Assembly (NCBI GenBank): GCA_051382295.1
Contig: JBBCAW010000013.1
Span: forward strand, 1-64,000
Length of the DNA stretch: 64,000 nt
Direction of reading: 5' to 3'
DNA from: Bdellovibrionota bacterium FG-1
Lineage (GTDB): Bacteria; Bdellovibrionota; UBA1018
Positions within the stretch are counted from its first letter, which is position 1. Each line of letters starts with the position of its first letter. This document shows, in pieces, positions 1-64,000 of the stretch. The position numbers and the translations under genes were made by a program. The notes beneath the pieces are model-generated. The model did no database searches, had not been told where the DNA came from, and worked only from the letters and a program-made list of their open reading frames with translations.

Positions 1-45
1 TTGGCGGACTTCTTCGGCGATCACGGATGGGTCTTGAGTTTTCAT
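1..45 (-). CDS. 5' end of a gene running off the window (MKTQDPSVIAEEVRQ...)
   Basis: ATG at 45 on the minus strand with GGAGG upstream; frame open to the window edge. Confidence 0.45.
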   Translation of the reverse strand, partial: MKTQDPSVIAEEVRQ

Positions 46-123
46 TTTCCTGCCTCCAAAAGTATGGACGCGGGAAGATTAGCAGATCAGATCATGTTTG
101 GGGCCACCGTGGATACGCCCTGG

Positions 124-261
124 CTACGAATAGACGGCGATTGCATAGCAATAGGCTCGGCGTTCGGCTTGGGAAAGGTGGCTCGCCAACTCAAAAAGCT
201 GGTTCGGAACCTTGGTATAGTCCGATTCCAAATTGGTGATGACTTTTCTATTTTTACTCAT
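124..261 (-). pseudogene. 45-aa ORF resembling the N-terminus of a phage replication initiator, probably truncated
   Basis: RBS AAGGGAG upstream; MSKNRKVITNLESDYTKVPNQLFELASHLSQAERR... resembles the YTxIPN start of phage Rep/O-type proteins; stops after 45 codons. Confidence 0.3.
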
Positions 262-382
262 ACGACTACTCCCTTAAATCGTCCTCAGCATTGCCCAGCC
301 TAATCGCTGGTTGCCTTGGACTCTTCATGAGAATAGCCGAACGATTGTCGAAAACCTGAGGTGGGGAGAACTTACGAAATTA

Positions 383-1333
383 TTACCCAGTGAGGTACGG
401 ACTTGATGATGGCCTGAGCTTGCCATTACTTTGCTTAAGATAAGCATAGAAGGCGTCACTGGTGAGTCCCAATATTGCCAAATCGTCTTTGTACTGTGCC
501 CGGAGCTTCTTGTTTCCATGCAGTCTTTCTCGAATCACTCTAGCAGTCAGAGTCCGACGCAAAGTTCCGGGCCGTGCATTGACAGACCGATCATCCCTGA
601 ACATAAATCCGAGCTTCTTATTTATGAAGGGTGCAAGAGGAAAGGTCTGGGGGTCTTCGCGGTCTGCGGGTTTAAAATAAGGACTAAAGACAGCGTAAGC
701 ACCAAAGATAAGCTCTCTGATAAACGGTGACTTCGAGAAATCCAACGACAACCAGCCGTCTTCCGTTTTCACTAGGTAACGCCCCATAGCCCCTAACTTC
801 CGTCTCAAAGCTTTCAGTTGCTTTTCCGATGGATCTTTTACGCCTACCAAACAATCTCGGTCGCAGGAAATTGGATAATACAGACGCTCCAATCCATAGC
901 GCAGTAGATTCGCCGGACGTTCAACGGTTAGCCATTGACCAAAGGTTGCCCCCTGACCAGTCAGTCCTATTTCCGATTCAAGTTTTTTAACCCAAGAAAG
1001 GTTTATGTCATCCTCTTCCCCTCGAAAATGATCAAAATACTCAACGGCCGCATTGAATCGAATACGCCTCTCCTGCTCGTACCGATCTATCTCGCAAATG
1101 ACGGCTTGGACATACTGGGCAATGGTATTGTAATTTTTAATTCGAACCTTTGGGACGGATTTGTCAAAACCGATTTTAATTCCGCGTTCAGCGAGGACTT
1201 GCCTTAAAACCCATTCCAAAATCTGAAAGATATCCGATGAAATGTCGGATTCTCCGAAGTCCTGTGTCTTGGTGTGGGTCTTGCTACTGTCCCACTCGAT
1301 TACTCGAATTTGTTTGGATAATTTCTTAGACAT
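383..1333 (-). CDS. hypothetical protein of the integrated element
   Basis: long ORF (track 383..1369); probable start MSKKLSKQ at 1333; no recognised motif. Confidence 0.65.
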   Translation of the reverse strand: MSKKLSKQIRVIEWDSSKTHTKTQDFGESDISSDIFQILEWVLRQVLAERGIKIGFDKSVPKVRIKNYNTIAQYVQAVICEIDRYEQERRIRFNAAVEYFDHFRGEEDDINLSWVKKLESEIGLTGQGATFGQWLTVERPANLLRYGLERLYYPISCDRDCLVGVKDPSEKQLKALRRKLGAMGRYLVKTEDGWLSLDFSKSPFIRELIFGAYAVFSPYFKPADREDPQTFPLAPFINKKLGFMFRDDRSVNARPGTLRRTLTARVIRERLHGNKKLRAQYKDDLAILGLTSDAFYAYLKQSNGKLRPSSSPYLTG

Positions 1334-1644
1334 TACCAATATTTTACGTGCTCCATGTCTCCGATACAAATGGAATCTATATTGCCATTGTAACTTCTCC
1401 CCACCTCGTCAACGCCCTCCCTTGGCGTGCTTTAATGAAGTCATTGGGAAAAGCATTTCGACTTGAGGAAAGCCAAAATTGCCCCGACGCCTTACTATCT
1501 GTTAGTTGTATTAACTGCGGTAAAACCGCGATTGGTTGTTTTATGGTGGCTTTTAAGCAGATAAGTCCTGAGTTTATGGATATCGCAAGCATCCTTGGCA
1601 ATGACTTTGGACGATTAAACCAGGTAGCTTCGGCAGTTCCGGCC

Positions 1645-2040
1645 ATGGGGCGATCAGGACTTTATTCTGTTCGTCAGATTCCCCCTGTGGCGACCCAACC
1701 GAACGTTCGGATTGATAGCCTGTTCCAAAATCCCGTTATGATTCCGCCAGAGACCCATAACCAAGATGCACTGATTACCCCAAAGCAGGCTGCTGCCCTA
1801 CTCGGGGTGAAGCTTTCAAACATCTATTATTGGTCAAGCCGGGGGGAGATTCCATTTGTCCGAGTTGGCCGTCAACTGCGGTTTGAAAGCGCTCAATTAA
1901 TTCTACACTTTAAAAGTATTCAAAAGTCAGGTAATAAACCCACCAAACCGAAATCTGGTAAAGTTGATGACTTTGAAGCTCGGTTGAGTTCTTTGAAATC
2001 AAAATTCTCAAGACCTGCTGATAAAACTCGAAAGGAGTAG
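1645..2040 (+). CDS. excisionase-like HTH_17 DNA-binding protein (start uncertain)
   Basis: LITPKQAAALLGVKLSNIYYWSSRGEIPFVRVGRQLRF is a MerR/Xis-type HTH; directly upstream of the integrase. Confidence 0.75.
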   Translation: MGRSGLYSVRQIPPVATQPNVRIDSLFQNPVMIPPETHNQDALITPKQAAALLGVKLSNIYYWSSRGEIPFVRVGRQLRFESAQLILHFKSIQKSGNKPTKPKSGKVDDFEARLSSLKSKFSRPADKTRKE

Positions 2041-2045
2041 TCAGT

Positions 2046-3143
2046 ATGGCAATTAGAAAATTACCTAGCGGAAAATTTAAATCATTGCTGCGGGGAACCG
2101 ATGGGCATTGGCTGCCATTGGGCAGCTTTAATACCAAGCAGGAAGCTGAGGCAGCATCCCTCAAGGCGCAAACTGAAAAAGAATCAGGACGGGCGGTAAC
2201 TGCTGAGTTGATACGTCTCACGTTGAATGATTATTTCATTGAATGGGCAGATGGGGGTACCAGCAAGGCATCAAATGGATGGAAGCTTGATCAAATTCGA
2301 ATGTATGAACAGTATGTGAGTCCATTAATCGGCAAGAAACGACTTGATCAACTTAGGTCTGCTGAGATTGCCGAAGTTCTAAAGGCAGTGGCGAAACAAG
2401 GGAAGTCTGTTCAGATGCAGCTTCATGTTTATAACCTGCTTCACAAGCTTTTGGGTGATGCCGTAGAAATGTTTGAATACCTACGAACAAACCCAGTAAA
2501 GCGAAGTCTTCGTCCTGAAGTTCCCGAAAAGGAAACGGCCCATCTCAAGGTTGAGGAAGCGGTTCGTTTGTTACAACATGTTCGCGGTAAACCCTACGAA
2601 TTAGCCATTTGGCTTAACCTGTATGTTGGACTCAGAGTAGGCGAAATCCAAGCGTTGACCTGGCAAAATGTTGACTTTGAGGATGAAGAGATTCGTGTAC
2701 GTGCCACCTATGTGCGTAAAGAAAGGCGCATCCAGGACCATCCAAAAGGCAAAAAGTGGCATGACGTCACAATGCCTCCTGAGCTTCTAAAAATGCTCCA
2801 GGTGGAGAGTATCGGAAAAAAGAAGGGAGACTTTGTGGTTTCGTCTGCTCGGCAGGAGATGCTTGGCTACGGTGGCTACCTTCGTGCCCTCAAAAGCTAC
2901 TGCAAGGAAGCGGGATTACCTGAGATAGCTACGCACGGTCTCAGGCATTCAACATCTGGGATCTACATGGCAAATGGGGCTACTCGGGACGATCTCTACC
3001 AGTTATTCAAGCACTCTTCGTCCGATGTCACAGCGCGATATATTCACTCCAAAGGTGAACATATTCAGCAAGTCGCAAAGCTTATCCGCTTGTTCCCTGA
3101 GCAAAATGATTGTAATAACGGGAAACGTATTTCAAACCAATGA
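2046..3143 (+). CDS. int: tyrosine recombinase / phage integrase
   Basis: GLRVGEIQAL (R), HGLRHS (HxxR), KH...TARY (Y); RBS AAGGAG; next to a tRNA gene. Confidence 0.95.
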   Translation: MAIRKLPSGKFKSLLRGTDGHWLPLGSFNTKQEAEAASLKAQTEKESGRAVTAELIRLTLNDYFIEWADGGTSKASNGWKLDQIRMYEQYVSPLIGKKRLDQLRSAEIAEVLKAVAKQGKSVQMQLHVYNLLHKLLGDAVEMFEYLRTNPVKRSLRPEVPEKETAHLKVEEAVRLLQHVRGKPYELAIWLNLYVGLRVGEIQALTWQNVDFEDEEIRVRATYVRKERRIQDHPKGKKWHDVTMPPELLKMLQVESIGKKKGDFVVSSARQEMLGYGGYLRALKSYCKEAGLPEIATHGLRHSTSGIYMANGATRDDLYQLFKHSSSDVTARYIHSKGEHIQQVAKLIRLFPEQNDCNNGKRISNQ

Positions 3144-3161
3144 AGGTACGTTTAAGCTCCG

Positions 3162-3185
3162 ATGTTGCACGGAAATGTTGCACGG
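3162..3185 (+). repeat. tandem direct repeat ATGTTGCACGG x2, putative integrase arm-binding sites
   Basis: identical 11-mers at 3162-3172 and 3175-3185 between the integrase stop and the tRNA. Confidence 0.6.
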
Positions 3186-3261
3186 CGCTCTTAAACGGGA
3201 TTAGCAACCCTAGACTAATCACTCCTAAATTATTGAAATTATAATACAATAGATCTGAAAC

Positions 3262-3351
3262 GGAGAGGTGGCCGAGTGGTTGAAGGCGCACGCTTGGAAA
3301 GCGTGTTTACGGGAAACCGTAACGAGGGTTCGAATCCCTCCTTCTCCGCCA
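3262..3351 (+). tRNA. tRNA-Ser (anticodon GGA)
   Basis: GGAGAGG/CTTCTCC acceptor stem, CACGC-TTGGAAA-GCGTG anticodon arm, long variable arm, GGTTCGAATCC T-arm, encoded CCA. Confidence 0.97.
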
Positions 3352-3420
3352 GACCGAAAAATCTAATAAAATCAATACCAAACATCACTTCGCGAAGAAA
3401 TATGATAGAATCAATCCTAT

Positions 3421-3732
3421 ATGAAAACACGGTTAATCAGCCTAACACGAGCGGTTTCGATTCTAGCCTTAGGACTCATCTCTTTATGCTCATTGGGAGT
3501 CTCAGCCGCAGAAGTACCGAATGAACTCAAGGGCGCAGATTCTCAAAAGCAGGAAAAAAAGAATTCTGACAAAAGCGCCCAAAAAAAGAAAAATAAAAAC
3601 GTCGATTCCAAGCCCCCAATAAAAGTCCATAGCGAGGGAGAGGGGATCGGATTGAATGGGCAGAGCCTGGATGGATTGACTCTTGATGATGCCGTAATAC
3701 TCAAAGAGGTGCGTATACCCGGAAAAAAGTAG
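3421..3732 (+). CDS. N-terminal part of a secreted ADYC-domain protein
   Basis: signal peptide, Lys-rich linker, GIGLNGQSLDG segment; ends at A AAA AAG TAG. Confidence 0.6.
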   Translation: MKTRLISLTRAVSILALGLISLCSLGVSAAEVPNELKGADSQKQEKKNSDKSAQKKKNKNVDSKPPIKVHSEGEGIGLNGQSLDGLTLDDAVILKEVRIPGKK

Positions 3733-4421
3733 CATTTATTCATGAAGATCATGCCGAATTTCTTGAACAAGACCTCGAAGAAGCAACTACTTTGCTTGTC
3801 CAACATGCGGCGCGAAACATCGAAATCAAGATCAGCAAGCCGCAGAAGATTCGTGTTTCACATGGAAAATCGATTCCAGCCTACACACTTGAAATCCAAC
3901 CTCAGGCATCTCTTGGAACATGGAGTAATGCGTGTTCACCCGACAGTCGTGGAGTTAGAAAAGGGTTTATTCTAAAGGGAGCTTGGGATGGCTACGGCAA
4001 GCGCGTTCTCCAAAAAGGTCTTTTTTCTGTTCACTGCCTCAGTGGTGCCGTCGGCAAATGTATTCGGCTAGGGTATTCACCTGAAACCCCGATACACGCC
4101 GCTTGTACCCGAATGATGCGTGCAGATTACTGCGGAGATGGAAAAAGCCACACCCAGGATGGCACGCCCGTAGAATTTTACGACCGGGAAGGAGTGATTG
4201 CCAAACCGCCAAAACACCAGTTGTCATTCGAGGCTGCGTGGAATGAAAATGGCGCGGTCTGCATTTATCGTCCAAGATTTGGCGGAAATAACACGCTCGC
4301 AGCCATCGAACAGGAATGTCCCGGAAAATTTGCAGGCCGGACTGGTAAATCCTGCCTCGAACAGTTTGATGAACCCATAAAACTACTGCTCAATCGTTCG
4401 AATCGTGGGCTACGCCGTTGA
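3729..4421 (+). CDS. ADYC-domain C-terminal part, in the -1 frame of the preceding ORF
   Basis: GAVGKCIRLGY...ACTRMMRADYCGDG...FEAAWNENGAVC; frame is open from 3690. Confidence 0.8.
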   Translation, partial: VAFIHEDHAEFLEQDLEEATTLLVQHAARNIEIKISKPQKIRVSHGKSIPAYTLEIQPQASLGTWSNACSPDSRGVRKGFILKGAWDGYGKRVLQKGLFSVHCLSGAVGKCIRLGYSPETPIHAACTRMMRADYCGDGKSHTQDGTPVEFYDREGVIAKPPKHQLSFEAAWNENGAVCIYRPRFGGNNTLAAIEQECPGKFAGRTGKSCLEQFDEPIKLLLNRSNRGLRR

Positions 4422-4555
4422 CCTAAGTGCGGGTGAATGACAGGAGCGAACCCAAGCATTAAGACGTAGCGCGTCATTCCCCAAAACTGAACAATCCACA
4501 CACTCAGTGGAACGAAATTTGTCAAAACGCATTAAACCAAATAAACTGAATAATA

Positions 4556-5134
4556 ATGATGACCCTCAAGAACATCGTTTTAGCCATCTCTTTGCTAGAA
4601 GCACTGTTTCCTGCAACCTCGGCTCTCGCTGACCATTTGCCTTCGGACTCTTGCCGTGCATTCGCTGACCACGTTTTAAAGACAAAAACACACTCTAACA
4701 TCGAAGAAATTCGTCTGAAAAACTCTATTGTAGAAACGGGAAGTATGGACTCCTCCCGACCCTATATCACCGTCCAACTCAAAAGAGGCGACACGGCCAG
4801 AAGCCCGACCATGCTTGAACTCAGGACCTCTCAAGGAGAGACACCCCAAAGCTGGCTCTTGGATCTCGTGGTTCCACCCATGGAAATGTATCGCTATCGG
4901 TTTTCAGTTCAAGAAGGCCATTGCTTGCTCGAATCGATCGAGGTCAACAAGAATGGAAAAAATCTCAATCGCGAGAAATGCGCCCACCTCACTGCCCCAG
5001 GGGTCACCCTCAAAGAAGCAGAAAAATGGACCGCTCACGCATGCGCTCTCGGAATGAATTTCTTTCCAAAGCCCGTAGAAAAAAATCCGACTTCAAAACC
5101 CCCCTTGAATTACAAAGCCGGCGGCGCCTCTTAA
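4556..5134 (+). CDS. secreted hypothetical protein
   Basis: signal peptide ending ALA-D; 192-aa ORF. Confidence 0.7.
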   Translation: MMTLKNIVLAISLLEALFPATSALADHLPSDSCRAFADHVLKTKTHSNIEEIRLKNSIVETGSMDSSRPYITVQLKRGDTARSPTMLELRTSQGETPQSWLLDLVVPPMEMYRYRFSVQEGHCLLESIEVNKNGKNLNREKCAHLTAPGVTLKEAEKWTAHACALGMNFFPKPVEKNPTSKPPLNYKAGGAS

Positions 5135-5146
5135 GGAGAATTTTCG

Positions 5147-7519
5147 ATGTCAGTGGGCCTGCGCTTTTCAGAACGGATGGCCGGTTGGATCACGCTTGAG
5201 GGGCATCCGAATTTTCCGGGCTTCGAAACCGGCGTCAAATACCCCTTTGAAATCAATTTAGGAGTTTTTTCTTCAAAGATTTTTCGACTCTCTCCTCCTC
5301 GCGACCTCACAGGATATGCCCTTTTCCCAGGATCAGATCTTAGCCCCTCAAATCCGGAGGTTACCGGACAGCTCACGATCCGTCCAACTGGCATTACCTA
5401 TGAATTTAAAATCGATCTAGGTGAAGAAAAATACCTCTCTTTCCAAGGGAAAAAGACCTACGCCCATCCACTCAAAGGCTGGAACCGTTTTAGGAACTCC
5501 CTCACCATCCTCCCGCTCATCGTAAGCCACGAAGGCCGACAGATCGGCACCGCAGAGCTTGTCTATCGAAAGCCCCTCTGGCATTTTCCTTTGGGAATCC
5601 GCTTATCAAAAAACCGAGGCGAACGTCTGAAACGCCAAGACTTGGCGGCCAGGGTCTTGATCATGACCCGGGTTTTTGTCACCCGTTCCGAAACGCTCAT
5701 CGAGCCCCAGGAACTCCAACACCGCCTGCAAATGGATCTTGAACAAATCCCGGTATGGGCGGAATGGCTCACTCGTTCCACGCTGTTTTGGATTCAGGTG
5801 TTATCGCTCCTTTTATTTCGAAGAACCGTCGGCCGGCTAGACGGTGAACAATCCCAACGATTTTCTCGGCTTTTCATGCGTAACTCAACGCTTCGAATTC
5901 TAGCGCTCTCGGTCAGCGTGCCTTTGCTGTCGGCAGCTTATTCCTCCCCCAAGTATGTAGCCAAAAAAGGACAAAACGTCCCTACGCCTCCCACCACATC
6001 GGAACCTGAACGCTGGATGTCGCTTTGCCACTCACCGACCTCGTCTTGGTCTGAGCAATCTCTAGAGGTCGACTTCGTGATCATCGGATCCGGTGCCGGC
6101 GGAGGTGCGGCCGCCTACGAACTTGCTAGCCAAGGCCATGCAGTGGCGATTGTCGAAGAAGGCGCTTACTTTAAACGAAAAGATTTTACAGGCGATCGCG
6201 TCGATGTCACCCGTAAATTATTTAGGGACAGCGGTTATAGCTTTACCGTTTCAAATGCGATGCTTTGGTTGCCGACGGGTCGTTGCGTAGGGGGCACGAC
6301 CACGATTAACGCCGGCACTTGCTTCAGAACCCCGCCACACGTGCTCAACCACTGGCGCCAAACGAACGATCTTCTGGATGTGGATCTTGAGTCCTATTTT
6401 CCCGAAGTGGAAACGATGCTGGACGCCAAACCGGTTGATCCCTCACTTCACGGGCCCATCCGGGACATTGCAGCGCGCGGCCTGGAAGGAACCGGTTATA
6501 TTTGCGAGCCGCTCAAGCGTGCGGAAACCGGGTGCGACGGCCAGGGGTTTTGTATCACCGGCTGCCCCACTGGAGCCAAACGGAGCACGGATGTGTCTTA
6601 TATTCCGGAGGCCTTGAAGCGGAACGCCCACCTTTTTACTCAATACAAAGTCGAAGAACTTCTCTTTGAAAAAAATCGCGTGATCGGCCTACGGGCCCAA
6701 CTCCCCGGTTATGGTCCAGAGTTTTCAATTCGGATCTTGGCCAAAAAGACGATTCTCGCCGCCGGAAGTCTCAATACCCCTCTCTTACTTTTTCGAGCGG
6801 GCATACATTCCTCGCTGCCCCAACTTGGAAAAAATCTGACCGTTCACCCCGCGCTTACCGTGGGGGCGATTTTCAACCAGAAGGTTCGACAAAAACTCTA
6901 CGTCCCTCAATCATTAGGGGCGATTCACCCTCATAACAAACGGTTCGTACTCGAAGGTTATACCTTACCCGTTGATTCGGTACCCGTGGGAATGGCACTC
7001 TACGGTCGCGATCTTGCTTATCTGATGGATCACGTGGATCGGTTTGCTAATTTTTCGGCCATGCTCACGGACTCAACCCATGGAAAACTTCTCTTATCGA
7101 AGTGGGGGGCGATTCCTTATTATCATTTTGACCGAGAGGCAGTCGATCGTCTTCGAAGCGCCACGACTTTACTGATTGAGATGTTCTTTAAAGCCGGGGC
7201 TAAAACGGTCTACGCGCCCGTCAAAGGATTTGAACGCATTCGAAATTCGACTGACGCTAAACGCTTGGCAGCCGCTCCCCTCAAAGCGATCGATTTTTTG
7301 AATCTGTCGGCACATCACCCCCTAGGCACTTGCGTGATGGGCACTACCCCTCAAAACTCAGTGGTTTCGTCGAGCGGCAAGGTTTGGGGCTACGAAAACC
7401 TCTACATCGTAGACGGCTCGGTCATTCCTGGCCCTCTGGGAGTCAACCCCCAAGTGACCATTATGGCAAATGCACTGAGAATCGCTCGAAAACTCGGAAC
7501 CGACCTTGGAGTGTCATAG
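5147..7519 (+). CDS. GMC family FAD oxidoreductase with an N-terminal extension
   Basis: IIGSGAGGG FAD motif, GRCVGGTTTINAG, CDGQGFCITGC, HHPLGTCVMG, GVNPQVTIMA; RBS AAGGAG. Confidence 0.9.
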   Translation: MSVGLRFSERMAGWITLEGHPNFPGFETGVKYPFEINLGVFSSKIFRLSPPRDLTGYALFPGSDLSPSNPEVTGQLTIRPTGITYEFKIDLGEEKYLSFQGKKTYAHPLKGWNRFRNSLTILPLIVSHEGRQIGTAELVYRKPLWHFPLGIRLSKNRGERLKRQDLAARVLIMTRVFVTRSETLIEPQELQHRLQMDLEQIPVWAEWLTRSTLFWIQVLSLLLFRRTVGRLDGEQSQRFSRLFMRNSTLRILALSVSVPLLSAAYSSPKYVAKKGQNVPTPPTTSEPERWMSLCHSPTSSWSEQSLEVDFVIIGSGAGGGAAAYELASQGHAVAIVEEGAYFKRKDFTGDRVDVTRKLFRDSGYSFTVSNAMLWLPTGRCVGGTTTINAGTCFRTPPHVLNHWRQTNDLLDVDLESYFPEVETMLDAKPVDPSLHGPIRDIAARGLEGTGYICEPLKRAETGCDGQGFCITGCPTGAKRSTDVSYIPEALKRNAHLFTQYKVEELLFEKNRVIGLRAQLPGYGPEFSIRILAKKTILAAGSLNTPLLLFRAGIHSSLPQLGKNLTVHPALTVGAIFNQKVRQKLYVPQSLGAIHPHNKRFVLEGYTLPVDSVPVGMALYGRDLAYLMDHVDRFANFSAMLTDSTHGKLLLSKWGAIPYYHFDREAVDRLRSATTLLIEMFFKAGAKTVYAPVKGFERIRNSTDAKRLAAAPLKAIDFLNLSAHHPLGTCVMGTTPQNSVVSSSGKVWGYENLYIVDGSVIPGPLGVNPQVTIMANALRIARKLGTDLGVS

Positions 7520-10507
7520 CGCAAGTGTCTCAATGCGCTTCACCATTAAACTTTGATCCGCTTGCACCTTCCCACTCACCCCTAAGAAACCATGACCGCG
7601 CAAGATCTCTTCGTACTTTTCATACACCTCGGCATGGATCACCAAATCAACCAAACCCTCTTGGTCCTCAAGCGTCGCAAAGCACATTCCCTTGGCAGTC
7701 GGCGGCCGCTGACACGCAATGACCAATCCTGCCACCTGGAGCCAACTTCCATGCGAAGCCCCTCGCACGGTTTGACTCGTGACCCTCGAAAATGCCCCCT
7801 TGAGCTTTTTGCGCAACACCTGCATCGGATGCCCCTGGGTTGAAAGCCCAAAAGACCGATAATCTGCGCGAATCGACTCATGCTCGGCCATAGGCGAAAA
7901 CACCGCCTGATCTCCACTTCCAATCCCAGCCGAGAAAAAATCCAACTGCTCCGCAAGATGAACTCCTCGATACGACAAGAGCTCCCATAAAGCTTCGCGT
8001 TGACTCAGGCCAAAACACGCAAAAGCGTCGCCCATCGCTAGTCCCTCCAAGACAAGCGGTTTAAGCCTCGTCCGACGAACAAAATTCCCCAGACTTAAAA
8101 AAGGTCCTTCCGTAGTACGATTTTCCTGTAATGCGCTAAACTCCATTTCAGACAAACTTCGAACGACCCGAAAGCCGATTCGAATTCCTAGCCGCCCATC
8201 GGGACCTTTTTCAAGCGAAGAGTCCCAGCCGGACAAGTGAGGATGCACGGGAAAAACTAAAACCCCATGCCGTTTCACTTCATCGACCAAAGTATGCGAA
8301 GAATAAAAGCCCATCGGTTGCGAGTTCAAAAGAGCTTGGCAAAACTCCGCGGGATAATGACACTTAAGATAGGCTGAAACATAAGCCAAAAGCGCAAACG
8401 AAGCCGCATGTGACTCTGGAAAGCCATACTCCGCAAAACCCTGGATTTGTTTGAAAATTCGTTCTACAAATTCGAGTGGTAACCCGCTCCTCAAAAGCCC
8501 CTCTCTCAGTCGAAGCCCCACGCGCTCGATGGACCCACTCGAACGCCAAGCGCCAATAGCTCGCCGAAGTTCATCGGCTTCGCCCGGTGTAAAACCCGCC
8601 AGTTCAATGGCCATCTTCATGACTTGTTCTTGAAACAGCGGAACACCCAACGTCTTACTTAAAATCGGCACTAATTTAGGATGAGGGTAATCGACAATCT
8701 CCTCACCCTTTCGTCGCCTCAAATAGGGATGAACCATCTGGCCCACGATCGGCCCCGGTCTGACGATAGCGACTTGAATCACAAGATCGTAATAAGTTTG
8801 AGGCTTAAGCCGTCGAAGCATTCCCATTTGCGCGCGAGACTCAATTTGAAAAACCCCGACCGTGTCGCCTTTTTGTATCATTTGATAAGTGGGCAAATCA
8901 TCGGCAGGCACTCCATAGAGTTTCAATCCGACTTGCTTGAGAGTTTTTTGAATCGCGGTCAACATCCCCAATGCCAGGATATCCACCTTCAAAAGTCCGA
9001 TGACCGCGAGATCTTCTTTATCCCACTGAACAATGGTGCGCGCTTCCATGCGCGCCGGCTCAATCGGTACCGTTTCAATGATCGGATCGGCAGAAAGAGT
9101 AAAGCCTCCTGAATGGATCGACAGATGCCTCGGAAAACCGTAAATTTCATCCATCAGTTTTTGAGCCGTCGGATCATGCGCCGCTACTTCAGGCCTCAGC
9201 CCCAAAGCCTTCGAAATATCGCGAATCGCGGAGCGCGTCCGATAGGTGACCACTGCGGCGACCATTCCGGCCCGATCCCGCCCATATTTTTGATAAATAT
9301 GCTGAATCACTTCTTCCCGCCGCTCATGCTCAAAATCCACATCAATATCCGGCGGCTCTCCACGCTCGGCCGAGATAAACCGTTCAAAAAGTAAATTCAT
9401 CCGCACTGGATCCACCGCCGTAATTCCTAAGCAGTAACAAATCGCCGAATTGGCGGCCGATCCTCGACCTTGACACAAAATTTCGCGCGCGCGCGCGAAT
9501 TCCACAATTTCCCAAATAGTCAAAAAATAATCGGCAAAGCCCAACTCGTTCACCAGCTTGAGTTCGTGTTCCAACTGCTGCAAGACGGCATCGGAAATCA
9601 AGGCCCCATAACGACTTTGAGCGCCTTCAAAAGTGAGGCGACGGAGATAACCATAAGCCGTTTCACTCGTGGGAATCCACTCGGAGGGGTAACGATAACG
9701 AAGTTCGGACGGAGAGAAGCTACAATGATTGGCGATCTTGACGCTATTACGGAGTGCCTGCGGAAGCTCCTGGAAAAGGACCGCCATCTGCGCCGGAGAT
9801 TTAAGAAAGCGCTCTCCATTAGAAAAGACCTCAAAACCGAGTTCATTTAAATTTCGATTACACCGAATAGAGGTCAAAGAATCTTGAAGCTTACGCCGTT
9901 CAGCGTGATGATAGTGCACTTCATTTGTGGCCACTACTTCGAGGCTCAACTGCTGCGCCAAAGACAAGGAGTGCTGGATTCTTTTCTGATCTCGGCCATC
10001 CAAGGTTCGCGAAACGGGCAAATAAAGCCGTTCACCAAAAAAGTCCCGCAGCGTTCTGAGCGTCTCCAAAGAGGCAGCACCCTCTTCCGGCAAGGCAAAA
10101 AGACCCTCACGCCCCTTCGCGAAGCGGCCATCTTCCATAAACTCTAAGAAACGACGCCACTCTAAACTACAGTCCCCCTTGGACTTACCTTCATGGCTGG
10201 CACTGAGAAGTCGGCACATCAGCCCATAACCCGCACGATTTGCGGCAAGAAGCGTGAGACCGGGTAAATCTCCCGCGAGGGTCAACTCCGCCCCAGAAAT
10301 CAGCTTGAAGTTCACTCGACGTTCTTCGGGCAAGTTTTTCCAAGCGGAGTAAGCTTTCGGAACTCCGTAAACCCCATTGAGATCCGTGATCGCAAGAGCT
10401 TGAAGCCCAAGCGCTGCGGCCCTTTCTACGAGTTCCGCCGGATGCGAGGCTCCCCTTAAAAAAGAATAATGAGTGCGACAGCGAAGCTCCGCGTACCATT
10501 CGGTCAA
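7514..10507 (-). CDS. dnaE2: error-prone DNA polymerase DnaE2 (ImuC)
   Basis: PHP domain HYSFLRGASHPAELV, QGRGSAANS, PPDIDVDFEHERREEVIQ, GFPESHAASFA, C-terminal OB fold. Confidence 0.97.
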   Translation of the reverse strand: MTEWYAELRCRTHYSFLRGASHPAELVERAAALGLQALAITDLNGVYGVPKAYSAWKNLPEERRVNFKLISGAELTLAGDLPGLTLLAANRAGYGLMCRLLSASHEGKSKGDCSLEWRRFLEFMEDGRFAKGREGLFALPEEGAASLETLRTLRDFFGERLYLPVSRTLDGRDQKRIQHSLSLAQQLSLEVVATNEVHYHHAERRKLQDSLTSIRCNRNLNELGFEVFSNGERFLKSPAQMAVLFQELPQALRNSVKIANHCSFSPSELRYRYPSEWIPTSETAYGYLRRLTFEGAQSRYGALISDAVLQQLEHELKLVNELGFADYFLTIWEIVEFARAREILCQGRGSAANSAICYCLGITAVDPVRMNLLFERFISAERGEPPDIDVDFEHERREEVIQHIYQKYGRDRAGMVAAVVTYRTRSAIRDISKALGLRPEVAAHDPTAQKLMDEIYGFPRHLSIHSGGFTLSADPIIETVPIEPARMEARTIVQWDKEDLAVIGLLKVDILALGMLTAIQKTLKQVGLKLYGVPADDLPTYQMIQKGDTVGVFQIESRAQMGMLRRLKPQTYYDLVIQVAIVRPGPIVGQMVHPYLRRRKGEEIVDYPHPKLVPILSKTLGVPLFQEQVMKMAIELAGFTPGEADELRRAIGAWRSSGSIERVGLRLREGLLRSGLPLEFVERIFKQIQGFAEYGFPESHAASFALLAYVSAYLKCHYPAEFCQALLNSQPMGFYSSHTLVDEVKRHGVLVFPVHPHLSGWDSSLEKGPDGRLGIRIGFRVVRSLSEMEFSALQENRTTEGPFLSLGNFVRRTRLKPLVLEGLAMGDAFACFGLSQREALWELLSYRGVHLAEQLDFFSAGIGSGDQAVFSPMAEHESIRADYRSFGLSTQGHPMQVLRKKLKGAFSRVTSQTVRGASHGSWLQVAGLVIACQRPPTAKGMCFATLEDQEGLVDLVIHAEVYEKYEEILRGHGFLGVSGKVQADQSLMVKRIETLAL

Positions 10508-11841
10508 TCAAAATAACCATGAAGATAAAGAGAAGCGTGATCAACATACACCCAAAGGTGCTCGCCACTCTCCGCCACTACTCGATAGTAATCCCGGCAA
10601 AAACCGCTATTTTCAGCACTCTTCCACCACTCTCCTGAAATTCGCTCCGGCCCTTGCCAACTCAAAACCTTCCATCGCCTGCCATCCGAGGCATTCAAAC
10701 AGCGGTCTTGAGAATCCAAAGGTTCGGGTTGCTTCAAAATCCGAGTCGGACGATCCGAACCCCTCACTTCCGGAACCAAAACATCAGTTTCGGGCATGAG
10801 CTTCCGCGAGTAAGCGCTTTCTGGCAGATACCTTTGCTCAGGAAGTGCAACGAAAACCCGGTCTTTTCCGAGTTTTTGAGAAAGTCGCGCCACAAGCCCA
10901 TCCCAAACCTCTTGTTCTTGCTCTTTCTTTGAGAAGAAATCGCGCTGCTGCCCCATTCCCGGCACGGTTTCGAGCACTTCCAATTCGATTTTTTCGATCG
11001 GGCAAAGCAAAGGGGTGCGCGCGAGTTCAAAGGCCAGGCGTTCTCGGAGAATGGGCATTAAAAGCGTCGTCGATCCCTGCGGCAAAGGGAGCTCGATCCG
11101 CCATTGTCTTTTCTCGGGCCCAAAGCGAAGTTCCAAGACTGAAACCCGCTCCAGCCGTCCTCGAAGACGAGCCATGGCCTTGTCGACCACTTGTTTCAAG
11201 ACAAAAACCACGCCTTCAAGATCCACACATAATCCGTGAGCTTCAGGGTCACAGACTTCAGAACGTTCTATCACTCGCGGAGTAGGATAAAACCCCGGCC
11301 AGGCTGGCGAAAATTCACCGTGAACAGAAGCCATAACCGCAAGCGCGGTTCTTCCAAATCGGGAGGCCAAACTGGCGCGTGGAAGACACGCAAAAGCGCC
11401 CACGTTGAGCACGCCCAATGCCTTGAGCGCGGAACGAAGTCGGGTCATTTGTTTTTCATCATCCACTTGATGGCAAAACGGACTGCCATAATCCGTAAGC
11501 GCTTCGAGCGGGAGTTGATGAAGGTCTCGTGTTCGCGCATAATTGGGGTATTTTGCGGCAGCCAAGGCCGAAGCGGCTGTATCAGCGATCGCGATTCGCA
11601 CCGGAGTACGAAGCACTCGGGCTGCTAGAACTTTTAATCGCGCTTCTATAGTCGCCTCTGAAAAAAGTGCGCGACTTTTTCCGATCTCGATAAAAATCGC
11701 TTCGTTTTCACGAACCGCCACTTGTGGACTGAGCCGTAAACAAGCTTCCGCCAAAGCCTTGAGCGCCTGCTCATGACTCCCGCCTCCCACCACCCAAACA
11801 CAAGCCACGCGTTGACGCTTTAAGGAACAGACATTTGCCAT
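10504..11841 (-). CDS. imuB: ImuB, Y-family polymerase-like mutagenesis protein
   Basis: C-terminal GPERISGEWW...RDYYRV...YLHGYFD; overlaps the dnaE2 start. Confidence 0.9.
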   Translation of the reverse strand: MANVCSLKRQRVACVWVVGGGSHEQALKALAEACLRLSPQVAVRENEAIFIEIGKSRALFSEATIEARLKVLAARVLRTPVRIAIADTAASALAAAKYPNYARTRDLHQLPLEALTDYGSPFCHQVDDEKQMTRLRSALKALGVLNVGAFACLPRASLASRFGRTALAVMASVHGEFSPAWPGFYPTPRVIERSEVCDPEAHGLCVDLEGVVFVLKQVVDKAMARLRGRLERVSVLELRFGPEKRQWRIELPLPQGSTTLLMPILRERLAFELARTPLLCPIEKIELEVLETVPGMGQQRDFFSKKEQEQEVWDGLVARLSQKLGKDRVFVALPEQRYLPESAYSRKLMPETDVLVPEVRGSDRPTRILKQPEPLDSQDRCLNASDGRRWKVLSWQGPERISGEWWKSAENSGFCRDYYRVVAESGEHLWVYVDHASLYLHGYFD

Positions 11842-12449
11842 GATTTTTGACCCTTATATTTTAAAATATCGAGAAGCACTTCAGACTCCACCTGGTTTTC
11901 CAAAAAACCTGCACCGAGCGGTCTTCCTGACAACCGAGGAACCCAACGTCGAGAAATCTGAAGCTGCACCGAGATCGGCCAGGTTCCGCGCTTTGCAGGA
12001 CTTTCAGAAAGTAAGATGACGGTAACGCCCCCTTTTTCTGCCGCAAGCTGAAGTCTCCGAAGCAGTTTTTCATCATAAACACCTTGCAGCTCGCGCTGAC
12101 ATCCGGCCAAAACCACGACCTGAAAAATCCCCCCTCGAATGAGCTGATGAGTGCTCCAAAGAGCTTGACCTGGCGGGCTATCCACAAAGAGGACGCGATC
12201 GAGCGCGACTTGATTTTGGGGGAAGGCACACGGATAGACGCTAAAGTTTTCTTCCACCCAAGCCACCCGAAGCCCCGGGTTCTGAGCCAAAAAGCGCAAC
12301 ACAATCTGCGTCTTACCTGAGCCAGGGGCGCCACTCACTTCAACTAACGCACCCAAGGGAAGCCCTTCATCCAGCCCTTCAAAAGGGAGGCTTTCAGAGG
12401 TTTTTTTAGGCATTTTTCTATACAAACTCAAAAGATCGATGGCATTCAT
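11820..12449 (-). CDS. imuA: ImuA, RecA-like mutagenesis protein
   Basis: GLPLGALVEVSGAPGSGKT, LRRLQLAAEKGG; upstream of imuB; start at 12449 or 12413. Confidence 0.85.
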   Translation of the reverse strand: MNAIDLLSLYRKMPKKTSESLPFEGLDEGLPLGALVEVSGAPGSGKTQIVLRFLAQNPGLRVAWVEENFSVYPCAFPQNQVALDRVLFVDSPPGQALWSTHQLIRGGIFQVVVLAGCQRELQGVYDEKLLRRLQLAAEKGGVTVILLSESPAKRGTWPISVQLQISRRWVPRLSGRPLGAGFLENQVESEVLLDILKYKGQKSWQMSVP

Positions 12450-12465
12450 ACTCCATTTAGGATAT

Positions 12466-12481
12466 CCATACAGATGTATGG
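12466..12481. promoter_or_regulatory. palindrome CCATACA-GA-TGTATGG, candidate LexA operator
   Basis: perfect 7-bp inverted repeat in the short gap between divergent imuA and lexA. Confidence 0.65.
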
Positions 12482-13077
12482 TGTCCACAACTTTGTCCCC
12501 CAAACAGGCAGAAACGCTGGCGTACATTGAAAGTGAAATTACAAGGCAGGGTCGCCCTCCCACCTATCGGGATATCGCGCGCGCCCTAGGCTATGACGCC
12601 GTCGGTACGGTGCAAGACCATATTAGCGCGTTGATTCGCAAAGGTTTCCTCCACAAAGAGCCGGGTGTCGCACGCGGCATCCGGCTCACCCGTCGAACGG
12701 AGTCGATTGATATTCCCATCTTAGGAGCGATCCCCGCGGGCCCCCCCATGGAAGCCATAGAAAACGCGCTTGGCTATCTTTCTATTCCCGCACAATGGAA
12801 GGGCGAGATTTACGCTTTACGAGTCACGGGCGAAAGCATGATCAATGCCGGAATTTTTGATGGCGACTTCGTCATCATACATCGCCAAGCTGCGGTTCAC
12901 AGCGGAGACATCGTCGTGGCGATGATTGATGGCGAGTGCACGGTTAAATACCTCGAAAGAAAGTCGGGGCAGGCGCGGCTCTTACCCGCAAACCCACGAT
13001 TCAAGCCGATCGAGATCCCGCCTGAAAGCGACAACCTGATTCAGGGTAAGGTAGTTTCGGTGCAGCGGTATTATTAG
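12478..13077 (+). CDS. lexA: LexA SOS repressor
   Basis: PPTYRDIARALG wHTH, IPAG cleavage site, GESM Ser, TVK Lys. Confidence 0.95.
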   Translation: MVSTTLSPKQAETLAYIESEITRQGRPPTYRDIARALGYDAVGTVQDHISALIRKGFLHKEPGVARGIRLTRRTESIDIPILGAIPAGPPMEAIENALGYLSIPAQWKGEIYALRVTGESMINAGIFDGDFVIIHRQAAVHSGDIVVAMIDGECTVKYLERKSGQARLLPANPRFKPIEIPPESDNLIQGKVVSVQRYY

Positions 13078-13127
13078 GGGCGTGGCGTAAGGCGCCTTTT
13101 AAACATTAATCCACTGGTTTTTAGATA

Positions 13128-13190
13128 GTTATAAAAACAACACTACATGTCGTTTTTATAACACCTTTCGAAAAACGACATGTTATGCTA
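13128..13190 (+). promoter_or_regulatory. overlapping inverted repeats and an extended -10 upstream of the ATPase
   Basis: GTTATAAAAACAACA/TGTCGTTTTTATAAC and ACATGTCGTTTTT/AAAAACGACATGT; TGnTATGCT. Confidence 0.55.
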
Positions 13191-13202
13191 TTCTTATCAT
13201 AC

Positions 13203-14423
13203 ATGCCACACTCCCGAAAAAGGTACATTGAACCTCTCCTCAAAAACAGCATGAGCCTAAGTCCCTTAGTGGGAGTCCTTGGACATCGACAAGTCGGAAA
13301 AACCACGTTGCTTGAACACCTATCCCAACGATATTTTGTGCTCGACAAAAAAAAGGAACAAACCGAGGCGCAAACAGACCCGCAGAGTTACCTTGCCTCG
13401 CGAGCAGGAACTTGGGTAGCACTCGACGAATGTCAAAGCGTTCCGGATCTTTTCCCAGAGCTAAAAGAATGGGTTCGAACGCATAAAAAACCAGGACAGT
13501 TTATTTTGAGTGGTTCGGTTCGCTTCAGCTCTCGAGAAGCCATTAAAGAGTCCCTTACGGGCAGAATCGTCAACCTGGATCTACTCCCCTTTACCGTCAC
13601 GGAAGCGCATTCAGAACCACTATCTGACTTTCTCCTTAAAGCGCTCGACGCTTCTGATTTTATGCGATGGGCGCAGTCCCTTTCATACTCATTGTCGACT
13701 ATCGATAAACGTCATCAACAACTCAGAAAGTACTGGGAAACCGGAGGACTCCCGGGAGTGTGCTTCCTCCATGATCCCAAGCAAAGACGATTCAAAATCG
13801 AAGAACAACTGCTCACCATTCTGGACCGTGATATTCGCCTAGTGAAAAAGATTCAGCTCCCGCTAGGCGATATTCGAGCGGTTTTGACGTCGCTAGCCGA
13901 ACAGCAAGGTTCACCGCTCGATTTATCACGAATTCGAATTGAGACCGGCGTCTCATTCCCCAGTATCAAAAAATTACTCTATGTCTTTGAGGCAACCTTT
14001 CTCATTCGTCCGATTCGAATCATCGGATCCTCAAAGGGCACTTGTGTATATTTTGAAGATCAAGCCGAGGCGAGGAGTCTTACCCCTCAAAAAAAATATT
14101 CCGACCTCGAACTCTTTACTCACTCCCTTTTTTTGAACCTCCGCGCCCAATTCGAATACCGCATTGGGGAGACCTATTCTACATTTCGATTCGAAACACG
14201 AGGTGGAGCCTTAGTTCCCCTTTGTTTTCAAACTCAAATGGGAACAATGGGGATCATTCCTGTTTTGTCCGACGAAGATGCTTACCGCCAAAACACGGGG
14301 AGTATTCGGAGTTTCTTGAGCAAGTATTCTCAATCCAAGATACTCCTCGTTCATCTCTCCAAAAAGGCACCCAAGGCCATCACTGATCGCGTCCTGAGCG
14401 TCGCGGCAGGATCGATTCTTTAA
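13203..14423 (+). CDS. AAA_14 ATPase with DUF4143-type C-terminus
   Basis: GHRQVGKTT Walker A, VALDECQ Walker B, GQFILSGS, ESLTGR, GGLPG; probable start MPHSRKRY. Confidence 0.85.
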   Translation: MPHSRKRYIEPLLKNSMSLSPLVGVLGHRQVGKTTLLEHLSQRYFVLDKKKEQTEAQTDPQSYLASRAGTWVALDECQSVPDLFPELKEWVRTHKKPGQFILSGSVRFSSREAIKESLTGRIVNLDLLPFTVTEAHSEPLSDFLLKALDASDFMRWAQSLSYSLSTIDKRHQQLRKYWETGGLPGVCFLHDPKQRRFKIEEQLLTILDRDIRLVKKIQLPLGDIRAVLTSLAEQQGSPLDLSRIRIETGVSFPSIKKLLYVFEATFLIRPIRIIGSSKGTCVYFEDQAEARSLTPQKKYSDLELFTHSLFLNLRAQFEYRIGETYSTFRFETRGGALVPLCFQTQMGTMGIIPVLSDEDAYRQNTGSIRSFLSKYSQSKILLVHLSKKAPKAITDRVLSVAAGSIL

Positions 14424-14463
14424 ATCCGCCCTTCACGTCCTGATACCCCTCGAGCCAGTGGGA

Positions 14464-14640
14464 TTTACTGCCGCTAAACGGCAGTTCAGGCCTTTCGCCA
14501 CCTACTTAACTCCCTTTACTGCCTCAGGCCGGCAGTAGAAGTCTTTGTCCCCCCACTGAACCGCATCTACTGCCGCTAGACGGCAGTTCAGGCCGCTGAC
14601 CCTTACCCCAACTCTGTTTACTGCCGCGCACAGGCAGTTG
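14464..14640. repeat. non-coding array of four ACTGCC-N7-GGCAGT palindromes at an exact 51-bp period
   Basis: ACTGCC starts at 14467, 14518, 14569 and 14620; 32-nt interspaces; stop codons in all six frames. Confidence 0.9.
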
Positions 14641-14753
14641 ATGCAACTCATGGCCGTGAATCAAAAATCCGAAGCGCCTTAACAGCTGTCCAAAACGTAG
14701 ACACCCACCATCACTCTATCGATCATATAAAGCCATTACACCTCGAACTCAAT

Positions 14754-14769
14754 CGGCACGCAAGTTGCT
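14754..14769 (+). promoter_or_regulatory. sigma54 -24/-12 promoter
   Basis: CGGCAC-GCAAG-TTGCT upstream of the ORF at 14815. Confidence 0.7.
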
Positions 14770-14814
14770 CTATGACTCAAACGTGCTGAAACTATCTCAG
14801 CCAGGAGATTTCAA

Positions 14815-15231
14815 ATGGCTTCAAAAAATTATCGGTTAATCCTCATCGGACTGTCATTTTTGTCAACGGCAAGTATCTCCGCACAAGCGGATTTGAAGTC
14901 TCTCACGGGATTTCAAGGCTATTGGCAATCCGACAACGTGGTCCTCCATTTCGTACTCCAAAATACGAACACTCAAGAGGAACCTTTTTTGGAAAAACAC
15001 CTCTGCCGCGCCTCGGTCTTTCAAACGACGGGTGAGTGCCTGAATTCAGATCCAAGCATTGTTCTATGGAACGACACGATCAAAAAGCTCTGTGGATCAT
15101 CCCAGCGGACGGATTCAACCCCCTGTGACCTGAGCTATGAACTAGATCCATCTCGATCGGATGTCTTACTGGAGGGTGTGGTGCCAGCGCCTCATGGATG
15201 GAAACCTTCGTCCTATGAGCGGATTAAATGA
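14815..15231 (+). CDS. secreted hypothetical protein
   Basis: RBS AGGAG; signal peptide ending AQA-D; four Cys. Confidence 0.7.
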   Translation: MASKNYRLILIGLSFLSTASISAQADLKSLTGFQGYWQSDNVVLHFVLQNTNTQEEPFLEKHLCRASVFQTTGECLNSDPSIVLWNDTIKKLCGSSQRTDSTPCDLSYELDPSRSDVLLEGVVPAPHGWKPSSYERIK

Positions 15232-15968
15232 AATTTAAAAACCGCGCCCGCCCGATGTCCATGGTGATCTTCACAAGTAGGGCAAGTGTTTTCCATTCGG
15301 GCCTGAGCAATCGCTCTTTGCCAGGAGCCAATAAAATTGAGCGCCATTGGATTCGAAAGTTCCATTGAGCCAGTATTCTTAAAAACGCTTTTGATCTCTG
15401 AAAGACTGAACTTCTTTCCATTCGATAAGGCCTTTGGCTTGTAACAGGAGAACCCCATAATCCGGGGAGAATTATCGCCCTTTTGCCCCGCCACGGGTAA
15501 GGCTTCCAAGATGCCATCCCTCGACTGAGCCACGCGATACATGACTTGCGTATTGCGCTTAGCCTTGGCCGTGGATACTGAAGAACTGTAGATTTTCATC
15601 TCACCCGATGGCGGGCCATTTTCCCGAGCAAATCGAACTTTACAATAAGGGGCGGAAGTATCCGGAAAAGAAGATCCGATGACTTTTTCTAAACCCGCTG
15701 GCACCAGGTTTCCGTTTTGAACAATGAGTTCCAAAGGTGCACTTCCCGGGGCTCCAAAGAGCGAATAATCCTGGATCATGCCTAGGAATAAAAATGAGGA
15801 CGGCAGTAATTCGGCATTCTCGGCATTAGGTTTTACAGATGGCACCACTTTTGGATTTTGTGCGACCGCCCGAAGTTTTGGAGGCTGGGGAATAAGGTCA
15901 GGCGTTTGACTAAGCCAAGATCTCTCTCGATATCTCGGAATAACTTCGGTCCCTGTTCCCTCCGACAC
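15213..15968 (-). CDS. hypothetical protein
   Basis: 251-aa ORF; GTG start with GAGGAG RBS. Confidence 0.6.
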   Translation of the reverse strand: MSEGTGTEVIPRYRERSWLSQTPDLIPQPPKLRAVAQNPKVVPSVKPNAENAELLPSSFLFLGMIQDYSLFGAPGSAPLELIVQNGNLVPAGLEKVIGSSFPDTSAPYCKVRFARENGPPSGEMKIYSSSVSTAKAKRNTQVMYRVAQSRDGILEALPVAGQKGDNSPRIMGFSCYKPKALSNGKKFSLSEIKSVFKNTGSMELSNPMALNFIGSWQRAIAQARMENTCPTCEDHHGHRAGAVFKFHLIRS

Positions 15969-16047
15969 AGTGTCTCCTCTGACGCATTTTTAATTATCTA
16001 CAAAACACCGATAATAAATAAAGACAACGTCTATTGAGGATACCTTT

Positions 16048-19000
16048 ATGCCGCGTCCATTATTAATAGTAATTCCTCTCATAGCGTTAGCTCTAACGGG
16101 GTGCAAGGAATCCTCCAATGGAGCCACTGCGGCTTACGCAAAACCTTCACCCAGTGTCTCCGCAAGCGCAACTCCTTCTGCAAGCCCAACCGCCACACCC
16201 GCGGCAAGTCCATCACCTTCCGCCACCGCGTCTGCAACTCCTGCAGCAACTCCTTCTGCAAGCCCAACCGCCACACCCTCAGCCACACCTACTGCAACTT
16301 CCACCCCCTCCTACTCCATTGCTCTTTCCGTCAAGGGTGGAAGCTTAAGCAGCATCACCGCTAATGGCTCTGCAACAACAATTCTTCAAGCCCTCGTATT
16401 GGATCAAGACCTGAATCCAGCACCGGGTCAGTCGGTCACGATTAACCTTCCCGCTAGTGGCGGAACTTCCTCTGCCTCACCAGCGACCACCAACGGCTCC
16501 GGCATCGCAGAATTTACGATCACCAGCTCAACCCTGGCCGGTATTTATTCCTACACCGCTACCGCGAACGCCGTAACTTCCAGTAGTACCTCCCTTACTT
16601 TTACTTCGGTCGCACCCACCCTCACTGTAACACCCGTGATTAGCCTAGTTGGCCTCACCGCAACCCAAACTCTCAGTACGTCGGGTGGAACCGGGCCGTA
16701 TAGCTATTCCATCGTCAGTGGCCCCGGTGATGTCAACGCCGCATCTGGCCTCTTCACGGCCTCTTCAGGGAGCACGGGTGATTACGTGAAAATAAAAACC
16801 CAAGACTCGTTGGGGGCCGTAGGTTACGCAAACATTACACTCGGCATCGCAGCCACCAATTATACGATGTGCACGAATACCACTGCAACAGCGAGCGCGG
16901 GCACACTTTATGACTCCGGGGGCGCAGGAGCCGACTATAGCCCAGGCGAAAACTGCGGATTTTTGATTACTTCCCTTTGGGCCATCACCGCCAGTTTCGA
17001 CTCCTTAGGAACCGAAGCTGGATATGACCCTGTCAAAATCTACGACGGGGCTGACACCAGCGGAACACTTTTAGGTACTTTTTCGGGATCAGCCACGCCC
17101 GCTAACCAAACCGCTACAAGCGGCCAGATGTACGTTAAATTTAACAGTGATGGCAGTGCTCAAGGCACAGGCTTTGTCATGCATTGGACAACCCCTAACC
17201 CTACCGAAACGAGTCCGGTGGTCGCCAATTTTACAGCCTCTCCGTGGGCGGGACTCAGTAGCACAGTTTTTAGCTTCACGGATTCGTCCTCCAATTCGCC
17301 ACGAACTTGGAATTGGAGCCCGACAACTCTGGCTAAAACGGCAACACCCAGCGGCGCCCTACCTGGAGCAGGTTTAACGCCCGTTTCCCTCACGGTTTCG
17401 AACGCTCTTGGGACTGACACCAAAACGAACAACGTTTATTTAGGATCTCTCCTCGCCGGAAATACCGTCAAGATGTGTACAAACACCACCGCGACCACAA
17501 CGAGCGGAAACTTGGTCGACTCAGGGGATACCTTGGTCAACTACAGCCCAAACGAAAATTGCACCCTGCTCATTCAGCCGGTCGGGGCCACGAGTATCAC
17601 TCTTTCGCTTTCCTCCATCGCAACTGAGGCCGGTTACGACGCCCTCAGGGTTTATGATGGCACAGATGCAAATGGTCCGCTTTTAGGCACATTCTCGGGA
17701 TCAGCCACGCCGGCTCCGGTCACTGGAACAAGCGGAAGTCTGTATCTTACCTTTGTCAGCGATGGGTCTCTTCAATTTGCAGGTTTCAACGCGTCGTGGA
17801 CCAGTGATGGCTCGGTCGTGGCGCCAACGACTGATTTCTTTGCGAGTCAGACCACGATTGCCGTTGGGGAAACCATTACCTTGAGAGATCTCTCCGGCAA
17901 CACGCCCACCTCTTGGGCCTGGGACTTTGAAAATACAGGAGCCACGGATTCCACTCAGCAAAACCCCAGTCATGCTTTCGCAACTGCCGGAGCAAAAACG
18001 GTAAAACTCACCTCAACCAATGCTGCGGGCTCCAACTCTCAAACTAAAGCGGCGTATATCACCGTCTCGAATGCAAATAAAATGTGCTCCGATACGACCT
18101 CGAGTGCGACCTCAGGGTTTCTTTTCGACTCTGGGGGCCCGAGCGGAAATTATTCGGATAGTGAAAACTGTGGATTTCTGATTCAGCTGGGCGCTGGACA
18201 CACCGTTGGCCTCAGTTTCTCCTCCTTTAGTCTCGAAGAGGGATCCGATTTCATCAAGATCTATGATGGAACCAATGCTTCCGGCACCCCCCTGCATACT
18301 GGCAATGGATTCACAGGAGCTAACCTTCCATCCTCAGTCGCAGCTCAATCCGGATCACTCTATCTAGTGATGACCACCGACTCGTCAGTCACCCGACCTG
18401 GATTTAAAGCCACCTGGAGTGAATTTCAGATTTCGTCCGTAGCGGGTCAGTTGCTCTGGCTAAAGGCCGATTCGCTTTCGCTGAACGACGGGGATGGCGT
18501 AGCGACCTGGACCGACTCCAGCGCAAACCATAACGATGCAACACAAGGAACCCTAGACAGGCAACCTATTTTTAAAACGAATATCGTCAATGGAAGACCC
18601 GTCATTCGGTTTAGTAATACAAACAACACCTACCTAGGACTGACCACTCAGCTCACCACCGTAAGAACAGCCTTTATAGTGACGAAATATTCGGGTGCGG
18701 CATTGAATTACCTGTTTCTTTTAGGTGACTCTGGAGCTTATCATTTTCACGGAGCGGCTGGAAATGGATTATTTAGCAGTGATTACGCGTCAGCATCGGT
18801 GCTTAACGGTTCAGGTTACATCAACGGCACTGCCACCAGCGTGGCGAGTATGACCCGGCCCACGAGTTTTGCCACGATCACCCTCGCAATGACCGGTAGC
18901 ACAACGGTCGGCTATATAGCGCAAGATCGAAATATGAACGATCGGAGTTGGGACGGCGATATCGCAGAAATCATCCTCTACAGTACCGCCGTCTCCGATA

Positions 19001-19053
19001 GCGATCGGATCTTGATCGAAGCCTACCTTCGGTCGAAGTATTCCTTGCCGTGA
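16048..19053 (+). CDS. large surface lipoprotein/adhesin: S/T/P/A linker, Big_1-like, 3 CUB, 2 PKD and LamG-like domains
   Basis: lipobox LTGC; three copies of DSG..Y..ENC..I...E.G.D..K/RI/VYDG; PTSWAWDF PKD; LLWLKAD...GDIAEIILY. Confidence 0.85.
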   Translation: MPRPLLIVIPLIALALTGCKESSNGATAAYAKPSPSVSASATPSASPTATPAASPSPSATASATPAATPSASPTATPSATPTATSTPSYSIALSVKGGSLSSITANGSATTILQALVLDQDLNPAPGQSVTINLPASGGTSSASPATTNGSGIAEFTITSSTLAGIYSYTATANAVTSSSTSLTFTSVAPTLTVTPVISLVGLTATQTLSTSGGTGPYSYSIVSGPGDVNAASGLFTASSGSTGDYVKIKTQDSLGAVGYANITLGIAATNYTMCTNTTATASAGTLYDSGGAGADYSPGENCGFLITSLWAITASFDSLGTEAGYDPVKIYDGADTSGTLLGTFSGSATPANQTATSGQMYVKFNSDGSAQGTGFVMHWTTPNPTETSPVVANFTASPWAGLSSTVFSFTDSSSNSPRTWNWSPTTLAKTATPSGALPGAGLTPVSLTVSNALGTDTKTNNVYLGSLLAGNTVKMCTNTTATTTSGNLVDSGDTLVNYSPNENCTLLIQPVGATSITLSLSSIATEAGYDALRVYDGTDANGPLLGTFSGSATPAPVTGTSGSLYLTFVSDGSLQFAGFNASWTSDGSVVAPTTDFFASQTTIAVGETITLRDLSGNTPTSWAWDFENTGATDSTQQNPSHAFATAGAKTVKLTSTNAAGSNSQTKAAYITVSNANKMCSDTTSSATSGFLFDSGGPSGNYSDSENCGFLIQLGAGHTVGLSFSSFSLEEGSDFIKIYDGTNASGTPLHTGNGFTGANLPSSVAAQSGSLYLVMTTDSSVTRPGFKATWSEFQISSVAGQLLWLKADSLSLNDGDGVATWTDSSANHNDATQGTLDRQPIFKTNIVNGRPVIRFSNTNNTYLGLTTQLTTVRTAFIVTKYSGAALNYLFLLGDSGAYHFHGAAGNGLFSSDYASASVLNGSGYINGTATSVASMTRPTSFATITLAMTGSTTVGYIAQDRNMNDRSWDGDIAEIILYSTAVSDSDRILIEAYLRSKYSLP
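16168..16278 (+). repeat. 33-bp direct repeat in the adhesin linker
   Basis: GCAACTCCTTCTGCAAGCCCAACCGCCACACCC at 16168-16200 and 16246-16278. Confidence 0.8.
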
Positions 19054-19160
19054 GGAAGGTACGCTGCCCGAACCCCCCGTCCTAAAATCGGACACTCGTA
19101 CGTTCAAAACCCCCGTTTTTCAGGCGTTTTGTTGGCCCGACTCTTGAACAACACCCCCAC

Positions 19161-19898
19161 GTGCCGACACCGCCGATCAATACCCTGCCCCTTCCTGAAC
19201 GCCCCCGCGAACGTTGCCTCGAAAAGGGTGCGTTCTCCCTCAGTCTTCGCGAATGCCTCGCGCTAATCCTGGGGGCAGGCCCCCCAGGCACCGGCAGCCT
19301 CGGGCTCGCTAGCAAGATCCTCGACCGCCCCGGGCCCGGTTTTACCAGCCTCGACGAGGAGCGCGCCTTTTTTACCGCCATGGAAAACTCCGGCGCCAGC
19401 AACTTAAATGGAATCAATGGCCTCGGCCCTGCGGGCAAAGCTAAACTCCTGGCCGCCTTTGAACTCGGACGACGCTATGCCAATCACCGACAGCTCCCCG
19501 CACGGCACGCGCCGAGCGACCTCTCTGAACTCGCCCAATTGGGCCTCACCAAAGTGACCGCTGACTTACGAAACGACGCTCGGGAGTGGCTTGGCTTTGT
19601 CTGTATCCATCGTAACGGCGAGGTGGGGGACCTCTGCCTGGTAGAACGAGGGGTCCGTACCCACGTCAATGTTGACCCCGCCGAACTCTTCGCTAGGCTG
19701 CTGGCTCTTCGTCCAAAAGGCTTCTTGCTCGTCCACAACCACCCCGCTGGCAACCTCTTTCCGTCGCTCCAAGACTACCAACTCACCCAAAGCGTCGATT
19801 CGCTCGCTCAAAGTCTGGGACTCAAGCTCTTGGGGCACTGGATTGTCTCTCCTCGGGGCGAATTTTGGTTTAGGAATAATGCGCAGCATACGGTATAA
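19161..19898 (+). CDS. radC: RadC/JAB-domain protein
   Basis: ERPRERCLEKG, GLGPAGKAKLLAAFELGRR, HNHPAGNLFPSLQD. Confidence 0.9.
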   Translation: MPTPPINTLPLPERPRERCLEKGAFSLSLRECLALILGAGPPGTGSLGLASKILDRPGPGFTSLDEERAFFTAMENSGASNLNGINGLGPAGKAKLLAAFELGRRYANHRQLPARHAPSDLSELAQLGLTKVTADLRNDAREWLGFVCIHRNGEVGDLCLVERGVRTHVNVDPAELFARLLALRPKGFLLVHNHPAGNLFPSLQDYQLTQSVDSLAQSLGLKLLGHWIVSPRGEFWFRNNAQHTV

Positions 19899-19909
19899 GC
19901 CTCCCATCC

Positions 19910-20599
19910 ATGAAAATGACGCACTCCGACGAAAACTGTCCCAATTGTCTCAAACCCCAAGATCTCTGCATTTGCGCAAGCATCCGCCCGCTAAAAACCA
20001 AGCTGAAAGTATTGATTCTGCAACACCCTCAAGAGCCCGATAAAGAACTTGGCAGCGCGAGACTCGCTCATTTAGCCCTTCCTCACTCCACCTTGAAAAT
20101 CGGGCTTTCATGGCCAAATATCCGCAAAGCCTTAGGCCAAGAAGCCGAAGTCACCTCCGCGCGCTGGGCGGTTTTGTATCTTGGAAGCGGAGTCAAGGAC
20201 GCTCCTTCAGGCCCCCCGCCTTCAGTCAAGCCGACCGCACCCCGAATTCAGTTTGTCAGCAAAGCAGGCATAGCCGTGCCAGCCTCAAAAGAACCCCTTG
20301 AAGGAATCGTAGTTTTGGACGGCACCTGGAGTCAGGCCAAAGCACTTTGGTGGCGCAATGCTTGGCTCCTCAAACTGAAACGGGTGATTTTAAACCCTGC
20401 CCAAAAATCACTCTACAGTGAACTCAGGCGCGAGCCCCGGCGCGAATGCCTTTCAACGATTGAATCATTAGCAGAGTGCCTCAGCGCGCTTGGCGAACCT
20501 CAAACCGTTGAAAAAGGGCTGAAATCGCTTTTTGGAGAACTTTTGGAAAAGCATCGCGCTCGACCCAAGTCCTCGAAAACCAAGTCCTCAAAAAATTAA
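19910..20599 (+). CDS. DTW-domain tRNA aminocarboxypropyltransferase
   Basis: CxxC...CIC, ILQHPQE, VLDGTWSQAK, LSTIES. Confidence 0.9.
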   Translation: MKMTHSDENCPNCLKPQDLCICASIRPLKTKLKVLILQHPQEPDKELGSARLAHLALPHSTLKIGLSWPNIRKALGQEAEVTSARWAVLYLGSGVKDAPSGPPPSVKPTAPRIQFVSKAGIAVPASKEPLEGIVVLDGTWSQAKALWWRNAWLLKLKRVILNPAQKSLYSELRREPRRECLSTIESLAECLSALGEPQTVEKGLKSLFGELLEKHRARPKSSKTKSSKN

Positions 20600-20928
20600 C
20601 GCTTCATTTTACTAAGCATGTCCATGGCGGCTTTGAGCTGGGCGTCTTTACTTCCTGCATTTCCTGGAGCGCTTCTGCCACCCGAGGGCATTCCGCCGAA
20701 GGGATTGGCGCCTGGTCGGCCGCCCCGTCCACCCATCATTCCTTGCATGCCACCCATCATTCCCTGCATTTGAGAAAGCGCATCATTCATATTTTTAGCG
20801 TTCGGAAAAGCCATCTTCATCATTTGCTCGCTGGCTTGTTTGAGTTTCCAAAAAACGACCGCATTAATCGCGGTCAGAATAAAAACAAAAATCCAGCTGA
20901 CAATCACCCAAAAAGACATGGACATGGC
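20596..20928 (-). CDS. small membrane-anchored Met/Gly-rich protein
   Basis: N-terminal transmembrane helix; MQGMMGG repeated twice; start uncertain. Confidence 0.65.
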   Translation of the reverse strand, partial: AMSMSFWVIVSWIFVFILTAINAVVFWKLKQASEQMMKMAFPNAKNMNDALSQMQGMMGGMQGMMGGRGGRPGANPFGGMPSGGRSAPGNAGSKDAQLKAAMDMLSKMKR

Positions 20929-21008
20929 TAAATCTCCCTGTGGGTCGGCAAAGTACCTCACGGCCATACCTCGTGCAATTATAAACTGATTTCAACACCC
21001 AATGTCGC

Positions 21009-21818
21009 TCAAGGCCATAACTTGGGCGGAGGCCCCCCCGGTTTAACCATCGTTTTCTCGCCTAGACAGGTGGCGCAAAGGTAATCAGGCACGATATGGG
21101 AAGGCAAAACCCGCATCTGCTCCGTCCAAAGCGGCGAAATCGCCCAAGCAAAGAGCAACATACCCCACTCAGCGTCGCCTTCGGGACCTTCCGGAATTTC
21201 CGATATTTTCAGACTCGCTAAGTCGACCTTGACGGTGAGGCGGTGGGTCGGCAACCGAATCCCCATTTTTTCGTTCGCCTCAACGTCGAGCCGAGCACTA
21301 TAGCAAAGCAGGGCACCCTCCTCTGAACTCTGAAAAAAAATCTCTCTGGGCACCGGGATATTCGGAAGCAACTTGCGCACACAATCCGGTGCCGATTCAG
21401 GATTTTCGAGTTCCATCACCGGAATATCAATTCGTTTGAGCCGGTAAGCGATTTTTGTACTTTTTTGATTTGGATCCTTTTGGACGGATTTTAAGCACTC
21501 ACGAATCTCGTTCATTTTGAAATCCCGAAACATCGCAACGGGAGGTTCGCAATCAAATTTGGCATCCGGCAACGGATGACTCGTAAAGTCCTCTCCTCCA
21601 GGCCCCGCCAAAGGATTTGCCCCAGGTCCAGCTGGACGTCGAACCCGAAGAGTATACGGAATAAGACGATGAATCGCATGGGGGGCTACTCCACGCGAGG
21701 GAGCGTCAGAAACACCCTTTTTCCCGGCAGAAGAACACGACCACGCCCCAAGCAAAAGAAACAAAAACGGAGTGATTTTAAAACGCTGAATCATTTTTAT
21801 TATTTTGGCACATCTCAT
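21009..21818 (-). CDS. putative lipoprotein
   Basis: hydrophobic stretch ending AWSC; Cys-rich. Confidence 0.65.
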   Translation of the reverse strand: MRCAKIIKMIQRFKITPFLFLLLGAWSCSSAGKKGVSDAPSRGVAPHAIHRLIPYTLRVRRPAGPGANPLAGPGGEDFTSHPLPDAKFDCEPPVAMFRDFKMNEIRECLKSVQKDPNQKSTKIAYRLKRIDIPVMELENPESAPDCVRKLLPNIPVPREIFFQSSEEGALLCYSARLDVEANEKMGIRLPTHRLTVKVDLASLKISEIPEGPEGDAEWGMLLFAWAISPLWTEQMRVLPSHIVPDYLCATCLGEKTMVKPGGPPPKLWP

Positions 21819-21838
21819 TTCATTTGTCCCTCAAATCG

Positions 21839-21854
21839 CGGCATATGGATTGCA
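21839..21854 (+). promoter_or_regulatory. sigma54 promoter
   Basis: CGGCAT-ATGGA-TTGCA upstream of the ORF at 21905. Confidence 0.6.
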
Positions 21855-21904
21855 ACCCTGCGCGCCGTCGACGCGCAATCGCGTCTGACTTCAATTGAAG
21901 GAGA

Positions 21905-22852
21905 ATGTCTATGCGTCGTCACCTGATTGTCATGATCGTAACGTTAAGTGTCGCGGCTCTCGGAGCCGGATGCTCGAAAAAAGCGAAACCTAGCGTCGTT
22001 CCCGTCGCTCCCACCGTCTCTCAACCCCAGGATCCTCAAGCCGGGGCCACGACTGAGACCGCGCCTGCAACCGCACCAACGACCGCGGCCGAGCAACCCT
22101 GGTCACTTACGCTCAAGTCTGAATGCGCCCAAACCGCACAAGATCAATGTGTTGGTAAATATGGATTCAGCGTCACCCAGGAAGGAAAATACCAGGTCGG
22201 TCCAGGCCCCAAGGGACAAATCAAAAACGGACAACTCACGGAGGGAGAATTTTCAGACCTCAAAACCAAGCTTCAACAGGCCCTCACCACCATCCCCACC
22301 GGCGACCATCCCACCGAAAACCACACGGGTGGCGTGATCAATGATAACGACGAGTCGATTTCACTGTCCCGCTCCGGCCAGGATAAGGTCCTTGCCCGCA
22401 ATACGGGGTCGGATTTCTACTTTTTGACCCCACAACCCAAGGAGAGCCAGGATGTGCAAAACGCAATTCGGGAAATTGCAAAAATCTATTACCGCCTCCC
22501 GTTTGGCAATGACTGCGGTGATTCGATCGACAAGGTTGAAAAGCTCTACGATCCCGCGCTTACCTGCCAGGCTGACTCCGACTGCCTCTATGTCGATCCA
22601 GAACGTGGATACGAAGTCATCCCGCCCGGCAGTGAAGAATGGATTTTTACCGAAGACTGCCGTCTGATCAAACCACTTTTGGTTGCCAATAAAACCCAGA
22701 TTCTGAGTGCCGCACAGGGGCTCATTGAAGCCTACGATCTAGCCACCCAGAGTTGTGGGGCCGATTTTTATCGCAGTGAATGTACATATGATCAAAAACC
22801 CACCACGAACCCACCGGTCTGCGTTCAAAATCGTTGCCAAACACGTTTCTAG
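21905..22852 (+). CDS. Cys-rich lipoprotein
   Basis: lipobox GAGC, P/T/A linker, CQADSDC; RBS AAGGAG. Confidence 0.75.
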   Translation: MSMRRHLIVMIVTLSVAALGAGCSKKAKPSVVPVAPTVSQPQDPQAGATTETAPATAPTTAAEQPWSLTLKSECAQTAQDQCVGKYGFSVTQEGKYQVGPGPKGQIKNGQLTEGEFSDLKTKLQQALTTIPTGDHPTENHTGGVINDNDESISLSRSGQDKVLARNTGSDFYFLTPQPKESQDVQNAIREIAKIYYRLPFGNDCGDSIDKVEKLYDPALTCQADSDCLYVDPERGYEVIPPGSEEWIFTEDCRLIKPLLVANKTQILSAAQGLIEAYDLATQSCGADFYRSECTYDQKPTTNPPVCVQNRCQTRF

Positions 22853-22855
22853 GGG

Positions 22856-22894
22856 GAAAGGCCGGTGTGAGCCTTTCCAGCTCCGCCGGCCTTC
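22856..22894 (+). terminator. intergenic stem-loop (terminator or processing site)
   Basis: AAGGCCGG...CCGGCCTT inverted repeat between two lipoprotein genes. Confidence 0.4.
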
Positions 22895-22913
22895 TAAAAA
22901 AAGGACAAACTTT

Positions 22914-23579
22914 ATGTGTTTAAATGGAAAACCACCGATCATTTCTGGTGTCCTTTTTTTTGCCCTCCTAGGCACCCTGGGATGTAATCCCACCCCTGCA
23001 CCTGCTCCCATCCCCGCGCCTAAAGCGCAAACGACCAACCCCACCGTGATGCCCTCTCCCGAAGAGACCCCGGTCACCGCCCCGGCAACAGCCCCGGTCC
23101 CCCAACCTTCCGCTGCAACGGAAGAAGAAGAAGGACTTCCACCCATCTCGCCGGATATTGTTTACGCAGTCGGGTGGAAATCGCTCGAGCTTGACGCTAA
23201 CGGGGCCACCACTCTCGCGGATTCATCGGGCCACTACAGCACGGATCGAAATATGTGCCAACGTCCAGGCGACGGCGCCTATGACCTGGGGACATGGAAT
23301 ACACTCTCCAAGGCTCTCAACCAAATTGTGACTACTCCCAACCTGAGCACCCCACGTTGCATCGACTCCCCTGAGGGCAGTAAGTTCTATAATCGAGGCA
23401 TTGCACAGCTCGTCCTTCCAAACGGTGAAAAAAGAAAACTACTCGAATATGTCAACGTCCAAATTTGCTCCACGATTTCTGACCCGGCGCTCTCCACTCA
23501 ATTCATCGAACTGGTCGAAAAAACGGTTTTTTTGGCTGACCGAGCGGATGCACTCGAATGCCCCAATTACCGCCCCTAA
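22914..23579 (+). CDS. lipoprotein with Pro-rich linker
   Basis: start MCLNGK with AAGGA RBS; lipobox TLGC. Confidence 0.7.
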   Translation: MCLNGKPPIISGVLFFALLGTLGCNPTPAPAPIPAPKAQTTNPTVMPSPEETPVTAPATAPVPQPSAATEEEEGLPPISPDIVYAVGWKSLELDANGATTLADSSGHYSTDRNMCQRPGDGAYDLGTWNTLSKALNQIVTTPNLSTPRCIDSPEGSKFYNRGIAQLVLPNGEKRKLLEYVNVQICSTISDPALSTQFIELVEKTVFLADRADALECPNYRP

Positions 23580-23586
23580 GAGACCG

Positions 23587-24312
23587 CTAAAGGCGAGGAA
23601 TAGATTTTAGCTCTCGAATTGCCTCCAGCATGCGCGATCGCACATGCTCGGTCAGAATATCCACCTGCTCCGCCGACCATTGAGCCGTATCGACCGGGGG
23701 AAGTACTCGAACTTGAATTTTTCCGGGCTTAAACCGCCTGTCCTTCCAGCTCATCACTTCTTTCAAGGGCGCACAGACGATGGGCACAATGGGCACTCCT
23801 GCCTGAATAGCCATATAGAATGCCCCCTTTTTGAAAGGCATCAAGAGTTCGCCGGTGCGATTGCGAGTTCCTTCTGCAAAAATCCAAACAGAAATATTTC
23901 TCTTCCAAATTTGATCAGCAGCGGCCTTCATATCAGCCACCGCACTCTCCCGCTTTTTACGATCTAAAACGATATTGCCGGCCGCCACAAAAAAAACACC
24001 AAAGAACGGCATCCAAAGAAGCTCTTTCTTGCCAACCACCACAGTTCTATGAGGATACACCGGCCCCAAATTAGCCATATCCATATTGCTTTGGTGATTA
24101 GCCACATAAACACAAGGCTGCGTTGCCTCCAGGTGCTCTAACCCCTGAACCTCGACCTCTATTCCACAAATTCGAGATGCACCCCAAGAATAGAACTGCG
24201 CAAAATAATAATCGATATTTGGATTTCCCCAAATCACCAAACAAAGGAAAAGGCCAAAAACACAAGAAAGGATCAACCAAAAAAGAACAAAGATCAGTCG
24301 GAGGTAGGTCAT
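23587..24312 (-). CDS. plsC: 1-acyl-sn-glycerol-3-phosphate acyltransferase
   Basis: ANHQSNMD, FAEGTRN, PFKKGAF. Confidence 0.93.
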   Translation of the reverse strand: MTYLRLIFVLFWLILSCVFGLFLCLVIWGNPNIDYYFAQFYSWGASRICGIEVEVQGLEHLEATQPCVYVANHQSNMDMANLGPVYPHRTVVVGKKELLWMPFFGVFFVAAGNIVLDRKKRESAVADMKAAADQIWKRNISVWIFAEGTRNRTGELLMPFKKGAFYMAIQAGVPIVPIVCAPLKEVMSWKDRRFKPGKIQVRVLPPVDTAQWSAEQVDILTEHVRSRMLEAIRELKSIPRL

Positions 24313-24343
24313 GATGGCATCTTTGGCTGGTTTAGATGGCCTG

Positions 24344-25525
24344 TCAATACCCGGCTTGGGCCATGGCCTTTTCGACAAGTTCCCGAATCAGAGGGCTCTC
24401 TAGCCCCTCATTTTTGCTATGATGAGCAATGGGGGTGCCCCGTTCCGGAAGAGTCGTCAAAAAATCCGGATGTTCGTGAACCGAACCCCCTGTCCATTTT
24501 CCATATTGAACGATCATCGTTCCATCAGGTTGCCGAATTCCAAAGAGATCATAGGTATAGATAAACACCTTATTCAACGTGCCCACATAATCAGGCGAAA
24601 CGGTTTCACTCATGACGCCCTTCAGTCCAGTCTTACCGTGCATCAGATGTGAATCCGATGGATCACCCCAAAGTTCGGTATTGGCAAACCAAATGGGCTT
24701 ATTCCAAACCTGAACGCCGGCATCGCTATCCATAATTACTGGCCGATGTTTTTCATACAACTCCGCTTGCAACACTCTTAGAAACTGATCGGGATAAATA
24801 TCATCGTAGTCATCCCCAGGATATCCCTGAAACCGTTGACCGAATCTTAAGACCTTTTTTTCATCTATGATCTCATAAGATTTAATGAGCAGAGCCTTGA
24901 GATCTCGAGTAAAAAAGGTAATTCCATCCAGAGTCACTCCAGCGGCAGGTAATCGAGGCTCAGGCTCCGAGACCGCTGCCATTGCCCAAGCATTGCAGCG
25001 TCCCTGCCAACCGATTTCGTCTGAAACGATAAAGTCGCCATTAGAAATTTCTGTTTTTACCGAAACAGGATCTTTTCCAAGAATTTTATAAACATACTTG
25101 TCGTATTTATCCAGGGCACACTGCCCCCCGTTTCGCTCGCTTCCAATCACCAAGATATCATCCGTAACCGGATACCAATACGATGACCAGGGGCGCACAT
25201 CAGCCGTAGCATCCAACCCCCCTGAGGGAGTCTCACTCACGATCAATGGGCCATAATGATCAGTGGCCTGCAAAAAGGCGTCTGCTCGTTCCGGCACCCT
25301 GGGTTGGTCCTGAATGGGAGCAACCGAAGCAGTTGGCGCAGGCACTGGCACTGGCGCAGGCACTGGCACTGGCGCAGGCACTGGCACTGGCGCAGGCACC
25401 GACGCAGACGCCAACGTCGGCGCCTGCGTCTGCATCGGCGTCGGTGCCTGCATCGGCGTCTGCGGTTTTTTTCCACAGCCACTGATCACAAACGCGAAAA
25501 CCATACAGAAAAAAGCAAATTTCAC
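24344..25525 (-). CDS. lipoprotein resembling the transglutaminase-elicitor family
   Basis: lipobox ISGC; PWSSYWYP, WQGRCNAWA (candidate catalytic Cys), QVWNKP, HPDF. Confidence 0.65.
   Translation of the reverse strand: MKFAFFCMVFAFVISGCGKKPQTPMQAPTPMQTQAPTLASASVPAPVPVPAPVPVPAPVPVPAPTASVAPIQDQPRVPERADAFLQATDHYGPLIVSETPSGGLDATADVRPWSSYWYPVTDDILVIGSERNGGQCALDKYDKYVYKILGKDPVSVKTEISNGDFIVSDEIGWQGRCNAWAMAAVSEPEPRLPAAGVTLDGITFFTRDLKALLIKSYEIIDEKKVLRFGQRFQGYPGDDYDDIYPDQFLRVLQAELYEKHRPVIMDSDAGVQVWNKPIWFANTELWGDPSDSHLMHGKTGLKGVMSETVSPDYVGTLNKVFIYTYDLFGIRQPDGTMIVQYGKWTGGSVHEHPDFLTTLPERGTPIAHHSKNEGLESPLIRELVEKAMAQAGY
25334..25399. repeat. 18-bp tandem repeat (about 3.7 copies) encoding PVPVPA
   Basis: TGGCGCAGGCACTGGCAC x3 plus a partial copy. 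Confidence 0.9.
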
Positions 25526-26061
25526 TTCTTTCCTCCTGTATCAGGACCGCAGTTATCAGTACGAACCCCGGTTTCATGAACATCAATCAGCTTTGGATTG
25601 GAGTGTTTAGCCATATCGAGCGCCGAAGTGCAGAAATCTGCCACCTCACCCTTAATACTTAGAACCTCTTGGCAAGTCAGGGGTCTTTCAATCGTGATTG
25701 TCTTTTCAATTTCCTTGTAACGAAGACAAGTGCTTGGCCGCGTGGCCACCGCAAACCCTCTTTCCATCGAAACCACATTGAACTTGTCCGATAAAACCGT
25801 AGTAAAGACGTGCCGCCCTAAAGCAAGATCCATCACCCCTGGCGCGTCCGGAACAAATTCCCGTTCCACATTGGTGCACTGAAGTTTGATTTCCTTAGGT
25901 GCCCGTTGATTATCAAATGAGTCGGCGTCCGCACATCGACGCTGAAACTCATCCCAAGTCACACTGAAAGACCGCCCTCCCCCACCCACTCCGGCCACGG
26001 CCTGACCGGTGATCCACAAACCGAGTAACGAAAGCCCCATCCATTTTTTAAACTGGTACAT
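25522..26061 (-). CDS. secreted Cys-rich hypothetical protein
   Basis: start MYQFKK with AAGGAG RBS; signal peptide AVA; overlaps the next gene. Confidence 0.75.
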   Translation of the reverse strand: MYQFKKWMGLSLLGLWITGQAVAGVGGGGRSFSVTWDEFQRRCADADSFDNQRAPKEIKLQCTNVEREFVPDAPGVMDLALGRHVFTTVLSDKFNVVSMERGFAVATRPSTCLRYKEIEKTITIERPLTCQEVLSIKGEVADFCTSALDMAKHSNPKLIDVHETGVRTDNCGPDTGGKK

Positions 26062-26112
26062 GTGTTTTCTCCTTTTTGCCCCGCATTGCGGGTCTGGCAA
26101 GCCGCCTCCTTG

Positions 26113-26128
26113 TGCAACTCAGATGCCA
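26113..26128 (-). promoter_or_regulatory. sigma54 promoter
   Basis: TGGCAT-CTGAG-TTGCA on the minus strand. Confidence 0.7.
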
Positions 26129-26227
26129 CCGCTTTGAACGGGTTTAATCCATCAACCAGACATAAAGAGAAAAACCGAACCCGGTTTTGCACGGATCGAA
26201 CTTTCATTTTCCGTGCGAAAAGCAGGA

Positions 26228-27622
26228 TCACTCCAAACCATAACGGCGACGTTTTCTCCAAAGGGTACTCAAATTAATGCCAAGAATGCCCGCTGCCTCC
26301 TCAAGCGTGGAAGCCGTCGCGAGAACATTTTGAATATGCTTCTTCTCGAGGTCTTCAAGACTGACATCTGAAGCCGTCATTGCTGATAGAGACGAGGCCC
26401 CAGGCAAGCTAGAACCCCCAACAGACCCTGAGCCCCAATTCGACTGCGCAAGCTGCTCTAAAAGGCGATCAGGAAGGTCCTCGACTGTTACAAGATCACC
26501 AGCGCAAAGAATCCCAGCCCGTTCAAGCGCGTTTTTTAATTCGCGGATATTACCCGGCCAGGGATAACTTTGGATCGCTTTTTTTGCATCCTCACTCAAT
26601 GGCCGGGGACTTCGCGCCGACGCTACAAACGCTCGCGTCAACAATTGATCCGCCAATGTTAAGATATCTTCGGACCGCTGCCGCAAAGAAGGCATGTGTA
26701 ACTCAATCACATTGAGCCGGAAATAAAGATCCTCTCGAAAACGTCCTTCTTTGACTTCTCTTTCCAGATCCTTATTGGTCGCCGCAATAATGCGCACATC
26801 CACTTTAACGGTGCGAGTGTCCCCCACTCTTTCAAATTCCCGGTCCTGTAAAAATCGCAAAAGTTTGGTCTGCAACCCCGGAGAGATTTCGCCAATTTCA
26901 TCCAAAAACACGGTTCCGGTGTCGGCCACCTGCAGCCGCCCCATCTTATCCTTAACCGCTCCCGTGAACGATCCCCGAACATGCCCAAATAACTCGGATT
27001 CTAAGAGGTTTTCCGAAAGAGTCGCGCAATTGACTACGGCAAAGGGTCCCTTTGCACGAGGACTTGCATCATGAATGTGTTTAGCCAGCAACGTTTTACC
27101 AGTACCGCTTTCACCCGTAATGAGGATGGTCGAATCAGTCACCGCTACTTTTTTTGCGATATCCAGCACTTTTTGCATGCGCGGATTTTTGGTCACAATG
27201 GCAGAAGGTTCAGATAACGCATCCACTTGGTAGCGCAGGCGACTATTTTCATCGCGTAATTTTCGGAATTCGTCAATTCGCTCGATCAAATGCTCGAGTT
27301 GTTCAGGAGTGAAGGGCTTGACCAAATAATCGTAAGCGCCATTTTTCATGGCGGATACAGCAGTGTCTATGGTCCCAAACGCGGTCATGATCACCACGGT
27401 CACAGTTGGGAAATATTCGCGAGCCTTACTCAATAAATCAAGACCACTCATGCCATCCATTCGTAAGTCAGTCAGCAAAACATCGGGCACTTGCCGTCTC
27501 ATCATATTCAGCGCCAACTCACCACTATCGGCAGTTTCGACCTCGTGGCCCATTGCCCTCACTGCGACCTCGATCGTACCACAAATATTTTTTTCGTCAT
27601 CGACCACTAAAATACGTGCCAC
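26228..27622 (-). CDS. sigma54-dependent response regulator (NtrC/AlgB-like)
   Basis: receiver domain, GESGTGKT, GSFTGA, WPGNIRELKN, C-terminal Fis-type HTH. Confidence 0.95.
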   Translation of the reverse strand: MARILVVDDEKNICGTIEVAVRAMGHEVETADSGELALNMMRRQVPDVLLTDLRMDGMSGLDLLSKAREYFPTVTVVIMTAFGTIDTAVSAMKNGAYDYLVKPFTPEQLEHLIERIDEFRKLRDENSRLRYQVDALSEPSAIVTKNPRMQKVLDIAKKVAVTDSTILITGESGTGKTLLAKHIHDASPRAKGPFAVVNCATLSENLLESELFGHVRGSFTGAVKDKMGRLQVADTGTVFLDEIGEISPGLQTKLLRFLQDREFERVGDTRTVKVDVRIIAATNKDLEREVKEGRFREDLYFRLNVIELHMPSLRQRSEDILTLADQLLTRAFVASARSPRPLSEDAKKAIQSYPWPGNIRELKNALERAGILCAGDLVTVEDLPDRLLEQLAQSNWGSGSVGGSSLPGASSLSAMTASDVSLEDLEKKHIQNVLATASTLEEAAGILGINLSTLWRKRRRYGLE

Positions 27623-27634
27623 AAAAGGCTCCTT

Positions 27635-29488
27635 TCAGGCTATTTGTACTTGTTTTTTGAAGGGCAAGGAAAAGCAAAACTCAGCACCCCGACCGGGTTC
27701 GCTGACCACCCAGATCCGTCCACCATGGGCGACAATAATTTCACGGGCAATCGCCAGCCCCACGCCCGCGCTTCCTGTTCGAGCAATGCGAAGATCGTAA
27801 TGAGGATTAAATTTATCAAAAATCCGCCCCTGTCGTTTGCGTTCAATCCCAGGCCCCGTATCTTTCACCCGGATTTCAATCTGATCCTCACAAACCTCGA
27901 GCTCAGCCTCCACGCGGCCTTTCGACGGGGTATGCCTTAATGCATTGGTGACTAAATTCGAAAGAGCCCATGAAATTTTCGAGGGATCGACTTCTACATA
28001 GAGCGAATGGATCTGATTTTTGGTAATTTTATCCACCAGCTCGACGCTTCTTTTACGGGCCTCGGGCTGAAATGACTGAACCGTATGCCGTAATAGCTTA
28101 GCCAAATCCGTCCGTTGCAACTCGAGGTGCTGCGTAATCGTTTCAAACTTCGAAACGGATAGCAAATCATCCAGCAAACCTCGCAACCGCTCCACATCAT
28201 CAATACAGGTAGAGATCAATGCCCGTTGCTGAGAATTTTCGATCGTATGGAGCGTGCGCTTCAAAAGTCGCGTCGCCATAATTAAGCTGGTCACGGGAGT
28301 TTTTACTTCATGCGAAAGCGTCCCTAAAAAATGTTGTTTTGCATCCTGCGCTTCCCGAACCAAAGTGACATCAGTAGCCACGACGATCATGTCAGCCTGA
28401 AATCGATCTACCCACTCATCGACCGATCTCATGGAGCTTTCGGCCTGCTCAATGACCTCGCTCGCTATGGGATAGGCTTGAATCAAGTAGTGAACTTTTC
28501 TAAACTCATCTTCAAGCGTAAACTCAACAGGCATCGTACGTGAAATAGCGGTTAAAACAGCCTTGGATCCTGGTCGTTCAACGTATTGGGCAAGCGAGAT
28601 CCCCTGGCCTACGGGAAAACCTAAGATCCCTTCGGCAACCGGATTCACATATAAGACATCTTCGCCCCGCATCAAAAAAACACCATCCGTGATGGACGCC
28701 GTAATAATGTCCGCCCGTCTCTTTTCAATCAGCAGCCGTCGTACATTCAAGGCCCTATAACACCGCAAACGTGACAAAAGACGGCTAAAACTTTTGGCCA
28801 CACTTCGGACTTCGGGAACCTCAGAATCGTCAAAACCTGGAACAAACTCAGGAAAATCCTCTTCGATCCATAAGGTGTCCAAAAAGCCCACTAAAGATGA
28901 AAGAGGGCGAACAATGGCCGAAACCGCTTTGAAGCTCGCAATCACAAATAGGCTGACAAAAACCGAAAAAAATCCCAGAAAAAAATAGATCTGCCGCCCC
29001 TGTTCATGGCGCAGTTTTTCAGCCTTGTAATAAGTGGTGGCCTGAATTCGATCCATCAGAGTGTCGACCGACCCCAGGAAATCCCGATAACTGGATTGCA
29101 ATAAAGCGTCTCGGCGTCCAGTTTCCGGACCTAATAGAACGCCAGCGTAGGTTTCGTATCTACTTATCACAAGTCGCGAGGATTCTTGAGATTGCCCTAA
29201 AAGTGACCGTTCCGAAAGCGCTCGAATCCGAGCCAAGTTATCGGCCGATTTCTCTTCCGCTAACGCTCCATGGTGAGTCGCTATGAGTACATCTCGAAGC
29301 CGGGTAACAGCAACCATTTGCTCCTGGGTCTGAATGGCCAGCTCCACCCCCAACAAAGTCGTTCGATGTCCTTGCCAGAACAAAGCCACACAAAAAAGAA
29401 GGGTGAGCACAAGAAGCCCGGTGAACACCAAGCCTAAACGCTCTTTTAGCGACAAATTGTTAACCGCTCGCACACGCCCCCCCAACAT
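27635..29488 (-). CDS. membrane sensor histidine kinase (KinB-like)
   Basis: two transmembrane helices, PAS-like region, SHEVKTP, NLVTNALRH, DTGPGI, GVGLAI; start approximate. Confidence 0.92.
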   Translation of the reverse strand: MLGGRVRAVNNLSLKERLGLVFTGLLVLTLLFCVALFWQGHRTTLLGVELAIQTQEQMVAVTRLRDVLIATHHGALAEEKSADNLARIRALSERSLLGQSQESSRLVISRYETYAGVLLGPETGRRDALLQSSYRDFLGSVDTLMDRIQATTYYKAEKLRHEQGRQIYFFLGFFSVFVSLFVIASFKAVSAIVRPLSSLVGFLDTLWIEEDFPEFVPGFDDSEVPEVRSVAKSFSRLLSRLRCYRALNVRRLLIEKRRADIITASITDGVFLMRGEDVLYVNPVAEGILGFPVGQGISLAQYVERPGSKAVLTAISRTMPVEFTLEDEFRKVHYLIQAYPIASEVIEQAESSMRSVDEWVDRFQADMIVVATDVTLVREAQDAKQHFLGTLSHEVKTPVTSLIMATRLLKRTLHTIENSQQRALISTCIDDVERLRGLLDDLLSVSKFETITQHLELQRTDLAKLLRHTVQSFQPEARKRSVELVDKITKNQIHSLYVEVDPSKISWALSNLVTNALRHTPSKGRVEAELEVCEDQIEIRVKDTGPGIERKRQGRIFDKFNPHYDLRIARTGSAGVGLAIAREIIVAHGGRIWVVSEPGRGAEFCFSLPFKKQVQIA

Positions 29489-29573
29489 TCTTGGCTGCCC
29501 CCTATAGCAGGAAAGATGTGGGGCTTCTATACACCTGCACACCCTTCAAATCAAAAATGCAGGACTACCGTAA

Positions 29574-29589
29574 CGCAAGCGGCGTACCG
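29574..29589 (-). promoter_or_regulatory. sigma54 promoter of the kinase-regulator operon
   Basis: CGGTAC-GCCGC-TTGCG on the minus strand; palindrome ATCGTG-N7-CACGAT at 29671-29689. Confidence 0.55.
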
Positions 29590-29707
29590 AAAACCAAAAA
29601 TCAATTATTCCAAACACTTACCCATTAAATGCGCCGGTTTTTGATAGAAACGACCTTAAGATTTTGAAGAATCGTGCGAATTTCACGATGCATTTTGAGT
29701 GATTCGG

Positions 29708-30091
29708 CTAGCGAAGCGCGGCCACACCGGGGGGACGCGTCCGAGCCGCTTGCCGCTCCTCATAAGACTGGCAATGGGCACAGAGCCGAGCTTCAGGCAA
29801 GACCATCAAACGACGCGCTGGAATTTCCTGACCACACGTCTCGCAAGTGCCAAAACCCCCCGCTGAGAGCTTGGACAGGGCCCTCTCAAGGGCGAGCAGC
29901 TCGCGACGCTCCTGCTCTTTGAGTGACGAATCCCGCCCCATTTGCTCGAAACTTTGGGCGAGGTCAATCATTTCTGACTGCTGGAGCATCTCCACACCCG
30001 TAACCCCTTCGTTGTTAACGGCGGATTGATCGATCGCCCGCCATCGTTGCATTAAAAGTTCTCGAACTCTTTCAATTGTGATTCCATCCAT
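29708..30091 (-). CDS. TraR/DksA C4-type zinc-finger protein
   Basis: coiled coil, FGTCETCGQEIPARRL...LCAHC; coiled-coil tip EMIDLA. Confidence 0.9.
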   Translation of the reverse strand: MDGITIERVRELLMQRWRAIDQSAVNNEGVTGVEMLQQSEMIDLAQSFEQMGRDSSLKEQERRELLALERALSKLSAGGFGTCETCGQEIPARRLMVLPEARLCAHCQSYEERQAARTRPPGVAALR

Positions 30092-30185
30092 AAATCTGCC
30101 AACCCTCCAGGCATGTGGGTCTCTCTGCGAGTTCTGTTCCATTTATTTTTCAAAAACGGAACACCCTTTGCTTTCTTAATCAGCA

Positions 30186-30788
30186 ATGTCACCCATCATT
30201 TTACGCCGATTCATGGAACGCCAGACAATTGACCCCAGCAGTCATGATCCCTACCGGCAAGCGAGTAAGCCCAGAGGGACGCCACGTTGCACGCAATGTG
30301 ACTCCATCAATATTCGCGGAAAATGGCTTCCTAATGCCGAAGGAATCCGCGAACTAAAAAAGCGTCGAGTGCGCTCAACAACCACCCTGCCTAAACTGAC
30401 TTGCCCCGCATGCCGGCAACTTCAGGACAAATTCGCGATGGGTGTCATTGAGTTCCGCGGTGAAAAATGGAAAGAGCAAGCAGACCAAGTTCTCGAAACG
30501 GTTGAGCGGACTGAGGAAATCGCACGGGCCCGCAATGACCAAGAGCGTCTGCTTTGGTCACGAACCTACCGGGGTGTCACAAAAATTTATGTCTCGCTGC
30601 CGGAGCTCGCTCGCCAGGTCGGTCGCACCCTCCAACGTACCTTCAAAGGGAAAGTAGAATACGTGAGGTCGACGGAAGAGCCCTACCTTCGCGTGGTCTG
30701 GAATTCGGACCAGGCAGCCACAAGAAGCCCTCGAAAGAAAGCTCCAGAAATTCGATCGCGCAAATGGAGAGGTCGAGGAGCTCGTTAA
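30186..30788 (+). CDS. BCAM0308-like zinc-binding protein
   Basis: HDPY...CTQC...GKW...CPACRQLQD...LRVVW. Confidence 0.75.
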   Translation: MSPIILRRFMERQTIDPSSHDPYRQASKPRGTPRCTQCDSINIRGKWLPNAEGIRELKKRRVRSTTTLPKLTCPACRQLQDKFAMGVIEFRGEKWKEQADQVLETVERTEEIARARNDQERLLWSRTYRGVTKIYVSLPELARQVGRTLQRTFKGKVEYVRSTEEPYLRVVWNSDQAATRSPRKKAPEIRSRKWRGRGAR

Positions 30789-31684
30789 AGCAATGATTGT
30801 AAATAACGACTCGACAACGGTCGTTTCATGACTCGGGCGAGGCGAAGACTGGTTTGGCTGAGCTTCTTTAAATCAACCCCGGTTTTAATACCCATTCCGT
30901 TCAGCATATAAATGAGATCTTCCGAGGCCAAATTGCCTGCCGCCCCCGGAGCAAACGGACAGCCCCCTAAACCCCCAGCCGACGCATCGACGATTTTAAC
31001 GCCTAACTCAAGGGCTCGGAGCGTATTGGCCAGTGCGGTTCCCCGAGTATCGTGAAAATGAACGGCTACGTTCTGAGAGTCACAGGCCCGAAGAGCCGGG
31101 GCAAGCACCTGATCGACGTCTTTAGGCGTTGCGACGCCGATGGTGTCGCCAATCGAAACCTGATCGACACCCAACTCGACAACACGCTCAATCACCTTGA
31201 GCGCCTTGCGCGCTGAAACCTTTCCCTCAAAAGGGCAACCAAAGGCCGTAGAAACATAGCCCCGAACCGAAATTCGATTTGCCCGTGCAAGCGCAATGAC
31301 CTCTTTAAACTCCGTCAAAGATTCCCGAATGGTCATGCCAATATTTCGCTGCGTAAAGGACTCAGTGGCGGCCGTAAAGACTGCCACATGCGTTGCCCCC
31401 GCCAAAAGCGCTCGTTCCATCCCCTTCACATTAGGCACTAAAGCCCAAACCTGAGCCCTGCCCAGCTTAAGCCTTCTCTCTCGAATGGCCGCATAAAGCT
31501 GCGCAGTATCGGCCATTTGAGGCACTCGATCGGGACGCACAAACGCTCCCACTTCTAAATGACGAACGCCTGCCTCCACAAGCCCACTGATAAATTTTAA
31601 TTTTTCAGTCGTAGAAATGGGTTGAGCCTCATTTTGTAAGCCATCCCGGGGGCCGACCTCAAAAAGTGTGATATCAGCCGCCAT
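30785..31684 (-). CDS. liuE: hydroxymethylglutaryl-CoA lyase
   Basis: EVGPRDGLQNE, HFHDTRG, GLGGCPFAPGAAGN. Confidence 0.95.
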   Translation of the reverse strand: MAADITLFEVGPRDGLQNEAQPISTTEKLKFISGLVEAGVRHLEVGAFVRPDRVPQMADTAQLYAAIRERRLKLGRAQVWALVPNVKGMERALLAGATHVAVFTAATESFTQRNIGMTIRESLTEFKEVIALARANRISVRGYVSTAFGCPFEGKVSARKALKVIERVVELGVDQVSIGDTIGVATPKDVDQVLAPALRACDSQNVAVHFHDTRGTALANTLRALELGVKIVDASAGGLGGCPFAPGAAGNLASEDLIYMLNGMGIKTGVDLKKLSQTSLRLARVMKRPLSSRYLQSLL

Positions 31685-32147
31685 TCCCCTCTCCTTCGAG
31701 AACGCTCATATCCAGAAACCGGTCGCCCGGCGCAAGCTGCTGCGCTTCTTTGACCAAGATGCGAGTTACCTTTCCAGAAAAAGGTGCTTTGATCGAAAAC
31801 TCCATCTTCATGGCCTCCACCAAAATCAAAGGTTCGCCTTCCTTCACACTCGCTCCCTCAGTAACCAAAATTTTGCGCACCTTTCCTGGAAACTGGGCCA
31901 CCAAATCTGCGTCACTCCCCGCCAATGCCCCCCCCGAGCTTCGAGCATCACGCACGATATCGCCATGAAAAAGAGCACCTCCCAGCGCAAAACTCAACTT
32001 GCCCCGCACTTCACTCATCATGAACCGTCGCCGCTCGCCGGACTCTGCTTCAGCGATCACCCAACCTCCGGGCCGAGGGGTAAACTTCCAACTTCCTGCC
32101 GCCGGAATTTCAACGCGTTTGCCAGAAATTTTAAAATACTCTTTCAT
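31674..32147 (-). CDS. biotin carboxyl carrier subunit
   Basis: EAMKME biotinylation motif. Confidence 0.9.
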   Translation of the reverse strand: MKEYFKISGKRVEIPAAGSWKFTPRPGGWVIAEAESGERRRFMMSEVRGKLSFALGGALFHGDIVRDARSSGGALAGSDADLVAQFPGKVRKILVTEGASVKEGEPLILVEAMKMEFSIKAPFSGKVTRILVKEAQQLAPGDRFLDMSVLEGEGNGG

Positions 32148-33616
32148 GAACCGCTCCCTAAACTCGGGATCTTCCAGGGTGAAGGAAATCCTGTTTTCCC
32201 CGAAGGATCGCGCTCACTCGATCCTGCCGCCCCGCTACGCCCTAAACCCGCTGTCCGTCCCGCTGCAACCAAGGCGAGCTCTCCCGGAGAAGGAATAGGC
32301 GCGAAGGAAGCAAACTCGGTCCCCAAAAATCCCGTATGGACACGCCCCTCAATGACCGCAGGGTGATCGGCCATAGCACGCAAATAGCTCTGATTCGTGC
32401 CCATTCCCAAAATCACGGTTTCATCCAGCGCAAAGCGCATCCGAGCCAAAGCGTGCTCACGAGTCGGCGCATGAACAATCAGCTTGGCCAACATCGAATC
32501 AAAAGAGGTCCCTACCTTTTGGCGTTCCTCGATCCCACTATCGACGCGAATTCCGGGTCCCGTAGGCCACTTGAGTCGCTCGATGGTTCCCGGCGTGGGC
32601 ATGAAATCCTGCGAAGGATCTTCGGCGTAAATCCGGACCTCAATCGCATGCCCGCGCACTGCTGGAATTTCTCGCAAAATCGTATCATTAGGCGCCATGG
32701 CCTGCGCGAGCTGCGCCCAGACGAGATCAATCCCGGTCACGCACTCCGTGACTGGATGCTCGACCTGAAGTCGTGTATTCATTTCGAGAAAATAAAAGCC
32801 ACCCTGTGCATCCACCAAAAACTCTAAAGTTCCGGCACTCCGATATTTCACGGCCTTCAAAAGCCGAAGAGAGGCCTCGAACAAACCTTCGCGCGTTTGA
32901 GCGGATAGATGAGGAGCGGTCGCTTCTTCCCATACTTTTTGATGGCGACGCTGAAGCGAACACTCGCGCTCATGTAAATGAATCCCCCCCCCTCGCCCAT
33001 CGCCAAAAACTTGGACCTCAATATGACGCGGCGCAAGCACGAGCCTTTCTAAAAAGAGCGTGCCATCTCCAAATGACGAAATCGCTTCAGCCGACGCACT
33101 CTCGGCAGCGTTCAGCAAATCCTCTTCGCGATCCACCCGCCGCATTCCTTTTCCGCCGCCGCCCGCCGAAGCCTTGAGCAGCAAAGGAAAGCCCACCTTC
33201 CGTGCGGCAATCCGGACGTCATCACCCTTTTCAACCCGAGCCCAGGGGAGCGTCGGCACGCCCGCGCGAGTGGCCAATTCTTTAGCGGCAATCTTACCGC
33301 CCATGGCCTCCATCGTCTCTGAGCGCGGTCCCACAAAAACCAAACCGGCCTTTTCAACGGCTTCTACAAAAGCCGGACGCTCCGACAGAAACCCATAGCC
33401 CGGATGAATGAGTCGCGCGCCCGATCGGCTTGCCGCCCCAACTACCGCTTGAATATCGAGGTAAGATGCCACGGTCTGGACTTCATCGGCATAAGTGAGA
33501 TGGCGAGCTTCTTCATCTCCCGGGGCGACAATCGCGACGGACTTCAAGCCCATTTCACGGCACGTTTGAAAAACCCGGCAGGCTATCTCAGCACGGTTGG
33601 CAACGAGGACTTTCAT
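32144..33616 (-). CDS. liuD: biotin carboxylase (methylcrotonyl-CoA carboxylase alpha, BC part)
   Basis: VANRAEIA, HPGYGFLSE, GGGGKGMR, EMNTRLQVEHPVTE. Confidence 0.9.
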   Translation of the reverse strand: MKVLVANRAEIACRVFQTCREMGLKSVAIVAPGDEEARHLTYADEVQTVASYLDIQAVVGAASRSGARLIHPGYGFLSERPAFVEAVEKAGLVFVGPRSETMEAMGGKIAAKELATRAGVPTLPWARVEKGDDVRIAARKVGFPLLLKASAGGGGKGMRRVDREEDLLNAAESASAEAISSFGDGTLFLERLVLAPRHIEVQVFGDGRGGGIHLHERECSLQRRHQKVWEEATAPHLSAQTREGLFEASLRLLKAVKYRSAGTLEFLVDAQGGFYFLEMNTRLQVEHPVTECVTGIDLVWAQLAQAMAPNDTILREIPAVRGHAIEVRIYAEDPSQDFMPTPGTIERLKWPTGPGIRVDSGIEERQKVGTSFDSMLAKLIVHAPTREHALARMRFALDETVILGMGTNQSYLRAMADHPAVIEGRVHTGFLGTEFASFAPIPSPGELALVAAGRTAGLGRSGAAGSSERDPSGKTGFPSPWKIPSLGSGS

Positions 33617-34431
33617 GATGGAGTCCCTAGCCAAGAAGGTTTGCGTTTTTCGAGAAAGGCTTTGACCCCTTCTTGGCCCTCTTCTGAAACCCTCAGATCA
33701 GCCAAGGTTTTTGCCACGTACTCCAAACAATCCCCGTTTTTAGCGCGACGCTCAGGCCACGAAAGATCCAAAACTAATTTTTTAGCGACCGCCATCGCAC
33801 CGGGGCCACACTGTAACACATTGACCAGCACTCGTTCGACGGCGGCCGGCAACGCTGCGGGATCAGCGACGACCTCATGAACGAGGCCGATCGATTTAGC
33901 CTTTTCAGCACTAAACCGCTCCGCGCTCATAAAGAGCCCGCGCGCATGTGAAGCGCCGATCTTGGCGATCACAAACGGACCGATGCAAGCCGGTACAATG
34001 CCGAGCCTGACCTCACTCAAACTCAATTGCGTTTCGCTCGAGGCAATCGCGATATCGCAAATACTCACTAACCCCACCCCGCCCCCAATGGCCGCCCCAT
34101 GAATGGCGCCAATCACGGGCTTAGGAAACTCATTGAGCAACGCAAACATCTTGGCCAGTTGACGGGTATCGCGCAAGTTTTCGCTGTAATCAAAGTGGAT
34201 GGCCTTCTTCATCCAGTTCAGATCTCCGCCCGCACAAAAAGCGGCGCCCTCGCCCCGGAGCACCACCACGCGAGTTTCTTTCTCGGTCGCTTGCCGAGTA
34301 AAAACGTCATGGAGTTCGTCGATCACGACGTCATTGAAAGCGTTTCGAACCTCGGGACGATTGAGGGCGACAGTCAACACCCCGCGAGGGTCCCGCGATA
34401 CCTGAAGAGTCTGATAAGGCAATTGAGTCAT
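33613..34431 (-). CDS. liuC: methylglutaconyl-CoA hydratase (crotonase family)
   Basis: NRPEVRNAF, FCAGGDL, AIGGGVGL, SEVRLG; liu gene context. Confidence 0.85.
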   Translation of the reverse strand: MTQLPYQTLQVSRDPRGVLTVALNRPEVRNAFNDVVIDELHDVFTRQATEKETRVVVLRGEGAAFCAGGDLNWMKKAIHFDYSENLRDTRQLAKMFALLNEFPKPVIGAIHGAAIGGGVGLVSICDIAIASSETQLSLSEVRLGIVPACIGPFVIAKIGASHARGLFMSAERFSAEKAKSIGLVHEVVADPAALPAAVERVLVNVLQCGPGAMAVAKKLVLDLSWPERRAKNGDCLEYVAKTLADLRVSEEGQEGVKAFLEKRKPSWLGTPS

Positions 34432-34518
34432 AGTAAGAGATTTCGTACCTCAATTGTGGGGTTGGGTAGAAACTAAAAATTACTTGTCTTTTCTTATCAA
34501 CTACTATATAACCGCCCC

Positions 34519-35334
34519 ATGTTTAGACTTATCCCTATCACGGCCCTCATCCTCTTGATCCTCACAGCCGGATTAGCCATTCAAGCCCACGCCGACCCTA
34601 TCGAAATGATCGAAGTCAAACCAGCCGCAGTCGAAGCCGGTAATGAGCTCTCATGGGGAGAATGCCCCTGCTTTCGGTGGACCATCCAAGTCCAAGCCGC
34701 CTCGGGCAAAATCGAGACCCAGTCTTTTCTGATCTCCTCGGAGGCACTCTTTCAATTTCGTGAAACCAACAGTGCCAATTTCACGCGCCAACAAAGCCAG
34801 CTTTTCAAAGCCGGCGCAATAGAAGCACTTTGGAAACAAGGCCACGTCGGCCTGAGCTTTGATGGAATCACTTGGGGCAATGATCGTGACCGCAGCTACG
34901 CAGATCTTTTGCGAACCGGCCTCTATGGCCTGATTCAAGTAGTTAAAACAGAAGCCGTCAGCCTGAAAATTCGCAGCGGCTATGTCTTTGAATCTGAGCG
35001 TGTCAATTATGGATCTCAGATTCACCGAGGCACGTTCGAACAGGCCGCGATCCTCAATTGGCATTCACGTCTTTGGAGCGGCCAGGTGAGTGCGCATGTC
35101 GGCTTTGATGATGGCCAATTTCTAGCGCCCTCGCAACCCCGCGTTGGAGCCGAAGTATCTACTCGAGTGCGCTTTCTGAAACTCAGAGATCTGGAAGCGG
35201 GTCTTAATTTTTCCACCTCGGTCGAACACGACCCCTTTCGCACAATCATGGGCCTAAACCCCGACAACCTCATCTTGGGCCTGTCGATGGATTTAACGTA
35301 TGACGTACTGGGAGAACCCAATGCGAATCCTTAA
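34519..35334 (+). CDS. secreted hypothetical protein, possibly a beta-rich outer-membrane protein
   Basis: signal peptide AHA-D; alternating-residue strands. Confidence 0.6.
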   Translation: MFRLIPITALILLILTAGLAIQAHADPIEMIEVKPAAVEAGNELSWGECPCFRWTIQVQAASGKIETQSFLISSEALFQFRETNSANFTRQQSQLFKAGAIEALWKQGHVGLSFDGITWGNDRDRSYADLLRTGLYGLIQVVKTEAVSLKIRSGYVFESERVNYGSQIHRGTFEQAAILNWHSRLWSGQVSAHVGFDDGQFLAPSQPRVGAEVSTRVRFLKLRDLEAGLNFSTSVEHDPFRTIMGLNPDNLILGLSMDLTYDVLGEPNANP

Positions 35335-36241
35335 TGGGAGCATCCTCCTGAGTGGCGCTTACGCGGCCCTCTTGCTCTCTGGCTGCGTTCAACAAGATTA
35401 TTATTCGCAAGTTCTTCAGGACTGCAATTATCCTGTCAAAAATCTAGGCACCCACATTCCTGACTCAAAACAAACCGAGACCACACTCACTGACGCATGC
35501 AAAACGGCGCTAGAAGCGATCCTTCCCTACGACGACAGCTTTCAAAATGCACCCACGGGCTTCAAAGACAAAGTCACTGAAGCCTTTCAAGCTTTGATCG
35601 CCTATCCGTTACTCATTCCCAAGGAAAACACGCTCCTAGGCGTGGCCCCTGTCCCCGCGGGCGCTATTGACATGGACCTAATCGACCTTTTTAAGGATTA
35701 TTCCAACCCCAACCAGAGCCTTTTTAACTCTGTTTTGAATCAATTTCGAACCATCACCTTTAGCTCAGATACCAGTTTGCACGCCGACGCGGCATGGGGT
35801 CCCGATGCCGACACCCTCTTTATCAATGGGTCTTTGACGATTTATCCGCCGTTTTGGAACCCTAAATCTTTGCCAGAAGCCTTTGTTAACCCCTTTAATC
35901 GAGCTTCCACGCTTGTGCACGAATCACGACATGCCAACCATTTTGATCACATCGCTTGTAACGATCCGAACTCTCCAGGGTTACGTTGCGACTACGACCT
36001 CAAGGGCGCATGGGGGTTTTCGATCACCTATTTGCACTATCTCCTTCAAGGATCACCCGATCTCCCCCCGGCCAACGTGGCCTTTATAGGAGTCACCCTG
36101 GTCGACATCCTGAAACGCCACGTGAACCACCCATTCTCAGAATTGGCTGATATCATTAGCAAAATAACACCCTTGAACGTAACGGCAGATTGGGTCAGAG
36201 AACACGAAGGATTACCGCCGTATACAAAAAATACCGATTGA
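35321..36241 (+). CDS. lipoprotein with a HExxH metallopeptidase-like motif
   Basis: lipobox LSGC; RASTLVHESRH...HIAC. Confidence 0.7.
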   Translation: MRILNGSILLSGAYAALLLSGCVQQDYYSQVLQDCNYPVKNLGTHIPDSKQTETTLTDACKTALEAILPYDDSFQNAPTGFKDKVTEAFQALIAYPLLIPKENTLLGVAPVPAGAIDMDLIDLFKDYSNPNQSLFNSVLNQFRTITFSSDTSLHADAAWGPDADTLFINGSLTIYPPFWNPKSLPEAFVNPFNRASTLVHESRHANHFDHIACNDPNSPGLRCDYDLKGAWGFSITYLHYLLQGSPDLPPANVAFIGVTLVDILKRHVNHPFSELADIISKITPLNVTADWVREHEGLPPYTKNTD

Positions 36242-36272
36242 AAACCTCTGCTTTAGTGAGTAGCTGTGGCGT

Positions 36273-37880
36273 ATGCCTATTTTACGCTCCCATATTCAAA
36301 CTCAATCGGCTGAATTTCAGGAAAACACCAAGCACCATCACAAGCTCGCCCAGGAGCTTGAAGACCGCTTGAGCCAAGTCCGACAAGGCGGCGGAGCGGA
36401 CGCAAGAGCTAAACACGAAAAACGAGGCAAACTTTTTGCGCGTGAACGCATTAAGCACCTGCTCGATCCAGGTACGGCGTTTTTGGAAATCGCGCCCCTC
36501 GCCGCTTGGGATTTGTACGAGGGCGCAGCGCCCGGTGCAGGGGTCATCACCGGAATTGGGGTCGTTCACGGACGCGAAATCCTGGTCGTCGCCAATGATG
36601 CCACCGTCAAAGGTGGCACCTACTTTCCGATGACGGTCAAAAAACATTTACGCGCGCAAGAAATCGCCCGCGAAAATCACCTCCCTTGTGTCTACCTCGT
36701 CGACTCGGGTGGCGCGTTTTTGCCGCTGCAAGCCGATGTGTTTCCGGATCGCGATCACTTTGGCCGTATTTTTTACAATCAAGCGCAGATGTCCGCGCTG
36801 GGCATTCCACAAATCTCCGTTGTCATGGGCTCGTGCACTGCGGGCGGTGCTTATGTTCCCGCGATGTCCGATGAGACCGTGATCGTCAAAAACCAGGGCA
36901 CCATTTTCTTGGGCGGACCCCCACTCGTCAAAGCCGCTACCGGCGAAATCGTGACCGCCGAAGAACTCGGAGGAGGGGACACCCATTGCCGAATCTCAGG
37001 CGTGACGGATCATCTGGCGGACAATGACGAACATGCGCTGGAAATCGCCCGCGAGATTCTCTCTCATCTCAATCGCAAACCGCCGACGTTTATCGACCGC
37101 ATTTCACCGGAAGACCCGCTTTACGATCCTGCCGAAATCGCGGGTATTATCCCGACGGATTTACGCAAACCCTTTGATATTCGCGAAATCATCGCACGCA
37201 CGGTGGATGGCTCGCGGTTTCACGAATTCAAGCAGCTTTACGGCACGACACTGGTTTGCGGGTTTGCCCACATCTTTGGTTACCCGATTGGCATTGTGGG
37301 AAATAATGGCATTCTCTTTAGCGAAAGTGCCCAGAAAGCCGCACATTTTGTGGAACTTTGCGGGCAACGAAAAATTCCACTTCTTTTTCTTCAAAATATC
37401 ACGGGTTTTATGGTCGGAAAGAAATACGAAGCCGGCGGAATTGCCAAAGACGGCGCAAAAATGGTGACGGCGGTTTCGACGGTGCAGGTCCCTAAGTTCA
37501 CGATGATCGTGGGCGGAAGTTTTGGGGCGGGCAATTACGGCATGTGTGGCCGCGCTTATCAACCCCGCTTTTTGTGGATGTGGCCCAATGCCCGCATCTC
37601 GGTCATGGGGGGTGAACAAGCGGGTGGAGTGCTCTCGCAAGTCAAAATCGAGCAGCTCGAAGCGCAAGGCAAAAAACTGTCGGCCGTCGACATCGAAAAA
37701 ATCCAAGCGCCGATCCGCGAGCAGTACGAACGAGAGGGAAATCCCTATCATTCGACCGGTCGCCTCTGGGATGACGGCATCATCGCACCGTGGAAAACCC
37801 GCGAAACGTTAGCCTTAGCGCTCGCTGCTTCACTCAATGCGCCGATTCCGGAGACTAAGTACGGCGTCTTTAGAATGTAA
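36273..37880 (+). CDS. liuB: methylcrotonyl-CoA carboxylase beta (carboxyltransferase)
   Basis: [38 protein letters not shown]. Confidence 0.95.
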
Positions 37881-37883
37881 CGT

Positions 37884-39209
37884 TCATTTGGGTTGTGACT
37901 GGGGTAAAGCTGGGTTCAACAAAAACTGTTTCAGAGAAATGGCCTTTGCATTCGGACGATTTTTTGAAAAACATCGAGTCACCAAGATTCCTTTTCCGAA
38001 GCCCTGTTCGATAGACTGAAAATCCCAATCAGAAACCGAGTCCTGAAAATTTACCTCGATCGGAAATCGCATTTTGATCGAACGATCCACCCACAGAAAA
38101 TCGATTTCCTTTCCGGCTTTGCTTTTCCAAGTATAAACTTGCTTGGGAGAGGCTAAGCCTTCCCACAAACGAGGCTCAAGTTCACGAATGAGGGCACTCC
38201 CAACCGAATATTCAGCCAGGGCCTCCGGTAAAGGAGGCTCCCCAACTCTAAGCCAAGAGGCCAAGTAGGCCAAGCTTGGATCCACCCAGTGAAATTTTCG
38301 ATCCTTGCGGGGGGCCACCCGGCCTCGTCCCGTATCAAAGCTCGAAAAAGTCATGAGAAGATAAGAATCACCTAATGCATCCAAATATTTTCGAGCCGTA
38401 TCTCGACTCACGGAAAGATTTTTTGAAAAAGCCTCATAGCTGATCGCATGAGCCCCAACACTGGAGAGTCTGCCGATCACCTCAAGAGCAATATTTCGAT
38501 CTAGCTTTCTTCGATTAAATTCATAAGCAATGATGTCATCGAAAACTTGGGTCGACGGCTCGAGGCGTGAAAGATCTTGTGGATTTTTTAAAAACTCTTC
38601 TACGCGAAAGGGAAATCCTCCTACTTGAAAAAACAGCTCGGGGGACGGTTTAACTCCACAACGAGTGAGTTGATGGGCGAATTCTCGATAATCCATGGGT
38701 AAAAGAATTCGATCGGGTGATTGATAGGTCCCCCGTCTTCCTGCCATTCGTTCGGCACCTTTTTTTAAGTCGTAAGCAGAACTTCCGGTCAAAATCACGG
38801 TGGTGTCTGCCAGACGTCCGGCATCTACCGCCTTCTTGATTACCCTTTGCCAACCGACAACTGAGGTCACCTCATCAATCACTAACAATCGGGGAGCGTG
38901 GTGAGCAAGCACCACATCCAGGTGCGATTCCATCTCAGCCATGTTTTTGATGGTTTCAAGATTGGTCCATACGATGGTTTGAGGATTCCACTTCTTGGAC
39001 TCGATCAACTGAGCAATCAATAATTTCAAACAAACGGTTTTGCCCGCCCGACGTGGGCCTCGAAGAGTGTAAACAGCCGCTGGTTGACAATCGTCCTCTG
39101 AAAATACGAGGGGTCGGTAGAACAAGGACGAGTCTTTGACCCGTTTTAGGTCGACGTCCTGCCAAAGCCCCCCACTCTTCCACCAATCATTATAACTAGT
39201 TAGCCCCAT
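37884..39209 (-). CDS. AAA_14 ATPase with DUF4143 C-terminus
   Basis: GPRRAGKT, LVIDEV, ILTGSS, ERMAGR, GGFP, EIDF...IEVN. Confidence 0.85.
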   Translation of the reverse strand: MGLTSYNDWWKSGGLWQDVDLKRVKDSSLFYRPLVFSEDDCQPAAVYTLRGPRRAGKTVCLKLLIAQLIESKKWNPQTIVWTNLETIKNMAEMESHLDVVLAHHAPRLLVIDEVTSVVGWQRVIKKAVDAGRLADTTVILTGSSAYDLKKGAERMAGRRGTYQSPDRILLPMDYREFAHQLTRCGVKPSPELFFQVGGFPFRVEEFLKNPQDLSRLEPSTQVFDDIIAYEFNRRKLDRNIALEVIGRLSSVGAHAISYEAFSKNLSVSRDTARKYLDALGDSYLLMTFSSFDTGRGRVAPRKDRKFHWVDPSLAYLASWLRVGEPPLPEALAEYSVGSALIRELEPRLWEGLASPKQVYTWKSKAGKEIDFLWVDRSIKMRFPIEVNFQDSVSDWDFQSIEQGFGKGILVTRCFSKNRPNAKAISLKQFLLNPALPQSQPK

Positions 39210-39270
39210 TTAAACATAATAACATCCCACGTGCGAAAAAGGCATACCTTTTTTACACCTCAACGTGCGT

Positions 39271-41250
39271 TCAAAATGTAACGTTCATATTGCCCATCAC
39301 GCGAGTACCGGCGAGGACATCGCCTTCAAGCGGGATTTCGCCGGTCACGCCGGCCTCAATTTTCGCGCGGGCACTGAGCTGACTGACGACTAAAGTGACA
39401 TCAGCCATCAAAGTAAGAGCAGGATCGACTTTGTAGGTAGCAGAAACGCCGCCATAGGCGGAACTAAACGAGGGACTCCAAACTTTTCCAAATTGTCCGA
39501 TGTTGCGAATGTCTGAAATGCCAAGGGGGTCGAGCTGCACGCCCGCCTTATAAGTCCCGTGGTACTTTCCATCACTCGATCTTTGATTGACTCGAACCTC
39601 AGTCCCTTGCCGCAGGCTAAAACTAGGAGCGATGGCATCCTTCCCATTCATCACCGAAACAATGCCAGCCATCAACGTCGCGGACGAATCAACCTCGACA
39701 GTGACCCCCTTGCCAACCTTGATTGGCGTCGTCGTCAAGTGCTGCTCGGTCTGCAGATAGATCAACCGTGCCAGTTCGTCATTGTCCGTCTGGTAAACCT
39801 GCTTGGGCCGATCTTGAATCCCGGCCACAAGGCCAACTTTGCCCGGAGCACCCGATTGATCCCCCCACTTTGCATCGAGCGCCGTCACCAAATAACGAGA
39901 ACCCACTGCATCCTGTCCCGTTACCAGACGAGCCCCTATCGCTCCATTCTCGCCCGCGCGAGTACCGGCCCCAATCATTGAGCTTGATGCCCGAGCCAGA
40001 GGATCCAAATGGGTAATATTAAAGCTCGCCGCCTCAGCAACAAACTTGCCCATTTCACTCGGTACATCGGTAAGGGAGCGCCCCTCAGGAGTAGAAATAC
40101 GATAATTCATCGTGGCGTCCCAATTACCTTGATGCAAGGCCACGCTCCCATCTTTGTCGCTTACGCCTGCCAGACGCTTGTAATTGAACTGGTAGAGCTG
40201 ATTGGGGCGCACTGGATCTTGAGTGATCACAGTGGTGTGAAGACCCAAACGCGAGGCCCAGGAAATCACAAAGGTATTCTTAAAGCCTCGAGCCTTGAGC
40301 ATCTTGGCTTGAAGAACGGCTATATCGCGACAAACTCCTTCAAAATCTTGAAGGTCACCAGTCGGGTTCGGAAGACCTGAGTGAGCAGCAATCTGTTCAT
40401 CTCCGAGCATCGAATTACGATGGGCCGCGCTCAAAAGCGAATCCCCGCTTACTGCCCCCTGAGCACCGAAAGCCGACGCCGCTCGTTTTTCATCATAATC
40501 ACGCTCAAGGCGATTTGAAACCATTGAAACAAGCCGGAGAAACTGGTCATTAGTGAGGCCATCTTTTTTGGAAGCAACCCAACTCAGTAGGTCCGCCTCA
40601 TTTTTACCGATCGCCATATGGTAGGCCTTCATCAAATTGACTTCAGAAAGGCCAAAATTTTCCGCATTCGAAACACCATAATAATAAGGCAAGGATTTAA
40701 TTAACGCCTGACTCGACTGTTGCCAAAATTTATCATACTTGGCATAACCCTTAGCCGCGCAAGCCTAATTCATGCTTGATGGCACCTTGCCTGGAATTCT
40801 CATCGCATTAACGGTACAACCAGGATTCGCATAACGAAAATTACTCAGATAAAGAGAATCGTGGATCGCCACGAGATCCGGACCGGTATCAAAAACCTGC
40901 CGTTGCGCCCCCTGCGCGATCATTCCTCGAATCACAATATCCGTGAAATTTTTAGGAAGCTTCTCAATCAACCGCTGGCGACATTCCGCAGGGATCAATT
41001 GATTAGCCTGAATCCGCAGGCGCAACGCCTCGAACTTTTCTTGCGAGGCCGCAAAAGCCTTTCCTTCAGTGGAGACCCCAGCAATTCCGACTTCCGCGAC
41101 TTGTGCGGCCAGAGATTGAAATTCGGTAAACGATTGGTATTGATCGCAATTGCACTTTTCATCGGCGAAGCAAGCGCGAGCGGAAATCGCGGATACCGCG
41201 ACCACCGCCATCATTAAAGCCCCCCACCGCTTGAAAAATAGCCTTCCCAT
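39271..41250 (-). pseudogene. secreted transglutaminase-like protein interrupted by one in-frame TAG at 40765-40767
   Basis: ORFs 40765..41262 and 39271..40692 share a frame and the gap is open; GVCRD...LH motif. Confidence 0.7.
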
Positions 41251-41427
41251 ACGACATTCCAATTATGTCACACAATCTCACAGTGGGTAAGTCCACTTTA
41301 GATTGACCAACCTTTAGACAGTTGCCCATAAAGTGACCCCTAAAATAGCAATCAATATTGTGTAATTATTACCTTTTTACCCTGGTTCAGTTCTTGAAGT
41401 CAGTCCTCTGGAGAGGATGGGTACGCC

Positions 41428-43203
41428 ATGAGGACTTTTGGACCAAAAACAATGAACCGGGCTTTAGTCGTGGCCGGAATGCTCGCAAGCGGGACCGCGC
41501 TCGCGGGGGCGTCCCAGTCCAATCCCATGAATCGTGAGTACTCGATCCAACATGCTGCCGCCATCCACATTACCCCTCGCGGCCAGGAGGGAATCAGCGC
41601 CCGCCTTCCAAAGTTACTAGAAAGCCAAGGCATCAACCTCGAACATCAAAAGCATGACTCGCTCAAACTTCCCGCTACCGAAATTTCACTTCGAAAACTA
41701 CCCTCTCAACTCGGTTCCTATGGGCCTTTACTTCGAGATCTTCAAAAGAATATCACCGACTGGCTATCCTCCTTTACCCTGAAGAATCCAAAAATCATCA
41801 TCGAGGCACTCGCCGCCGGATATGACGCCGAAGGCCTGCAGGTTTCCGTGCGCCCGGATCTCTACAAAACTCAACAATACTTTGGTTCCGAAAGTGGTAT
41901 TGCCCTCACCGTCGAACTCACCGTTCCCACGCTTCGATTGTATGCCAGCCAGGTTCGAACACGTGATCTCAATAACGACTTTCTGAATCGCTATGTCCCG
42001 CCAGTTCCCTTTCCTTCTTCCATCAACAAAAAAAATGCGCGCGCCATGGGTGAGCTGGCCAAGCGGTTTAGCGATACTTTGGTCCTCAATAATCCCTTTA
42101 TGGATCTGAGGGATCCCCGCCCGCTTCGCGCGGCAATCACGGTCCGCGTCCAAATCAACTCAAACGGCCAGATTCTATTTGATACGTTAGAGGCTTCCAC
42201 CAATCTCGACCAGCTCAACTGGATCTACCCGCCCATGCAGATGATTTTTCCTCGAGTGGAACTGCGAGTGAACGACCAAAGATCCTTTCTAGATCCCAAA
42301 CCACTTCAAGACAAAATCAACCAGAACGAAGCCGCCTTAGTTCGTGTTCTACAACATTACCTCAAAGGGTTTATTGAAAAAGAATTCCCCACCTTTCTCA
42401 ATTCTATTGTTTATCCAAAGCTTGCTTCGGCATTTAATACCGTTAGATCGATTGAACCCAGCGAAGGAGATGTCTTTCACACCGGAAGCCAACTCCAACT
42501 GGGCTTCCGACCTTCCCATCTTTCGCTCAATGAACGTTTTTTATCCCTCGACCTGAATGGTTTTGTGGCCGACCCCGATGTCACCTGGGACGAAAAAGTA
42601 GCGCCCACAGCCCGTCCTCGTCCTGCAGCCCTAGAAGCCCTCAGTCCGGAATCTTACGATCTCGCCGTTTCCTTCAGCGAGGACGTTCTGAACCGCATCA
42701 CCGCCTTGGGCTTTCAAAGAGGGGCCTGGCAACACATCGAAACCGGCGACGCGCACTATGGTCGTTTAGCCCGTGCTCCCGTTTTTTCCGCCCTCCGGAA
42801 TGGCCATGGAAATCTCAATATCATCATTGAACTCAACACCCTGGGATTCGAACAGCGCATCGGACTCACCAATCCCTATCAAGTCGAACTAAACCTCGAC
42901 CTTATCATCAGAGCCTCACCTCAAGGGAACGTCTTTAATATTCTCCTCGATCATTACGATGAAAATACCGCACGGATTGACGATCGCTTCTTAACTTCGT
43001 CGCTTTTGCGAGAAAAAGTGAGTACGGCTCTTCGCGATACTCTTCGCGAAATGAATCAAAAAAACGTCCCGCGGCGGATCATTGCCGAGGGCTTAGGCGT
43101 CCTGGATGATCTCTTTGGCTTAAAAATGAGGATTAAATCCGCTGAATACGACCGTTGTGGATTTATCAATCTCTATATGGAATATGAGGGGCCAGCCCGA
43201 TGA
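41428..43203 (+). CDS. secreted protein with a putative BPI/LBP-like fold
   Basis: signal peptide; AIHITPRGQ and YDLAVSFSEDVLNR; paralog of the next gene. Confidence 0.7.
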   Translation: MRTFGPKTMNRALVVAGMLASGTALAGASQSNPMNREYSIQHAAAIHITPRGQEGISARLPKLLESQGINLEHQKHDSLKLPATEISLRKLPSQLGSYGPLLRDLQKNITDWLSSFTLKNPKIIIEALAAGYDAEGLQVSVRPDLYKTQQYFGSESGIALTVELTVPTLRLYASQVRTRDLNNDFLNRYVPPVPFPSSINKKNARAMGELAKRFSDTLVLNNPFMDLRDPRPLRAAITVRVQINSNGQILFDTLEASTNLDQLNWIYPPMQMIFPRVELRVNDQRSFLDPKPLQDKINQNEAALVRVLQHYLKGFIEKEFPTFLNSIVYPKLASAFNTVRSIEPSEGDVFHTGSQLQLGFRPSHLSLNERFLSLDLNGFVADPDVTWDEKVAPTARPRPAALEALSPESYDLAVSFSEDVLNRITALGFQRGAWQHIETGDAHYGRLARAPVFSALRNGHGNLNIIIELNTLGFEQRIGLTNPYQVELNLDLIIRASPQGNVFNILLDHYDENTARIDDRFLTSSLLREKVSTALRDTLREMNQKNVPRRIIAEGLGVLDDLFGLKMRIKSAEYDRCGFINLYMEYEGPAR

Positions 43204-44897
43204 GACGGATCCTCCGTTCGGCCGGAATCGCCGCGTTTTCCCTCATTCTAGCGCCTCAATGGTGTCATGCGGCTTCATCAGTAAGTACGCCAATCGACCA
43301 CGCCCTCGGGATTTACATTACTCCCCGGGGACAAAAATACTTCAATCACCATTTGCAAGAAGCGCTTTTTCGCATGCGTGATGGTACCGACTTGAATGAT
43401 GGCGGAATAGAGAGCTGGCAATACGAGGCCAAAGAGCCCATCGACCTCAATCACCTTCCTATTGCATATCAGCAGTTTTCTACCACGCTCGGAAAAATCA
43501 GGGATGCCCTCACTCAATGGCTCAAAGGGTTTTCGCTCAATAATCCACGATTTTCCGCGGATTTCACGAATATCGAATACACGGCAAATTTCAGTAAAAT
43601 GGGGCTTTTTGTCGACCCCGACGCCACCGTATCACTCGGAACGGGACGAGGCATCATCCTCAATTTGATCGCCGAGATTGTGCCGGATTTGAGAATCCAA
43701 GCGGACACCTTACAGGCGCAAGATCTCGATAACCCTTTTTTGAAGTTCTTTGGCGCGACCCAGCTTTGGGCAAAACTCGAGTCCGGTCCGCCCCTGCAAA
43801 TTAAGTCTCAACTCAGCCTCATCATCAATGACCGTGACGAGGTCGAGTTTGAAATGCTGAATTTTGAAACCAATCTAAAAGATGTCAACTTTGATATCGG
43901 CTATACCACGCCGCTTGCGCTCCCGCGGGTACAGGTCACGGTCAACAATCACAAAACGGGCAATCTCAAGCAGGACAAGGTTGAAAAAGTTATTCAGGAG
44001 CACAAAGCCACGCTCACCAAGGCCCTTCAAACTTATTTAGGAGAACTCGCACCTCTCAGTATCCCTGAGGCAGTCAACGCCTCTGTCCACGCCCACTGGA
44101 AAGCGCCGCTCAGCGAAATCAATCAGATGGACCCTCCCGCGGCCGGGGAACATGAAATCGACGTCAATGACAAATACCTCTGGGGCACCAAGGCTGAAGA
44201 AATCCAACTCACGCCGCAATATTTGTTTTTGGGTCTTTCCGCTTTTATCGACGACCCACGCTCGCCGCAACCTTGGGCCGAGGTCTCTCGTGAAATTAGA
44301 AATCGTGCTCCTGTACTTCAAACCAATCCGGCAACCTATGATGCCGCCTTAGCGATTAACCAAAACCTCCTCAACCGCCTCTTAGGACTCGGCTTTGCAC
44401 GAGGGTTTAAGTCGCTCAAAACCATTCCCGTGGACGGCTCCAAGCCGCTTAAAATTCTCGAAGCCCCTGAATTTAAATTTGAGGGTGGCCTAAACAAAAA
44501 TCGCGGAAAATTTCATATCAAAGTCGAACATGAAGCAGATGGATTTTCTGAAAATCTTGCCTTTCGAAAAAACCTCTCCTTTGAAATGGATATTCTCGCT
44601 CGCCTCATCATAACCCAGGACGGACAGAGTTCGATTGTGCTCGATGGCATTGACCTCAACTCTTTGCAGATCGACCTGAAATCGGTCCGAGGGCTTTTCG
44701 AAAGTTCGGTAAAGAATGGCCTCCGTGATAAATTGGTTGCGGCCAATGCTGAACTGCGAAAAAAACCAAAAACCATTGTGGACAGCCTTTTCAGATCACC
44801 CGTGACGATTCGTGGAATTCCCATGAAACTCAGAGGTTTTCAAGCTGACCCCAATGGATACCTCGTCCTTTATTTTAATTATGATTTTGAACAATAA
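43200..44897 (+). CDS. secreted protein with a putative BPI/LBP-like fold
   Basis: GIYITPRGQKYF and YDAALAINQNLLNR; ATGA overlap with its paralog. Confidence 0.7.
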   Translation: MRRILRSAGIAAFSLILAPQWCHAASSVSTPIDHALGIYITPRGQKYFNHHLQEALFRMRDGTDLNDGGIESWQYEAKEPIDLNHLPIAYQQFSTTLGKIRDALTQWLKGFSLNNPRFSADFTNIEYTANFSKMGLFVDPDATVSLGTGRGIILNLIAEIVPDLRIQADTLQAQDLDNPFLKFFGATQLWAKLESGPPLQIKSQLSLIINDRDEVEFEMLNFETNLKDVNFDIGYTTPLALPRVQVTVNNHKTGNLKQDKVEKVIQEHKATLTKALQTYLGELAPLSIPEAVNASVHAHWKAPLSEINQMDPPAAGEHEIDVNDKYLWGTKAEEIQLTPQYLFLGLSAFIDDPRSPQPWAEVSREIRNRAPVLQTNPATYDAALAINQNLLNRLLGLGFARGFKSLKTIPVDGSKPLKILEAPEFKFEGGLNKNRGKFHIKVEHEADGFSENLAFRKNLSFEMDILARLIITQDGQSSIVLDGIDLNSLQIDLKSVRGLFESSVKNGLRDKLVAANAELRKKPKTIVDSLFRSPVTIRGIPMKLRGFQADPNGYLVLYFNYDFEQ

Positions 44898-44912
44898 AGC
44901 GGAAAATCAATT

Positions 44913-45482
44913 ATGAATAAGATCGGTTATGGAACTCTCGCCCTCAATCTCTTGCTGTTGGTCACCCCTCATTTTATGCCTTTTGCCCACGCCGCGCCTC
45001 CTGTAGAACTGACACAACCGACCGCGGTCCATGCAATTAAGATTGAAAACCTGCCCCCAGGAAAATTCTTACATGCATTCTATGTGGCAGGTCATGAAAC
45101 TTTTATGCCTCTGGTCGGATCAGTCCTCGAAATCGCGTATATTTTGAAGGCTGTGGACCACATTCAAATCCCAGATAGCGGGATAGTTACGCTTGATGAA
45201 ACAAAAGTACCTAAGGTGAAATATAGCAATAAGTCCTTCAGTTATTTGGTCTTGGCGATTACCGGACCACTCCCTTCCCAGCTTTTTTTTAAAAATATCG
45301 ACGATAACCATCTGGTCATTGACCCACGGGCCACGCCAGAAGATCTTAAGAAAAAGCCAAAAATGGAGTTTAGCTCTGAAAAGATTGGATTTATCGACGC
45401 GTTCAAGCTCAAATCCAAACTTCCTCCGGGCGGATCAACGATTGTAATTGACGCATCGAATTCATCAAAAGATCTAAAATAG
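44913..45482 (+). CDS. secreted hypothetical protein
   Basis: signal peptide AHA. Confidence 0.65.
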   Translation: MNKIGYGTLALNLLLLVTPHFMPFAHAAPPVELTQPTAVHAIKIENLPPGKFLHAFYVAGHETFMPLVGSVLEIAYILKAVDHIQIPDSGIVTLDETKVPKVKYSNKSFSYLVLAITGPLPSQLFFKNIDDNHLVIDPRATPEDLKKKPKMEFSSEKIGFIDAFKLKSKLPPGGSTIVIDASNSSKDLK

Positions 45483-45520
45483 TAGATTCCAAGGCTGAAC
45501 TTCGCTAAAACCCACAGCGT

Positions 45521-46072
45521 ATGGCAAAACTTAAAATCTGGACGTGGGCATTTCTTTTGTGTTCGGTTTCGGCGTTGGCTTTGGCGACCAATAACGCCAG
45601 CGCTGCGAGTCACGATGAAATGGCTCACCTTTTTAAAGGCCTAGAGGGCCACTGGATCGGTGAAGGTTCAGTCAGACAGACGGATTTTGACGGCACGCAG
45701 ATCACTCACGGTTACCAGATGGATTTGATTTTGAGTCCCGACTCGCTTGCAGCTGATGAAGTCTGGAACGCCACCACTCAACTCAAGTTTGACACGGAGA
45801 TGACGGGCCAAAACAACGTGAGTTTTGCGCTGAATGGTGATCAACTTTTTGTAGGCGGCAATGGCTATTGGGATCCGGTCAATGTTTCTGAATCCACTTC
45901 TTCGACACTCACCTATACCCTGCTCCGCTCTGAGGCCCTCACAGGACGGGTTTATGTGATGGTGTTTCATCAAGAACTCAACCCCACCGAGACCGAACTG
46001 AGCGGCTGGACTCAGATTGAACTCAACGGCATGGTTATTTCAGATGAGGCATTTTCGGCAAGAAGATGGTGA
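45521..46072 (+). CDS. secreted hypothetical protein, lipocalin-like start
   Basis: signal peptide; LEGHWIGEG. Confidence 0.65.
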   Translation: MAKLKIWTWAFLLCSVSALALATNNASAASHDEMAHLFKGLEGHWIGEGSVRQTDFDGTQITHGYQMDLILSPDSLAADEVWNATTQLKFDTEMTGQNNVSFALNGDQLFVGGNGYWDPVNVSESTSSTLTYTLLRSEALTGRVYVMVFHQELNPTETELSGWTQIELNGMVISDEAFSARRW

Positions 46073-46104
46073 GGGGCGGGGGTAACTATTACACTGCCCC
46101 ATTT
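46073..46104 (+). terminator. putative terminator hairpin
   Basis: GGGGCGG..GTAA-CTA-TTAC..CTGCCCC followed by ATTT. Confidence 0.4.
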
Positions 46105-46220
46105 GGCACCGGACTCATTCATTTCTAATTCAATAAATCATTCCTAAATTTTTCGGGCGTATTTTCATACACTTAAAAATGGACTCAAGGTGGTTTCGTT
46201 TTTAACGCAAGGCATGACTA

Positions 46221-46657
46221 TTGTTTAAGGGCGATAGCAGAGTGGATGGAAACGGTCTTGGACTTTACCATGCACGCACCCAGTGCGAAGCATGGGGCGG
46301 AAGGCTCGAGATCACTTCTCAACTGGGAGAAGGAACGACCATTATTCTCAATCTCCCCCGATCGAATCCTCCTGAGTGGTTTGTTGCAGAACTCAAACTC
46401 CTGCCCAACTCGACAGTAGTCGTCCTTGATGACGACGAAAGTATTCACCAGATTTGGAGACAAAGAGCAGATTCGCTGAAATTGGGTGAAAATGGCATTA
46501 CCTTGGCTCACCTCTCTACTCCTGCGGATATTCGCAAATGGTATACTGAGCAGACGCTAACGGGCCCTAAACCCGTACAGTACCTTTGCGATTATGAATT
46601 ACTTGGCTTCAAGGAAACCGGTTTAGACCTCATTGAAGAGCTCGAAATTGCCACTCG
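46221..46657 (+). pseudogene. fragment of a hybrid histidine kinase (G2 box plus degenerate receiver), cut by the transposon
   Basis: GNGLGLYHA...GEGTT, VVLDDDESIH, DYEL...TGLDLIEEL; no N-terminus. Confidence 0.75.
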
Positions 46658-46774
46658 TGTGGCCGCTCACGCCCAATTTCAGTATAGCGGCCTGAATTGC
46701 CCGTCCCCGAATTCAGTGTAGAATGAGAAGAAAGGGTTGGCGTCCAGCGTTGAACGCGCCGGACGCCGTGACCT

Positions 46775-47524
46775 TTGCCTTATGGAACAAGGCCTGGGTC
46801 AAGCATAAGTGTCATTCTCGGCTTTCCAGATTTCAAGAGTTACTTGGAGACGATCGGGCCGAAAATCGGGCGACCGGAGCGGCCATCGTCTTGCCTGGCG
46901 TGTGACTGTTTGAGGATCTGGTTCAATGGATGGCGCAAGGTGCATGCGGTGATCCTGGAGGATGGCAAGCCCGGCCGCAGTGAGGATGGGCTCCTCCTCC
47001 AGCGCGTGGTCTGCTCACAGTGCGGGCTATCGTGGACGTTGCGTCCGTCATTCTTGTACCCGCATCTGTCCATGCAGCCGGATGTGGCCGAGTCGGCCGT
47101 ATTGACGTATCTGAGTGAGCCCGCCGCGACCTATAAACGGGTGGGTGAACGGATCGGCTGCTCCGCCCGTGCCGTGTGGCGATGGGTAGGATGGGTTGCG
47201 CGGTTTTTGGAAGCCGCACAGCTGCTCTCGGAGGCTGAGCTGTCGACCGGTGGCGGGCAATCGGTCACGCTCATCCCGCGAGAGGTCCCGCAGGATCATG
47301 AAAAGGCTTATTCACCCGCGCGGGCCGAAGTTTTACTTCGAGCCTTTCAGGGCGTATCCGCCCTGGTTGCATGGGCACGTGCGCAAGTGGCACCGCCCGA
47401 TGACCCGAGTCCCCTTCGTTTTTGGCTGCTCATGCGATTCCTGGTGTTCCGGGAGATGCACCCCCAGGTGGGGGTACCTCAATCCCCGCCGTTGCCGGTC
47501 GCCCCAAGGGGGCCTCCGGTGTAA
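46775..47524 (+). CDS. Zn-ribbon plus HTH transposon protein (DUF6431-like)
   Basis: CLAC...QRVVCSQCGLSWTLRPSFLYPH; HTH YKRVGERIGCSARAVWRW; start uncertain. Confidence 0.7.
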   Translation: MPYGTRPGSSISVILGFPDFKSYLETIGPKIGRPERPSSCLACDCLRIWFNGWRKVHAVILEDGKPGRSEDGLLLQRVVCSQCGLSWTLRPSFLYPHLSMQPDVAESAVLTYLSEPAATYKRVGERIGCSARAVWRWVGWVARFLEAAQLLSEAELSTGGGQSVTLIPREVPQDHEKAYSPARAEVLLRAFQGVSALVAWARAQVAPPDDPSPLRFWLLMRFLVFREMHPQVGVPQSPPLPVAPRGPPV

Positions 47525-47534
47525 ATCGGCGCCC

Positions 47535-49217
47535 ATGAGTTGGGATGACGAGATTGATGAGCGAAGGCGCGCAGTCGCACTATTCAGATACGCCGTGATC
47601 GGTGAGTTGGAGTTTGAGGGGCTCAACCGAGGGGAGCTTTCTGCCCGAATCCAGGTACTTTCCGAAAAAAAGTGGAAGATGCCTGACGGAGAAGAGTACG
47701 AATTCACGGCGCGGACGCTTTGGAATTGGTGGATGAATTACAAACGCGAAGGACTCAAGGGGCTGCTCCCCGCGTCGCGAAAGACCGGACCCCGCGAGAT
47801 CAGCCCAGAAGTGCTCAAAGAGGCCATCCAGGCCCGCAAGGAAGTACCCTCACGCTCCACCCGGACCCTGATCCGCGTGCTTGAACTCAAGAACGTCGTG
47901 CCCAGGGGAAAGCTCAAACGCTCCACCTTGGACCGGATTTTAGATGAAGCCGGTGAATCCCGGCGCAAGCTTAAAACCCTGGGCAACAAGCGCTTCACGC
48001 GCCTGCTCTTCTCCCAGCCCAACGAATTCTGGGTTGGGGATTATCACGAGGCGCCGATTCTTTGGGTTCCCGCTCGTCAGACCTACGACACCGTCCACAT
48101 GGGCGCCGTGATCGATCACTACTCAAAGTACGTGCCGCACGGCGAGTGGTACCCAAACGAGCGCATCGCGACCCTGGAGGACACCATTAAGCAAGCTTTT
48201 CTCACGCGCGGGCTGCCGAAAAAAATGTACGTGGACAATGGGAGCGTTTATCGCTCCCATGATTTCGCCTTCGCGCTGACGCACCTGGATGTCCGGCTGG
48301 TCCACTCCAAGGCCTACCAAAGCGAAGGACGGGGCGTCATCGAGCGGTTTAACCGCACGGTTGCGGAGGGTTTTGAGCCGGAGGCCCGCGCGGCCAAGAT
48401 CACGGACCTACCCACTTTGAATCGTTTTTGGATTGCTTGGCTGGAGGAGAGCTACCATCTCGTGATCCACGGTTCGACCGGCGAGAAGCCGATGGATCGT
48501 TTTACGGGAAGCGGGTTTGTCCCAAAATATCCCGACCCCGTGAAGATCCAGGATATTTTTCGCGTGAAGGAAAAGCGCAAGGTCCATCCAAAAACCGGGA
48601 CAGTGGAAGTGGAAACCAAGCTTTTTCAATGTGAAAACTTCCTGCGCGGACGTTGGGTCCAGGTCCTGTTTGATCCCTTTAAACTCGATGACGTGCTCAT
48701 CGTGCTCAAGGGCAAGCATGTCCAGCGTGCGTTTCCCCAGAAAGTGAACGATCCGCAGCCCAAGCCCGAGCGTCCCACCGCGGCTCAGTTGTCGTTTGAT
48801 TATCTGGGCGCACTCCGAGCCGAGTATGATCGGAGAATCGCCATGCAGGCGCGGCATATTTCCGTCACGGACTTTAAACCCAGTCCCGAGTTTTCCTTGC
48901 AACCGTTTCTCGGGCTTTGTGCCCAGATGCTTGGAAAATCGCTGTCCGCTTACGAAAAAGAGAATCTCACGCGTACGTTTAACGGGGTGGGTCCTTTTTC
49001 GGAAAAGGTCGTGCGGCTGGCGCTTGAACACGCCATGAAACTACGCGGGCGGGGGCTCCATGTCTCTGTTTACACGCACTACCTCAAGGTTTTTCACTTT
49101 GCCGCGCTCAATGCCAATCGCGACGAAGCTCAAAATGTTCCTAAAACCGACAAAAAAAAGGAGACCCCTGACCATGATCATCGCAACCCCTCTAAACGTG
49201 CCCCACACGACCCGTGA
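47535..49217 (+). CDS. DDE transposase (rve plus Mu-transposase C-like domain)
   Basis: WVGD (D), YVDNGSVY (D), GVIERFNRT (E), RKVHPKTGTV. Confidence 0.93.
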   Translation: MSWDDEIDERRRAVALFRYAVIGELEFEGLNRGELSARIQVLSEKKWKMPDGEEYEFTARTLWNWWMNYKREGLKGLLPASRKTGPREISPEVLKEAIQARKEVPSRSTRTLIRVLELKNVVPRGKLKRSTLDRILDEAGESRRKLKTLGNKRFTRLLFSQPNEFWVGDYHEAPILWVPARQTYDTVHMGAVIDHYSKYVPHGEWYPNERIATLEDTIKQAFLTRGLPKKMYVDNGSVYRSHDFAFALTHLDVRLVHSKAYQSEGRGVIERFNRTVAEGFEPEARAAKITDLPTLNRFWIAWLEESYHLVIHGSTGEKPMDRFTGSGFVPKYPDPVKIQDIFRVKEKRKVHPKTGTVEVETKLFQCENFLRGRWVQVLFDPFKLDDVLIVLKGKHVQRAFPQKVNDPQPKPERPTAAQLSFDYLGALRAEYDRRIAMQARHISVTDFKPSPEFSLQPFLGLCAQMLGKSLSAYEKENLTRTFNGVGPFSEKVVRLALEHAMKLRGRGLHVSVYTHYLKVFHFAALNANRDEAQNVPKTDKKKETPDHDHRNPSKRAPHDP

Positions 49218-50088
49218 TTACATGCCCGCCACCCCCACGCCGTCCACTGCTCCGGTTGCCGGAACTGCCACCGCTATCGCGCCATCCGACCTGGATCGCT
49301 GGCTGAGTCATTTCAATCTCAGGCAAATGCCGTTCACCCGTGCAATACCGGAGGATGGCTTGCTCCCGCATAAAAGCTTCTCGGAGGCGCTCTCGCGGCT
49401 GTCACTCGGAGTGCAGTCCAAAACACCGACCCTGCTGACGGCGGAGCCGGGCCTGGGCAAATCCACATTGCTTGGGCAATTCTCCGACGGGCTTGATAAA
49501 GGCCGCTACCGGCTGGTGTACACCGCGCTTTGTTCCTGCAAGCCCTTTGGGCTGGTGGGCCAGTTGGCGGCTCGCTACGGCATCAAGGCAGGGCGCTCGG
49601 CCGCGCTCACCGCGCAGCTGATCCTGGATGTGCTGGCCAACTCACAAAAGCACGAAATCCTGGTGCTAGACGAGGGCCAGCGGTTGCCACCGGAAAGTCT
49701 GGACGAACTGCGCCTGCTCTCCAATCTGGATTTTGACCGGACGCCGCCATTTGCCCTTGTATTGGCCGGTCAGCCCGAACTTCGCACAACGCTCCTTGCA
49801 CCCGAGCACGACTCACTTTGGCAGCGCCTGTCGATTCGCGCAACGCTTACTCCGCTTACGGATCGGGAAACCGTCGACTACATCGACCGGCGCGTGAGAG
49901 CGGCCGGAGCCACGGCAAATCTCTTTCGCCCGGGGGCAATCGATAAAATCTTCGAGCGCACCCGGGGTGTCCCCCGGTTGATCAACAACCTCGCGACCGC
50001 CGCCCTGCTGGCCGCCGGCAGCGCCGGAAAAAGGCATGTGGATGTGGCCGAGGTTGAGAACGCGTCCTTTGATCAGGAAAACTCCTGA
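49174..50088 (+). CDS. ExeA-like AAA+ transposition helper ATPase
   Basis: AEPGLGKS, LVLDEGQ, LVLAGQPEL, GVPRLIN; RBS AGGAG. Confidence 0.9.
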   Translation: MIIATPLNVPHTTRDYMPATPTPSTAPVAGTATAIAPSDLDRWLSHFNLRQMPFTRAIPEDGLLPHKSFSEALSRLSLGVQSKTPTLLTAEPGLGKSTLLGQFSDGLDKGRYRLVYTALCSCKPFGLVGQLAARYGIKAGRSAALTAQLILDVLANSQKHEILVLDEGQRLPPESLDELRLLSNLDFDRTPPFALVLAGQPELRTTLLAPEHDSLWQRLSIRATLTPLTDRETVDYIDRRVRAAGATANLFRPGAIDKIFERTRGVPRLINNLATAALLAAGSAGKRHVDVAEVENASFDQENS

Positions 50089-51044
50089 TGGACGCCACGC
50101 CGTACGCCACGATCTCAGCCGGAGAACTCGAAACCAAGACCGCCCCCGTTAACTGGATCGTTGAGAACCTGTTTCTCGAAGCGGGGGCGGGCATCCTGGG
50201 TGGCGCGCCCAAGAGCTGCAAAAGCTTCTTCGCGCTGGATCTGTGCGTGGCCATCGCGTCTGGCACGCCCTGCGCCGGGCGGTTGCGGACGTTAAGTCCA
50301 GGCCCGGTCGTGCTTTTATGTGCCGAAGACCCGACGGCGGTCGTTTCCTCTCGTCTGGCCGCGCTTGCGGCCGCACGGGGCCGCAGTCTTTCTGATTTGC
50401 CGATCAGAATTATTGTGGAGCCGCTCGTCAGACTCCCGGAGGGGATTGAACGCCTGGCCGCAACCCTGGTCGATAGTCAGCCCCGGCTGCTGCTGCTTGA
50501 CCCTTTGATCAGGCTGCACAGGGCCGACGAAAACTCCGCCTCCGAGATGAGTGTCATCCTGGATGGCCTGCGGGGGCTGGCCAGGCGGTCAAAAACCGCG
50601 ATCCTTCTGGTGCATCACGCGCGCAAGGCTGCATCAGGCAGTAGCGGGGGCGGCCTGCGTGGTTCATCGGACCTGCATGCATTTGGGGATTCTAACCTCT
50701 ATTTGCGGCGGCTCCAGGATGATGTTCTCGAACTGAAGATTGAGCATCGCGCCGCCGCGCCTCCGGCACCGCTTAAGATCAAACTCGTCGTCAATGAAAA
50801 TGGCCATCAAACCACCGCGCGATTCGAGGTCACCGATCAAACCGCCGCCGATGAGGACCCCGTCGGAACGCACATCCTGGAACTGCTCTCGGGTGCCAAC
50901 CAACCCCTGTCCTCAACCGCGCTTCGCGAGAAGCTAGGCGTCCGCAACCAGACCGTGGCACACGCCCTTGAACAACTGGCGGCCGGTGGCCGCATCCTTC
51001 GCGTTGGTCGTGATGGCTGGCGCTCCATCCAAAAACAAAGCTGA
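50088..51044 (+). CDS. AAA_25/RepA-like RecA-fold ATPase with C-terminal wHTH
   Basis: WIVENL, GGAPKSCKS, LLLLDPL, LVHHARK, LRGSSDLHAFGD; TGATG overlap with the previous gene. Confidence 0.85.
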   Translation: MDATPYATISAGELETKTAPVNWIVENLFLEAGAGILGGAPKSCKSFFALDLCVAIASGTPCAGRLRTLSPGPVVLLCAEDPTAVVSSRLAALAAARGRSLSDLPIRIIVEPLVRLPEGIERLAATLVDSQPRLLLLDPLIRLHRADENSASEMSVILDGLRGLARRSKTAILLVHHARKAASGSSGGGLRGSSDLHAFGDSNLYLRRLQDDVLELKIEHRAAAPPAPLKIKLVVNENGHQTTARFEVTDQTAADEDPVGTHILELLSGANQPLSSTALREKLGVRNQTVAHALEQLAAGGRILRVGRDGWRSIQKQS

Positions 51045-51050
51045 TCAACT

Positions 51051-51089
51051 GTTCCCCGTTCCCGCCCTATACCCTGGGAACGCGGGAAC
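51051..51089. repeat. nested inverted repeat GTTCCCCGTTCCC-N12-GGGAACGCGGGAAC
   Basis: seen directly, just after the AAA_25 stop codon. Confidence 0.8.
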
Positions 51090-51203
51090 GCTTCCTGCGT
51101 CATATGGAGGCCTCGTCACGCCATGCGCTCAAACTGGGCCGCACTCTGAATTACTGAAATCTGACGCGAGAATGTCACTGAAATCGAGCGTTGGCGGCTA
51201 CAT

Positions 51204-51503
51204 GCTCAATCCTTGAGGGAATATTTCCCTCTCCTCGCGGAGGTAGGCGACGGAGTTTCGGAGTTTCGAAAAAAGCGCCAAGAGATGCGCGATGAGATGA
51301 CAAAGTTTGACTTGGAAAAGGTCGCGGCTATGGATGATGGAATCCTCAGATCTTATCACGAGATTGAGCGCCAGGTTCAAATCACCTTGGAGGAAGTGGA
51401 AGGACTAAAGAGAAGCGGCGATCTACGAGAGAAATATGAGGCGATTCAGACTACGTCAGTAAGATTAGGGCAGGCTTCGACAGTACTACTAAATCAAACT
51501 TAA
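51204..51503 (+). pseudogene. 5'-truncated coiled-coil protein fragment
   Basis: frame open from the transposon end; no RBS. Confidence 0.45.
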
Positions 51504-51533
51504 CGCGGTGAGCTTCACAAAGTAACCTGATAC

Positions 51534-51674
51534 CTACTTTAACGAGATGGGCGTCACAAAATGAGCCGATACGATTTCATCCGGAGTCACCAGCAGGCCC
51601 CAGCCGGCCAAAAGCAGGCCGGTAAGCGCCATCAAGGGAAAGGCGCGGTGCAGTAGGGTTTGTATGAGGATCAT
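51534..51674 (-). CDS. 46-aa single-TM small protein
   Basis: AGGAGG RBS and a sigma54 promoter upstream; MILIQTLLHRAFPLMALTGLLLAGWGLLV... Confidence 0.6.
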   Translation of the reverse strand: MILIQTLLHRAFPLMALTGLLLAGWGLLVTPDEIVSAHFVTPISLK

Positions 51675-51744
51675 AAGGGACCTCCTATCACGACAAGGCA
51701 TCGCGGAATTACGCTGGCCATTATGACGAGCGCGTTTGGGGAAA

Positions 51745-51761
51745 AGCAACCCTCGTGCCAA
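51745..51761 (-). promoter_or_regulatory. sigma54 promoter
   Basis: TTGGCAC-GAGGG-TTGCT consensus match. Confidence 0.75.
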
Positions 51762-51956
51762 ACCTTTAAAAACGGGGCGTTAAAAAAATAACGCATGAAA
51801 ACAAATAGATATTAAGGAGAGACCGATCGTCCTCGCTCTTGAGTAGGATCAAACAGTCCGTCTTTATTGAGCCCTAGTGTCATTTTGATCGAATTCTTCG
51901 GGCATTTTGACATTCGCCAAGGGGCGGCCTCTAAATGAAATTTAATGCGGTGAGCA

Positions 51957-52745
51957 TCACAAAGTAACCTGATACCTTTTAGGTTTGAAAAACACGCCCA
52001 CCAATATCAAAGTCGCGCCCAACATCAAAGTCGACAAGGCGTTGATTTCTGGAGTAACGCCAAATTTAATCATCGCGTAAATTTTGAGCGGCAAGGTATC
52101 CGATCCAACCCCGGCGGTGAAAAAAGTAATCAAAAAATCGTCAAATGAAAGCGTAAAGGCCATCAGCGCACCGGAAAGGATCCCAGGCAAAATCAGTGGA
52201 AAGGTGACACTCCAAAAGGTCTGCCAAGGAGACGCACCCAAATCGTGTGCCGCCTCTTCCAACGAATCGTCAAAACCCTGGAGGCGCGATTTAACCGTGA
52301 TGATGACGTAAGAAACGCTAAACGTCACATGAGCCAAGATAATCGAAAATGCCCCGAGCGTAATTCGGAGGACGACGAACCAAATAAGAAGGGCGAGTCC
52401 TAACACGATTTCCGGCATGATCAGTGGCACGTGAGTGAGTCCATCAAATAACCTGCGCCCCGGAAACCTCATCCGCTCAATCGCAAGCGCAGCCATCGTT
52501 CCAATGCCCGTCGACACCAACGTGCTCCACATGCCCACGTAAAGACTCATATTGAACGAGTCCAGCACTAACCGATTAGTTAAGATTTTGCGATACCACT
52601 GGAGTGTCCAAACTTGGGCACTGCCCGGACCATCGACCGGCCCTAGAAACGAATAAGCCACCAAAGCCATTAACGGGACATAGAGAAGCAAAAAGGCGAA
52701 GACCGTGATCCCTTTAGCAACAGTCGGCGAACGGGGACGAAGCAT
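51957..52745 (-). CDS. potC: polyamine ABC transporter permease
   Basis: PEIVLGLALL, LEEAAHDLGA, TLSFDDF, TPEINALST. Confidence 0.92.
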   Translation of the reverse strand: MLRPRSPTVAKGITVFAFLLLYVPLMALVAYSFLGPVDGPGSAQVWTLQWYRKILTNRLVLDSFNMSLYVGMWSTLVSTGIGTMAALAIERMRFPGRRLFDGLTHVPLIMPEIVLGLALLIWFVVLRITLGAFSIILAHVTFSVSYVIITVKSRLQGFDDSLEEAAHDLGASPWQTFWSVTFPLILPGILSGALMAFTLSFDDFLITFFTAGVGSDTLPLKIYAMIKFGVTPEINALSTLMLGATLILVGVFFKPKRYQVTL

Positions 52746-52748
52746 GGC

Positions 52749-53645
52749 TTACGCCTCCCCTTCAGAAACGACCGTGGCCCGGCTAGCGACCCCTCGCTCC
52801 TCTTGAGAGGTCACGCGCAGGTAAATCATTAAACTCGCCAATACAATCATGATCAAAAGGAGCGAAAGAGCCGAGCCAAACGGCCAGTCGCGCGTTTTCA
52901 GAAATTGCTCAGTGATCAGATTTCCGATCAACATCGTTCGCGCGCCTCCCAGCAGGTCAGGAATGACAAACTCGCCCAGTGCGGGGGTGAACACAAAGAT
53001 CGAGCCAGTAATAATGCCTGGCTTCGTGAGGGGAATCAAAACCTTGAGCAAAATCTTCCATCCAGGCGCGCCCAAATCCTTGGCCGCCTCGAGCAGTGAA
53101 AAATCGAACTTTTCGAGAGCAACATAAAGAGGCAACACCATAAAGGGGAGATAATTGGTGACCATGCCGAGCCAAACCGAAAAGTCGGTATTCGCAAAAA
53201 CAATGGGCTCGTGAATCAAACCCAAAGCCAAAGCAAGCTGATTGACCGGGCCCAGCTCGCCAAAAAGAATTTTAATCGCATAAGCACGTACCACAAAATT
53301 GGTCCAAAACGGGATGACCACCAAAATCAAAAGCGCAGAGCGCACCCGAGCCGAAGAAGTAGCCATCACATAGGCCATCGGATACCCAATGATCAGGCAG
53401 GAAATAGCCGTCAAACTTGCGAGCTTAAGACTGTTCCAAAAAATCCGGAGATAAATCCAATCGGTCGCGCGCACATAATTATCGACCGAAAATCGATAAA
53501 CCACGCCACCATAAGTTCCTTTGGTGGCAAAACTATAAACCGCGACAATTCCTAGGGGAATGAGCAAAAACCACAAAAACCACCCCATTGCCGGCAAAAC
53601 CAACAGAGGCGGCTTATTTTGAACCTGACGATTTCTTTCAGCCAA
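52749..53645 (-). CDS. potB: polyamine ABC transporter permease
   Basis: PFWTNFVVRAYA, LLEAAKDLGA, RDWPFGSA. Confidence 0.92.
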   Translation of the reverse strand: MAERNRQVQNKPPLLVLPAMGWFLWFLLIPLGIVAVYSFATKGTYGGVVYRFSVDNYVRATDWIYLRIFWNSLKLASLTAISCLIIGYPMAYVMATSSARVRSALLILVVIPFWTNFVVRAYAIKILFGELGPVNQLALALGLIHEPIVFANTDFSVWLGMVTNYLPFMVLPLYVALEKFDFSLLEAAKDLGAPGWKILLKVLIPLTKPGIITGSIFVFTPALGEFVIPDLLGGARTMLIGNLITEQFLKTRDWPFGSALSLLLIMIVLASLMIYLRVTSQEERGVASRATVVSEGEA

Positions 53646-54783
53646 TGGAGGCTCCGTGGTCGGACACCGGCAGCGCCGCCTCGCGGCCCATGAGCAAACA
53701 ATCTTCGGGGGGCCAAGCGACGAACACCTTATCGCCGATCGTAAAATTACGACGAGCGGTGACCGCCGTATTCGGTTGGGAGACGATCAAGAGCGGCCCG
53801 CTTCCTTCTTTAGGCTGCACAAAGAGCTGAGTGACCGACCCCTGATACAGCACTTCGCGGAGTGTGCCCTCAAGGGCGTTTTGCTCGATCCCCGGCGAAC
53901 TTTTGAGCATCTTGAGCTTCTCGGGCCGCACCAAGATCTTGACAGGAGTGCCCGGCAACGCCATCGGCAACGGCCGCGCACCATCGCGCGAGGGCTTGAT
54001 GGTCATCACGCGACGAGAGGCTCCAGACACTAAAATCGCGTCCTGCCGCGCCTCTTTGACCTCGCCTTCGATGGCGTTGATCTGGCCAATAAACTGAGCC
54101 ACAAAAGGAGTTCGGGGGTATTCGTAAATTTCTTGCGCCGTACCCACTTGCTCCACCGCGCCGCCATTCATGACGGCAATACGGTCCGAAAGGGTCAAGG
54201 CTTCTTCTTGGTCGTGGGTGACAAAAATAAAAGTATGCTTCAGGCGACGTTGAAGCGACAAAAGCTCCACCTGCATTTGCTGTCTGAGTTTAAGATCGAG
54301 TGCCGAAAGCGGCTCATCCAACAGCAATACCTTGGGACGATTCACGAGTGCCCGGGCCACGGCTATTCGCTGCTGTTGCCCGCCCGAAAGAGTACTGATG
54401 CCACGAGCACTGAAGGCCTCCATCTTGACCATTCCCAGCGCTTCGCTCACGCGGGACGACAGCTCAGATGAGGGGACTTTTTTCATTCGCAGGCCAAACG
54501 CAATATTTTCCCAAACACTGAGGTGAGGAAAGAGTGCGTACCGCTGGAAAACCATATTGAATTGTCTGCGATTGGCCGGAAGTTGATCGATTCGCACGCC
54601 GTCATGTAAAATTTGGCCGCCTGAGGGTGACTCAAAGCCCCCCAGCATCCGGAGCAAAGTGGTTTTTCCGCAGCCGCTCGGCCCAAGTAGCGAGAAGAAC
54701 TCGCCTTCTTTGATCACCAAGTCTGTTTTCCGGACCGCATGCGTGGATCCGTACTTCTTTTCCAACCCCTTAAGCTCGAGCAT
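53638..54783 (-). CDS. potA: polyamine ABC transporter ATP-binding protein
   Basis: GPSGCGKT, LSGGQQQR, LLLDEPLSALD, TOBE tail. Confidence 0.92.
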   Translation of the reverse strand: MLELKGLEKKYGSTHAVRKTDLVIKEGEFFSLLGPSGCGKTTLLRMLGGFESPSGGQILHDGVRIDQLPANRRQFNMVFQRYALFPHLSVWENIAFGLRMKKVPSSELSSRVSEALGMVKMEAFSARGISTLSGGQQQRIAVARALVNRPKVLLLDEPLSALDLKLRQQMQVELLSLQRRLKHTFIFVTHDQEEALTLSDRIAVMNGGAVEQVGTAQEIYEYPRTPFVAQFIGQINAIEGEVKEARQDAILVSGASRRVMTIKPSRDGARPLPMALPGTPVKILVRPEKLKMLKSSPGIEQNALEGTLREVLYQGSVTQLFVQPKEGSGPLLIVSQPNTAVTARRNFTIGDKVFVAWPPEDCLLMGREAALPVSDHGASIG

Positions 54784-54847
54784 GACGCACCTTATAATGG
54801 ACTCGAGCGTATTTGTCAGGTTAAAATTCTAGGGCATACATTTTTAC

Positions 54848-55324
54848 TTACCCCACGCGCTTCAGCTGGTCCTTCTTCTCCACCACCCTCAGACCAACTG
54901 ACAGCGTCTCGTTTGATAAACGCGAATCGACACTGACGGCCCCGGAACCATAAATAGCGGTGGTCAAGAGACCTCCCAGGATGGCCATGTTTTTAAGAAA
55001 ATTAACGAGCTGTACCTGAGCCTCTGGTCCCGTGAGGGCCCAAAAATTATGAAAAACAAGAGTGACTGGTACCAAATAACAAAACAACAGGGCACCCGCC
55101 CATCGTCCTTTAAAGCCAACCAGAAGAGCAAAACCGCCGACGAGTTCCACTAATATAGCCAAAGCCAGAAACTGCGGAATCAAGAACATTCCTTTTGCCG
55201 CCATGTACCCCGCCGTCTCGGACCAGGCCATGATCTTATTCGAGCCGCTGAGAATGAAAATGAAAGAAAGCAGAAAGCGAGCGATCGGCGACAAAACCCC
55301 AAATCGAGCCGGTAAAGCATTCAT
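54848..55324 (-). CDS. DoxX family membrane protein
   Basis: ARFLLSFIFILSG.NK, FHNFW, FLKNMAILGGLL. Confidence 0.9.
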   Translation of the reverse strand: MNALPARFGVLSPIARFLLSFIFILSGSNKIMAWSETAGYMAAKGMFLIPQFLALAILVELVGGFALLVGFKGRWAGALLFCYLVPVTLVFHNFWALTGPEAQVQLVNFLKNMAILGGLLTTAIYGSGAVSVDSRLSNETLSVGLRVVEKKDQLKRVG

Positions 55325-55383
55325 AAAAAAACCCCTTCCATAGGGCAGGGAGGGTGCATTCACCATGCCGTAGGGAAGGGGTT
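55325..55383 (-). terminator. intrinsic terminator-like hairpin with U7 tract
   Basis: AACCCCTTCC...GGAAGGGGTTTTTTT on the minus strand, abutting the doxX ATG. Confidence 0.65.
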
Positions 55384-55416
55384 AAACCTTGAGAAAGAAG
55401 GGTGCCGAAAAACTTC

Positions 55417-55665
55417 TTAAGGAGTCGAAACTGGAGCTGAATCCGCCGCTTTGCCGGCTTTTACAGGTTTTTCTGCGGCTGAAACAGCGGCTTCAACTGT
55501 CTTTCCCGAACCATTATATCCACCCGTACATTCAACCTGCTTGCCATTTTCTACCCCATTTTCAGAAATAGGCTTAGCTGCAGGTGGATTATCCGCTCTC
55601 ACCATCGCACTTCCCGATAACCCAACCAATGCCACTGCCATCAAAACCAAATTAAATTTCTTCAT
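55417..55665 (-). CDS. 82-aa secreted low-complexity protein, positional equivalent of Bdellovibrio Hit (Bd0108)
   Basis: signal peptide ending VRA-D; AAGGAG RBS; own sigma54 promoter; directly downstream of the YD-repeat gene. Confidence 0.7.
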   Translation of the reverse strand: MKKFNLVLMAVALVGLSGSAMVRADNPPAAKPISENGVENGKQVECTGGYNGSGKTVEAAVSAAEKPVKAGKAADSAPVSTP

Positions 55666-55694
55666 AATCTCTCTCTCCTTAATTCCCTGAAATA

Positions 55695-55711
55695 AGCAAA
55701 ACCGGTGCCAA
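55695..55711 (-). promoter_or_regulatory. sigma54 promoter
   Basis: TTGGCAC-CGGTT-TTGCT on the minus strand; IHF-like AATCAATAATTTC upstream. Confidence 0.75.
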
Positions 55712-55816
55712 TTTGACCACTATTTTAATCAATAATTTCAGCTACTTAAAAAACACTTTCCAACCTATTCCGAGTAAACTCACTCAAGCCTTAGCCAGGT
55801 GTCTAAACCCTAAACA

Positions 55817-57541
55817 CTAAAACGATAAACTCACCCCGGCGGGACGAATGATATCCAACAGATTTTGAAAAGCCGAAGTCACCTGAAGCGCGATCTTACG
55901 ACCCGCCGTGCTCTCGACTTTCTTAATTTCCCCACTATTGGTGTAACTCACCGTAATCGTCCCCAACTGAGGATCTGTGATCTCGACCGGCTTGGAGTTT
56001 TCATTATATTTGAAATCAATCCGACGACGGCTTTGATCAACCAATGACCGAATGCGGCCATTGCCATCATAAAAAAGTTTTACGCCCTTGGTTTCGGAGT
56101 TCTTGGCAAAAACCAAATCCCCCTTTGCGTCGTACTCAAATTGCGACCAGCTGACATCTTTTTTATTGAGCTTAGAGTAACGAACCACTTTACTCACTTT
56201 ACTCACTTTAGGATCGTAAGACAGCTCCGTCACTTCCGTCGGTGTCATCTTTTTGGTCACGTGCCCCTTGACGTCATAGACAAAAGCCGTCTCTTCGCCC
56301 CCGTGTTTAATCAAAAGGGGCAAACCGCAACATTCATTGTAGGTGGTTTCAGTCCGATCGCCGTCGAGCACAGTGACGAGTTTATAGGTCCATTCCTCAC
56401 CATCCGCTTTGTGCTTAATCAAGTATTCGTACTTGCTCGAGGAGATGTCTTTGTGGTCCGATCCTTTGATATTGACCGCCACCCAATAATGACTTTTATC
56501 GGAAGAGTCAGTTTCGTAGGTATACGCAGTCAGCGTTCCATCTCGATCCTTAACCGACTTGACGCTCTCTTGTTTGTCGCGCCCATAGTACTCGATTTGC
56601 ATCGTGGTTTTGTCAGAATAGGCGACTTCCACCATATTGTGACGAGTCCCGCTATCGCCTTTTTTTGCGTTACCATAAACATACTGATAACTATTGCCAT
56701 CCGTGTCTTTGCTATAAACCAGCTCGCTTAGGCCGTTGTATTTAAACTCCGCCTTTTTGCTATTTTCACCGTCAATCTTTTCCAAAAGACCTTGAGCATT
56801 AAACGTAAAGAACATCTTACGATTAAAGTTGTCGATCAGTTTAGCGAGCTTGCCGTCCCGGCCATAACTGAGTTCAATAAAGTTACCGTTCTTATCCAAC
56901 AGTCTTTGCAGCCGACCCTGCTCATCGAATTTCTCTACTTTACCGTTATCAAAGGTGCGAACATAACCACCTTGCACCCGGGTGACATATTGATAGCTAA
57001 AGCGGTTGGAATGGAGCTGCGTGCCCGCGGTGAGTTGCCGCGCCTGAACCTTACCCTGCTTGCGAAATTTTTCCCACTCGTCATTACGGAAGGTTGCATC
57101 ACTCTTCAGTTTGGTCTTATAGGATGCCAGTTGAGCGGCGCTCCCTAACGCGCCGGCCTTTTGCGCAGCCTGACCAATCATATCTACCGCTTGGCCAAGC
57201 TCATCCGATTTGAAAGCCATCGGGCTGAATCGATTTTCCGCGCCGCCACCATACTCATGGACCACCACGCTTCCATCAGCCGAAACGCTCAAAAAAACCT
57301 CGTACTCATTACCCCAACCCCAACCATACATCCCCTTAAACGGTGTTTTCGAGTTGAAAACTCGCTCCATTTTTGGGTCAAAACCTCCGGAGTAAATAAT
57401 ATCGGTGTATCCAACAAAAAAATTGCCATTTTTCAGGCTCACATTGGCCGCCCCATTGACGCTCGCCAGGCCGAATAAAACAAGCATCGCCCAAATAGCC
57501 GATTTTGGAAATTTTTTAACTTTTGCCGCAGTATTTTTCAT
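55817..57541 (-). CDS. YD/RHS-repeat cell-envelope protein (Bd0109-like)
   Basis: VSLKNGNF, GMYGWGWG, YD-type repeats; no RHS toxin tip; follows tadB. Confidence 0.85.
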   Translation of the reverse strand: MKNTAAKVKKFPKSAIWAMLVLFGLASVNGAANVSLKNGNFFVGYTDIIYSGGFDPKMERVFNSKTPFKGMYGWGWGNEYEVFLSVSADGSVVVHEYGGGAENRFSPMAFKSDELGQAVDMIGQAAQKAGALGSAAQLASYKTKLKSDATFRNDEWEKFRKQGKVQARQLTAGTQLHSNRFSYQYVTRVQGGYVRTFDNGKVEKFDEQGRLQRLLDKNGNFIELSYGRDGKLAKLIDNFNRKMFFTFNAQGLLEKIDGENSKKAEFKYNGLSELVYSKDTDGNSYQYVYGNAKKGDSGTRHNMVEVAYSDKTTMQIEYYGRDKQESVKSVKDRDGTLTAYTYETDSSDKSHYWVAVNIKGSDHKDISSSKYEYLIKHKADGEEWTYKLVTVLDGDRTETTYNECCGLPLLIKHGGEETAFVYDVKGHVTKKMTPTEVTELSYDPKVSKVSKVVRYSKLNKKDVSWSQFEYDAKGDLVFAKNSETKGVKLFYDGNGRIRSLVDQSRRRIDFKYNENSKPVEITDPQLGTITVSYTNSGEIKKVESTAGRKIALQVTSAFQNLLDIIRPAGVSLSF

Positions 57542-57634
57542 GATCTTCCCCACCTGTTGCACGGATAAATCCCACCTCTATCCATTGAAAAGCAAGTCCC
57601 GCCTAAAGTCCAGTCGGAAGCCAATAAGGCCACC

Positions 57635-58507
57635 TCACACATCGATCTTAATCACCTTCATTATGACCACAAATCCCACAATTTCGAGGACCAAAATAAC
57701 CATGATAAACGCCCAGCCGATCGGAGTGACAAATAACGGACGCATAAAATCCGGATCGGTTTGGTAAAATACTGCCCCCAAAACCGCCGGGATCGCCATC
57801 AATACATAACCCTGCACCTTCCCTGAAGCCGTCATGGCATCGATCTTGTTCTCCACTTTAATCCGCTCACGAATCGTGGTGACGATCGTATCAAAGGTTT
57901 CAGCCAGATTACCCCCGGTTTCCTTAAGGATATTAATCGAAGTCACGAACATCTCGACATCATCCGATTTAATGCGCTTGGAAAGATTGGTAAAAGCCTC
58001 TTCCAGCGCCACCCCGAGTTTATTTTCGCTGAGTACGAGGCCAAATTCTTGACGTATCGGATTTTCCATTTCTTGAGTCACCAAGGACATTGCCTGCACA
58101 ACCGAAAGCCCCGATTTAAGCCCATTGGACATCAAACTCAAACCGTCAATCATTTGATGCACGAACTTTTTCACTCTTCGAACGTAAAGCCATTCCACAA
58201 TAGGTTTTGGAATTTTCCAACCTACCACCGTCACGGCCACACCAAACATCAGCCCCGGAATAATATTAGGTAGAAATGCCAAAAACACTAAGGAACCCAG
58301 CCCAAAACTCAAAGAAACCAAACCGATGAGAATTTTTTGCGGCGGAATCTCGATAAACATCATACCAAGCTTTTCGACGATGTAATCTCGAGTGCCCAAA
58401 CTCTGAAAACGAAGCCATTCCAAAAACCGCTTGCTGGAGTGATAGGAAATCCCGAAAGCCCCGACGCCAACTCCGATAATCCCTACAACCTTATACATGG
58501 CCGGCAT
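57635..58507 (-). CDS. tadB: Tad pilus assembly protein TadB
   Basis: GLKSGLSVVQA, ETGGNLAE; T2SSF-like. Confidence 0.9.
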   Translation of the reverse strand: MPAMYKVVGIIGVGVGAFGISYHSSKRFLEWLRFQSLGTRDYIVEKLGMMFIEIPPQKILIGLVSLSFGLGSLVFLAFLPNIIPGLMFGVAVTVVGWKIPKPIVEWLYVRRVKKFVHQMIDGLSLMSNGLKSGLSVVQAMSLVTQEMENPIRQEFGLVLSENKLGVALEEAFTNLSKRIKSDDVEMFVTSINILKETGGNLAETFDTIVTTIRERIKVENKIDAMTASGKVQGYVLMAIPAVLGAVFYQTDPDFMRPLFVTPIGWAFIMVILVLEIVGFVVIMKVIKIDV

Positions 58508-58519
58508 GGCAAGCCCCTA

Positions 58520-60682
58520 TCATTTCGAGGCAAAAAGGCTACGCGAGATCTTCATCCCCTTGGCCTCCATCTCCTCAACAAACTTAGGAATAAACCCCGT
58601 TGGAACATAACGACCGATCACCTTGCGTTTTTTATCTAACCCCTCTTGCTTATAGATGAAAATATCCTGCAAACTGATCACCTCTCCCTGCATCCCCGTC
58701 ACCTCAGTAATATAGGTGACTCGTCGCGAGCCATCCACCAGACGACTTTGCTGAATCACAATACCCACAGCGGACGCGATCGTCTCCCGAATGGCCTTAA
58801 TGGGAATAGGAAGACCCGACTGCATGACCAGCGACTCACAGCGGGACAGAGCCTCGCGAGGATTGTTCGCATGAAGGGTCGTCAACGACCCCGAATGCCC
58901 AGTATTCATCGCCTGAAGCATGTCAAAGGTTTCGCCTCCGCGACACTCCCCAACCACGATTCGATCGGGACGCATTCGCAGGCAGCATTTAATTAAATCC
59001 CGAATGGTGACCTCGCCTTCGCCCTCGATGTTTTTGGGGCGGGTCTCGAGCCTCACGACATGTTCCTGGCCAAGTTGCAATTCGGCCGAATCTTCGACCG
59101 TAATAATTCGTTCCGATGCCGGAATAAAATTCGACAACACATTCAACAACGTCGTTTTACCTGAACCGGTGCCGCCCGATACAATAATATTAAGCTTAGC
59201 TTCCACACAGGCGCGCAGAAAATCCGAAATTTCTTCAGTCATCGAACCAAAAGCGACCAGATCCTTTTCGGTAATGCGTTTTTTTGGAAATTTTCGAATG
59301 GTAATCGTCGGTCCCCGCAAAGCGAGCGGCGGAATAATAATGTGCACGCGTGAACCATCCTGAAGTCGTGCATCCACAAACGGAACCTTTTCGTCCACCC
59401 GCCGGCCTAAGGGGGTCACAATACGCTCAATGACATTCATCATCTGCTGTTCGGATGAAAACGTCACTTTAGACATTGTGTTTTTACCGGATTTTTCCAC
59501 GTAAATTTGATCACGCGCATTAACCATGATTTCCGTGACCGTCTCATCGGCCAGCAAATCCTCCAAGGGGCCTAAACCCAAGGCCTCATCGAGCACTTCT
59601 TTGACCATTTGGGCTTTGAGTTCCCGCGTCGTCAGGAGACTTCCGGTATCCTCCGTATTCAAAATATCCAAAATTCCTTTTTGGGTTTTTTCACGCAAAA
59701 TCGCACGCTGACGCGTATCGCTCGTGTCCGTGGACATTTTTTTGAGGTCCATTTGCTCGACCAAGGCACGATGCAAACGGAGCTTCATCGCGGTCCAGGG
59801 GTCTAAAACCGCGGTAGCACTTCGCCCTCCAGGGCCAGACCCCGGAGCACCGGGAGAGGCGCCCTCTCCACCGACCTGAGTTGCACCTGCGGCCTTCGCT
59901 ACCACTCCCGTGGGTTTTTTGAGTTTAGCCAGGGTCTCAAGCAGATTCGTTTGTTGAATCTTTCGAACAATATCGTGATAGGCGCGAGAAATAGGCGTAT
60001 TAGCAGCCCCCAAGCAAAGTGGATTACTTCGGGCGAGCGAACCATCACAAGTCGCTACATCCTCTGGGATGGCCGCAAAGATCAGTCGATTCAGATTTTT
60101 TTGAATCATCTGTGGATTGATAATATTATTAGCTGAGTAACGATTAACGACAATTTGCACCATCTCCGGTGGAAACAGAAGCTCCTGTACCTTCGCTAAA
60201 ACGCGCTTGGTCTGGTTAAGAACAATGACGTCGGCCGTAGTCACGACAAAAATAGCCGTTGCAAATTCGAGTGTTTTCAAAGCCCATGGCTCCGCCCCAT
60301 TTCCACAATCGACCACAATGAAATTAAAAACGTTAGTGATCGCCTTCATAAATCGGCCAATTCCATCAACATCCAAGTCGCGGGCCATGATGGCATCACG
60401 GGGGGCCGCAATATAGCTATAGCCCGCTTGAGCATTCACCATAAACGGTGCGAGAGTCTTTGGATCAATCGGACCGCTTTGCAACTTTGAGACATCCACA
60501 ATACTCTTGGGTGGGTTTTGCCCCAAAATGATATTTTGGTCTCCCAGACTTGCCATATCGAGATCCACAATCAATGGTCGCTGTTTAAACTCCTGAAGGT
60601 AGGCAATCGCCAGATTGGCGGCAAAAACACTTTTGCCAACCCCGCCCTTTCCGCCTACCACTGCAATGATATGTCCGGCCAT
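58520..60682 (-). CDS. cpaF: CpaE(TadZ)-CpaF(TadA) fusion ATPase
   Basis: N-terminal MinD-like GGKGGVGKS; C-terminal GGTGSGKTT, RMRPDRIVVGE, MNTGHSGS. Confidence 0.92.
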   Translation of the reverse strand: MAGHIIAVVGGKGGVGKSVFAANLAIAYLQEFKQRPLIVDLDMASLGDQNIILGQNPPKSIVDVSKLQSGPIDPKTLAPFMVNAQAGYSYIAAPRDAIMARDLDVDGIGRFMKAITNVFNFIVVDCGNGAEPWALKTLEFATAIFVVTTADVIVLNQTKRVLAKVQELLFPPEMVQIVVNRYSANNIINPQMIQKNLNRLIFAAIPEDVATCDGSLARSNPLCLGAANTPISRAYHDIVRKIQQTNLLETLAKLKKPTGVVAKAAGATQVGGEGASPGAPGSGPGGRSATAVLDPWTAMKLRLHRALVEQMDLKKMSTDTSDTRQRAILREKTQKGILDILNTEDTGSLLTTRELKAQMVKEVLDEALGLGPLEDLLADETVTEIMVNARDQIYVEKSGKNTMSKVTFSSEQQMMNVIERIVTPLGRRVDEKVPFVDARLQDGSRVHIIIPPLALRGPTITIRKFPKKRITEKDLVAFGSMTEEISDFLRACVEAKLNIIVSGGTGSGKTTLLNVLSNFIPASERIITVEDSAELQLGQEHVVRLETRPKNIEGEGEVTIRDLIKCCLRMRPDRIVVGECRGGETFDMLQAMNTGHSGSLTTLHANNPREALSRCESLVMQSGLPIPIKAIRETIASAVGIVIQQSRLVDGSRRVTYITEVTGMQGEVISLQDIFIYKQEGLDKKRKVIGRYVPTGFIPKFVEEMEAKGMKISRSLFASK

Positions 60683-60684
60683 GA

Positions 60685-62322
60685 TTACTTCACCTTCACT
60701 CTAAAGTTTTTCTTGAGATCTTCGGTCCCTTCGGAGGCATTTTCGACAATCTGAGGGGTTACAAAAATCACGAATTGCGACTTCTTCTTATGGTAATTTT
60801 TAGTGCGCATGAGCGTAAACAGAGGGTCGGTACCCGCATCAAACTGGCCACCTTTGGGGTCGTCTTTATTGAAATCCGTGCCAACGTCTGCTGAAGTCAG
60901 CCCCGCCACCGCCGCGCTCTCACCCGACTTAACATAGAGTTTAGTTTCAACTTTGTGGGACGAAGTCATCGGCGCCGTTCCGGCGGGTTGCCGGCCCACG
61001 ACGTTGGTCTGGTTCATTTTGAGATCCATCGAGATATCCTCGCTCTGTCCGAGAATCTGTGGGGTCACCGCGACCTCAAGCCCCACCTTGGCACTACTGG
61101 CCGCCACCTGGCCATTGCCCGCCTGCACGCCAAAGGGAATATCGGTTTGTTCAACCAAGGTAGCGGGATCACCGCTCTTAACGATCACCGTGCCGGTTTT
61201 AAGAATTCGAGCATAGCCCGATTTCTGCAAGGACTCCAAATGAGGAATTAAACTCGAAATCGTCGCCGTCAAGGACATCCCACTAGCCCCGGCGCCGCCC
61301 TGAGGATTTTGACCGATTGAAATCGATGGGTCAGCCGTAAAACCGGGTTGCCATTTAAAACCAAAAGTCTTGAGGTAATCTTTCGAGAGTTCAACAAAGT
61401 GGACAGTCACGCGCACGAGCTTGACCTGTTTTTTTGCAGGTGGGGGGTTGATCACAATAAAGTTTTGAACCACCGGGCGAGGCGGCGCGCGTTGGGCTGC
61501 CTGATCCTTTTCGATCAGCGGCGCCGGCCTGACTTCGGGCAAATAAAGCGTTGCAATTTTAGCAGCACGATCCGCCTGGTCACGATTATCGACTTGGCCT
61601 TCGAGAAAAATCAGCCCATTCACCACACGAGTTCGCACGTTGGGCGCGAAGGTATTGATGTCCTCCTGCATTTTTTTAGCCAAAACTTGAAGAGCGAGGG
61701 GAGAAAGTGTCGTCAAATTGATGATGTAATCGGCGTAGGTTTTATCGGAAATGACCGTATAGACGCGCCCGTAATCAGCCGGAACTAAGACCTCACCTTC
61801 GACGACCACCTTAGGACCCACAATCCGAATATCCAAGCCTTCGATGTCTCGCAACAAACTTCTCACTTCGCCCGCCACCCGAAGCAGGTTAGATCCCGTC
61901 ACCCGAACCATAAAAATCAGGCGCAAGGTCCCATCGACATCTCGAAGCGTCACAGTCGTCTCGCCGGCTTTAAGTGGCTTAAAAACAATTTGGCGTTTAT
62001 CACCCATTTTAACCAAAGTGGTGGTCGCAATCAGCGGATTTCCGATTGCGATACCATTGCCTCCGGCGTTGACTTCAAAATCCAAATCAACCGCGCGATC
62101 CTCACCCGTGGTCAGCAATAGGCGCCGATGGTCAGCGGCCGCTTCGGATTCATCGCTAGTCAAACGTGAGCGCTGATGTTTGCGCTTTTTCTTAACCGGC
62201 GGGGCGGCATCCTCGGCAGGAGGTTCGGCCGCTCGAGAGACAATAGTCTTCCCTCCTCGAATCTCATCCGAGACCCAAACCAGCACCAACGCAGCAATCA
62301 GAGAAGTCCATTTCACGTTCAT
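60685..62322 (-). CDS. cpaC: Tad secretin CpaC/RcpA with BON-like domain
   Basis: pilus N-terminal domain, VHFVELSK, FVIFVTPQI. Confidence 0.88.
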   Translation of the reverse strand: MNVKWTSLIAALVLVWVSDEIRGGKTIVSRAAEPPAEDAAPPVKKKRKHQRSRLTSDESEAAADHRRLLLTTGEDRAVDLDFEVNAGGNGIAIGNPLIATTTLVKMGDKRQIVFKPLKAGETTVTLRDVDGTLRLIFMVRVTGSNLLRVAGEVRSLLRDIEGLDIRIVGPKVVVEGEVLVPADYGRVYTVISDKTYADYIINLTTLSPLALQVLAKKMQEDINTFAPNVRTRVVNGLIFLEGQVDNRDQADRAAKIATLYLPEVRPAPLIEKDQAAQRAPPRPVVQNFIVINPPPAKKQVKLVRVTVHFVELSKDYLKTFGFKWQPGFTADPSISIGQNPQGGAGASGMSLTATISSLIPHLESLQKSGYARILKTGTVIVKSGDPATLVEQTDIPFGVQAGNGQVAASSAKVGLEVAVTPQILGQSEDISMDLKMNQTNVVGRQPAGTAPMTSSHKVETKLYVKSGESAAVAGLTSADVGTDFNKDDPKGGQFDAGTDPLFTLMRTKNYHKKKSQFVIFVTPQIVENASEGTEDLKKNFRVKVK

Positions 62323-63152
62323 CGTTTATTTGCGGGCATCCTTACCCTACCGGCATCAGTGCCAAGTACGTCGCTAAAAACCGTTGAGTTTACATTCGTC
62401 CGTTCAGTGTCGTCATTGTTTCGCAATGAGAGCGATAAGCTATTGTCTCCGTTACTGAGCACTAAAGCTAGTGATTGCGCTTGCTCAGGAGTAACTTCGA
62501 GAGTCACTGAGGCAAAACTGGTATCCTCCGCCAGCGATCGGATTTTGTCTTTACCGCCAAAAGCATCCGCTTCCAGGAGTCGGGGTGAGTTGTTCGTCAC
62601 GCTTTTGCCGGTCGATAAAACCACGACGTCCTGAAGGACCGTTTTCGCCACCTTGTTTTCCTTGCCAGCCCCCATATCCAAAACCGCAATCAAATCCACG
62701 CGATCCCCCGGCTTAACCAACTTGGCGACGCCACTCACCTCAGTCACGGGAACGGCAAAAGCCCGACGCCCCGGAGTCACCTGAGGCGCTAAACCTGTCC
62801 GAATGCCGGGTTCTGTAATTTTATTTCGAGCAATTTGCTCACCTTTCAAAATAGGAACCGCCGCGATTGCTCCAATAACTGATTTGCGATCGCGAATCAC
62901 ATCGGGGGTCACTTCTTTGGTGTCCCAGTAGATCGAGGCAGGATCCAAAAATCTCTTTGGAATGAGAACCGTATCCAGCATCGTTTCGTTGATGGTGTCC
63001 ATTTCCTTGATGTTTTGCTTAGCCCGCAAAACAAGAACCTCGGTACCAAACTTTTTCTTAGCCTCATCCTCGATGCTTCCAACGTAGCTTTGGACAAAAA
63101 ACAGCGCAATGAACGCCATCACTATTGAAAGGGTTAGTGCTCGATTATTCAT
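62319..63152 (-). CDS. cpaB: Flp pilus assembly protein CpaB
   Basis: SAF domain, GVAKLVKPGDRVD, VTLEVTPEQAQ, LSLRN. Confidence 0.93.
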   Translation of the reverse strand: MNNRALTLSIVMAFIALFFVQSYVGSIEDEAKKKFGTEVLVLRAKQNIKEMDTINETMLDTVLIPKRFLDPASIYWDTKEVTPDVIRDRKSVIGAIAAVPILKGEQIARNKITEPGIRTGLAPQVTPGRRAFAVPVTEVSGVAKLVKPGDRVDLIAVLDMGAGKENKVAKTVLQDVVVLSTGKSVTNNSPRLLEADAFGGKDKIRSLAEDTSFASVTLEVTPEQAQSLALVLSNGDNSLSLSLRNNDDTERTNVNSTVFSDVLGTDAGRVRMPANKR

Positions 63153-63724
63153 GAATCACCTCCCCCCGTCTCGTAAGACATGGGGCTTGAACAGTAATCA
63201 AATTGGTGAGGATCTTCTATCAACTTATAGTTTCCAGCCGGACTGACCGCATTCTTCCCGATGGATTTGACATCCAAAATCGGCGTCATCCCCCCCCCAG
63301 TTTTAATTAAATTCGATTGCGTACAGAGTGTCACCGTATCCCGAATGCGCACCAAGGTCCGCTCGCGAGGCTCCGCCTTTTCTTCACCCGCCGGACTCCC
63401 TTTTTTCCGCGCGATCAGATAGGTTGCAGCCTTAGGGTTGTACTCGCCTGCCGTGGCTTGATTTTCGGAAACCCCGATCACCATTTGGTTATATTGTTTG
63501 GCCGTCAAATGACCCTCTTTAAGATCATGAGCGGGATAAACAGGGCTATTAAAAGTCAACCAAAGCGCCTGAGCCCTCGCATACTGCTGATTATTAATCG
63601 AAATCTGAATGGTGGTATTAATTTTCACCAAAATGACAACTAGGCCCACCATCATCGGGAGCATCAGCAAGAACTCGAGCACACTCTGACCTTGGTCGTC
63701 GGCGAGTTCAACAGCCGTTGTCAT
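63149..63724 (-). CDS. TadE-like pseudopilin
   Basis: GQSVLEFLLMLP prepilin-type motif. Confidence 0.8.
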   Translation of the reverse strand: MTTAVELADDQGQSVLEFLLMLPMMVGLVVILVKINTTIQISINNQQYARAQALWLTFNSPVYPAHDLKEGHLTAKQYNQMVIGVSENQATAGEYNPKAATYLIARKKGSPAGEEKAEPRERTLVRIRDTVTLCTQSNLIKTGGGMTPILDVKSIGKNAVSPAGNYKLIEDPHQFDYCSSPMSYETGGGDS

Positions 63725-64000
63725 AAATCCTTCCTTTCATCTGAATCAAACAGTCCATAGTAGAAGGTTCCCGCCCCAGCCAACTTTCGGACTTCAGGGT
63801 AATTGAGCTAGCGCCTCCCTTTTGCTGTTTTCTGCCCATGGGGAGCAAAAATAGACGGCTCTTAAATGCATATCGGACTCCCTGCATCCAACTTGAACCC
63901 GGATCAGTTTCTTTAAATTGTTCGGGCTCGGAAATCGAAGCGCCCGTCAAAGTTCCATCACCCCCCTCACCCTTAGCGATGGAAGGAAACCGATCCATAT
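63708..64000 (-). CDS. 3' end of a Tad-cluster gene (TadE-like), partial
   Basis: frame open from the window edge; ends SESWLGREP...YDNGC; Tad gene context. Confidence 0.6.
   Translation of the reverse strand, partial: MDRFPSIAKGEGGDGTLTGASISEPEQFKETDPGSSWMQGVRYAFKSRLFLLPMGRKQQKGGASSITLKSESWLGREPSTMDCLIQMKGRIYDNGC

Follow-up and report, generated by a model that had tools for sequence, protein, structure and literature searches.

The locus described here raises the question of what kind of element places four short palindromes with identical stems at even intervals directly behind an ATPase gene. It lies in a window of 64,000 nucleotides, positions 1 to 64,000 of a contig of Bdellovibrionota bacterium FG-1. 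The original prediction, made from the letters of this window, offered three answers: a small-RNA array forming a module with the ATPase or mimicking a CRISPR, phased operators for a dimeric protein that might be enhancers of a nearby sigma-54 promoter, or a decayed array.

Layout of the array and its surroundings

The cores, ACTGCC-N7-GGCAGT, start at 14467, 14518, 14569 and 14620, and their identical stems and the loops GCTAAAC, TCAGGCC, GCTAGAC and GCGCACA are as first described, as are the spacing of 51/51/51 bp and the 28/30 nt (93%) common to units 1 and 3. With at most one mismatch allowed, the motif gave 4 matches against 0.10 expected, a number reached in 0 of 100 shuffles. Stops fall in all six frames across the array (3, 2, 2, 2, 1 and 10), so every frame is closed, as had been stated. 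The gap from the end of the ATPase ORF (14423) to the first CTGCC is 44 bp, in agreement with the earlier estimate of about 40 bp, and a sigma-54-like site reading TCGGCACGCAAGTTGCT is present at 14753-14769, where a promoter had been placed at 14754. The features of the array and its flanks are as follows.

13185..14423, plus strand: AAA_14 ATPase with a weak DUF4143 match, ORF of 412 aa (family search), a neighbour outside the element
14450..14466, plus strand: leader remnant TCGAGCCAGTGGGATTT, without the 18-bp leader palindrome of other copies
14467..14485, unstranded: dyad core 1, ACTGCC-GCTAAAC-GGCAGT (motif scan)
14485..14518, plus strand: inter-core segment of 34 bp, family A (clustering; cluster 6, 10 members, 8 loci)
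14518..14536, unstranded: dyad core 2, loop TCAGGCC (motif scan)
14536..14569, plus strand: inter-core segment of 34 bp, family B (clustering; cluster 5, 10 members)
14569..14587, unstranded: dyad core 3, loop GCTAGAC (motif scan)
14587..14620, plus strand: inter-core segment of 34 bp, family A repeated, where six other four-unit loci have family C
14620..14638, unstranded: dyad core 4, loop GCGCACA (motif scan)
14638..14663, plus strand: trailer module TTGATGCAACTCATGGCCGTGAATCA (15 trailer matches, all at known loci)
14687..14703, unstranded: separate dyad TGTC-N9-GACA, a probable activator (enhancer) site outside the repeat
14753..14769, plus strand: sigma-54-like -24/-12 promoter match, score 17.5 on a matrix written from the consensus
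14815..15231, plus strand: ORF of 138 aa that starts like a signal peptide and matches no family, present in 1 of 116 genomes

Three further features of the window were recorded. Upstream of the ATPase gene, a conserved repeat ACATGTCGTTTTT...AAAAACGACATGT (13134-13184) is common to homologues in relatives and is likely an autoregulatory or promoter element. The stretch 7514-13077 encodes a DnaE2-like polymerase, a RecA-like ORF, a 445-aa ORF without annotation and, divergently, lexA; together they look like an imuA-imuB-dnaE2 mutagenesis cassette, with imuB assigned by position only. Finally, positions 16048-19053 encode a protein of 1001 aa that looks secreted and has Ig-like, CUB and PKD domains.

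A repeat family dispersed through the genome

The array had been called an orphan, which is wrong: the same element is present at 35 loci of the genome. A profile search (nhmmer) gave 39 clusters, four of which (E>1e-3) were left out, and the 35 intergenic loci that were kept hold 76 units, at one to four per locus (one unit at 16 loci, two at 7, three at 2 and four at 10). Gene positions are those of a simple purpose-made gene caller; by these calls all 35 loci lie between genes, with four overlapping low-scoring short ORF calls that were treated as spurious, and the orientation of one locus (C12:171770; C numbers denote contigs) was set by eye. It is near certain that the array is one copy of a dispersed, non-coding repeat family. 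The exact motif ACTGCC-N7-GGCAGT occurs 44 times in the genome, with 0 or 1 occurrence at each of the other spacings from 3 to 11, and CTGCC-N7-GGCAG has 77 sites compared with 3-6 at five other spacings. The repeat core is also the commonest 5-bp-stem dyad of intergenic DNA (74 sites).

The element is built from a leader, 51-bp units around CTGCC-N7-GGCAG and a trailer. Leader and trailer are common to most loci, the leader often opening with an 18-bp palindrome. The loops comprise 42 types in 76 units, and 30 of 40 inter-core segments fall into families A, B and C, 10 in each, the rest forming a looser group. The order is A-B-C at six loci and A-B-A at the array at 14467-14638 and one other locus. 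The shorter loci have the look of deletions made in register. Two hybrid segments have their crossover mid-segment, outside the cores. The leader palindrome is also found solitary at 11 sites (C31:74763, C31:75248 and sites on C22, C56, C62 and C137 among them); on C31, a 123-aa signal-peptide ORF lies between two direct copies whose flanks are shared. We also found a second dispersed repeat, family 2, with 36 sites (for example C39:54503 and C3:124915), which forms a long hairpin around GGGGATCCGCGCGCGCAG, has co-varying arms, is enriched in convergent gaps and is REPIN-like.

Among the genomes searched the repeat is confined to this lineage. The core motif has 76 matches in this genome and 0-2 in each of 115 others of the order, none of which belongs to the same genus, and a DNA search of 400 genomes of the phylum gave nothing convincing (2 matches, E about 0.008). 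The tandem pattern had only 2 matches in a collection of genome contigs, both actinobacterial and unrelated-looking, 0 in metagenomes and one irregular match in a viral collection, on a viral contig (L048:1-150) that opens with irregularly spaced CTGCCG-N5-CGGCAG-like repeats. A metagenome scan for single units gave 63 loci, by estimate about the chance level. Our literature search found no publication on the motif, which does not show it to be unpublished.

Array loci favour gaps between co-directional genes, with 24 of 32 classifiable loci in such gaps compared with 475 of 957 long gaps overall (P=0.004), and within these tandem gaps 18 are sense and 6 antisense (P=0.02); the P values are overstated because the copies are related by descent. 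The loci are spread over 22 contigs against 26.7 expected (P=0.03), a weak sign of clustering, below what an assembly of 158 contigs can resolve. No replication polarity of the kind seen in KOPS or Chi was found, the element strand being about even against local GC skew. Neighbours include DUF4143 ATPases (three), MazF (two), Fic, DUF433, ORF6N, AlbA_2, DUF4423 and a weak MIDAS adhesin match, the last two in keeping with Bdellovibrionota, many others being housekeeping or unannotated genes, and no neighbour family recurs besides the DUF4143 ATPase and MazF pairs. Accessory genes, counted as Pfam matches at E<=1e-6 with a weak RHH and a sub-cut-off MqsA-like match left out, adjoin 9 of 35 loci compared with 5-7 of 30 random gaps (P=0.55-1.0; against family 2, P=0.12), which gives no significant link. 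Tandem paralogous basic peptides of 49-51 aa (MKNKK...) were observed at C5:62300-63326 and C22:72744-73342; several lie behind sigma-54-like promoters, and one that was scanned had no family match.

Constraint on core and period

The genome was scanned with matrices of the flanks only, trained on the known loci. In 69 of the 74 slots next to these flanks, this core-blind scan met a core with one mismatch or none, with 5 mismatches in 690 positions, and it found no locus beyond the known ones. The period is strict as well. Adjacent exact cores less than 1 kb apart are 51 bp apart in 36 of 37 cases and 52 bp apart in one, and the inter-core segments measure exactly 34 bp in 40 of 41 cases. Along a minimum spanning tree the 41 segments differ by 234 substitutions and one length change, with a divergence of 16-23% within families A-C and 46-56% between them. 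Indels are assumed to make up 5-10% of changes, and given this share the constancy of length has P<=1e-4. Internal controls vary more, with off-mode spacing in 4 of 12 cases in the leader and 18 of 32 inside family 2. The mirror symmetry of the unit profile extends about 21 bp from its centre, with A/T at plus/minus 19 in about 90%. Pairing at variable mirror positions was 6.54 compared with 6.83 for shuffled partners, and within the loop it was worse than shuffled (0.83 vs 1.04); the arms of family 2 pair at 17.2 of 22 vs 10.4 when shuffled, a strong co-variation. All these comparisons are somewhat overstated, the copies being related by descent.

The fixed 34-bp segments, kept despite about 50% divergence between families, and the missing co-variation point to phased sites on duplex DNA, which we infer from the sequences to be read by a dimeric candidate protein. 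The reading that we tentatively prefer, and to which we give slightly less than an even chance when its whole mechanism including the boundary is counted, is a modular dispersed repeat, each unit of which would be bound as double-stranded DNA by a dimeric protein. The element would have been copied around within this lineage, and unit number would be altered through in-register exchange between units. One dimer is predicted to bind each unit on duplex DNA, and the period would be kept because neighbouring dimers need about five helical turns to lie on the same face of the DNA. Such a lattice would not be needed everywhere, since 16 of 35 loci are single-unit, and no candidate for the binding protein was found. 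The bound array might then form a boundary between the 3' end of the upstream gene and the next promoter, which is the weakest part of the proposal.

The phased dimer sites are the part of the earlier operator proposal that fits best; its second part, that the array might be an enhancer of the promoter at 14754, is probably incorrect, because a separate order-wide motif, TGTC-N9-GACA, is present. This dyad lies at 14687-14703, 66 bp upstream of the sigma-54-like site, and is the probable enhancer of that promoter. The motif often reads TGTCTAAA-N-TTTAGACA and stands 40-70 bp upstream of sigma-54-type promoters. It precedes 20 of 134 sigma-54-like promoters of this genome compared with 8 of 664 weak ones, and 70 of the 116 genomes of the order have motif plus promoter, compared with 9 for the reversed control. 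We presume a resemblance to PilR sites, although our literature search did not bear this likeness out. The form YGTC-N9-GACR is present in 6 of 24 array tandem gaps and 18 of 451 other tandem gaps (P=6e-4); it is found downstream of 7 of 35 arrays and upstream of 0 of 35 (background 18/716), and is absent downstream at 28 of 35 loci. Between array and enhancer, most loci have no DNA in common apart from short trailer extensions, so the placements look independent. The enrichment of arrays just upstream of TGTC-N9-GACA enhancers is what suggests a boundary role. It is unlikely that the repeat is, more specifically, a bacterial boundary element, a self-spread array of phase-locked protein sites insulating the sigma-54 enhancer-promoter modules of young secreted-protein genes from transcription upstream, or a recombination edge of variable gene islands.

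Alternative readings and known repeat systems

Sequence-specific reading of a hairpin in single-stranded DNA would also fit the invariant stems, and since REP stems, as described in PMC8266576, carry required mismatches, the lack of co-variation is compatible with it. Each unit might be a short non-canonical REP/BIME-like hairpin, tagged with TYTA on its 5' side and copied by a transposase of the Y1 (HUH) type, the arrays being functionless head-to-tail amplifications; we regard this as unlikely. TTTA or TCTA stands before 60 of 76 cores, and a symmetric dimer leaves this flank bias unexplained since TYTA on the left is tighter than its mirror, which a tagged hairpin would explain. At position 6/12 the pairs are G-C 29, G-A 30, T-C 16 and T-A 1, so that every 6/12 mismatch is a G-A on one strand. 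Short GC-rich intergenic palindromes that are lineage-specific and form tandem clusters are shared with REP, BIME and REPIN elements (PMC8266576, PMC3337134, PMC3733652), as is the presence of Y1 genes, of which the genome has nine matches, one of them 1.2 kb from an array, on one side, with two ORFs between. Moreover, 13 of the 63 metagenome loci (L058, L067, L073 and 10 others) carry the same core beside tandem REP doublets, an assignment made by eye, with an inner arm GATTTACTGCCG-N5-CGGCAG and varying loops, and one of them matches a Pseudomonas REP word given in PMC3337134 at 15/16 positions; this may be coincidence.

Against this reading, a GTAG/GTGG/GGAG/CGTC tag lies within 12 nt of just 14 and 10 of 76 cores on the two strands, and the units are co-oriented, with no inverted doublets, long hairpin or REPtron found. 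The repeat has no convergent bias (4 of 32 loci vs 12 of 30 for family 2), and its spacing is fixed, whereas the REPIN spacings described in PMC3337134 differ by a few bp. The other eight Y1 genes lie away from arrays, and the Y1 family is found in 64 of 116 genomes of the order, with up to 19 matches per genome (e.g. L007:1324-1923); no REP-like flanks were seen, and the core is present at 0 of 19 relative loci. The original prediction had named genome-wide scatter as a generic REP-like repeat with no gene linkage as the finding that would count against it; such scatter is largely what we found, but the repeat is not a standard REP.

Rather less likely than a REP-like hairpin is a recombinase target, in which 9-7-9 core sites would exchange accessory genes or integrate phages. 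The overlap of lambda-type sites is 7 bp. In this genome, contig C84 and C39:51524-53214 are two alleles of one locus, appearing as an assembly bubble. The C84 allele has four units, Fic, PIN-type and other toxin-antitoxin-like pairs and an intact Na+/H+ antiporter; the C39 allele has one unit, other content and a fragmented antiporter. The identity of the two begins at TTACTGCC, the left arm of the core of the last unit. Thus unit number varies among co-existing strains, four in one allele and one in the other with no empty site among the two, and the edge hints, in this one case, at exchange at the element. The single case is set against the absence of any adjoining tyrosine recombinase or resolvase (27 and 14 matches in the genome, respectively), of an IS110 transposase anywhere in the genome and of a match to the integron integrase TIGR02249 over the cut-off. 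Half-sites outside the loci are at control level, the accessory neighbours (9/35 vs 5-7/30) give no link, and the hybrid crossovers lie mid-segment. The element ends are ragged, and no terminal repeat or target duplication was detected, with a shared flank word of 6.1 inverted and 5.8 direct vs 5.9 shuffled. An integron attC array was rejected, given the lack of an integrase over the cut-off and the many housekeeping neighbours.

The layout of the array has its closest parallels in two known repeats, and by analogy it would work most like neisserial dRS3/RS and be built like pneumococcal BOX. The neisserial NIME (dRS3 plus RS) has 6-bp conserved arms, an 8-bp variable centre and RS elements of 19-214 bp, as described in PMC1797815. 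Both systems have a dyad with conserved arms and a variable centre, which favours a recombinase target, as well as spacer families, varying unit number, lineage specificity and proposed protein sites, for dRS3 those of a recombinase (PMC1797815). The likeness is an analogy only, since here the repeat sequence differs, the centre is 7 bp, segment length is 34 bp in 40 of 41 cases, arrays have at most four units with leader and trailer, and an integrating phage or recombinase was not found. BOX (boxA-boxBn-boxC) shares the leader, the variable number of tandem modules, the trailer and the dispersal, and effects on the expression of neighbouring genes are reported for it (PMC3049150). By comparison, our repeat has no terminal inverted repeat that we could find, has heterogeneous families around an invariant dyad and favours tandem gaps. 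Multicopy intergenic families of Geobacter metallireducens are likewise lineage-specific and proposed sites of global regulators, but are 7-8-nt tandem repeats in inverted pairs at variable distance (PMC2700814). The core motif does not appear in the passages on these families, and the supplementary alignments of that paper may bear on the comparison.

An RNA element is improbable; here the hairpins would be co-transcribed in a 3'-UTR and would either undergo processing or serve as sites for an RNA-binding protein. The sense bias of 18:6, an RNA fold z of -3.27 for 14424-14720 and GGA in 20 of 76 sense loops vs 3 antisense are consistent with it. However, variable positions show no compensatory change, Rfam gave no match for the window region or six other loci, six loci are antisense, and RNA hairpins would have no need of a 51-bp period across divergent spacers.

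It is very improbable that the array is an enhancer for a sigma-54 activator of the downstream gene. Arrays lie upstream of 6 of 20 promoters with TGTC-N9-GACA and 3 of 114 without it (P=3e-4), but 14 of those 20 have no array, motif and promoter are widespread in the order (70/116 genomes) whereas the array motif is confined to this genome, and the downstream promoter score reaches at least 16 at just 3 of 35 loci.

Type I-F CRISPR repeats have an ACTGCC...GGCAG stem and 32-nt spacers, and the array shares the stem and the 32 nt between its 19-nt units. It differs in its variable 7-nt loop, its 51-bp period, its recurring spacers and its 35 loci. It is hardly credible as a type I-F array, whether orphan or decayed, as a CRISPR mimic, or as a system of ATPase plus repeat: cas1 (PF01867) and cas6f (PF09618) had 0 matches in a genome 97.7% complete with control searches positive, the interspaces had no match in phage and plasmid sets (BLAST, E<=1), and the loops are of 42 types in 76 units. 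The earlier argument that the spacers were not acquired holds, because segments recur in families, in their usual order, across loci, and decay is contradicted by nearly invariant cores at fixed spacing. DUF4143-type ATPases make up 3 of 67 neighbours, about 0.7 being expected (P=0.03), but the proposed ATPase link fails, with an array behind just 3 of 40 AAA_14/DUF4143-type ATPases of the genome and at none of the 29 homologous loci in relatives, among them two of 83% and 79% identity (two of the 29 with <120 bp of downstream sequence); 44 of the 116 genomes of the order have an ATPase homologue. A coding repeat of 17 aa was rejected as well, since any one frame is open in at most 4 of 12 long arrays and a peptide search was empty. 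The repeat fails the tested defining features of CRISPR, REP/REPIN, MITE ends and attC. It does not represent a novel defence system or one related to CRISPR.

Families of small intergenic repeats are widespread, and most of them lack an explanation. The repeat described here is real, selected, lineage-specific and dispersed, and what distinguishes it is an exact 51-bp period held across spacers that are half diverged, without hairpin co-variation. A sigma-54 regulon that can be put to the test is defined by the TGTC-N9-GACA enhancer motif found across the order. If the boundary reading is false, the repeat is one more lineage-specific family in an uncultured bacterium; if it is true, it would show a spreading repeat recruited to partition promoters.
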